Positions 1 through 41,451 of a stretch of DNA of 41,451 bases are shown piece after piece. The notes beneath the pieces were generated by a model. That model was given only the letters and a program-made list of their open reading frames with translations. It ran no database searches and was not told the origin of the DNA. Both the position numbers and the translations under genes were made by a program. This stretch comes from Candidatus Poribacteria bacterium. Lineage in GTDB: Bacteria > Poribacteria > WGA-4E > UBA9662. The stretch lies in NCBI GenBank assembly GCA_036339735.1, contig JAYZAL010000004.1:1-41451 (forward strand). The letters are read 5' to 3'. Positions within the stretch are counted from its first letter, which is position 1; the number at the start of each line of letters is the position of its first letter.

Positions 1-8
1 GATTTAAA

Positions 9-2192
9 ATGTCAAAGCTTAGATCTACTGACCTCGTAAAAATAGAAATACTCTCTTTGATAACAATACTACTATTGTGTTGCTCAATAGATTATTCCTA
101 TTCATCTCAGGAAGCACTAAATAGTGTTGAACTCAACGGTAACTTTGTTACTGATTGGTGGGTTATGGAAAAAATTCATAGACGCCTCCCAGAAGATGTT
201 CATCTTAGCCAGGTAACTCTTCCTATTCTAGAAGATTTCCCGCTTGATTTAGACTCAAAAGAGACCCAGAAAAATTGGCACCTTTATAGATCTCCAGATT
301 CAGTTGTCAGATTATTTGGGGGGCATGGCGGCAAAAAAATTCATAAAAAACAGGCACAAGATCAGCTGTTGACAGCTTACGCTTACCAAAATTTAATCAA
401 TAAAGAAGAAAAAAAAATCTGTGTCTCTTTGGGTAGTACTGACGAAGCTAAACTCTGGTTGAATGGACATGTATTAGAACCAACTGATAAACAGAAGAAT
501 CCGAAATTTTTGATTAATCAGTATTGGGTTAACTTGCCTGTTGGAGAGAATTGGATATTGATTTCCATACCACATGAACAAGGCCACGGTGGTTTTACTT
601 TTCAAATTGGAGGTACTCCTCTAATGCAAGCAAAAGTGAGATCTAACTTGGTTCGAGAAACGACCACCTTTCAGTTTTCAGTCCTAGGGTTTTCATTAGC
701 CTTAGGTATTTTACACTTTTTTATTTTTTTATTTTATCGCTCAGAACACGAAAATCTGTATTATGCTATTTATGTCTTGTTCAGTGGATTCACTTTTTTT
801 CTTTGGTTCTCATCTGCTGAGCCATACTTCACCCATCCCGTAACAATATTTTACGCTTCCTTTGCTATTTCTTGGCTAGCCGCCTTGCGATTTGTGTACT
901 CAGTTTCACTACGCTCACTACCTAGACAATTTTACCTATTTCTTTTTTTATGGGTACTAGTTTTTATCAGTAAAATTCCCTTACAGCTTAACTTAGTTGC
1001 CCCACAAAATTACGAGCTCTTTCAACGTATTTACCACATAACTGCGATTACTCAGTTGATTGAGATGTTTCGGGTAATGGCTAACCTCTATCAACAAAAA
1101 AAAGAGCGGTCTGGGATTTTAATTCTTGGCATCCTTATATTTGAGCTGACCATTTTCTATAATGTATTGATCGACTTCGGAGTACTTAACAAACGGTCAT
1201 ACTCACAATTGATAGTAGCTACTGGTTACGCTTTTAACCTAGTTTGTTACTCAATTTTTTTAGCAAGAGAAGTAGCAATCAATAACAGACAGTTACATAC
1301 TCTCAACAAAAAATTGACCCAGATAAATGAGGCTATTTTTCGTTTTGTACCAAGGAAAATGTTGTACTATATTGGCGAAGAAGATATTGTCTCTCTCAGC
1401 CTAAGTGCCCAAAAACAACACAATATGACTGTTTTATTTGCAGATGTAAGAGATTTTACAACTTTATCCGAAGGTATGTCACCATCCGAAAATTTTAATT
1501 TCATTAATGTTTTACTAAATGAGATTGGACCTATTATTCGTCAAGAAAATGGCTTTATTGATAAATACATGGGAGATGCCATTATGGCACTGTTCCCCGA
1601 ATCTGCTGACGATGCTGTCAGAGCTGGTATACAAATACTAAAAACCGTAAAAGCATTTAATCAACAGCGCCAATCATCAAGAAAGCCTCCTATTAAAATG
1701 GGAGTTGGTATTCATACTGGAGAGTTAATGCTCGGTATTATCGGTGAAAGTGAAAGGATCGAGGGAACAGTTATCTCAGACGTGGTCAACATCAGTGCTA
1801 GATTAGAAGGTTTGACGAAACGATATGACTGTGAAATGTTGGTTAGCCAAGAGACCCTTGAGTTACTTATCTCAGATAATGATTACCGATCCCGTTTTGT
1901 AGAACGTGTAAAAGTTAAAGGTCGACAAGGAGTAGTCAATGTCTATGAGATATATGATGCGGATTCAGAAAAATTGAAAGCTAGTAAAGCTAAAACAAAT
2001 AACCAACTGCAAGTTGGTATCAGTCATTATTACCAAGCCGACTTTAGTACCAGTACGAAAGTTATGAAAGATATCTTGTCGACTTTTCCTGAAGACCCAG
2101 TAGCTAAACTCTATTTGCACCGATCACAGCATTATTTGCAAACTGGCACCCCTGATAACTGGAATGGAATCTTTCAAATGGAGCATAAGTAA
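9..2192 (+). CDS. Membrane-bound class III adenylate cyclase: extracytoplasmic beta-sandwich domain + 7TM-DISM-like region + cyclase domain
   Basis: VLFADVRDFT, DKYMGDAIMALF (ATP-specifying Lys), GIHTG, GTVISDVVNISARLE; about seven hydrophobic segments including FFIFLFYRSEHENLYYA; N-terminal signal/TM helix. The start is close to the window edge. Confidence 0.9.
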   Translation: MSKLRSTDLVKIEILSLITILLLCCSIDYSYSSQEALNSVELNGNFVTDWWVMEKIHRRLPEDVHLSQVTLPILEDFPLDLDSKETQKNWHLYRSPDSVVRLFGGHGGKKIHKKQAQDQLLTAYAYQNLINKEEKKICVSLGSTDEAKLWLNGHVLEPTDKQKNPKFLINQYWVNLPVGENWILISIPHEQGHGGFTFQIGGTPLMQAKVRSNLVRETTTFQFSVLGFSLALGILHFFIFLFYRSEHENLYYAIYVLFSGFTFFLWFSSAEPYFTHPVTIFYASFAISWLAALRFVYSVSLRSLPRQFYLFLFLWVLVFISKIPLQLNLVAPQNYELFQRIYHITAITQLIEMFRVMANLYQQKKERSGILILGILIFELTIFYNVLIDFGVLNKRSYSQLIVATGYAFNLVCYSIFLAREVAINNRQLHTLNKKLTQINEAIFRFVPRKMLYYIGEEDIVSLSLSAQKQHNMTVLFADVRDFTTLSEGMSPSENFNFINVLLNEIGPIIRQENGFIDKYMGDAIMALFPESADDAVRAGIQILKTVKAFNQQRQSSRKPPIKMGVGIHTGELMLGIIGESERIEGTVISDVVNISARLEGLTKRYDCEMLVSQETLELLISDNDYRSRFVERVKVKGRQGVVNVYEIYDADSEKLKASKAKTNNQLQVGISHYYQADFSTSTKVMKDILSTFPEDPVAKLYLHRSQHYLQTGTPDNWNGIFQMEHK

Positions 2193-2678
2193 TCTAAGCT
2201 TCTAATATTGCGGAATACTAATGATTTTCTGAAGATAGTTATTTCTGGTTGGTCCAATTTTGAGTTGTTGGTTATTTATTATTTTGTGAACTAGATTGTT
2301 TTGCATCTATGTTTTAGGCAAAACTGAGATAGGTAGAGTATACTAGTGAATCACGAAGTTTTAACCAATTAATACATGATCGATTGAGTCTGGATTTCTG
2401 AATCGAATCTATTTGGTAAAATAATCTTGCGTCGATTATATACCGAAAGCCTATTTCCATTTATGTGAATCTGATTAGTACTTAGTACAAAAATCACTAC
2501 ATCTGGAAATGAGAATCTATTTAAAAATAAACATGGAGCAGCCAAAGATCAGCGGTAATGATCTTGAGTTCTCAAGTTAGAAGGTGTCGACAAAATAGCA
2601 GGGGCGTGGTGCTTGAGTTTTTCAATATGATCACTAAGCTTCGTACTTAGTTATACTTACATTTCTTAGGAGAATAAG

Positions 2679-3713
2679 ATGGTTAATGTTGTAGTTGTTG
2701 GGTATGGATTTGCTGGACGATGCTTCCATACTTATCTAGCAAATTTGGCAGAAGGAATGTCGATTTATGGCATTGCAACGAGGGATCAAAGTCGCCAGAA
2801 ACAGGCAAGTACAGATTATCCTGCGGCTAAGATATACGCTCATTTAGACCAAGTATTGGATGATAAGTCAGTTGATTTGGTAATATTAGCAACTCCTCAT
2901 CATGTCCATGCTGAAATGGCAATTCAGGCTATGAAAGCAGGAAAGCACGTGGTAACAGATAAGATCATGTGTATGAATGCTGGTGAAGCTGAGGCGATGA
3001 TCGCCGCAAGTAAAGAAAACGATGTGCTGCTCAGTGTTTTTCATAACCGCCGGTGGGATTGGGATTACCTAACAGTCAAAAAAGCTATCGCCGATGGTTT
3101 ATTGGGCGAACCGTATCTCTATCAGGTCGGTATTATGAGGTATGGTGCACCAGGTGGTTGGCGTGGTTCGAAAGAACAAAGCGGCGGTATTCTTTTTGAT
3201 TGGCCAGCTCACTTTGTTGACCAAGCCTTACAATTGGTTGACTCATCAGTTGTAAGTGTTTTTTGTGATATACATTATAACCATCATTGGAATGTTGATA
3301 TTGGTAATTACGCCAATCTTATTTTGAAGTATGAAAATGGTGCTCGATACCAGATTGAGATTAGCAATCTTGCTCATGGACCGAAACCAAGATGGTATAT
3401 AGAAGGAAATTTGGGAGGACTCGTTAAATTCGGGCTAGATCCGCAGGAACCAGCGATGATTGCAGGTAATATTGACGCTGCTGAGCAAGTACGAGAAAAT
3501 TTTGCTCAGGTAACAACTGTCGCTAGTGGTAAAACAGAAGAACTGACTATTGAGCCTTCGCGCGGTTCTTGGAAATCCTATTACCAAAATATTGCTGATG
3601 TGCTAAATCACGGTTCCGAACTAGTCGTGCGTCCAGACCAAATTCTTGAAGTCATGAAAGTCTATGATGCTGCCATGAAATCTTCAGAAAGTGGTCAGGT
3701 TATCTCTTTATGA
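2679..3713 (+). CDS. Gfo/Idh/MocA family oxidoreductase
   Basis: VVGYGFAG Rossmann motif, LATPHHVH, GKHVVTDK, FHNRRWD, GGILFDWPAHFVD; AGGAG ribosome-binding site upstream. Confidence 0.92.
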   Translation: MVNVVVVGYGFAGRCFHTYLANLAEGMSIYGIATRDQSRQKQASTDYPAAKIYAHLDQVLDDKSVDLVILATPHHVHAEMAIQAMKAGKHVVTDKIMCMNAGEAEAMIAASKENDVLLSVFHNRRWDWDYLTVKKAIADGLLGEPYLYQVGIMRYGAPGGWRGSKEQSGGILFDWPAHFVDQALQLVDSSVVSVFCDIHYNHHWNVDIGNYANLILKYENGARYQIEISNLAHGPKPRWYIEGNLGGLVKFGLDPQEPAMIAGNIDAAEQVRENFAQVTTVASGKTEELTIEPSRGSWKSYYQNIADVLNHGSELVVRPDQILEVMKVYDAAMKSSESGQVISL

Positions 3714-3739
3714 AGTAATAAATACAAGTCAAAGCCGTA

Positions 3740-3770
3740 AACGAACTATGAACAGTTTCGTTCTCTTTTT
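3740..3770 (+). terminator. Possible weak intrinsic terminator after the oxidoreductase (or an activator dyad)
   Basis: Imperfect stem AACGAACT/AGTTTCGTT followed by CTCTTTTT. Confidence 0.3.
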
Positions 3771-3838
3771 GAACAACCTTCATTAGATGAATACCTAATA
3801 AAGGCGAATAGTGTAGAACTTGACTTGGCGGGAGCCAT

Positions 3839-3854
3839 TGGCACAGTCGTTGCT
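3839..3854 (+). promoter_or_regulatory. sigma54 (RpoN) -24/-12 promoter
   Basis: TGGCAC-AGTCG-TTGCT matches TGGCAC-N5-TTGCW with exact GG-N10-GC spacing, about 45 bp upstream of a GGAG..GTG start. Confidence 0.8.
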
Positions 3855-3897
3855 TAATGTTTCGCTTGCTAAACTGATATATTTTTGGAGCTACAAC

Positions 3898-5115
3898 GTG
3901 AACCAAATTGCATGGGTACTCGTTTTTGTTTTAACCTGTACTTTTCTTTCATCAGCACAACTTTCACCAAATCCAAATGACCTAAGTAATACCGATTTAG
4001 ATACTACTTTCGATCAATACCAAATGCGCCGAGAGTTAAACTCTCGTGTCCTAGAAACTATTAATCAGGGTTTACGGTGGTTAGAGCTACAACAAAGTAC
4101 CGATGGGTTATTTCACAACCATCCTGGGATTACAGGTTTGGTGATTACGGCTTTCCTCAGACATCCAAAAGATGTCTATTCAGAATCATCTCATCCATTT
4201 ATCAAAAAATCGCTGTCAGCCCTTTTAGAAATGCAGCAAGAAAACGGGGGCATTTACGATGTTAATAAGCAACCAGCATTACCTAACTATAATACTAGTG
4301 TTGCCTTGATGGCACTCTCTGCAGCCAAAAATAATGCATACGAAGAAGCAATTAGTCGGGCACAGCAGTACATTAAAGGAAACCAGCAAATAGACGAAAA
4401 AAGTCCATACTACGGTGGTATTGGTTATGGTAGTCGTAGCGATGTCTACGATTTGTCTAATTTGACATATGCTATTCAAGCCTTGAAGGATAGTGATGAA
4501 GATGATGCTGAGGTGTGGAGTAAAGCAGTTAAATTTTTGGAACGCTGTCAAAATAGAAGTGAAAGTAATGATTTGGCTTGGGCTGGCGATGATGGTGGAT
4601 TTGTATATGCCCCAAGTGGTGAAAGCAAGGCTGGTGATACCAAATCTTATGGTAGTATGACTTATGCTGGGTTGCTTAGTTTTATTCATGCAAAAGTTGA
4701 TGCTACAGATCCACGCGTTGAGGATGCTTTTGAATGGATTCGAAATAACTATCGAATTGACGAAAATCCAGGAATGGGCCAACAGGGTATCTTTTATCAC
4801 TATCATACAATGGCTAAAGCTTTGACTGTCTATGAAAAAACCAAAGGTGGTTTTTTGACCGATGTACAAGGGCAGACCCACTTCTGGTTTAAAGATCTAG
4901 CAGAAGAACTAATGAATCGAAAAATTGAAGATGAACTCGTTGCTAAAGAAGATATTATAGATGTCACGAACCCCGGCCAACTTTTGGCCAAAAAAGGTGA
5001 GTTAGTAAAATTGTCCTACTGGAAAAATGAAGAAAGTCGGTGGATGGAAAGGGACCCACTCTTAGTAACAGCTTACGCGATTTTAGCTCTTGAAGTTGGT
5101 TTAAGTATAGAATAA
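3898..5115 (+). CDS. Exported prenyltransferase/squalene-hopene-cyclase-repeat (alpha/alpha barrel) protein, copy A
   Basis: QW-like repeats QQSTDGLF, QQENGGIY, YGGIGYG, DGGFVYAP; SYGSMTYAGLLS, NPGMGQQGIFYHY, WMERDPLLVTAY. Start moved from 3820 to GTG 3898 because GGAG lies at 3887-3890, a signal peptide follows, and the sigma54 site lies inside the longer ORF. Confidence 0.82.
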   Translation: MNQIAWVLVFVLTCTFLSSAQLSPNPNDLSNTDLDTTFDQYQMRRELNSRVLETINQGLRWLELQQSTDGLFHNHPGITGLVITAFLRHPKDVYSESSHPFIKKSLSALLEMQQENGGIYDVNKQPALPNYNTSVALMALSAAKNNAYEEAISRAQQYIKGNQQIDEKSPYYGGIGYGSRSDVYDLSNLTYAIQALKDSDEDDAEVWSKAVKFLERCQNRSESNDLAWAGDDGGFVYAPSGESKAGDTKSYGSMTYAGLLSFIHAKVDATDPRVEDAFEWIRNNYRIDENPGMGQQGIFYHYHTMAKALTVYEKTKGGFLTDVQGQTHFWFKDLAEELMNRKIEDELVAKEDIIDVTNPGQLLAKKGELVKLSYWKNEESRWMERDPLLVTAYAILALEVGLSIE

Positions 5116-5138
5116 GAAATAAGGGTCTTTCTCTTCAT

Positions 5139-6437
5139 ATGATGTGGACCAGATGGTTCAGAACAATTCTAGTTTGTTTCACGCTATTAATAACAATAGC
5201 AGTTCGAGGTGAAGTTTCAAATACAAGCCTGACTGATGCGTTCGATTACTACGAAGTCAGGAGAAGCCTAAGCCCGTTAATTATTGACAGTATTGACCAA
5301 GGTTTGCGGTGGTTAGAAATTCAACAAGGTCCAGATGGATTGTTTCACGGACAGGTAGGTATTACTGCCTTGGTCGTAGCAGCCTTCTTAAAACACCCAG
5401 AACAAAAATACAACCTGCGTACGCACCCATTTTTGCAGAGGTCAGTCAGCGCACTAACAAACTATTCAAATTTAGATGGTAGTATCTGTGACACGAGCTT
5501 ACTACAGATGGCTCATCCCAGTTATACGACGAGTGTTTGTCTTTTAGCACTGGCAGCTACCAATAGCCGTAATTATTATCAGCAAATTCGAGATGGTCGA
5601 ACTTTTCTCAAAAGTTTGCAAATGGTACAGATCGATAGAAAAGATGAAGATAATAGTCGATATTTCGGTGGAATTAATTATGGTATTGATCAAGAGGCGA
5701 ATTATGACTTATCTAACTTGAGCTTAGCTTTACTCGGACTGAGTGAAACACGTAACTACATGACAAAAGTAATGGAACAAACATTGCCTGATGACAGCTC
5801 ATTTTTGAGTAATGCAAAAGAATTTATATTTAATTGCCAGTCCAATGAAGTTAACGAAGGCTCTTGGGGAACCAATCTTGGTTCGAATCATTATGGAGGG
5901 TTTGTTTATTCACCAAATGGTGAGAGTAAAACAATGATCACCGGCAAACCTTACGGTAGTATGACAGCCGCGGGTCTACTTAGTCTTATGCATGTGGGTA
6001 CTAAGAATGGGCGTGTAAGAGATGCTTTTGAATGGATTTGCAATAACTGGCGATTAGACAAAAATCCGGGTATGAGTAAAAATCAAGCAACAAAAGGACT
6101 ATACTACTATTACTATAATTTGGCCTTGGCCTTGGCTGCCTACGAAGAAATACGAACGATAAAAAAAGGTCAAATTATATTTGGACAGGGGCAGCCCAAA
6201 ACTTTTTGGTTTCAGGAACTAGCTGAAGCTTTGATCAAAAGAAAAATTGTTAATTCGGTAGTTGCAAATCAGAATATTCCTGATCCTGCTAACTCAAACG
6301 AGTCCATTTTTTATGTTGGTGATAGAGTCGATTTGGCTTACTGGCGTAACCAAAACAGTTTTTGGATGGAACGGGATACAGTACTGACGACGGCATATGC
6401 AATTCTAGCTTTAGAAGTGATAATGAGTACTGAGTAG
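5139..6437 (+). CDS. Exported prenyltransferase/squalene-hopene-cyclase-repeat protein, copy B (tandem paralog)
   Basis: Colinear with copy A: QGLRWLEIQQGPDGLFH, YFGGINYG, YDLSNL, GGFVYSP, YGSMTAAGLLS, NPGM, WMERDTVLTTAYAILALEV; N-terminal signal peptide. Confidence 0.82.
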   Translation: MMWTRWFRTILVCFTLLITIAVRGEVSNTSLTDAFDYYEVRRSLSPLIIDSIDQGLRWLEIQQGPDGLFHGQVGITALVVAAFLKHPEQKYNLRTHPFLQRSVSALTNYSNLDGSICDTSLLQMAHPSYTTSVCLLALAATNSRNYYQQIRDGRTFLKSLQMVQIDRKDEDNSRYFGGINYGIDQEANYDLSNLSLALLGLSETRNYMTKVMEQTLPDDSSFLSNAKEFIFNCQSNEVNEGSWGTNLGSNHYGGFVYSPNGESKTMITGKPYGSMTAAGLLSLMHVGTKNGRVRDAFEWICNNWRLDKNPGMSKNQATKGLYYYYYNLALALAAYEEIRTIKKGQIIFGQGQPKTFWFQELAEALIKRKIVNSVVANQNIPDPANSNESIFYVGDRVDLAYWRNQNSFWMERDTVLTTAYAILALEVIMSTE

Positions 6438-6645
6438 TCTTAGTTTTGATGAATTGTTAAACTTGTAAAAATTCCTTTTATGCGGTGTTAACACAGCTGT
6501 ATAAACTGCCATCTGAGGAAGCCACTAGGATCAAATGATGATGTCAGGATATCAAGCGACGCTTGAGTATTATGTAGACGGATAACTTAACAATACGAAT
6601 TCCTGATTTTTAATTGTTCTGCCAAAAAAACTTGATTAGTTGTCA

Positions 6646-8667
6646 ATGAAATTTGTCGCCCAAATATTGAGTTACTTTATGTGTGCTTGTTTGGGCTTAC
6701 AGCCTTGGGCCTCAGATATACCAATCGGATTACCACCTATCACTGTTACACCTAGCCAGTTTACTATACAATCAGGAACAATCCTTAATCAACGACTATC
6801 AAAAACCGAGATTCAGTCATTTCCCTTGGTCGATAACGATATCCTGCGAGCAGCACAGGTCTTTCCTGGTGTAGTCTCTCACGATTATAGTGCTAGGTTC
6901 AATGTTCGAGGTGGCGAACGGGACGAAGTTTTAGTACGTTTGGACGGTATGGAACTACGAGAACCTTTCCATTTACGGGATTTCGGTGGTGCAATTTCGA
7001 TTATTGATCTCAACCTGATTCAGCAGTTTGATTTGATGATGGGCGGTTTCCCCGCTAAATATGGCGATACAATGTCAAGCGTGGTTGAAATTAAAACCGA
7101 TAGATCTATCCCGGAAAAGAGTGTAGGGTTGATTAGTCTGGATTTACTGAATGCTACAGCTCAATTGGAAGGACCAATTGGTCATACTGGTAGTTGGTTA
7201 CTGTCGGCTCGTCGTGGTTATTTTGATCTTTTACTTGATTTGATTGAAGCCGAGGATGTACCGCGGCCAACCTATGCCGACTTATTTGGTAAGCTCTATT
7301 GGGAGCTAAGTGATGAAAATCAAATAACATTAAATGCAATTTTTGCTCTAGATAATAACCAGATGATACCGGAAGAAATGAATTCGAAATTGACTTCAGA
7401 ATATACTAATAATCTATTTTGGGGACAATTTCGAAGGACACATAGCTCGAAATTCTGGACTCAAGCTTATATGTTTTCCGGGTTCCAAACCCATGATCGA
7501 CGATACGACTACAACCGTTATGATGAACGAGAATTTACCTTTGTTGGAGGTAAAATAGAGTCGACTTATCTTCAAGCCAAAGACTCAGCGATTAACCATC
7601 AACTTGATGCTGGCCTAGAGTGGCGTTGGACAGAAAGTATATACGATTACCGACTAAGACAGTCTATGCAGCAAATAAATGCTGAAGGTTGGGATTTCAA
7701 GGCATATCTTCAGCATGAGTGGCAAATATCACCCTACGTAGCACTTAATACAGGTGCTCGGGGACTATATCGGAAATATCAAACGAAAAGTAATGAACCA
7801 AATCCATTAGGTTTTGATCTGTCACCAAGATTAAGTTTAGCCCTACGACCATATCAGGGCATGGTAATTCGATTGGCTTGGGGGAAGTACCATCAGCCGG
7901 TTAGTCTAACTTCTATTCCTATCGCTCGTTATTCTAGACTAGTGAATCCTTCAGAAGTAGCGAGCCATTATATAGCTGGTGTAGAATTAAGTGGTGATCT
8001 AGTTGGCGTATATGACAAGTTTTTAGTTACTGGTGAATTGTACAGGAAAAAATACGATAATTTAGTAGGAGAAGTTGAAGATTTAGGCCGAAAAAGCCAA
8101 AATCTACGATACCCGAATCGAGGGTTAGCTATCGGTGGCGACGTATTGTTTTCTAGTCTGGTTGCCAAAAGGCTGAAAGTTAGTCTGGGCTATTCCTATG
8201 GGAAAGCTCAAGCCAGTTTAGCTAATACTGATACTAGTTACTTTCGCGACTATGACCAACGACACTCAGTTTTAGCAAATTTAGGCTGGCTGTTTTCCGA
8301 CGGTTGGTGTTTGCATACGACCTGGTCATTTCATACAGGTAGGCCTTATACCGAGTTGAGAGCTGAGCCGATTTGGCTAAACGGTCAACTCAAAGACTGT
8401 GAGTCTATGTTTCATGGGCCTATCAATGCTAGTAGATTGCCGAATTATCATAGTTTGGATCTACGTTTAACCAGAACAAAAAGTAATCAGAAACTATCAC
8501 TGAGTTGGTACGTTCAAGTACTAAACCTTTATAATCACCAAAACGTTCACGAATATGCAGTGACTGCTGTCTATAGGGACGATCAGAATCTGATTCTGGA
8601 TTGTCAAGTCGAAGCAGAGCCACTACTACCAGTTTTGCCACTGTTTGGTGCCGAAGTCCGTTTTTAA
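6646..8667 (+). CDS. TonB-dependent outer membrane receptor
   Basis: Plug motifs DILRAAQVFPGV, FNVRGGERDE, GGFPAKYG; barrel motifs SPRLSL, DQRH, RLPNYHSLDLR, NLYNHQN; C-terminal Phe (GAEVRF). Alternative TTG start at 6640. Confidence 0.9.
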   Translation: MKFVAQILSYFMCACLGLQPWASDIPIGLPPITVTPSQFTIQSGTILNQRLSKTEIQSFPLVDNDILRAAQVFPGVVSHDYSARFNVRGGERDEVLVRLDGMELREPFHLRDFGGAISIIDLNLIQQFDLMMGGFPAKYGDTMSSVVEIKTDRSIPEKSVGLISLDLLNATAQLEGPIGHTGSWLLSARRGYFDLLLDLIEAEDVPRPTYADLFGKLYWELSDENQITLNAIFALDNNQMIPEEMNSKLTSEYTNNLFWGQFRRTHSSKFWTQAYMFSGFQTHDRRYDYNRYDEREFTFVGGKIESTYLQAKDSAINHQLDAGLEWRWTESIYDYRLRQSMQQINAEGWDFKAYLQHEWQISPYVALNTGARGLYRKYQTKSNEPNPLGFDLSPRLSLALRPYQGMVIRLAWGKYHQPVSLTSIPIARYSRLVNPSEVASHYIAGVELSGDLVGVYDKFLVTGELYRKKYDNLVGEVEDLGRKSQNLRYPNRGLAIGGDVLFSSLVAKRLKVSLGYSYGKAQASLANTDTSYFRDYDQRHSVLANLGWLFSDGWCLHTTWSFHTGRPYTELRAEPIWLNGQLKDCESMFHGPINASRLPNYHSLDLRLTRTKSNQKLSLSWYVQVLNLYNHQNVHEYAVTAVYRDDQNLILDCQVEAEPLLPVLPLFGAEVRF

Positions 8668-8815
8668 AGCCGGCATTGTAGAGATTTTTCAGAACGACAA
8701 AAATAGAAAAAGCTTAGGAGTTATAATTGAAGACCAGTCAATTTTCAGTTTTATCTTTTGCCATTCTTTCAATTCACTTTAAATTGAAACTTATTTTGGA
8801 AAAGAGATATTGTCA

Positions 8816-9253
8816 ATGCTAAGACTCGTCAAAAAAGTTTTTCAAGATTTACTTGACGGCTATCCGTTCGAGAGACCCTACATCCCCAAATCTGCACCCA
8901 GTGCTGAGGAGGCTATTTTGCCCTTCAATCCAGCTGATTACTCTATTGAGCCAGAAGTATTAAAACAAATGATAGATGACTGTGAGGACTTTGTCTTGCT
9001 AGATGTGCGAGAGGTATGGGAAAACAAAATTGTACAACTACCAGAGACCATACTAATCCCACTAAAAGAATTGCCAAAGCGAGTGAATGAGTTATCTTTG
9101 CGACAGGAGATCGTGGTGTATTGCCATCATGGAGTAAGAAGCCTCGATGCAGTTTATTTACTCAGGCAACTTGGATTCAAGAAAGCAACTAGCTTAATCG
9201 GTGGGATTGACCAATGGTCTCGCGAAATTGATCCTACAATCACCCGATACTGA
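8816..9253 (+). CDS. Rhodanese-domain sulfurtransferase (like the MoeZ/MoeB C-terminal domain)
   Basis: LLDVRE.WE, active-site loop YCHHGVRS, SLIGGIDQWSREIDP..RY. Alternative TTG start at 8810. Confidence 0.88.
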   Translation: MLRLVKKVFQDLLDGYPFERPYIPKSAPSAEEAILPFNPADYSIEPEVLKQMIDDCEDFVLLDVREVWENKIVQLPETILIPLKELPKRVNELSLRQEIVVYCHHGVRSLDAVYLLRQLGFKKATSLIGGIDQWSREIDPTITRY

Positions 9254-9303
9254 ATCAACAACCCGACGGAGTCTGTAACACTTACTCAGTCGGGTTGTTG
9301 ATT
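9253..9303. terminator. 20-bp inverted repeat between convergent genes; probable bidirectional terminator
   Basis: AATCAACAACCCGACGGAGT (9253-9272) and ACTCAGTCGGGTTGTTGATT (9284-9303) are complementary at 19 of 20 positions, with an 11-nt loop. Confidence 0.65.
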
Positions 9304-10694
9304 TGAATTTTAAAATTTTTGCTTTCTAATCCATAGCGATTCATTCTACTTTGTAGACGTCGGCGGGACATTCCTAAGAGTCTAGCTGCTTTTGTTTGTA
9401 CTCCACCGGTCTGATGAAGTGCAGCTTCGATGTAAGACCTAATAATCCCTTCTAGGGAAACTCCATTTTGCGACAAATCAATTTTCAAATCGACAGGTGG
9501 TATGGTTTGGTCGAAAATCTCATCTGGTAGGTCTTGGGTGGTGATTTGGTCGCTTTCTGACATTAGATAAGTTCGTTTGAGACAGTTTTCCAGTTGTCGA
9601 ATGTTACCAGGCCAATTACAATTCTCCAGAGCTAATCGAGCAGAAGTATTGATTGTTTTTGAATTTACCATAGGATACTCCTGACCAAATTTGGCTAAGA
9701 AATGGTCTATTAGTAGGTTGATATCTGTTCGTCTTTCCCGTAATGGTGGCAAATGCAGTGGGATAACATTTAATCTAAAATAGAGATCTTCCCTGAATTG
9801 TCCTTGTTCAACAGCTTGGATTAGGTCTGTGTTGGTAGCAGCAATGACACAAACATCGACCTGTCTACCTTCTACTGAACCGACACGAAAAACTTGTTGG
9901 TCTTGTAGAATTCTCAGGAGTTTGCTCTGAATGTTCAAGGAAATATCGCCAATTTCATCCAAGAATAATGTTCCGCCATGGGCAGTTTCAAACACGCCCG
10001 GTTTATCTTGGTCGGCTCCAGTAAATGCACCTCGAACATGGCCGAAGAGTTCACTCTCGGCTATTTCGTTCGGAATAGCATGGCAGTTCACAGCTACAAA
10101 ACGCTTTTTGGCTCTCGGGCTGTAGTCATGTAGAGCACGAGCGACTAAATCTTTACCCGTTCCGGTTTCTCCGGTTATGAGTAGCTGGTTAGCACCCAGA
10201 TCGACAATCCGATGCATTGTTTTTAAAAGATCTCGCATGGATTGACTTTGCCCAATTATATTCCCAAAATGAGCACTAGGATAACAGTCTTCATCTTCGA
10301 TTACTTGTTCTGACTCATGCACTTGTAGTGATTTTTTCGTCAGAGCTCTCTTAATTTCCTTCTTCAATTCCATCGTGTCAATTGGCTTTTCAAAATAGTA
10401 AAATGCGCCCTCATGCGTAACTAATCGAATCGCATCTTGTAATTCTGCGAAGGCAGTCACTATTAAAACGGGTAGTTTGGGCCACTTTTTTTGAATCGAC
10501 TTTAGTAAGTCGCGACCTGATATTCTACCCATTCGCATATCGCTGATGACTAAATCGAATAAATTTTTCTCTAAAAGTTCTAGTGCTTGTTGACCACTTG
10601 AAGCAGTCATGCAATCGTAATTTTCTTTTTTCAGAATTCGTTGCAAAATAGTACGTTGATTTTGATCGTCATCGACAATTAAAATTTTCGTCAT
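9282..10694 (-). CDS. sigma54-dependent NtrC/AtoC-family response regulator
   Basis: Receiver ILIVDDD..ISDMRM, Walker A GETGTGKD, intact [34 protein letters not shown], Fis-type HTH. Confidence 0.96.
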
Positions 10695-10710
10695 TTAATT
10701 TTCTCTGAAC

Positions 10711-12207
10711 TTAGGATGATGGGACCCTGAAAGATACGGTAAAGGTTGTGCCCATACCGACTTGGCTTTGTACCTCGATTTGAGCTTGGTGCGCCTTGAT
10801 AGATTGATGTGCAATAGCTAACCCAAGACCGATGCCACCTTCATTCTCACGTGTGGTGAAGTAAGCATCAAAAATACGCTCTTTTATACCATTAGCAATA
10901 CCCACACCAGTATCTCGAATTTGCAACACGACTCTTGAGTCAATAGTAGATTTTTTTAACTGTGTTGACACAAACAGACGACCTCCTCTTGGCATTGATT
11001 GAATACCATTCTGCATCAAATTAACTACTACTTGTCGAATAAGTGTGGCGTCAATATTAATGTCTGGCAGATATGGCGCCATTTGCTCAACGATTTTAAC
11101 ACAGGCTTCCTCAGACATTAGTCGTATCCCCAAGATAACTTCAGTTATTAAGCGGTTAATAGATGTTAGTTCCAAGTTTAGCTTTGGTGGACGGTTCAAA
11201 GCTAAAAAATGATCACAGGTTTGTCGTAAAACTTGAGTTTCGTTGTGAATTATTTGCAATGTATCTCTAGCTTCGTTAACGTCTTCGCTGTTAACATTCG
11301 GTTGAGAAAAAATGACTTGCAAAAGCTGAGTAGACATACCAATTGTATTTAATGGGTTACGTATTTCGTGGGCAGCACCAGCAGCGAATTGTCCTAGAGC
11401 GTCTAGGCGTTTCTGGTGAGAGGCTTTTAATTCTTTTAACATTCTCACTAACGCAAATGTAGCTTCACCAATATCTCCTGCTTGGTAAGATAATTGCAAA
11501 GATGGAAGATCGTCAGCCTCGGCAAATCGAACAATTTGTGTGAGTTGTTCCAACGGTCGCAGAACTAATCGTACTGTAGTTACAACAATAACCAAGCAAA
11601 GTAGAAGAATAGTCGCAATAATCGCCCACAAATGTCGCCACCGAATGGATTGAACGTAGTGATTAGTATCAGGGGAAGAAAATAAAACTTGTATCACACC
11701 GGAAATGGTATTCTCATCTGAGTATTCGTTTAGCCAGTCGACTCGATATGGTACGATGATTTCACTCCCATAGCCTTTTTCAGGAAGTTCAACCATATTA
11801 TAAACTTGCATTGCCTTACGTTGAATTTCAAATAAATCAATTTCGGTGAAATTCATCAGGTGAGCTGGGGTCTTTCCCGCAACCAAACTAGCAGCAATTT
11901 TAGCGTTTACTCCATCAGTGACGTTTATGTCTACAACATGTGTCATTTCACTAGCTGTTGATTTTATTTGACGTAGAATTTCTTCAATTTTGGGTTGATG
12001 AAACCCTTGTTGTCGTTCAATCTCTTGCTCTACCTGAACACGGATTCTATCAGCAATTTGACGTAGCATAGCTCCATTCTCAACGTTCCGTAGATGTAAA
12101 CGACGCAAGTCCCTTTGACCAGCAAAATCGTTTATTAAGTAAAATGTTCCCAATATCACTAAAACAGATACATTGATGATCAGGGCATATTTCCACTGTA
12201 GTTTCAT
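10711..12207 (-). CDS. Membrane sensor histidine kinase, probable partner of the NtrC regulator
   Basis: Two TM helices around a periplasmic domain, HAMP-like linker, H-box AHEIRNPL, NLMQNG, DTGVGI, FDAYFTT, GIGLGL; 16 bp from the regulator gene. Confidence 0.95.
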   Translation of the reverse strand: MKLQWKYALIINVSVLVILGTFYLINDFAGQRDLRRLHLRNVENGAMLRQIADRIRVQVEQEIERQQGFHQPKIEEILRQIKSTASEMTHVVDINVTDGVNAKIAASLVAGKTPAHLMNFTEIDLFEIQRKAMQVYNMVELPEKGYGSEIIVPYRVDWLNEYSDENTISGVIQVLFSSPDTNHYVQSIRWRHLWAIIATILLLCLVIVVTTVRLVLRPLEQLTQIVRFAEADDLPSLQLSYQAGDIGEATFALVRMLKELKASHQKRLDALGQFAAGAAHEIRNPLNTIGMSTQLLQVIFSQPNVNSEDVNEARDTLQIIHNETQVLRQTCDHFLALNRPPKLNLELTSINRLITEVILGIRLMSEEACVKIVEQMAPYLPDINIDATLIRQVVVNLMQNGIQSMPRGGRLFVSTQLKKSTIDSRVVLQIRDTGVGIANGIKERIFDAYFTTRENEGGIGLGLAIAHQSIKAHQAQIEVQSQVGMGTTFTVSFRVPSS

Positions 12208-12412
12208 AAAACCAGGGATGTAGCTAAATTATTATCATATGCATATTAAGAATTAGTATAGCATAGGATCAATTTATCAATTATGAACATCTGTAGGCTG
12301 GTTAGAATTTACTTGAGAAAAATAGATCAAATAAGATATGCTCAAGAATGTATATAAGGTAACTAAATCCATAAGCTTTTTAATTTTTGAAAACTTGGAA
12401 CACTAGACCAAA

Positions 12413-13369
12413 ATGGACATTCAGATCATTCAACCAACCCCAAAAAAAGTAGTTCAAACAGATGAAAATAATCAAGCCGGTGTCGACTTGTATGGGAACA
12501 TAAAACATCATAAAGTCGAAGATGTTAAGATCGAAGTTATGTCAGATAGTGATTGTCACCAAACTTTAGAAATTGGGAAAGATGGCAGTTTTTCGGGGGT
12601 AATTCTTCTACCTGTCGGTTGGCATAAGCTCACTTTTAAAGCTATTCAAGAGGGAATTATAATAAAACAAATCCAAATTGATCAAATTGGTGTGGGTGAA
12701 GTTTTTGTTACTGCAGGTCAATCTAACTCGGCTAATCATGGGTACCCGTGCCAAGAAACAACTTCTGGTAATGTAATGGCTTTGGGGTTAGAAGGGTGGC
12801 AGGTGGCCAACGATCCACAACCAATTGCCACGGGCGAAGGTGGCACACCATGGCCTCTCTTAGGTGATCAGTTAAGCCAAAAATTAAGTCGGCCAATCGG
12901 TTTTGTCTCGGTAGGCTGGGGGGGGACAACAGTAAATCAGTGGCAGCCATCGATCCAAGATGGTCTCTATTCACGATTAAGGGCAGTATTAAAACAACTC
13001 CGGCCCAATGGCTTAAGAGCCATTTTATGGCATCAAGGTGAGTCGGATACCATACTTGGGACTTCATCAGATGAATATGCTAACAGGATGGAAAAAGTTA
13101 TTCGTCAATCGGAAATGGACATTGGTCAATCCGTGTCATGGTTTATAGCCGAGGTCTCTTATATTGGACCTGATCATCAACACAAACAGACTGAGATTAT
13201 CAATGGACAAAGAAAACTCGTACGAAGAGGTTTAGCCGCAGCAGGACCTACGACAGATGACTTAATTGGTGAACAATATCGTTACGATAGTATTCACTTT
13301 GGCCAGGTAGGACTGGAAATACACGCCCAAAAGTGGGATGCATGCCTTAGCCGTTATTTTGGGTGGTAG
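12413..13369 (+). CDS. Sialate O-acetylesterase (SASA/DUF303, SGNH) family carbohydrate esterase
   Basis: GEVFVTAGQSNS, GWGGT, LWHQGESD, DSIH catalytic motifs. Confidence 0.88.
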   Translation: MDIQIIQPTPKKVVQTDENNQAGVDLYGNIKHHKVEDVKIEVMSDSDCHQTLEIGKDGSFSGVILLPVGWHKLTFKAIQEGIIIKQIQIDQIGVGEVFVTAGQSNSANHGYPCQETTSGNVMALGLEGWQVANDPQPIATGEGGTPWPLLGDQLSQKLSRPIGFVSVGWGGTTVNQWQPSIQDGLYSRLRAVLKQLRPNGLRAILWHQGESDTILGTSSDEYANRMEKVIRQSEMDIGQSVSWFIAEVSYIGPDHQHKQTEIINGQRKLVRRGLAAAGPTTDDLIGEQYRYDSIHFGQVGLEIHAQKWDACLSRYFGW

Positions 13370-13590
13370 GCCAAGGAAGAGACATTTAGTAATGAAAAAA
13401 AGAAAACTGCCACCAAATAGAGATCCTTTATAGCACTGATAAAAATATATGAGAGAGCTTTTTGCTTTATAAATATATATACAGTTATAGATTTTAGATA
13501 GTCTATTCATCTAATTTATTAATAATGTCTGGCAAAATCAATTGTGTTACAGTTTGACATTTTTCCTATGAACCTTCTGATCTAAAATAA

Positions 13591-16500
13591 GTGAACACCA
13601 CAACCAATCTGATCTTGGGCAAAATTATACACGAGGTGGAATCACGCTTGTCATTAGCAAGTCTCCATTTGCAGCAAGCAAAGATCATTTCTGGCTTAGT
13701 AATGGTCTTTGTATACACATTAGCTTTGGTGGTCATTTTGGGTTTAGTAGATTTGCTAATTCCGTTACCTTCTTTTGCAAGGTTTACAATCCTAATTTCC
13801 CTTGCTATGTTATTTGTCTGGTCCATTTGGTTTCGTGTGGTTGTTAATTGTATTCGATCATATGGCTCTATTAGTAGAACAAAGATATCCTCAACTGGAA
13901 GAAGATCGATTATCAGCACTTGTCCAAATAAGTCAGAATGAGCCTGAAGATGTTGTTCAACGTCAGATCTGGGATCGCTTAGCTAAAGACGTAGGAAGTG
14001 CTATCAATAATATAGATTTTACATCGGTTGTTGATCTACAATATCGGAACCGGATTATTTTTTCCGCAATCCTTCTTTTGATGGGTATCGGATTATTGGT
14101 AACGCACTTTCCAGAACAGACAGAGACTTCTAGCTGTCGTATCTTGATGCCTTGGCAACGAAGTTTACCGGTCTTAGCCACGCAGTTTTGAACCTGGTAA
14201 TGCCCGATTATTAAGAGGTAGTAGCTTACTGCTTAGTGTTAATACCAGTGGGTGCAGGGAAAAGCCTATTTATTATTGCTATTTTCCAAAATCTTGACCG
14301 AACCGAATCTCGTGTCAAGCAAAGTGAATCTTCAAGTGTGGAAGTTTTGTTGCACCAAACGATTGAAAACCAGTTTGCTTATGAACACCTCAATTTGCAG
14401 TCAGATTTCAGATATTACCTATTGATCGATGGGAGAAAATCTGAAATGTATACGGTGCGGGTTTTTGCCCCTCCAGTTTTAGTAAACATTGATGTCGACT
14501 ACCAATACCCAACTTACACTGGGTTCCAACCCATAACCCAATATAACAATGGCAATCTAGAAGGAGTTGATGGTACTTTCGCTACCATTCGATTATTAAC
14601 TATAAATTAAAAAATAGCCAATGCTAATATCCAATTCAACCCAAATAAGCCAATTCCGATTAAAATTTTGGATACTAACACTTTACAATACCGCTATCGT
14701 CTACGGCTAGACGAACACACTACTCAAGATCCAATCGAACAAACATACGAAATTAGAATAGAATGTGTGGATGTTTTTTCTAATAAAGAACCAATCAGTT
14801 TTACCAAATACTGGTAATGTCCGATAAAAAGCCAACAATTAAAATAACTGAGCCTAATCGGGACCTTCGTGTGACGCAGTTGTCTGAAGTGGTGATCAAA
14901 ACTGATATAGGAGACGATTTTGGGTTGTAATCGGTTCAGTTTTTACATCAAAGGTGTGGCGGAAAAACTGTGGTTCTCGAACCTGAATCGAGCGATGAAT
15001 GGAACTTTAACGTGCAAATAAGTAAAAGGCGACAAAGACAAAAGTATGCTCTGCAACTCGAAAAACTTGACCTTTCTAGTGATGATGTGATCACCTATTC
15101 AATTTTAGCACTTGACACCTTGAATCAACCTATTTATTCAAATATTTATTTTATCGAGATTAAACCACTGAACGAAAAATACCAAAATAGAACTGGATAC
15201 TTGACTGGATTAATAGTTGATGAGTCGTTGTTGGAATTAGTTAAGGAGCAGAAAAATGTTATTCGGCAAACGTGGAAATATATATTATTTAACTTCCCCA
15301 AAAATACATCAGTTCAAACAATCAAAAGAGAACAAAGCACAATACAAAAAAACAACAGATATTAAAGAAAATTAAGCGCTCCACGGTAGCTCTAACTGTT
15401 GAACCAGAGGTATTATTACTAATAGGAGAAGCCTGTGAGAAAATGAAAATAGTGATTGATCAACTCGCCAATAACCGACTACAGTCAGCATTAATCTCCC
15501 AACAGTCTGCTTTGGAAAGACTAGCCAAATCTACTACAAAGTTGAAAACGCTAAAAACTTACGCAAAAAAATGGGATATGGCTGGCTATTTTGAGCTAGA
15601 AAAAATAAGTCATTCACAAGGTCAGCTAGAAGCAATTCAGCCTACTGAAGATTCGCAAATTCAGCAACAATTACAGGTATTGTTACATGCGGTTCGCAAA
15701 AAACAACAACAACAAACTCTGACTGAGTTGTATCAGGATTTAGCTCAACAATTGACCAAATTAGCATTCGATGAGCAGAATATTACGAAGAGAACCAACC
15801 AGCACCAACTAAATCTGGCTCAAATAACCCAAGATTTAGTTGGTCAAATGCCTATTGGATCTGAATTTTTGTCCAAAAAACAAATTCACCAATCCTTCAG
15901 GTTACATCTAAAATCAATGGCTAAACTGCAGAGTCGAGTTGCACAAGAGATCAATCGATCTCAGATTCGGATGGCACTAGCTTTCGCTACAAAAGCCGGG
16001 GATAAACTAGAAGAAGTAGTACAACAATTAGAGCAAATTCAAATTCAGCAAGTCCAAAAGGCATTAGAACAGGTGCAAGTTGAACTTTGCAACCTAATGG
16101 AACGGCAGAAATGGCTACAGGAATGGACAGCCAGTTTTGATCAAGCGGTATCTCATCAAGGGCAAAATGACTACTATCCAAATTTATATGATAGTAAGAA
16201 ACCTATAGAATTGACCCAAAACCAAATTTACATTCAAAAAAAATAACGATATTGAATACCGTCTGTCCAACCTCCAGGAAAATATGGAACAAAGTAAACA
16301 GACTGAAGCGCCCCAATCAGTTTCGAAAACAATTGAGCGATTATCCCAAGGTGGTATTCAGGAAGTGACAAGCAAAATCCAAATAGACTTGGGTCGAAAT
16401 AAATTTGATGAAGCCCAACAAAATCAAGGTCAAATCGTTGTTTCTATGGGAATAGCTGTCGAATATCTTTACCAAGCAGAAGAAAAAATGATTCAAACCA

Positions 16501-16783
16501 ACTTAAAAAGCCAATGAAAAGTCTATGTCTATCCTCATGGTTGTCGAAAGAGTCTAGCCGATTGCTATTGGAAGCAGTAAACTCTTTGTGCCAAATTTCA
16601 GATAGTAAACTATCTGTTAATGGCGAGCTTATTATTAACAATATCCGTCAAGTCAAGCAACTTCTAAATCTTCGGTTAGCAAAGATCAGAAGAAGAGAGA
16701 ATTTATCTCAGCTATTAGCAGGTAAAGTAGATGTTGAGTATTGTCACCCTGTCAAACAATATTACGAGGAGATTTCCCGTTGA
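13591..16783 (+). pseudogene. Fragmented DUF4175-like membrane-anchored coiled-coil protein
   Basis: Successive frames give 2 TM helices, EQRYPQLEEDRLSAL, a TM helix, EPGNARLLRG, PP..YQYPTYTG, DKKPTIKITEPNRD..DDFGL, a Q/E-rich coiled coil and the VEY..VKQYYEEISR terminus. In-frame TAA at 14608 and 14928, plus several frameshifts. Confidence 0.75.
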
Positions 16784-17604
16784 GTAAGAGAACAAAAGTA
16801 GGTTTAACCTCTTCCCAAAGACTACACTTTGATATTTATGGTTTTGTCGTTCTAAAGCAGGTACTAACCAAAAATGAGATTAGAGAACTTTATCAATCGC
16901 TGCAGTTAGCAAAGTCAATGATTGATAAAGGTTCTGAACTTTCTCCTATCTATACTCATCGTATCGGGAAACATCATATACTGATGGGTAACTTAATCCA
17001 GTACCATAAATCATTATTAGACTATGCGGTTCATCCTAAATTGATTCCATTGGTTGAGGATGTTGTGGGTGGCGAAGTACGACTGGAAGAAACCGAAGCC
17101 ATCATTAACCGAAGAGACCCAGAAAAGAACCCTCCTAAAGTAAATTTGCAAAGATATCAACCAACAGCTTTTCATCGAGGTACCAAACATGGTTGGGGGA
17201 CATATATCGAACAAGACAAGTTTCACTGTGTGTTTGTTAAAACCTTAGCTTATCTAACTGATGTAGGACGAGATGACGGTGGAACTACTCTAATTCCTGG
17301 GAGCCACAAATTAACTTGGCCCGAAAAAGATATAGTTGAAGCCGCACTAGCAGACGATAATCTTCTTTATCAAATTGAAGCCAAAGCTGGTGATATATTA
17401 TTATTTGCTGAATCATTGATTCATAGTACTACTGCTATTCGTTCTGAAAATGAACGAACAATTTTAGTTGCTGGTTATACACCGACTATGTTTCAGCCTT
17501 GGCCTGGGAATGAGGTCGACCCTGAATTTATCGCCTCACTACCGCCGGAAATTCAGCCTATTATATCTGGTAGCTCCAGCTGGCACTGGCGACGTAATTA
17601 TTAA
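16780..17604 (+). CDS. Phytanoyl-CoA dioxygenase (PhyH)-fold Fe(II)/2OG enzyme with an HxG motif
   Basis: FDIYGFVVLKQVL, YLTDVG..DGGT.LIPGSHK, AGDILLF.E.LIH..ER; iron motif FHRG. Start placed at TTG 16780 (GAGGAG at 16766-16771) rather than 16741. Confidence 0.88.
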   Translation: MSKRTKVGLTSSQRLHFDIYGFVVLKQVLTKNEIRELYQSLQLAKSMIDKGSELSPIYTHRIGKHHILMGNLIQYHKSLLDYAVHPKLIPLVEDVVGGEVRLEETEAIINRRDPEKNPPKVNLQRYQPTAFHRGTKHGWGTYIEQDKFHCVFVKTLAYLTDVGRDDGGTTLIPGSHKLTWPEKDIVEAALADDNLLYQIEAKAGDILLFAESLIHSTTAIRSENERTILVAGYTPTMFQPWPGNEVDPEFIASLPPEIQPIISGSSSWHWRRNY

Positions 17605-17648
17605 AAAATCACAAGAATAAAATAGAAATTAATTTGGAAGGTAAAAAG

Positions 17649-18875
17649 ATGCTAGAGGAACTAACAGTTGTTGTCGATGGACAAATTTATGCTCCGGAAA
17701 TACTTGATCAAAAAAATATTTTCATTGAAGGAGGAAAAATTAAAAAAATCTCGACAGATAAACCTCCTAACCACGCAAAAATTATAAATGCTGATGGGTT
17801 GTTGGTAATACCCGGCTTAATAGATGCTTTGGTGCATGGTGGTGGCGGGCGACACACGATGACTGGCGATCCGGCAGATATTGCTCATATTGCACGCACT
17901 CACGCTAGGCACGGAGTTACTTCTGTGCTGATGGCGACTTCATCAGCTAAAATGGAAGAAATTGAGGTTTCTTTAGCTGCAATTGCTCATATTGTCGATA
18001 ATCCAATAAAAAATGGAGCTAACGTGTTGGGGGCCTATGTAGAAGGTAAATTTGGCTGTTTAGAAAAATGTGGAGCACAAAACCCCGACACGATGAGTCC
18101 ACCTAATTTTGAAGAGCTTCACCGAATGTGGGAGCATTCTGACGGAACCTTGAAGGTAATTTCCATCGCACCTGAAAGGGACCCTGGTTTGGCTTTCACC
18201 AAACACTTGTCTGACCAATCAGCAGAAAATTATAATGATATAGTCGTTGCTTTGGGACATACTAATGCTAGTTATGATTTGGCAAAATCTGCTATTGATA
18301 GTGGAATCACAAGGGCCACTCATACTTTTAATGGTATGAGTGGAATGCACCACAGGCAATTGGGTGTTCTAGAAGCAGTGCTTGCAAGCAACAGTATTCA
18401 CGCAGAGCTGATTTGCGATGGTCACCACGTTGCTCCAATCTGGGGTAAAAACCTGATTAGAATAAAAGGAGAGGAAAATGTAGGTTTAGTGTCTGATTGT
18501 TTAGAATTTGCAGGTATACCCGCCGAACAATGGCAGCAAGACTTCATTTGGCACCCCGAAATTAATGCTTGGCAGTCAAGAAAAGAACCTGAACGTTACA
18601 TTCGGAATGGTGCTATGTGGAATGATGTTGGAACTGAGGTGGAGACTCTATACGGAAGCAAAATTACTTTAATGGAAGGATTACGAAATGTAATCAGCTG
18701 GGGTATCCCATTAAATAAAGCAGTCATGATGGCAACTCTTACTCCAGCCCAGAATCTGCGAATCGATAACAAAAAAGGATCCATAAGTGAAGGCCGGGAT
18801 GCTGATTTAGTTTTACTCACCCCAAACTTAGAAGTACAGTCAGTTTTAGTCAATGGTCAATCAATTGAAATTTAA
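17649..18875 (+). CDS. nagA: N-acetylglucosamine-6-phosphate deacetylase family amidohydrolase (divergent)
   Basis: PGLID..VHGGGG, VEG, IAPE, LGHTNA, ATHTFNGM, ICDGHHV, LVSD, GRDADLV. ATG at 17649 is preceded by GGAAGG; alternative TTG start at 17634. Confidence 0.8.
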   Translation: MLEELTVVVDGQIYAPEILDQKNIFIEGGKIKKISTDKPPNHAKIINADGLLVIPGLIDALVHGGGGRHTMTGDPADIAHIARTHARHGVTSVLMATSSAKMEEIEVSLAAIAHIVDNPIKNGANVLGAYVEGKFGCLEKCGAQNPDTMSPPNFEELHRMWEHSDGTLKVISIAPERDPGLAFTKHLSDQSAENYNDIVVALGHTNASYDLAKSAIDSGITRATHTFNGMSGMHHRQLGVLEAVLASNSIHAELICDGHHVAPIWGKNLIRIKGEENVGLVSDCLEFAGIPAEQWQQDFIWHPEINAWQSRKEPERYIRNGAMWNDVGTEVETLYGSKITLMEGLRNVISWGIPLNKAVMMATLTPAQNLRIDNKKGSISEGRDADLVLLTPNLEVQSVLVNGQSIEI

Positions 18876-20950
18876 CGATTTTTGAGATTTTGGAGCCATT
18901 CAAGAACTTGTTGGTGACTAGTATGGTGTTCTTGGTCTGATGATCTTACCTTATTTTTTCTATGATTTTCAGTAGATGTCCTGCTAGCCGTGATGGGTTC
19001 TAGAAAAGGTTTATCTTCAATTATCTTACGTGAAAATTGGGTTTGGTTGTCACCTTCTATTAGCCTAAGCTCTTTTTCCACCATTTGTGACTGAATTGGT
19101 CCCTTCAGTTGGATAAAACTAATCGCTCTTTGCCAAGCGGCGATAGCTTTTTGTTTTTGTTTTGTGCTTTGGTAGATCAATCCTAGATAGGTGCAGGCAG
19201 CTGAAAAACGGGGAGAGTTCGGCCGGTTCCGTAGAAAGTCTTGAAAGGAAGTGAGTGCAGAATCCCAATCTTTTTTCTGGTAGTGAATGACAGCAATTCG
19301 AAACTCAGCCTGATCTGCGAAGCTGTCCTGGAATCCGTCTCCCAAATATAATTCTTGCTCAATGTGTTTAGTTGTCAACTGATAAGCGGGTAATGCTAAA
19401 TCAAACTGTTGTAAGTGCCGATAGATTTCGCCTAACTGAAAACTTGCTTGCATTGCCTGAACTGAGGAAGAATATTGGTGGGTTAGAGTGCTGTAAAGTT
19501 GGATGGCTTGACTAATATTTTTATACTCAAATAGATAAATGAGGCCCATTCGGTAGAGAGCTTCTGCAACCCAATCCGATTCAGGGTAGGTCTTGACTAA
19601 TTGTCCATAGACATCTAGTGCTGGTTCTAGGTTTTTTAGTTCATGTTCGTAAATCGCCCCTATTTGTAGCAATGTTTGGGGACACTTAGCGGTTTTTTGC
19701 AGTTGTTGGATAGCCGCTTGTTTAGCAATTTTTGGCAGTTGTTTTTTAACTTTTTCAGCATACTGAGTAGTTGGGAAGTCAGCGATTATTTGATAACCAA
19801 TATTCAGAGCAGCTGAAAAATTTTGCGCAGAAATAACAGATTCAAAATAGTGCAATTCTTTAGCTGGTAAGTTAACTTCTAGTTGGGTAATTTTCTGGTT
19901 AAGTTGAGCACTAATGGCCTGTTTATCTAATTGGTGTTTGGCAAGCTCACCCAAATTAGCTGGTTCCAAGTCTGGTAAATATAGGTTGATAAAGGTCTTA
20001 TAAGCCTTAATGGCAGAACGGTAATCTGCAGTTTCAGCCTTACCAGAACTTTCACAAGCAACCCCTAACCAGTAAAAAACCGCGTACATTTTCCAAAATG
20101 ATGGATAATGGTTAATCACTCGCTTCAGATGTGTACGCGCAAGCCTAAATCGATTTGCTTGACAGTAAATTAGTGCAGTTTGGTAAATTGAATCAGCGGC
20201 AAAAGAGCAGCTAGGATATTGATTTACGACTTGCTCGTAAGCTGTAATTGCGAGATCGTTCTTATGCAAAACCTGGTTGTAGAGATTGCCAATTCGCCAA
20301 AGTGATTCTGGTGCAAACTGACTTTCTGGAAATTCTAAAAGAACTTGTTGATAGTAGTCGATCGCTTTTTGTGGTTGATTAAGAGATTGTCGAAACAAGT
20401 CAGCTATTCGAAATTTAGTTCCTGCATTGTTGATTCTAGGTACAAATGATTGTTTTAGGAGATCATGATACTTCTGCTTTTTTATCAAGGCATCTTGAAT
20501 TCTACGAATCCTAAGCCGTGCTGTTTGATGTGCGAAGTGGTCTGGTGGTACAAATTCTAACAATGATCGGAAGGACTGAATTGCTTCATCATGGCGACCT
20601 AGCCTGCAAAAAACGTCTCCACGCTTGATCTTTGCCAAGAATCGATCATCGGCAAAACCTGAGCCTGATAAGGAAATGATCTCTTCGAACGCAACTAAAG
20701 CTTGTGAATACTGATGTGTATACTGGTAATAGAGTTCACCTAATCGATGGTTAATGTCGTTGATCTCTTCCGGAAGTTCGGCACGATTTTTTAGTGTAAG
20801 TAAAAGTCGCTCTGCGCTATCATAACGACCAGACTGAATAAGCGAGTTCAGATTTTCAATCTGGGCTGTCGCTGATAGCTGAAAAGGTATAAGATAGTAA
20901 ATGAGAACTACTGAAGGCCAGACAATCAGTAGTTTTTTCAAACTAAACAA
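18872..20950 (-). CDS. Exported tetratricopeptide-repeat protein (BamD/CpoB-like repeats)
   Basis: Repeated A..Y......FP.S..A..A helical units (FPESQFAPESLWRIG, YPSCSFAADSIY, YPESDWVAEALYRMG); hydrophobic N-terminus; start uncertain. Confidence 0.85.
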   Translation of the reverse strand: MFSLKKLLIVWPSVVLIYYLIPFQLSATAQIENLNSLIQSGRYDSAERLLLTLKNRAELPEEINDINHRLGELYYQYTHQYSQALVAFEEIISLSGSGFADDRFLAKIKRGDVFCRLGRHDEAIQSFRSLLEFVPPDHFAHQTARLRIRRIQDALIKKQKYHDLLKQSFVPRINNAGTKFRIADLFRQSLNQPQKAIDYYQQVLLEFPESQFAPESLWRIGNLYNQVLHKNDLAITAYEQVVNQYPSCSFAADSIYQTALIYCQANRFRLARTHLKRVINHYPSFWKMYAVFYWLGVACESSGKAETADYRSAIKAYKTFINLYLPDLEPANLGELAKHQLDKQAISAQLNQKITQLEVNLPAKELHYFESVISAQNFSAALNIGYQIIADFPTTQYAEKVKKQLPKIAKQAAIQQLQKTAKCPQTLLQIGAIYEHELKNLEPALDVYGQLVKTYPESDWVAEALYRMGLIYLFEYKNISQAIQLYSTLTHQYSSSVQAMQASFQLGEIYRHLQQFDLALPAYQLTTKHIEQELYLGDGFQDSFADQAEFRIAVIHYQKKDWDSALTSFQDFLRNRPNSPRFSAACTYLGLIYQSTKQKQKAIAAWQRAISFIQLKGPIQSQMVEKELRLIEGDNQTQFSRKIIEDKPFLEPITASRTSTENHRKNKVRSSDQEHHTSHQQVLEWLQNLKNR

Positions 20951-20987
20951 GGATGAAATAAAAGTAGTAGTGAATTAGTGCGTGAAG

Positions 20988-21617
20988 TTACCAGCGTTGC
21001 CTTTGAGCGATCTGGATCTGTTGTCCTGCATAAGATTCCAATTCCGTTCCTTGCGCCTGTTCTTTTACTAAACGAAGAATACTTTGACTCGTTCGACTAT
21101 CATTCTTCAGATATTGCATAGCATTGGCTTCCTCTATATGCTGGCGCAACTGCTCCTGACGAAAAGTTTCTAACCTAGGTTTAGAAATTGATTCCGATGA
21201 ACTTAGGTCGTTTTCCAGTACTAAGTATTTCCAACCAGCAGTAAACAGGACTACTGTAAGTACTGTCAGCCACAACAAACGGTAAATATTTAGGTTAATC
21301 CAAGAAAAGTGAACGATTTCTTTTAGTCGAATTAGTAGGTCAAGATGTTCATATTTTCGGAACCGTCCCTTGACTGTATCGGACTCATCGGCCGAGGTAT
21401 CTCCCTGAATCGCTAACCGTTTGTAAACTTCGATTTCGATTTGGTCCAAGTCGACTGTGTGTAACAGATTTGTTTCAGTTAACTTAGCCACTTGACCGAA
21501 ACTATCCAAGTATTCTTTACAGTCCAAGCATTCTGTAGCATGGACAAGTAATTCCCGGTCCAAATCGGCATTTTTGTTCGAATAAGAGTCGAGTATTAAT
21601 TCTCTTTTCGGGCACAT
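20988..21617 (-). CDS. Zinc-finger (ZAS/zf-HC2) membrane anti-sigma factor
   Basis: HATECLDC (HxxxCxxC), one TM helix, 10 bp downstream of an ECF sigma gene. Confidence 0.75.
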   Translation of the reverse strand: MCPKRELILDSYSNKNADLDRELLVHATECLDCKEYLDSFGQVAKLTETNLLHTVDLDQIEIEVYKRLAIQGDTSADESDTVKGRFRKYEHLDLLIRLKEIVHFSWINLNIYRLLWLTVLTVVLFTAGWKYLVLENDLSSSESISKPRLETFRQEQLRQHIEEANAMQYLKNDSRTSQSILRLVKEQAQGTELESYAGQQIQIAQRQRW

Positions 21618-21627
21618 ATTAGCAAAC

Positions 21628-22206
21628 CTAAATTTCTCCTTTATCCCACATTGGTTGAAGGATATTTTTTAGTTTCTTGATAGCTCGATGCAGGTGGATT
21701 TTGACCGTCCCTTCAGCCATACCTAGAATTTCTGCAATTTCTCTAATTTGTAGACAATCATACCGACTCATTATAAATACGCTTCGCTGATTGGGAGAGA
21801 GTTGCTCCATTGCATCTCCAATTATTCGATGTCGGTCTTTTTCTAAAACTCCATTTTCTGGATTGCTACGGCGGTCCATTGAGGCTGGTTCATCGATGGC
21901 AGAATTTTCGTCATCCAGATAGGCTGTAGTCCGACGTGATTTAGCACGATAGTGATCTATTGATAGATTGTGGGCAATTCTATAAATCCAGGTGGTAAAT
22001 TTGGCCCTTGGCTCCCAAGTCCCAAGTGCTCGGTAAATCTTGATAAAAACTTCGATTGTTAGTTCTTCAGCATCTTCGTAGTTTTTCACAGAACGCAACA
22101 AATAAGCATAAATTTTTTGCTTATAGCGACCCATTAGAACATCGAACGCGTCTTTCCTTCCACCCTGAAAGTGAGCCACTAGCATTTCGTCGGAGAGTTT
22201 ATCCAT
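21628..22206 (-). CDS. ECF (sigma70 group 4) sigma factor
   Basis: SDEMLV, DAEELTIEVF, FTTWIYRIAHNLSIDHYR, EIAEILGMAEGTVKIHLHRA; GAGGAAGGG upstream. Confidence 0.95.
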   Translation of the reverse strand: MDKLSDEMLVAHFQGGRKDAFDVLMGRYKQKIYAYLLRSVKNYEDAEELTIEVFIKIYRALGTWEPRAKFTTWIYRIAHNLSIDHYRAKSRRTTAYLDDENSAIDEPASMDRRSNPENGVLEKDRHRIIGDAMEQLSPNQRSVFIMSRYDCLQIREIAEILGMAEGTVKIHLHRAIKKLKNILQPMWDKGEI

Positions 22207-22333
22207 AATTCCCTTCCTCAGAAATCATAATTCTAGCTAATATTCTTCTGTAAACCGATTTAATTATGGATGTATTTGTCATTTGCAAGTAAAGTTAGAA
22301 TTCAACATATAAGCAAATCAGTGTTGCTATTTA

Positions 22334-22598
22334 TTAGTCTAAAGACAGCACACAATTTCATATTACTATATACTCCGACGACGGCACATAGCTAGTCTCT
22401 CGAATAAATGCTGTTCGATTTGAGGCTTAAGTTAGAGCGGTACAAGCACTGCTAAATTCAGGTTCTTTAACAACAAACCGTTCCAGCACATCAGATATTC
22501 TAGATTCTAAAGAGGCTAACGATATCAACTGTGACCGATCGACTTGCTTGATAGTGTAATATAAACAGTTAGGCATACAACGCTTGTCTTTAGACTAA
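22334..22598. repeat. 265-bp segment bounded by a perfect 14-bp inverted repeat (MITE-like element or paired operators)
   Basis: TTAGTCTAAAGACA (22334-22347) and TGTCTTTAGACTAA (22585-22598) are exact reverse complements. Confidence 0.55.
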
Positions 22599-22620
22599 CG
22601 TTTACAAAATTTAGATCTTG

Positions 22621-22661
22621 TAAACGTATTTAGTGTTCACTCATTCAACTAAATACGTTTA
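22621..22661 (-). terminator. 14-bp hairpin right after the ClpX-like stop codon
   Basis: TAAACGTATTTAGT (22621-22634) and ACTAAATACGTTTA (22648-22661) pair perfectly; 13-nt loop; no clean U tract. Confidence 0.55.
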
Positions 22662-22664
22662 AGT

Positions 22665-24254
22665 TCAAACCGGATCTGCATCCTTGGATTTTGCCAAATA
22701 TGATTCACGAATCCATTTCTCTAAAACTGTATCCGGATCCTCGACAACTTGCCTGGTCAAGACAAACCGGCTTGTGCCTGTATTCTGCTTGATTAAGCTC
22801 AGACCATGTTCATAACTTTCAAGAACTTGAGCGCAAATTTCTTCTACTGTCTGTTTCCCAGTCATTTGGCATATGATAGACGTAGCTTCATCATCAAATG
22901 AAATCTGCATGTTATGTTTTTGTTTAAAAGCGATTTCGTATCGGCGAACCTTCTCTACAGCTACTAATCGGCTATTATAACCTGGGTCAGATAAGATCTT
23001 GGCAAGCTCAGTCTGTGGCTGATGAACAACATCAACCGTAACTACGAACTCATCAATGTTAGTCGAAGGTAATTCGAACTTATAGTCACGTAGTATTTTC
23101 TCACAAACGGTCATGAGCGCTCTTGCACCAGTTTTTTGTTTGTAGGCTTGAGCCGAAATAGCGTGTAGCGCCTCATTAGCGAACATAACATTGATACCGT
23201 AAGCTTGAAAAGCCCGTTCGTATTGGCGGATGATTGAGCCTTCTGAATTGCATAAAATTTTGTATAAGTCTCTGGCTTCTAACTCCTCGCAAACTACCTG
23301 GATTGGCAATCGGCCAATAAATTCTGGTTCAAAGCCAAAATCGATAAAATCTTGAGAAGTCACATAATGCATATACTGAGCATCAGCGTCATCAATCTGA
23401 ATCTCTGCGCCAAATCCAATATTTTTTTGATTCATACGTTTTTTGACGATATCTTGTAATCCATTAAAAGCGCCACTAATAATAAACAAAATATGTCGAG
23501 TGTTAACCATTTGCTGATCGACTTTACCTTTGGATTGAAATTCCATCATTGTTTCTAGTTGGGCACTGACACTTCCGCTGGCTCTCAGATCAACTTCAGT
23601 TTCCTCCATCAATTTTAGCAACCCAAACTGAACACCTCGCCCGCTAACATCTCGTCCAACGATATTGGGAGGGGTTGCTAGTTTGTCGGCTTCATCCAAG
23701 TAGACTATTCCATATTGAGCTAACTCAATATCACCTTCAGCCTGAGAGACAAGATCTCGAATCAAATCATCCACATTGGCTCCGACATAACCGGTCTCGC
23801 TAAAACGTGTAGCGTCAGCTTTAACAAAGGGAACACCAATCAATTTAGCAATGTGCTTAATCATGTAAGTCTTGCCGACACCTGTGGGCCCCAGAACAAT
23901 CATATTCTGCTTGGAATAGTCGAACTCTGACATTTTGGGATCATCAAGGCAGGCCTTGACGTGATTATAGTGATCGCAAACACCGATAGATAATGCCTTT
24001 TTGCCTTCATCTTGCTTGATGACGAACCGATCGAGGTATTGCTTCACTTCTCTGGGTTTATAATCAAATTTTAGGTCAGCTGCCGTTCGTTTTTTATTTT
24101 TCGGTGGTGTTATTGATGAGGTTTCTGATTCTACACTGGGGGAAGAAACAGAAAATTTTACACTGTCGCCGTACTTCTGTTTGAGGAAAGACTCAAATTC
24201 TTGCTGAATTTCTTTAGGTGTGGGTAACTTCTTTTTTTTATCATTATCGGACAT
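22665..24254 (-). CDS. ClpX-like AAA+ unfoldase lacking the N-terminal zinc finger
   Basis: GPTGVGKT, DATRFSETGYVG, YLDEADK, RDVSGRGVQ, NIGFG (IGF loop), PEFIGRLP, TGARAL; no CxxC pairs at the N-terminus. Confidence 0.88.
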   Translation of the reverse strand: MSDNDKKKKLPTPKEIQQEFESFLKQKYGDSVKFSVSSPSVESETSSITPPKNKKRTAADLKFDYKPREVKQYLDRFVIKQDEGKKALSIGVCDHYNHVKACLDDPKMSEFDYSKQNMIVLGPTGVGKTYMIKHIAKLIGVPFVKADATRFSETGYVGANVDDLIRDLVSQAEGDIELAQYGIVYLDEADKLATPPNIVGRDVSGRGVQFGLLKLMEETEVDLRASGSVSAQLETMMEFQSKGKVDQQMVNTRHILFIISGAFNGLQDIVKKRMNQKNIGFGAEIQIDDADAQYMHYVTSQDFIDFGFEPEFIGRLPIQVVCEELEARDLYKILCNSEGSIIRQYERAFQAYGINVMFANEALHAISAQAYKQKTGARALMTVCEKILRDYKFELPSTNIDEFVVTVDVVHQPQTELAKILSDPGYNSRLVAVEKVRRYEIAFKQKHNMQISFDDEATSIICQMTGKQTVEEICAQVLESYEHGLSLIKQNTGTSRFVLTRQVVEDPDTVLEKWIRESYLAKSKDADPV

Positions 24255-24262
24255 AATTTTGA

Positions 24263-25321
24263 CTATTCTAACTCGGATTGAACCACAATTTTGATTGTAG
24301 TTTCCGACTTTATTTGGTAATTACCGTTCAAAGCTTCGAACCCTTCCCTTATCCGAGATAACGGAAGAACGTGACTAACCATTTCAGCGAATGGAAATTC
24401 GTTTTTTTCCAAAATAGGTAACCCACGAACGAAGTGCTCGTAAGTACTCCCCCATACGGCTTCCAAACGCAAATTTTTACGCATCAGAAGTTGGTTTATG
24501 TTGAAATCTATTGAGCCCATATCAACAAAATGTCCAACCTCGACAAAAGTGCCTCCATAGCGTACATAGCTTAATCCTTCAGGTGTAGCAGGCAAAAAAC
24601 CAGCACATTCGAATACCACGTCGGCACCTTCCCCGTTATTAGTGTGTGATTTTAACAATTCGGCACGATCATGTACCGATGGAAAATCGTCAATATCGAT
24701 AGTAACATCTGCTCCCATATTATGAGCCAAATCTAATCTTACTTTAGGACCACCAACCACAATTATCTTGCTAGCACCACTAATTTTGGCGCAGATGAGC
24801 GTCACCAACCCGATCGCACCTGAACCTTGGATTACGACTGTATCTCCAATCTTGATACCACCTCTCATCGCCGCGTGAACACCAATAGTGAAAGGTTCAG
24901 TTAAGACAGCTACCTCAGGTGGAGCTTTTGTCTTTAAAAAGCATGTTTTCGGGAGATTTAGATATATGTAGTCAGCAAATCCCCCACTAAAATAGGGTGG
25001 GATATCCGGTTTAGTTCGAAATCCATACGCACCGTGGTCGGGAACACCAGGTGCGAAAACAATACGGTCCCCTATTTCGATTTTATTTCCCAAATAATCT
25101 GTTTCCACGCCGGACCCAATGGCTTCAATAATTCCCACATTTTCGTGGCCTAGCAGAATCTCTTCTCCGAAACCATTTTGCCAGTTATGTAGATCAGTCC
25201 CACATATACCTGCCATTTCTTGCTTTAATAGGACCGTATTGGGCTCCGGATCGGGAACTGGGTAGTGGCGAATTTCGAACTCTCGTCCACTTGCAACGAC
25301 TGCTCTTCCCATTCTTGCCAT
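24263..25321 (-). CDS. Zinc-binding medium-chain dehydrogenase without the structural zinc lobe
   Basis: GICGTDLH, LGHE, EP, GSGAIG, GADVVFECAG; no CxxCxxC cluster. Confidence 0.9.
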   Translation of the reverse strand: MARMGRAVVASGREFEIRHYPVPDPEPNTVLLKQEMAGICGTDLHNWQNGFGEEILLGHENVGIIEAIGSGVETDYLGNKIEIGDRIVFAPGVPDHGAYGFRTKPDIPPYFSGGFADYIYLNLPKTCFLKTKAPPEVAVLTEPFTIGVHAAMRGGIKIGDTVVIQGSGAIGLVTLICAKISGASKIIVVGGPKVRLDLAHNMGADVTIDIDDFPSVHDRAELLKSHTNNGEGADVVFECAGFLPATPEGLSYVRYGGTFVEVGHFVDMGSIDFNINQLLMRKNLRLEAVWGSTYEHFVRGLPILEKNEFPFAEMVSHVLPLSRIREGFEALNGNYQIKSETTIKIVVQSELE

Positions 25322-25829
25322 TTTTCACCTCTTCATTCCACCTTTCAGCGTATCAACATCGATATCCACCCGTCACCATTTTATGATATTTCACATAGAA
25401 AATCCAGTTTTTGAACCAATCGATTTGATAAACGTGCTATGATGTGCAGGCTTAGCCGAATTAATTGATTATGAGGGATGTTAGTTTTACCAAGTTCAAC
25501 CAAGGCTATTTTTCTTATTCTATTTAGCTTTCGTTGTTTGACTTTTCTGTATTAAAATCCAATGCTAGGAATATATGTGTTTTTCGCACACTAAGCACAT
25601 GCTAGTATGTATTGTTGATAAGTCTGAACGAAACGAATAGCAACCGAAGTTTAACGATTTACGCCTTGAATAGTGTTGTCTTTTGCTTTTTATGTCAAAT
25701 TGATTGGAATAATGGTAAATTCAACTAGAAAGTTCTGTTTGAACACAGATAGCCACTAAGTCCGTGAATTATGAATGTGTTTTTTGTGTATCTTAGTACT
25801 GAGAAAGTCTATAATCGAAAAAATTAACA

Positions 25830-27125
25830 GTGATTTCAATTTTTAGCTCTCATTATTCAGATCAGAAATCAAAAAGGCTACAGGAGATCGCAGCGAGTCT
25901 TTATCAGACTTATAACCAAGTAGAACTACTAGCACTTAGGATTGAGTCAGTAGATCCTCAAATTCTGTCTCAGTTGTCGGGGCGAGGGTTTGTCAATCGA
26001 GATATACTAGAGACGATTCTAGGTAATTTGCTCGAACTAGTAGCACCAGGGTCGCATAACGCTGTAGCTTTAACGAAATTAAAATCTACCTTTAGGCAAT
26101 CCCTAGAGGAGATGGTTGATCAGCTTTATGCTATGGTCGTACAGTCTTTTTTAGCCGTTGGTGATGCTGATGTTGCAGAAGAGATGTCGGTTGCTACAAC
26201 TTTTGACTTTTTTCGGCGACTGCCAAAATTGAAGGAAAGGGCTTTCTGGAATCGTTTTGCTTCTTTGAAGGATCCGGCAGTTTGGGATGCTTATCTAAAC
26301 CGAAAATATAAAAAAAACTTGGATCCTCATGACTGTGAATTCGGAAAGTCAGATTCTTTAGCAGAAGTTAACATTAGAAAACGTATAGATCAATCCATCC
26401 TGGAAAGAAATCCACACTCTTACAACCGATTCTTAGCCGAATCAAATTTCCAGCAGGCTTTCGACTATCAGATGCAACTGGTAATGAGTAGTTATCCCGG
26501 TTGGAGAGTTCAGTTTTATCATGATGTCGCCCACTCACTGGCTACGTCGAGTGTTGGATCTGTACCACTTTTACCTCGAGTAATTTCTGAGTTAGGTGGT
26601 CGATATTACCAAGCCGATCTTCACCCTGAAACACAAATTGGTGATGCTAATTTCTTCGATCATACACACCGAGGTATCACTACAGGTCAAACCGGTGTCA
26701 TTGGCTCTGGCTGTGTGATTTATCCGTGTACACTAGGTGGGTTATCGGTGAAAAATCAAGCTCGGCACCCGACAATTGGTGATTTTGTTCAGATTAGCAC
26801 TGACGTTGGTATTTTTGGTCGGGTGGATATCGGAAATTATTCAGTAATTGGTGCAAACACTGAGATATATGGTCTAATTCAGGTCGGTCGTGAGGTAAGA
26901 ATTGGTTCTTCAGTTGTGATTGGTACTGTAAAGCCCGGCGCAACAGCCAACCGTTCAGAAGTTCAACCTGGATCGATTCGCATTGGCGATCAAGTTCGGA
27001 TCGGTGATGGGGCCGTAATTGAAAACAGTGTATCCTCTGATTTGATTATTCCCCATAACTCGACTATTCCAACTCGTAGTTACGTAATAAATGACGGGGA
27101 AGGGACTCCGAAATTTGTCAGCTAA
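25830..27125 (+). CDS. Serine O-acetyltransferase (CysE)-like left-handed beta-helix acyltransferase with a long N-terminal extension
   Basis: ADLHPETQIG..FFDH..G..TGQT.VIG..C.IY..TLGG..RHPTIGD, followed by more hexapeptide repeats. Confidence 0.7.
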   Translation: MISIFSSHYSDQKSKRLQEIAASLYQTYNQVELLALRIESVDPQILSQLSGRGFVNRDILETILGNLLELVAPGSHNAVALTKLKSTFRQSLEEMVDQLYAMVVQSFLAVGDADVAEEMSVATTFDFFRRLPKLKERAFWNRFASLKDPAVWDAYLNRKYKKNLDPHDCEFGKSDSLAEVNIRKRIDQSILERNPHSYNRFLAESNFQQAFDYQMQLVMSSYPGWRVQFYHDVAHSLATSSVGSVPLLPRVISELGGRYYQADLHPETQIGDANFFDHTHRGITTGQTGVIGSGCVIYPCTLGGLSVKNQARHPTIGDFVQISTDVGIFGRVDIGNYSVIGANTEIYGLIQVGREVRIGSSVVIGTVKPGATANRSEVQPGSIRIGDQVRIGDGAVIENSVSSDLIIPHNSTIPTRSYVINDGEGTPKFVS

Positions 27126-27187
27126 CTCTAGAATTACTTCATACAATATAACCTTAGACATACAAACTAATGCATGAGGCAAGACAA

Positions 27188-28111
27188 ATGGACAACATAT
27201 GGTTATTTTCGAACCAAGGAATTTTAGACACGAAGGGTAATCAAGTCGACAATGTACCATTTCAAGAGCCTGTTATTGCCAGCGCTGTCAATAATGATCA
27301 AATAGCTATCGTTGTCGATTGGCATCAAGTTTGGGTTTATCAGGATAAACGCTGGGAGCAAATTGCTAAGACAGATTGGAAAGTTCAATGTATCTGTTGG
27401 ATGGAAAATGGTGAATTACTTGTTGGGACTAATGAAGCTAGAGTTGCAACACTTAAAAACAACCAACTTAATTTTTTGGCTGGCTTTGACCACGTTCCTG
27501 ACCGAAAGTTGTGGACAACGCCCTGGGGAGGACCACCTGATATACGCTCTTTTGCGACAGCTGCAGATGGAACACTCTATGCCAATATTCACGTCGGCTG
27601 GATTGCACAATCGAAGGATAATGGTCAATCGTGGAATAATCTCAAGGAGGGATTAGAAATGGATGTGCATCAGGTCGTCGTCAATCCCAAAGATCCTTCG
27701 ATTGTCATTGCAGCCACGGCAAGCGGGTTTTATTACAGTCATAACGCAGGGAAAACCTTTGCTTGTACAAGTCAAGACTTACCTCACCATTACCAACGTG
27801 CTTGTGCCGTGTTTCCTTCTGGAAAAGTTTTCTTGACCTCGATTTCTCGCGGTCCGAGTGGTGGCTCTGCTAACTTATATCGTAGTTCAGACAACGGACA
27901 AAATTGGCAACAAGTTAAAGGGTTACCCAGTCAGATTGTGCGTAACATAAATACCTTCCAAATTGTTGTAACTGGTAGAGAATCAGCTCTGGTAATTATT
28001 GAAGATAATCAACTTTATGAAACTACAGATTTAGGGGTTAATTGGCGCAAAGTCGAAACTCAATTTCCGCATTTGTATGGAGCAGTCGTTGTGCAACAAT
28101 CACTCAATTAG
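27188..28111 (+). CDS. BNR/Asp-box beta-propeller protein
   Basis: Asp-boxes SKDNGQSW, SHNAGKTF, SSDNGQNW, TTDLGVNW; WTTPWGGPPDIRS, DVHQV. GAGG precedes ATG 27188; alternative start at 27170. Confidence 0.8.
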   Translation: MDNIWLFSNQGILDTKGNQVDNVPFQEPVIASAVNNDQIAIVVDWHQVWVYQDKRWEQIAKTDWKVQCICWMENGELLVGTNEARVATLKNNQLNFLAGFDHVPDRKLWTTPWGGPPDIRSFATAADGTLYANIHVGWIAQSKDNGQSWNNLKEGLEMDVHQVVVNPKDPSIVIAATASGFYYSHNAGKTFACTSQDLPHHYQRACAVFPSGKVFLTSISRGPSGGSANLYRSSDNGQNWQQVKGLPSQIVRNINTFQIVVTGRESALVIIEDNQLYETTDLGVNWRKVETQFPHLYGAVVVQQSLN

Positions 28112-28122
28112 TAGGATAAAAT

Positions 28123-29688
28123 ATGATTTTTGATCTTATTCTTCAGGGTGGAACTATAATCGATGGGACTGGTCACCAGCCAGCATTTTCTGCTGATATT
28201 GGTATTATTGGTGAACAGATCGTGGCTATAACTGATCTGAGTGAACATATTCGTTCTAATAGATACAGTCAGGTAATAGACGCAACTAATCAGGTTATTT
28301 GTCCTGGTTTTATCGATGTACATGTTCACTCAGAAATTTCTCTTCTTGGTGGTCGAGACCAATACGCAGGCATTTTGCAAGGAGTTACAACACAACTGCT
28401 CGCACCGGACGGCTTTGGGTGGTCGGGATTGAAGCCCAAAGCAGCTCGTCAATTCTGGCATTACACACAATTTGCATACGGTGAATTACCTGCCGAATTG
28501 CAAAATCTCAATTGGCCACATCCAGAAGATTATCTCGATGTATTTAGAGGACGAATACCTGCTAATGTATGTCCTCAAGTACCGCATTGTGCAGTCCGTT
28601 TAGCTGTAATGGGCTGGGAGAATCGTCCTGCTACCGTGGAAGAATTAAGTCGTATGGAACGCTTGACCGAGATCTGGATGGAAGTAGGAGCTGTAGGCAT
28701 ATGTCTCGGGTTAGATTACCAGCCAAGTGCAAACGCTGATATTAATGAGTTAGTCACGCTATGCCGGACAGTTCAATCTCATGGTGGCATTTATGCTGCT
28801 CACATCCGTTATGAACTCCTAGGTCGTACAAAGGCGTGGCAGGAAACAATTGATATTAGTCGCCAAGCTAATATACCGGTTCATATTTCACATGAACGTG
28901 TAGATTCAACCACGCGAAATATATTAGAACAAGTCGATCAAGAGAGCATTGATTTGACTTTCGAGTCCTACCTATATCCTGCTGGTATGACCCATCTGGC
29001 AATGCGTTTGCCAATGGATTTGCAAATTGGCACTCCTGCAGAGATGATCAATCGACTCCGTCAGGACAAGGCTAAGGATAGGGCTATCCGCTTTCTGGAA
29101 ACTAATTTAGAAACTGATCGATCGATTATTGGCTATACAAAATCTGGCAAGTACGTTGGTTTGCCGCTTTCCTTAGCCGCTAAAGATGCTGGCCAGCCTG
29201 TCGCTGAGTTCGCCTACAATTTAGTTGTAGAGGAAGAAGGAATCGAAACCTTAATCATGTTCTGGCCAATACCACCGAATGAAGCCGAGTCAGTATTAAA
29301 TGAAACCGCTGTCCACCCTCGAATGATGGTCGCTAGTGATGGTATATACGAAATCCCCCACCCCCATCCTAGAGGGTATGGGTGTTTTGCCCAATTTATT
29401 CGTAAGTTTGTGAGAGAAAGCAAATTGCTAACTTTGGAGCAAGCAATTTGGAAAATGAGTGGCTTCCCAGCAAAACGGTTTGGGTTAAAAGGTCGGGGGG
29501 AAATCAAAGAAGGGTCGAGTGCGGACTTAGTCGTGTTTGATCCTACCAGCATTGCTGACCGATCAACCTGGGCTGATCCAATCCAACCTGCTATTGGCTT
29601 GAATTATGTTCTAGTTAATGGAGAAATCGTTTTAGCCAAAGGAACAATTACTTCCCATTTGCCAGGACGTATTCTACGCCGATCGTAA
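28123..29688 (+). CDS. N-acyl-D-amino-acid deacylase-like amidohydrolase
   Basis: GGTIIDGTG, PGFIDVHVHS, YAAHIR, VHISH, ASDG, HPRGYG.F, ADLVVFDP, VLVNG. Confidence 0.88.
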   Translation: MIFDLILQGGTIIDGTGHQPAFSADIGIIGEQIVAITDLSEHIRSNRYSQVIDATNQVICPGFIDVHVHSEISLLGGRDQYAGILQGVTTQLLAPDGFGWSGLKPKAARQFWHYTQFAYGELPAELQNLNWPHPEDYLDVFRGRIPANVCPQVPHCAVRLAVMGWENRPATVEELSRMERLTEIWMEVGAVGICLGLDYQPSANADINELVTLCRTVQSHGGIYAAHIRYELLGRTKAWQETIDISRQANIPVHISHERVDSTTRNILEQVDQESIDLTFESYLYPAGMTHLAMRLPMDLQIGTPAEMINRLRQDKAKDRAIRFLETNLETDRSIIGYTKSGKYVGLPLSLAAKDAGQPVAEFAYNLVVEEEGIETLIMFWPIPPNEAESVLNETAVHPRMMVASDGIYEIPHPHPRGYGCFAQFIRKFVRESKLLTLEQAIWKMSGFPAKRFGLKGRGEIKEGSSADLVVFDPTSIADRSTWADPIQPAIGLNYVLVNGEIVLAKGTITSHLPGRILRRS

Positions 29689-29694
29689 GCGGAG

Positions 29695-30573
29695 CTATAG
29701 AGTAGATAACTTAAATAACCGTTGAGGTTGCGGATGACGTGTTGTAGGAATTCCATGCTCTTGGCACCATTCTTTAAGTGGGTTTCTTGTTCCACCGGGT
29801 AGAAATTCTTCTACTTCTTCAATGGGTTCACCTACTAAATACCGTTGGAGAGGAGTTAACTTGTCTAGGAAATCTGTTGCTTGAGTAACAAAGTCCATTG
29901 GTACCACCCATCTATAGCCGTAACCAATCATAATGGCTTTTCTGACGCTCGGACCACGATGAATGGCTCCAGCGTGGAACGTTCGGTTTTCGAAAATTAA
30001 GCAATCACCAGCTTTCAGGCTTGGCTCAACAGCAGTAGGAGGATCAACTTGTCCTTTTGGTAAGTTCAGGTTACCTTCCAAGTGGTTACTGCCTGCAGCA
30101 ACCATTGTCGCCCCCCTTTTCGGTTTTCTAAGATCGGTCAGATAGTAAGCACATTTGACTAGTAGGCGGGGAATGGCCGCGTTACCCATATCTCTTGTGG
30201 CTTGCAGGTAATCGCGGTGCCAACCGGGATGGCGATGTGTGTCCGGGAGGTTCGCTGGATCGGGGTATTTGTAGATAAGATGTGAAGTCATAATTTGTAA
30301 GTTTGCTCCAAGCAACTGCAGTACAACTGGTAAAATTTCTGACCAATCGATCAGGCGAATAAAGGCATCGTCTAGCGTAATCGAATTTCGAAAACTATCG
30401 TACTGATCCCCGCCTTTCTGCCGAAGTTTAGTCCGGTTACTATGGATTAATCGATCACCAGCTTCAATGAGTGTAGAAATAGTATCTTCATCTAGAACAT
30501 TTCGGATAATCAAGTATCCGTTTTGGTCAAAAAAATCAATATCTGTTTTACTAACAGCTTTGAATTCGATCAT
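29695..30573 (-). CDS. Phytanoyl-CoA dioxygenase family Fe(II)/2OG oxygenase with the canonical HxD motif
   Basis: FFDQNGYLII, WHRD, YYLTD, AGSN, AGDCLIFENRTFHAG..RK. Confidence 0.9.
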   Translation of the reverse strand: MIEFKAVSKTDIDFFDQNGYLIIRNVLDEDTISTLIEAGDRLIHSNRTKLRQKGGDQYDSFRNSITLDDAFIRLIDWSEILPVVLQLLGANLQIMTSHLIYKYPDPANLPDTHRHPGWHRDYLQATRDMGNAAIPRLLVKCAYYLTDLRKPKRGATMVAAGSNHLEGNLNLPKGQVDPPTAVEPSLKAGDCLIFENRTFHAGAIHRGPSVRKAIMIGYGYRWVVPMDFVTQATDFLDKLTPLQRYLVGEPIEEVEEFLPGGTRNPLKEWCQEHGIPTTRHPQPQRLFKLSTL

Positions 30574-30670
30574 AATTCTTATCTCTTTTTGGCTTTTTGC
30601 ATTCTAATAAGAATGTAAGAAATTTGGTAGCACTATTACTGTAATTTAATATAAGACAAAATCAAATTAT

Positions 30671-31456
30671 TTATCTTTTGAGAGTGGCCCATTTAGTAGC
30701 TAGTTTTTCTCTAGACTCTACGACGAAAAAGACGCCCTTCTGCATATCTGATTTAATTTCATCTGTAGTTAGTGCACGATCATAAATTGCTACCTCGTCA
30801 ATTCTTCCGACTATGCCAGGCAGACCGGTTTGAGCTTTTCCTATATGAAGCTCAACTTTTTGGCTAGTGATTTCCCTACCTGGAATTTTCAAAGAGGCAT
30901 CAAGTTTTCCATTCACGTATTGTTTGATTTCATTTCCATCATACATCGCTACTACATGGTGCCATTTTTCCAGCCTAGGTTCAGTCTTTTGTAAATTACG
31001 GGTTCCTTGCCATACTGGTAGCCCGATCCAAGTTTCAATTTTGGCTGCAGCCCCTAAACTACTCCATTGCATGCAGTAACCACCCACATTAGCAGCGGTT
31101 CGTCGGCCTATCACATTGGAATCTTTTTGATTCACTAAAGGAAAAATCCAAGCTGCTATAGTAATAGATTTAGTAATATTAAGTTCGTCAGTTGCAGGTA
31201 ACTGAACTAAGGAATTTGAGTCTTCTAAAGAAAGGGCTCCACCAAACTTACCATTTTTCACAAATTTGGCGTTTCCGCTTAGTTTTCCTCTTAACCCGCT
31301 TTTACTATGATCTTTAGCTATTTTACCTTTCTCTTCATCAAATGCTAAATAAAGCTTTAGGGATGAATCATTATTGAGGGCAATGCTATCAGACAAGAGA
31401 ATAACTAAAATTAATAAAAAGCAAAGCATTATCAGCCAAAAATATCTCTTAACCAT
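30671..31456 (-). CDS. Secreted LamG/concanavalin A-like domain protein with a C-terminal KLATKW motif
   Basis: Signal peptide, LYLAFDE..G..AKDHS, GKFGGAL, TIAAWI, WHHVV..YDG..YVNG, IDEVAIYDRALT; ends VVESREKLATKWATLKR. Confidence 0.9.
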   Translation of the reverse strand: MVKRYFWLIMLCFLLILVILLSDSIALNNDSSLKLYLAFDEEKGKIAKDHSKSGLRGKLSGNAKFVKNGKFGGALSLEDSNSLVQLPATDELNITKSITIAAWIFPLVNQKDSNVIGRRTAANVGGYCMQWSSLGAAAKIETWIGLPVWQGTRNLQKTEPRLEKWHHVVAMYDGNEIKQYVNGKLDASLKIPGREITSQKVELHIGKAQTGLPGIVGRIDEVAIYDRALTTDEIKSDMQKGVFFVVESREKLATKWATLKR

Positions 31457-31744
31457 TAGCTATTCCCTTGAGATATACAGAAATTTATACCGACCCTATA
31501 GTAACTAATCAGCATAAATTTATCTTATTCTTATGTTTTTAGGATTGGTTGTCAAGTTTTAGATCTGATCTGTAGTAAGTTTCTTTTTCCTTTCGAATAA
31601 TCTGTGATAGGATTACGTGGGGTTACGCAATGACGAATTAGAATTAATGATGTTGTTATCAATCCCCTAATATAGGATAAGCGTTTGGTATGATTACATC
31701 AGCCAAATACAAAACTTCCAACTTTTTTATCTGTAAGAAATGGA

Positions 31745-32761
31745 ATGATCGCAGCTACCTTTATTAAACCTTACTCGATCAAGCCGCTACCATTCAAAAT
31801 TGGTAAGCCTAATTTTGGAGAAGTCTTGGTTAAAGTTCATAAGGCAGGAATTTGTGGGTCAGACCTAGCAATTGTTTCAGGACAACATCCGAGGGCTCGG
31901 CCACCGATGGTGGTTGGCCATGAGTTTTCCGGTGAGGTAGTTGAACTTGGTAATAACGACGATAATCATCTCCAGATCGGCAGCCGGGTTACGGTGTTTC
32001 CTCTACTGGTTTGTGGTAGTTGTTACGCTTGCAGAAACAAGTTTAGTCATGTTTGTTCTACACTTCGTTTGATTGGATTTGATCGGGCTGGTGGTATGGC
32101 GCAGTATGTGACAGTACCGACGGATCTGATCGTTCCACTTCCCGACACCATTGATTATGAGATTGGTGCTCTAATTGAGCCACTAGCTGTCTGTATTCAT
32201 GCAATCAGCATGTCAAAAGTTCAAGTCAATGATACCGTTTTTATTTTGGGTGCGGGCCCAATAGGTTTACTGACTGCTATGCTTTTGCAGCAGAAAGGTA
32301 TTAAAAGACTATATATTAGCGACATCGATTCATTCCGGTTAAACATTGCCCGAGATTTAGGAGTCAACGCCTTGAATAGCAATGATAGCGATATTTTGTG
32401 TTTTGCCGATGAACAAACCAAGGGTAATCTAGCTGATATGGTTTTTGAGGTAGCTGGAGTTCAGTCAACCGCCGACCAAATGACTAAATTAGTACGCCCA
32501 AGAGGGTCTATAATCAACGTTAGTGTGTTCAAAAAAGCGCCTGTAGTCGATATGCGGGCAGTGAATTTCAAAGAGTTACGAGTTATCGGAACTAGAGTAT
32601 ATACAAGGGAAGACTACAAAAAAGCTCTCCGGATTGCTCCAGATTTGCCCCTAGATAAAATTATCACGCATCGCCTACCATTGACAGAGGTGGAATCAGC
32701 ATTTGAAGTTGTCTTTAAACAAAAACAAGTTTGTAAAATATTGTTAGACTGCTCAACTTAG
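31745..32761 (+). CDS. Zinc-dependent sugar-alcohol/threonine-type dehydrogenase
   Basis: GICGSD, GHEFSG, CGSCYAC..C, EPLAV, GAGPIG. Confidence 0.92.
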   Translation: MIAATFIKPYSIKPLPFKIGKPNFGEVLVKVHKAGICGSDLAIVSGQHPRARPPMVVGHEFSGEVVELGNNDDNHLQIGSRVTVFPLLVCGSCYACRNKFSHVCSTLRLIGFDRAGGMAQYVTVPTDLIVPLPDTIDYEIGALIEPLAVCIHAISMSKVQVNDTVFILGAGPIGLLTAMLLQQKGIKRLYISDIDSFRLNIARDLGVNALNSNDSDILCFADEQTKGNLADMVFEVAGVQSTADQMTKLVRPRGSIINVSVFKKAPVVDMRAVNFKELRVIGTRVYTREDYKKALRIAPDLPLDKIITHRLPLTEVESAFEVVFKQKQVCKILLDCST

Positions 32762-32785
32762 AAAAAGCAAAGGTGTACTGATCTG

Positions 32786-33976
32786 ATGAATTCACCATTA
32801 AAGATTGCCGCCGTAATAACAGCTTATTACCCACGTTCACACGCTGATGTGATTGCTACCAAGTTTATGGTTGGTTTTCCTACCGATACAGGCCTGATAC
32901 TGCCGCAAACACACTTAGCTTCAATGTACATAGACCAGAAGCACCCGAACGATATGGGTTTTGAATTGTCTGACCAACATGACGTGCCAATTTATCCAAG
33001 TGTCGTTCAAGCATTAACGCTTGATAGTAGTGAGTTAGCAGTTGATGGTGTGTTGTTGATTGGTGAACATGGGAACTACGCATATAATGAATTAGGACAG
33101 CATCTTTATCCACGTCGTTATCTATTTGAACAAATTTGCGGAGTTTTTGCCACTAGTGGTAGATCAGTTCCAGTTTTTTGTGACAAACACTTATCATATA
33201 ATTGGTCGGATGCAAGTTGGATGTATCAACGTGCTAAGGCTCTAAAAGTTCCGTTAATGGCTGGATCATCTTTGCCTCTGTGTTGGCGGGACCCATACTT
33301 AGAACACCCAAAAGAAACGCCAATTGCGAGTGCATTAACGATTGGGTATGGTGGTATAGAATCTTATGGCTTCCATGCATTAGAAGCGATACAATGTATG
33401 GTAGAGCGTCGTATAGGTGGTGAGATAGGGGTAGTTTCAGTCCAAACATTAAGTGGTTCCAACGTCTGGGAGGCCGGCAACCAAGGATTATGGGACTTAG
33501 AGTTGGCTCGATCAGCTAGTAAAACAATCGAGAGCCACAATGAAGGCACATTAGAGTCAACAACTGACCCCACCCTATTTTTGATAGAGCATCGGGATGG
33601 ACTCAAATCTGCGGTTCTGATGCTAAGTACTATTGGCTTTGCTTATGCTTGCCGAGTTGGATCTGAAATTCAGGCAACAGAGTTCTATTTGCAAGAAGAT
33701 AATCCCTATAGTCATTTTAGTTATCTAGGTCTCAATATTGAACAAATGTTTTTATCCAACAAGCCTCAGTACCCGGCTGAGCGGACCGTACTAACGACTG
33801 GTATCTTAGACATGGCTATTCAATCTCTACACCGTGGAGGTATACGTCTTGAGACGCCGCACTTATCTCATTTGAGTTACCAGTCATATGAAAAACTTCC
33901 TCTTCGGCCTGTAGGTCCACGCCCAAGAGGTGCTACTCTTGAGACTTGGCCTCCAACTTATAAATCTAGTTGTTAG
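32786..33976 (+). CDS. Conserved hypothetical protein, probably a remote Gfo/Idh/MocA-fold relative
   Basis: SHADVI, VDGVLLIGEHG, PVFCDKHL, PLMAGSS, YGFHALE are laid out like Gfo/Idh/MocA elements; no GxGxxG. Confidence 0.65.
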   Translation: MNSPLKIAAVITAYYPRSHADVIATKFMVGFPTDTGLILPQTHLASMYIDQKHPNDMGFELSDQHDVPIYPSVVQALTLDSSELAVDGVLLIGEHGNYAYNELGQHLYPRRYLFEQICGVFATSGRSVPVFCDKHLSYNWSDASWMYQRAKALKVPLMAGSSLPLCWRDPYLEHPKETPIASALTIGYGGIESYGFHALEAIQCMVERRIGGEIGVVSVQTLSGSNVWEAGNQGLWDLELARSASKTIESHNEGTLESTTDPTLFLIEHRDGLKSAVLMLSTIGFAYACRVGSEIQATEFYLQEDNPYSHFSYLGLNIEQMFLSNKPQYPAERTVLTTGILDMAIQSLHRGGIRLETPHLSHLSYQSYEKLPLRPVGPRPRGATLETWPPTYKSSC

Positions 33977-33982
33977 AGACTT

Positions 33983-34384
33983 ATGTTGCAAACTTTAGCT
34001 CCAGTTGCCCTCGTATTACTGCCAATATTAGTCTTCATGATATACGTTTGGTGGTCTCGAAGGTCCCAGTTGAAATCCCCCAGAACTGAGAAACTATCTG
34101 GCCAGAAATTGCAAATTGACGGCCGAGTAACACAAATCGAAAGAGAATTACTGATAGATAATGGTCAGTCCTATCCTCGTTATCGCTTGTCATATGATTG
34201 TTGTGATGGGATTGTGCGTTTTTCCATCTGGCATTACGAAATCGATGACCCTTTAGCTGTACTAATCAGCTTAGAAAAAGTACAAGAAGGGTCGACAGGC
34301 ATAGTTATGGTTCACCAGGATCAGGAAAGGGATGTCGCAACCGGGTTTCGTGTAGGCTTAACTACCCAAGTTAAGATAAACTAA
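33983..34384 (+). CDS. Small protein with an N-terminal membrane anchor, function unknown
   Basis: N-terminal TM helix followed by RR; 6 bp from the preceding gene; fills the gap before accC. Confidence 0.65.
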   Translation: MLQTLAPVALVLLPILVFMIYVWWSRRSQLKSPRTEKLSGQKLQIDGRVTQIERELLIDNGQSYPRYRLSYDCCDGIVRFSIWHYEIDDPLAVLISLEKVQEGSTGIVMVHQDQERDVATGFRVGLTTQVKIN

Positions 34385-34402
34385 GCTTAGGTATTAGTTT
34401 AT
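34376..34402. terminator. AT-rich 9-bp inverted repeat covering both convergent stop codons
   Basis: ATAAACTAA (34376-34384) and TTAGTTTAT (34394-34402). Confidence 0.3.
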
Positions 34403-35766
34403 AAGTTGTCTAGAAAATTCGTATAAACAGTGCCATTAAGAAAACGGTTATCTTGCATAATCCGTTGATGTAAGGGCGTGGTAGTTTTAATTCCTTCAAT
34501 TGTCAGCTCACTCAAGGCGCGACTCATCCGAGCAATAGCTTCCGAACGATCATCTCCGTAGGCAATCAACTTACCAATCAGTGAGTCGTAATAAGGTGGA
34601 ATGGTATATCCTGTATAGATGTGTGTGTCCATTCGAATACCAATACCACCAGGTAGTAAACAGCGTTGTATGACACCGGGAGATGGAGCAAAATTATTAT
34701 CAGGATCTTCGGCATTGATTCGGCATTCGATCGCATGACCTGTGAATTTGATATTTGATTGGGAGTACATCAATTTTTCTCCACTGGCTAAGCGAATTTG
34801 CGCCTTAACCAAATCAATCCCAGTAATCATTTCACTAATGGTATGCTCGACTTGAATTCGTGTATTCATCTCTAAAAAGTAAAAATTGTCATTTTCGTCA
34901 ACAACAAACTCAACTGTTCCTGCATTACGAAACCGAATGGAACGACACGCTTTGAGAGCAGCTTTCCAGATTTCAGTTCTGACTTTTTCAGGTAAAGATG
35001 GGGAAGTCGCTTCTTCGACTAACTTTTGTCGCTTACGTTGAATTGAGCACTCTCGATCGCCGAGATGGACGATATTACCGTGATTATCACCTAAAACCTG
35101 AACTTCAACGTGTCTAGCATTTTGAATCCATTTTTCAACATATACATCTCCGTTGCCAAAAGCAGCTTCAGCTTCCGATTTAGCAGTGTGGAAAAGATTC
35201 TGTAAGCTTTTGCTATTCTGAGCAATTCGGATGCCACGACCGCCACCACCAGCAACTGCTTTGATTCCAATTGGGTAGCCAATCTGCTCAGCGATCTTGG
35301 TTGCTTCCTCAACTGTTTCTATGACACCCCGCTTCTTATTCCGCCGGTTACGAAAGCTATTGCGGCTACCCGGAACTAGTTTTAGACCTGCTTTGGTTGC
35401 AACTGCGCGAGCCTCCGCTTTATTTCCCATGTGTCTTAGGTGGTCGACTGAAGGACCTATGAAACTGATATTATGGGCTTCGCAAATTTCTGCAAATTGT
35501 GCATCCTCAGATAGGAAGCCCGCTCCAGGGTGGATTGCATCGGCCCCTGCAATTTCAGCAATGGTTATAATATTGAAGGCTTTCAGATAACTAGATGAAG
35601 GGAGTGGTGCACCAATACAGTAAGCTTCGTCGGCATACTGAACGTGCAAAGATTCTCTGTCTGCAGTAGAATAAATAGCTACAGTCTTAATCCCCAAGTC
35701 CTTGCAAGCACGCATAACTCGCAGAGCAATCTCACCTCGGTTAGCAATCAGCACCTTTTTGAACAT
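34399..35766 (-). CDS. accC: Acetyl-CoA carboxylase, biotin carboxylase subunit
   Basis: KVLIANRGEIA, GGGGRG, ECSIQR, FLEMNTRIQVEH, ECRINAED, YDSLIGK. Confidence 0.97.
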   Translation of the reverse strand: MFKKVLIANRGEIALRVMRACKDLGIKTVAIYSTADRESLHVQYADEAYCIGAPLPSSSYLKAFNIITIAEIAGADAIHPGAGFLSEDAQFAEICEAHNISFIGPSVDHLRHMGNKAEARAVATKAGLKLVPGSRNSFRNRRNKKRGVIETVEEATKIAEQIGYPIGIKAVAGGGGRGIRIAQNSKSLQNLFHTAKSEAEAAFGNGDVYVEKWIQNARHVEVQVLGDNHGNIVHLGDRECSIQRKRQKLVEEATSPSLPEKVRTEIWKAALKACRSIRFRNAGTVEFVVDENDNFYFLEMNTRIQVEHTISEMITGIDLVKAQIRLASGEKLMYSQSNIKFTGHAIECRINAEDPDNNFAPSPGVIQRCLLPGGIGIRMDTHIYTGYTIPPYYDSLIGKLIAYGDDRSEAIARMSRALSELTIEGIKTTTPLHQRIMQDNRFLNGTVYTNFLDNL

Positions 35767-35783
35767 TTCTCACTCACCTGCGG

Positions 35784-36272
35784 CTAAATTTTTTTGATTC
35801 TGAATAAGGGTTGGTCAAACTCAACTGGTTCACCATTGCTACCTAAGATCTCCAATATTTCACAATCAACCTCAGCTTTAACCTCGTTAAAAATTTTCAT
35901 GGCCTCAATTAGACAGATTGTATCGCCAATCGAGACTGTATCACCAACTTGAACAAAGGGCGGGTCCTCTGGCGATGGTGCACAATAAAACATACCGGGC
36001 ATTGGGGACGGAATAGAGTTTTCCGCAGTAATAATAGCCTCAGATGATTCTAAATTACTTTCATTTGATTGTTCGATGTTTAGAGGAGGAACTAACTCTT
36101 GATTGATTGTCGGATTAGTAGTAGCTAAGGGTATATCTCGTCGAACTCGGATTGAAATTTCACCCTGACTTACTTCAACTTCAGACAACCCCCTCTCTTC
36201 CATTAAATCACAAATTTGCTCAACATATTGAATAGGTAGGGTAGATTTGGTTCGATTCACTTTTCCCATCAT
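35784..36272 (-). CDS. accB: Biotin carboxyl carrier protein
   Basis: SPMPGMFY.APSP, IEAMKIFNE biotinylation motif; next to accC. Confidence 0.96.
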   Translation of the reverse strand: MMGKVNRTKSTLPIQYVEQICDLMEERGLSEVEVSQGEISIRVRRDIPLATTNPTINQELVPPLNIEQSNESNLESSEAIITAENSIPSPMPGMFYCAPSPEDPPFVQVGDTVSIGDTICLIEAMKIFNEVKAEVDCEILEILGSNGEPVEFDQPLFRIKKI

Positions 36273-36296
36273 TATTTCTCGATTTTATTTAAACTA

Positions 36297-36854
36297 TTAG
36301 GCACGCTCAACATAGCTACCATCACGGGTGTCAACTTTTATCATAGTCTGATTTTCGACGAATAAAGGAACTTGTACTACAGCGCCAGTTTCCAGCTTGG
36401 CTGGCTTTGTACCGCCACTAACGGTATCCCCTCGTAGCCCTGGATCAGTCTCTACGATTTGTAAAACGACAAAAATTGGCAATTCAATGGTAATGGGTAT
36501 ATCACCATCCATTTTAACTGTGACATTCTCTCCTTCCTTCAGGTACAGATTGGCTTCACCGATTAATTCAGTCGAGAGATCGACTTCCTCATAGCTCTCA
36601 TTATCCATAAAAGCGTAATTATTACCATCAGTATACATATACTGCATTTCACGACCTTCTAAGCGGACAGCTTCGACTGTTTCATTAGAGCGAAAGGTAC
36701 GATCTAAAACTGCACCATCTACTACTCGTTTAATTTTTGTACGAGCAAAAGCGCTACCTTTCCCAGGCTTAACATGCTCACAGTTAGTGATAGTATAGAG
36801 CGTGTCGTTGAGTCGAATGACAAGTCCGTTCCTTAAGTCATTGAGTGATGCCAT
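36297..36854 (-). CDS. efp: Elongation factor P
   Basis: HVKPGKGSAF, TDPGLRGDT, KPAKLETG, VPLFV, VDTR. Confidence 0.98.
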   Translation of the reverse strand: MASLNDLRNGLVIRLNDTLYTITNCEHVKPGKGSAFARTKIKRVVDGAVLDRTFRSNETVEAVRLEGREMQYMYTDGNNYAFMDNESYEEVDLSTELIGEANLYLKEGENVTVKMDGDIPITIELPIFVVLQIVETDPGLRGDTVSGGTKPAKLETGAVVQVPLFVENQTMIKVDTRDGSYVERA

Positions 36855-36949
36855 AAATATTTCGTAGGCTACATACCACCTGATGCGCTGTAGCCACTCC
36901 TTGGTTTGAGGCTGTAGTTAAATAATAATGGAAAACATTTTAGACTTTA

Positions 36950-37828
36950 CTAGATTAATGAGCCTACCGCTTGCCGAATTGCTTGTTCTTGATTCACTGT
37001 TGTTACCGGCATGGGAGAACGTGGCCGCCCCGCGATTCGGCCTTGTAATTCCATAGTAAATTTGACATTTGCTGGCAAATTATCACCAGAAATGGCATTC
37101 CAAATTGGTAGCAGTTGCTCGTGCAGTTGGAGTGCTTTTTGGTGGTTGCCAGCTTGAACTGCATCCCACAACTCCACCGAAGTTTTTGGTACCGCTGTTA
37201 GAATAGCAGCAATCGCTCCATGTGCGCCGAGCATAAAAGAAGGGTACATCAAAGCATCCACGGCCGACATGATTGTGGCTTCTTCTCCTACCAGCAATAG
37301 CAAGTCAGCTAAAAGCTTCATGTCTTCAGCACTCTGCTTGACACCAATGACTCCATCGACTTCCCTGATGATACGTGCCAATAGTGGGGGAGACAAATAG
37401 CTCCACGGTACAACGTTGTAAATAATTACTGGTAAGTTGGTCTGTCTAGCTATCTGATCAAAATGCCTGACAGTTGAATCATCGTCAGGTCGAAACAAAT
37501 AATGGACAGGTGTAACTTGCAAGGCTGCGACACCAAGGTCAGCTAGTGCTTTCCCTCTTTCAATAGCTGATTGAGTACTGTCGGTAATGATTCCAGTAAT
37601 AACAGGTACTCGGCCATCAGCAGCATTAACTGCTACTGCTGAAATTTGTTTTGTTTCGTCTGTAGTTAAGGTATGTCCTTCACCGGTACTACCACAAACA
37701 GCGAGTCCATGTACCTCAGCTGTCTCAATCAAATAATTTACATCTAGTTCAAGTGCTGACTCATCCACTTGTTGATCTTCCGTAAATGGCGTAACCATTG
37801 GTGGTACTATACCGTGTATTTTTGCCAT
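36950..37828 (-). CDS. DapA/N-acetylneuraminate lyase family aldolase (probably not a true DapA)
   Basis: VTPF, GSTGE, IYNV, GVKQS Schiff-base Lys; YNVVPWS replaces the DapA YNVPxRT. Confidence 0.85.
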   Translation of the reverse strand: MAKIHGIVPPMVTPFTEDQQVDESALELDVNYLIETAEVHGLAVCGSTGEGHTLTTDETKQISAVAVNAADGRVPVITGIITDSTQSAIERGKALADLGVAALQVTPVHYLFRPDDDSTVRHFDQIARQTNLPVIIYNVVPWSYLSPPLLARIIREVDGVIGVKQSAEDMKLLADLLLLVGEEATIMSAVDALMYPSFMLGAHGAIAAILTAVPKTSVELWDAVQAGNHQKALQLHEQLLPIWNAISGDNLPANVKFTMELQGRIAGRPRSPMPVTTVNQEQAIRQAVGSLI

Positions 37829-37852
37829 TGCATTTCCTTTTAGTACTTTGTT

Positions 37853-38329
37853 TTAGATATTAGACTCGGGGGAACCAGTTGAATCTATACTTGTGGCTGG
37901 ACTTAGGTGCTGAATCATTGCAGTCAGAGCCAAATCGTAACTAAAGGCACCAAATCCAGCAATAGTACCCATTGCAATAGGAGCAATATAAGAATGGTGG
38001 CGGAATGATTCTCTACTATGCACATTAGACAGGTGGAGTTCAATAGTCGGTAGATTGACTGTGGTCAAAGCATCCCTAATAGAGACGCTAGTGTGTGTGT
38101 AAGCTGCAGCGTTGATCAGAATTCCATTAGCCCAATCGATATGTTCTCCAATAACACTAACTATTTGCCCTTCGTCATTGAATTGAAAGATCTTCAGGTT
38201 GACATTCTGTCGCTCAGCCACTTTGGTTAAATGCTGATTGATATCATCGAGTGTTTGGTATCCATAAATTTCGGGTTGCCTCCTTCCTAGAAGATGGAGA
38301 TTTGGACCATGAACCAGTAAGATATTCAT
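37853..38329 (-). CDS. aroQ: Type II 3-dehydroquinate dehydratase
   Basis: HGPNLHLLGRRQPEIYG, INAAAYTHTS, ELHLSNVHSRE.FRH.S. Confidence 0.96.
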   Translation of the reverse strand: MNILLVHGPNLHLLGRRQPEIYGYQTLDDINQHLTKVAERQNVNLKIFQFNDEGQIVSVIGEHIDWANGILINAAAYTHTSVSIRDALTTVNLPTIELHLSNVHSRESFRHHSYIAPIAMGTIAGFGAFSYDLALTAMIQHLSPATSIDSTGSPESNI

Positions 38330-38330
38330 A

Positions 38331-39467
38331 TCATTTAGCTTTCCGACACATTTCGATCGCTTTCATAATTTCGCTATCAGAAATGTCCTGGTGAATTTTT
38401 GCTTGGCCTATTTTTTGAGCTAGAACTAGCTTTAATGTACCACGGCTGGATTTTTTGTCCAAATGCATAGTCTGAAGTAGATCATCGGCAGAAATACTGC
38501 CTAGTGACAAATCAGATAGATTTAAAGGAAGGCCAACCGCTTGCAGAAGACGGTTTTGCCGTACAAGGTCAGTTGGCTGTAGAAGTTCTAGGTTGACAGA
38601 TAGTTGCGCGGCACAATTCATGCCAATGGCTACAGCCTCACCGTGGCGACATTGATGATAGTCGGCTAAGGTTTCGATGGCATGACCAAAGGTATGTCCA
38701 TAATTCAACGTCGCTCTAAGGTTTCTCTCTTTCTCGTCATTTTCAACAACCCACGCTTTGTCCCTGCAGGATTGAGCAATAGCTTCGATTAAGATATCAG
38801 TCTTGAGGCTTAACAAGTCAGATAGGTTTTGTTCAACCAGTTCAAACAAGGATTCATCCATAATCATTCCGTGTTTGATAATTTCAACAAAACCACAACG
38901 GACTTCACGCTCAGGTAAAGAATCCAGTGTCTCTACATCAATTAGAACCAATTTCGGTTGATGAAATGAACCGATCAAGTTTTTACCTCTAGAGTGGTTG
39001 ATAGCCGTTTTCCCTCCGACACTAGCGTCAACTTGAGCCAACAATGTGGTTGGCACTTGGATCCAACGAATACCACGCATGTAGGTTGAGGCAACAAAGC
39101 CTGCCAAGTCACCAATTACGCCACCACCGAAGGCAACAATCACTGATTGGCGGTCTAGTTGATGCTCAATCAAAGCATCCTGAACCCGCATGAACCACTC
39201 GATTGATTTATTCTGGTCTCCTGCAGGCACAGTAATCCAAATTGGTGAATTCACAACTGGTTTTAACCCTTTGACCATTTGATCACCAAATAGCTTAGCC
39301 ACTTTGGTATCAGCGATAATTGCCACCTTACTTGGGCTATCGATCTGCTTGGTAATCATTCCCCCAATTTGGCTTATTAACCCTTTCCCAACCCGAATAG
39401 GGTAACTATCATCACCAAGATCAACGGAGACTGTTCGACTAAAAGAAGGAGGATTTATAATTTGCAA
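38331..39467 (-). CDS. aroB: 3-dehydroquinate synthase
   Basis: GGGVIGDLAGF, PTTLLAQVDASVGGKT, KNLIG, LNYGHTFGHAIE, HGEAV, DKK; TTG start. Confidence 0.97.
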   Translation of the reverse strand: MQIINPPSFSRTVSVDLGDDSYPIRVGKGLISQIGGMITKQIDSPSKVAIIADTKVAKLFGDQMVKGLKPVVNSPIWITVPAGDQNKSIEWFMRVQDALIEHQLDRQSVIVAFGGGVIGDLAGFVASTYMRGIRWIQVPTTLLAQVDASVGGKTAINHSRGKNLIGSFHQPKLVLIDVETLDSLPEREVRCGFVEIIKHGMIMDESLFELVEQNLSDLLSLKTDILIEAIAQSCRDKAWVVENDEKERNLRATLNYGHTFGHAIETLADYHQCRHGEAVAIGMNCAAQLSVNLELLQPTDLVRQNRLLQAVGLPLNLSDLSLGSISADDLLQTMHLDKKSSRGTLKLVLAQKIGQAKIHQDISDSEIMKAIEMCRKAK

Positions 39468-39502
39468 AATTCAACAGATTACTAGTTGTTATCCATATAC
39501 AA

Positions 39503-40015
39503 TCATTCTATATAGGAAATAATTTCATTGGCAACTCGGTCAACAGAAACACCAGTAGTCTCAATTTGGTGGTCAGCCAATGCGTAATAGGGGGCACGCT
39601 TATCCAAAAGCGTTTCAATTTTTTTCAGCGGGTCTGGCCCACGAAGCAATGGGCGGCTTTGGCTACTTCGAACTCTGTCCCAAATGGCTTTTGGTGTAGC
39701 GTTCAGGCAAAATACCGGACCTCCTGTCCTCAGCAAATCAATATTGCTTGACCTCAGTACAACCCCACCGCCAGTGGCAACAACCTGATTTTTCATCAAG
39801 GCAACCGATTTTACAGCTTGGCTCTCCAAGTCACGAAAGTAGACCTCTCCGTGTTCGGCAAAAATATCAGAAATCTTGGCCTTACTGGTCTGTTCGATCA
39901 CATCATCGGTATCAATGAAGTGGAATCCTAACTTTTGGGCTATCACTCGACCTACGGTTGATTTCCCCGTTCCCATAAAACCCACTAAGACGATGTTGGC
40001 AGACAGCTGGCGCAA
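39503..40015 (-). CDS. aroK: Shikimate kinase
   Basis: GFMGTGKST, DTD, GE.YFRDLE, ATGGG, RPLL; TTG start. Confidence 0.96.
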   Translation of the reverse strand: MRQLSANIVLVGFMGTGKSTVGRVIAQKLGFHFIDTDDVIEQTSKAKISDIFAEHGEVYFRDLESQAVKSVALMKNQVVATGGGVVLRSSNIDLLRTGGPVFCLNATPKAIWDRVRSSQSRPLLRGPDPLKKIETLLDKRAPYYALADHQIETTGVSVDRVANEIISYIE

Positions 40016-40036
40016 TTAGGTATCATACTCCATCTT

Positions 40037-40072
40037 TTATGGTCTATAGTAGTACAGACACACCACGCCCAT
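40037..40072 (-). CDS. Candidate leader peptide MGVVCLYYYRP upstream of aroK
   Basis: ATG GGC GTG GTG TGT CTG TAC TAC TAT AGA CCA TAA on the minus strand; no clear Shine-Dalgarno sequence. Confidence 0.3.
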   Translation of the reverse strand: MGVVCLYYYRP

Positions 40073-40128
40073 TGCTACTAATAGAGCGACAATGACAAAT
40101 TTGGTCTATACCCCTTTGCAAGAAAGGA

Positions 40129-40137
40129 ATTATAACA
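40129..40137 (-). promoter_or_regulatory. Extended -10 sigma70 promoter for the aro operon
   Basis: TGTTATAAT (TGnTATAAT) on the minus strand about 115 bp upstream of aroK; no good -35 element. Confidence 0.5.
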
Positions 40138-40291
40138 TAATCTGCGATGCATCCACATCAATAATATCATATCTTGAACTTTCGTTGGCAATCAGTTGAT
40201 AGTGAATAAATCGGCGATCCAATTACTTGATCGATTAGTCCAATGCGTTGTATAGACAGGCATAATAAATGGAACTGGAGTCAGAAGTAAG

Positions 40292-41437
40292 ATGGTTTAC
40301 GATATGGTGATCATTGGTGGGGGAATCAAAGGTCTTTGTACCCTCTATCATTCGCTGAGACTGGGCTGTCGCTCGGTAGCTCTCGTAGAACAATTTCAGA
40401 TTGGACACGTAAAAGGCAGTTCTCATGGCCAAAGCCGGATCACCCGAAGCAGCTATGTTTCTCCGGTTTATGTCCGGCTAATGCATCAAGTACATAGTGA
40501 AGAGTGGCCTCGGCTACAAGCCGACACGGGAGCACATCTCTTGCACCCAACACCAGGCTGTATTTGGGGACCAGCAGGAGGGCAAATACAGAAATATGCC
40601 AAGTCGGTTTTGCAAACTGGTACTTCTGTTGAACAAATTGATGTGCGAACAGCTCGCCGTCGTTTCCCAATGTTCCATTTCACAAATGACGATCTCGTTC
40701 TGGATGATACTACATGTGCATTAGTGGATGCCCAGACTACTATCAAATCGTTAGCGAGAATATGTGTAGAAAAAGGGGCAGACCTACTAGAAAATGAGGC
40801 AGTAGTGGAATTGGACCTGAAAAGAGATCCAATTCAGGTGCGAACTAACCGTGGCGTTCTGATGACAAATCGACTGGCCATTACCGCTGGGCCTTGGTCT
40901 AGTCAATTATTACCAGAGTTATCCAGACCGCTTTCAGTCACAAATCAATGTGTCGGTTATTTTGAATTGGCTGGTGAGCCTAACCAGTTTCAGGTTGGTC
41001 AGTTCCCCGTGTGGATCTATTTAGGTTTAGGGAAGAATAATACTTATTATGGTCTTCCTCAATTCAGCCATGAAGGCATCAAGCTAGCACGGCACGTGAC
41101 CATGGGACAAACAGCTGATCTAGACTCGCTTAGACAATCTTCTGATCTGGCAATTTTGGATTTGAGACAATTTTTGAACCGTCATTTCCAACATTCAATC
41201 CAGCGATTTTGTCGGGCCGAATACTGTCTTTATACCAATACTGAGACAGAGGACTACCTGATTGATTTTTATCCAGAAAAATCCAATGTGGTAGTTGGTG
41301 CAGGCTTTTCAGGACATGGTTTTAAGCTAGCACCATTGACTGGGAGAATTATAGCTGAGTTGTTGATTTGCCAAAAAACTACCGTACCTGAGTTTGAGGC
41401 CAAAAGTTCAAGAGAAATATTTAAATGGGTTCGTTAA
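40292..41437 (+). CDS. Monomeric sarcosine oxidase / N-methyl-L-tryptophan oxidase (SolA) family flavoprotein
   Basis: IIGGGI.G, GSSHGQSRITR, TAGPW, CLYTNT (covalent-FAD Cys), GFSGHGFK; GGAG upstream. Confidence 0.88.
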   Translation: MVYDMVIIGGGIKGLCTLYHSLRLGCRSVALVEQFQIGHVKGSSHGQSRITRSSYVSPVYVRLMHQVHSEEWPRLQADTGAHLLHPTPGCIWGPAGGQIQKYAKSVLQTGTSVEQIDVRTARRRFPMFHFTNDDLVLDDTTCALVDAQTTIKSLARICVEKGADLLENEAVVELDLKRDPIQVRTNRGVLMTNRLAITAGPWSSQLLPELSRPLSVTNQCVGYFELAGEPNQFQVGQFPVWIYLGLGKNNTYYGLPQFSHEGIKLARHVTMGQTADLDSLRQSSDLAILDLRQFLNRHFQHSIQRFCRAEYCLYTNTETEDYLIDFYPEKSNVVVGAGFSGHGFKLAPLTGRIIAELLICQKTTVPEFEAKSSREIFKWVR

Positions 41438-41451
41438 TCGAAAGAATTATG

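Follow-up and report, generated by a model that had tools for sequence, protein, structure and literature searches.

A Poribacteria PhyH-fold oxygenase with an H-x-G motif and a candidate relocated carboxylate ligand of the HygX type

Canonical PhyH hydroxylases, such as EctD, GriE, proline hydroxylase H11 and human PHYH, use an H-x-D/E motif together with a distal His, and have no carboxylate at position −4 relative to that His. In the halogenases SyrB2, CurA-Hal, WelO5, BesD, AspX and BtnX two His are present and Gly replaces the carboxylate of H-x-D/E. The presence of H-x-G in a 2-oxoglutarate (2OG) oxygenase is a widely used flag for radical halogenases. Kipouros and Chang (Nature 2026, PMC13489965) define the radical halogenase site as two His with no further coordinating Asp or Glu, and describe BesD, AspX and BtnX as free-standing enzymes.

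A different arrangement is known from HygX of Streptomyces hygroscopicus (PDB 4XC9, 4XCA, 4XCB, 4ZPI), the Fe(II)/2OG oxygenase that forms the orthoester of hygromycin B. HygX is encoded in an aminoglycoside biosynthetic cluster, and its substrate is hygromycin C. Specifically, the passages on HygX in a 2026 review (PMC13374393) give its metal site as H-X-G ... E-X3-H, whose acidic residue has moved to another position, and also describe a role for Lys137.

The DNA examined in this study (the window, a stretch of 41,451 nt) encodes a PhyH-fold protein that carries H-x-G and, like BesD, AspX and BtnX, is free-standing. The first-pass annotation proposed that its iron has an open halide site and that the protein is a candidate radical halogenase. 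The homology and conservation data described below suggest instead that it is probably a soluble HygX-type 2-His-1-Glu Fe/2OG oxygenase, in which E211 would replace the H-x-D carboxylate, and that a probably sugar- or amino-acid-like substrate would be hydroxylated or, in the manner of HygX, oxidatively cyclised. The features on which the comparison turns are as follows.

16780..17604, + strand: oxygenase gene, 274 aa, TTG start, TAA stop; PhyH-fold Fe(II)/2-oxoglutarate oxygenase
17173..17181, + strand: H132-R133-G134, the proximal iron-binding His and, at the canonical Asp/Glu position, Gly
17239..17241, + strand: K154, aligned to HygX Lys137 (F-V-K-T-L in the oxygenase, Y-V-K-A-L in HygX)
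17410..17424, + strand: E211-S-L-I-H215 (E-x3-H), proposed relocated carboxylate ligand and distal His
17455..17457, + strand: R226 (cga), presumed Arg binding the C5 carboxylate of 2-oxoglutarate
29695..30573, − strand: canonical PhyH paralogue (W-H-R-D), Pfam PhyH E 2.1e-15

The oxygenase and its closest solved relative

A further TTG lies upstream of the oxygenase gene at 16741 in the list of open reading frames. The start at 16780 is preferred, being supported by two homologues of 274 aa, P0001 and P0003, and by the gene in the related locus L002. The encoded protein scores 48.8 bits (E 1.3e-12) with Pfam PhyH (PF05721), above the gathering threshold of 22, and its residues 18-227 cover positions 2-212 of the 213 in the profile. 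The AF2 model (mean pLDDT 88.7) has the DSBH fold, with Z of 20-22 to many PhyH-fold structures.

Direct reading of the codons assigns ttt-cat-cga-ggt at 17170-17181 to F131-H132-R133-G134. The same reading assigns gaa at 17410-17412 to E211 and cat at 17422-17424 to H215, within a local sequence of A-E-S-L-I-H. The F-H-R-G motif, the distal His and the downstream Arg reported by the first-pass annotation were thereby confirmed. R226 we take to be the 2OG-binding Arg, by analogy with other members of the family.

The paralogue encoded on the opposite strand, which had been put forward as an internal control, does serve as one. It shares 21% identity with the oxygenase (BLASTP, E 7e-08), and its aligned residues are G-W-H-R-D. 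Like the canonical hydroxylases named above, it has the same fold as the oxygenase (Z 20-22 across this group) and the same distal His and Arg. The distribution of carboxylates, in contrast, is reversed: the canonical enzymes have H-x-D/E and no carboxylate at −4, and the oxygenase has H-x-G and a Glu at −4. The residue of the paralogue at the position of E211 is Asn, not a carboxylate.

HygX is the closest solved relative of the oxygenase. A phmmer search of the PDB returned it at E 1.5e-12, and a search with the family profile returned it at E 8e-17, with EctD as the next entry at 7.4e-07. Foldseek with the AF2 model placed HygX chains at all of ranks 1-10 (E ~1e-17), and VIA-align superposed 208 residues of the model on HygX with Z 22.1, an rmsd of 2.7 Å and 27% identity. 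Although HygX heads the structure ranking, many PhyH-fold enzymes score Z 20.4-21.8, about 1-2 Z units away, and structural similarity ranking therefore fails to single it out.

HygX and the oxygenase have in common the PhyH/DSBH fold, H-x-G, E-x3-H and an Arg eleven residues past the distal His. The HygX chain has L-H-G-G and N-E-A-L-M-H-G, against F-H-R-G and A-E-S-L-I-H in the window protein. No gap interrupts the alignment of the C-terminal halves, in which E211, H215 and R226 fall on the Glu, His and Arg of HygX. The N-terminal motif is less simply matched, and between H-G-G and the conserved strand that follows HygX is longer than the oxygenase by about 13 residues. The family HMM alignment did not itself put the H-G-G of HygX under H-R-G; MAFFT aligned H-G-G with H-R-G only for HGG-type representatives, which resemble HygX at the level of the motif. 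The two proteins also share a Lys at the position of K154 and Lys137. As the canonical paralogue, too, has Lys at this position, K154 is not diagnostic and was rejected as a hallmark of HygX.

The conservation of these residues was assessed in 252 orthologous sequences, comprising 120 database proteins (55-91% identity) and 132 open reading frames from 130 related loci. Both H132 and G134 are found in all 252, which bears out the earlier observation that the H-x-D position lacks its carboxylate. Among sequences without a gap at the position, E211 is kept in 245/245, H215 in 245/245 and R226 in 244/244, and K154 is found in 249 of the 252. The invariance of H-x-G and of the distal His and Arg is far above chance. 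Homology to HygX and invariance in the family together suggest that E211 is probably a metal ligand.

On this basis, the iron would be held by H132, H215 and E211 rather than by the usual H-x-D/E motif, and G134 would provide room for the relocated-carboxylate arrangement. 2-oxoglutarate, itself anchored by R226, would chelate the iron, and activation of O2 would yield a ferryl species, by which a small polar substrate would lose a hydrogen. Hydroxyl rebound, or a HygX-like oxidative cyclisation or dehydrogenation, would then follow. With three protein ligands, bidentate 2OG and O2, no site on the iron would be left for a halide. The suggestion in the first-pass annotation of some other non-hydroxylating chemistry may still hold, because HygX performs an oxidative cyclisation.

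The oxygenase was rejected as an orthologue of HygX. The two share 23-28% identity, no aminoglycoside or orthosomycin cluster is present in the window or the related loci, in contrast to the setting of HygX, and the oxygenase falls in a separate clade. The protein is most likely a case of a HygX-like metal site outside the HygX orthologues.

Distribution, paralogues and gene neighbourhood

The orthogroup is single-copy. It is found mainly in Poribacteria and, with neighbouring phyla included, occurs in several hundred species-level genomes. The closest database match is a Tara protein with 91% identity, and 74 of the best 80 genome loci are labelled Poribacteria. These matches agree with the earlier view that the DNA comes from a marine bacterium, and the host organism is by all appearances of marine type.

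To place the orthogroup among its relatives, a profile search was run over 1.84 billion cluster representatives, which gave 1592 matches with E ≤ 0.001, of which 357 had E ≤ 1e-10. The motif census covered the best 150 of the 1592, of which 89 have at least 230 residues, and 76 of these carry both His. The relocated pattern, with no carboxylate at 134 and D/E at 211, is present in 63 of the 76. Five have H-x-D without a carboxylate at 211, four have both carboxylates and four have neither. The combination of H-x-G and E/D-x3-H thus appears to mark a large superclade.

The same pattern prevails among the paralogues in the genome from which the window derives (4.32 Mb in 107 contigs, 92% complete). 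There, 32 matches to the family profile were found, and the 21 paralogues with both His divide into 16 relocated, three canonical, one with both carboxylates and one with neither.

The window protein and its orthologues form a well-supported clade in a tree with 81 rows, apart from the HGG-type representatives. The covariation of positions 134 and 211 gives Fisher p = 7e-4 (uncorrected) but finds no support in a tree-aware test, which had no power with only four independent pairs (sign test p = 1), and we place no weight on it. The five representatives with H-x-D and no Glu form a single group nested beside two rows with H-R-G and Glu, and so represent one swap event. Such a single event would be consistent with a need for one carboxylate at the site, but does not prove it.

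The genes that flank the oxygenase in the window are the following.

13624..16783, + strand: DUF4175-type gene, upstream, in seven frame segments in the window
17634..18875, + strand: NagA-like N-acetylglucosamine-6-phosphate deacetylase, downstream; TIGR00221 240.1 bits against a cut-off of 225.65

The frame segments of the upstream gene, between 13624 and 16777, were mapped by tblastn with the intact orthologues from two close relatives (L001 and L002), and Pfam DUF4175 was assigned on the L002 protein. The TGA stop of the last segment overlaps the TTG start of the oxygenase gene (TTGA), and the stop of the DUF4175-type gene likewise overlaps the oxygenase start in L001 and L002. A homologous large open reading frame lies upstream of the oxygenase in 68 of 80 loci.

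The downstream deacetylase noted in the first-pass annotation is present. The protein, described there as divergent, passes NCBI's NagA equivalog model. NagA was rejected as a functional partner: it adjoins the oxygenase only in the window and L001, and an association found in one of 80 related loci gives no functional link.

In Poribacteria loci the order is DUF4175 gene (68/80), PPK2 (50), canonical PhyH (50), LamG-like (53) and oxygenase, followed by an opposite-strand sulfatase (52/80) and a radical-SAM maturase (18/80). For comparison outside Poribacteria we used 20 of 50 metagenome loci, those at least 5 kb long. None of the DUF4175, PPK2, canonical PhyH, LamG-like, sulfatase and maturase genes recurs in these 20 loci. 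The neighbours there include a sugar-type SBP with two permeases of an ABC transporter upstream of the oxygenase (4/20), as well as Gfo/Idh/MocA, aldo-keto reductase, enolase-superfamily and xylose-isomerase-like TIM barrel proteins and peptidases M20, M24 and M55. A conserved operon across phyla was rejected, given that neighbours differ inside and outside Poribacteria.

Furthermore, Pfam scans of the open reading frames in the window and of the scanned neighbours in related loci detected no carrier protein, NRPS or PKS, in agreement with the free-standing enzyme described in the first-pass annotation. The neighbours may suggest that a small polar compound is catabolised, but nothing more specific. 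The fold, the motifs, their invariance and HygX as nearest solved relative are shown by the data; iron ligation by E211, the type of reaction and a catabolic role on a sugar- or amino-acid-like compound are inferred.

Alternative readings of the iron site

Several other interpretations of the H-x-G site were considered. The one that survives best makes the protein a radical halogenase of the free-standing Fe/2OG kind, or another anion-transfer enzyme. Only H132 and H215 would then bind the iron, G134 would open a halide site, and E211 would lie in the second sphere or be hemilabile. H-x-G is invariant in the oxygenase family and, in the account of PMC13489965, is the hallmark of all known Fe/2OG halogenases; the marine host would encounter abundant halide. 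In addition, the structure-mined atlas of that study, with 946 predicted radical halogenases, includes a cluster 4 with PhyH proteins from Poribacteria, Latescibacterota, Gemmatimonadota and an unclassified marine bacterium, and on the portion of the data covered this cluster may include the oxygenase family or its sister families. The portion covered comprises 20 of the 38 Poribacteria rows in the source data for Fig. 1c of PMC13489965 and one further part. Among these rows, cluster 4 proteins have lengths of 268, 272 (several), 274, 276 and 277 aa and number at most three per proteome.

Membership in the atlas could be approached only indirectly from its tables. Three family peptides gave no matches in the supplement tables of PMC13489965, which carry no sequences. 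The names 'HygX' and 'hygroscopicus' are absent from the tables of the study, and 'Dictyobacter' is absent from its Fig. 1c table, so that HygX was either not flagged or lay outside the data set behind those tables. If cluster 4 does include the superclade, the AF2 models of its members had no Asp or Glu within the cut-off applied in PMC13489965. Such an overlap would mean either that the relocated Glu missed the distance cut-off in some AlphaFold models of that study, or that it is truly no ligand.

Against a halogenase stands, above all, the invariant Glu at the position of the relocated ligand of HygX. Radical halogenases are defined in PMC13489965 as lacking a further coordinating carboxylate; the oxygenase, in contrast, appears by homology to have one. 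The proposal of an open halide site is unsupported in view of the match between the invariant E211-x3-H215 and the relocated ligand of HygX as presented in PMC13374393. The first-pass annotation had itself held that a compensating carboxylate ligand would count against a halogenase, and E211 is, by homology, a good candidate for such a residue.

The paralogues argue in the same direction. Of the 21 paralogues in a single 4.3-Mb genome, 16 have this pair of motifs. That genome offers no natural-product context, and so many halogenases in one such genome are implausible. Moreover, the SyrB2/CmaB-type 'chlorinating enzyme' model TIGR01762 gives the oxygenase 18.1 bits against a cut-off of 226.3, and gives the canonical paralogue 17.8. 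The 50 rows that Foldseek or VIA-align listed contain no halogenase entry, an absence that is no evidence by itself.

Taken together, these observations make a halogenase unlikely, and the small probability that we leave to it reflects the possible overlap with cluster 4 in the covered portion of the PMC13489965 atlas. Were the Glu hemilabile or second-sphere, the orthogroup would serve, free-standing, in radical halogenation or anion transfer to some common marine metabolite, an outcome that we regard as rather improbable. It would agree with a possible listing in cluster 4 of PMC13489965, and the many Poribacteria paralogues with the same motifs would then constitute a large unrecognised reservoir of such enzymes.

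A second alternative retains a 2-His-1-carboxylate oxygenase and takes the third ligand from another acid, for example in the L-E103-E104-T-E106 strand, rather than from E211. This strand (LEETE) was the place where the first-pass annotation, which missed E211, looked for a possible ligand. Its acids are nearly invariant, with E103, E104 and E106 kept in 251, 250 and 249 of 252 orthologues, and a Glu of HygX aligns to E104. In PhyH-fold enzymes, the N-terminal strand at this position usually lines the substrate or 2OG pocket. The HygX ligand, in contrast, is given as the E of E-X3-H in the relevant passage of the review (PMC13374393), to which E211 corresponds. LEETE is therefore not the best candidate, and we consider a ligand from this strand very improbable.

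The least probable of the alternatives is that the protein is no 2OG-dependent oxygenase at all, being either an iron-only isomerase like NvfE, which has the same fold and appears as a cofactor-variant relative among the weak PDB matches (E 5.5e-4), or a catalytically dead binding protein. Against this, both His, the carboxylate and the Arg that would anchor 2OG show no variation in 244-252 sequences, and the family holds 55-91% identity across phyla, as is typical of an active enzyme.

A link to the FJS/PHYHD1 demethylases was also examined and rejected. These enzymes resemble the oxygenase in being PF05721 members abundant in Poribacteria, and belong to a different clade. Two eight-residue signature peptides of the oxygenase family gave no matches in the sequence table of PMC12709175, and PHYHD1 is absent among the PDB sequence matches of the oxygenase (phmmer and profile searches). 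The Poribacteria 2'-O-methyl-nucleoside demethylase whose testing is reported in PMC12709175 reads the canonical W-H-Q-D.

Implications for PhyH-fold enzymes of Poribacteria

The relocated-carboxylate variant is already known from HygX, and what is new here is most likely an added member with a candidate site of that type. The H-x-G flag misleads in a large class of proteins if, as the superclade suggests, the carboxylate has moved to E-x3-H in them as it has in HygX. A corresponding question arises for the halogenase atlas, at least for its covered rows (PMC13489965), namely whether the PhyH entries from Poribacteria and Latescibacterota are true two-His sites or HygX-type sites.

The oxygenase represents a strongly conserved, uncharacterised orthogroup whose substrate is worth finding. 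PhyH is described in PMC3909097 as the most abundant Pfam domain in Poribacteria. Because 16 of the 21 matched paralogues in the genome of the host carry the relocated site, the chemistry of this site matters for that expansion, and would explain a sizeable part of it.

Genes beside the oxygenase and its canonical paralogue

Directly upstream of the PhyH-fold oxygenase lies a DUF4175-type gene that is collinear with intact orthologues in two closely related loci, which encode proteins of 1088 aa (L002) and more than 934 aa (L001). A second PhyH protein of the window carries a canonical H-x-D site.

13624-16783, + strand, DUF4175-type gene upstream of the oxygenase
29695-30573, - strand, canonical PhyH paralogue, within the stretch 25830-31456

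The window copy of the DUF4175-type gene is divided into seven frame segments, lying in turn in frames 1, 2, 1, 3, 2, 3 and 2, and its last codon, TGA, and the TTG with which the oxygenase begins overlap in the sequence TTGA. The genes flanking this broken copy are all intact in the window. The broken gene is either a decaying pseudogene or the product of a local misassembly of this stretch.

The canonical paralogue is accompanied in 25830-31456 by genes for a hexapeptide-repeat transferase and for BNR/sortilin-like, Amidohydro_3 and LamG-like proteins, making this another neighbourhood of carbohydrate type. Two more paralogues, encoded elsewhere in the same genome (L148 on contig C38 and L155 on contig C77), carry the motif W-H-Q-D. 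The same motif is reported for a Poribacteria enzyme shown to demethylate 2′-O-methyl nucleosides (PMC12709175), a likeness at the level of the motif only.

Superclade representatives lacking both carboxylates

Among the matches listed in the superclade profile search, 4 of the 76 cluster representatives that keep both histidines (P0148, P0181, P0261 and P0244) have Gly at position 134 and lack a carboxylate at position 211 (oxygenase numbering), where Gly, Gln, Ala or, in P0244, a gap is found. Each stands on the tree as one lone row next to a Glu-bearing sister. Either these representatives would be more likely than the window oxygenase to have a genuine two-His site, or they are sequence or alignment errors.

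Predicted relocated sites among PhyH paralogues, and possible ones in the halogenase atlas

Matching the family profile and keeping both histidines defined a set of 21 PhyH paralogues in the window's own genome (loci L144-L162). The carboxylate after H-x is absent and a Glu or Asp stands four residues before the distal His in 16 of them, the Asp forms reading V-D-C/G-x-x-H, so that by motif the predicted relocated (HygX-type) site is the majority type among these paralogues.

In the supplementary source table for Fig. 1c of a published atlas of predicted radical halogenases (PMC13489965), cluster 4 contains many PhyH proteins from Poribacteria and Latescibacterota, with as many as three in a single proteome. 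Because E/D-x3-H is present in the majority of the matched PhyH paralogues of a Poribacteria genome, these tabulated entries may be of the HygX type rather than two-His sites.
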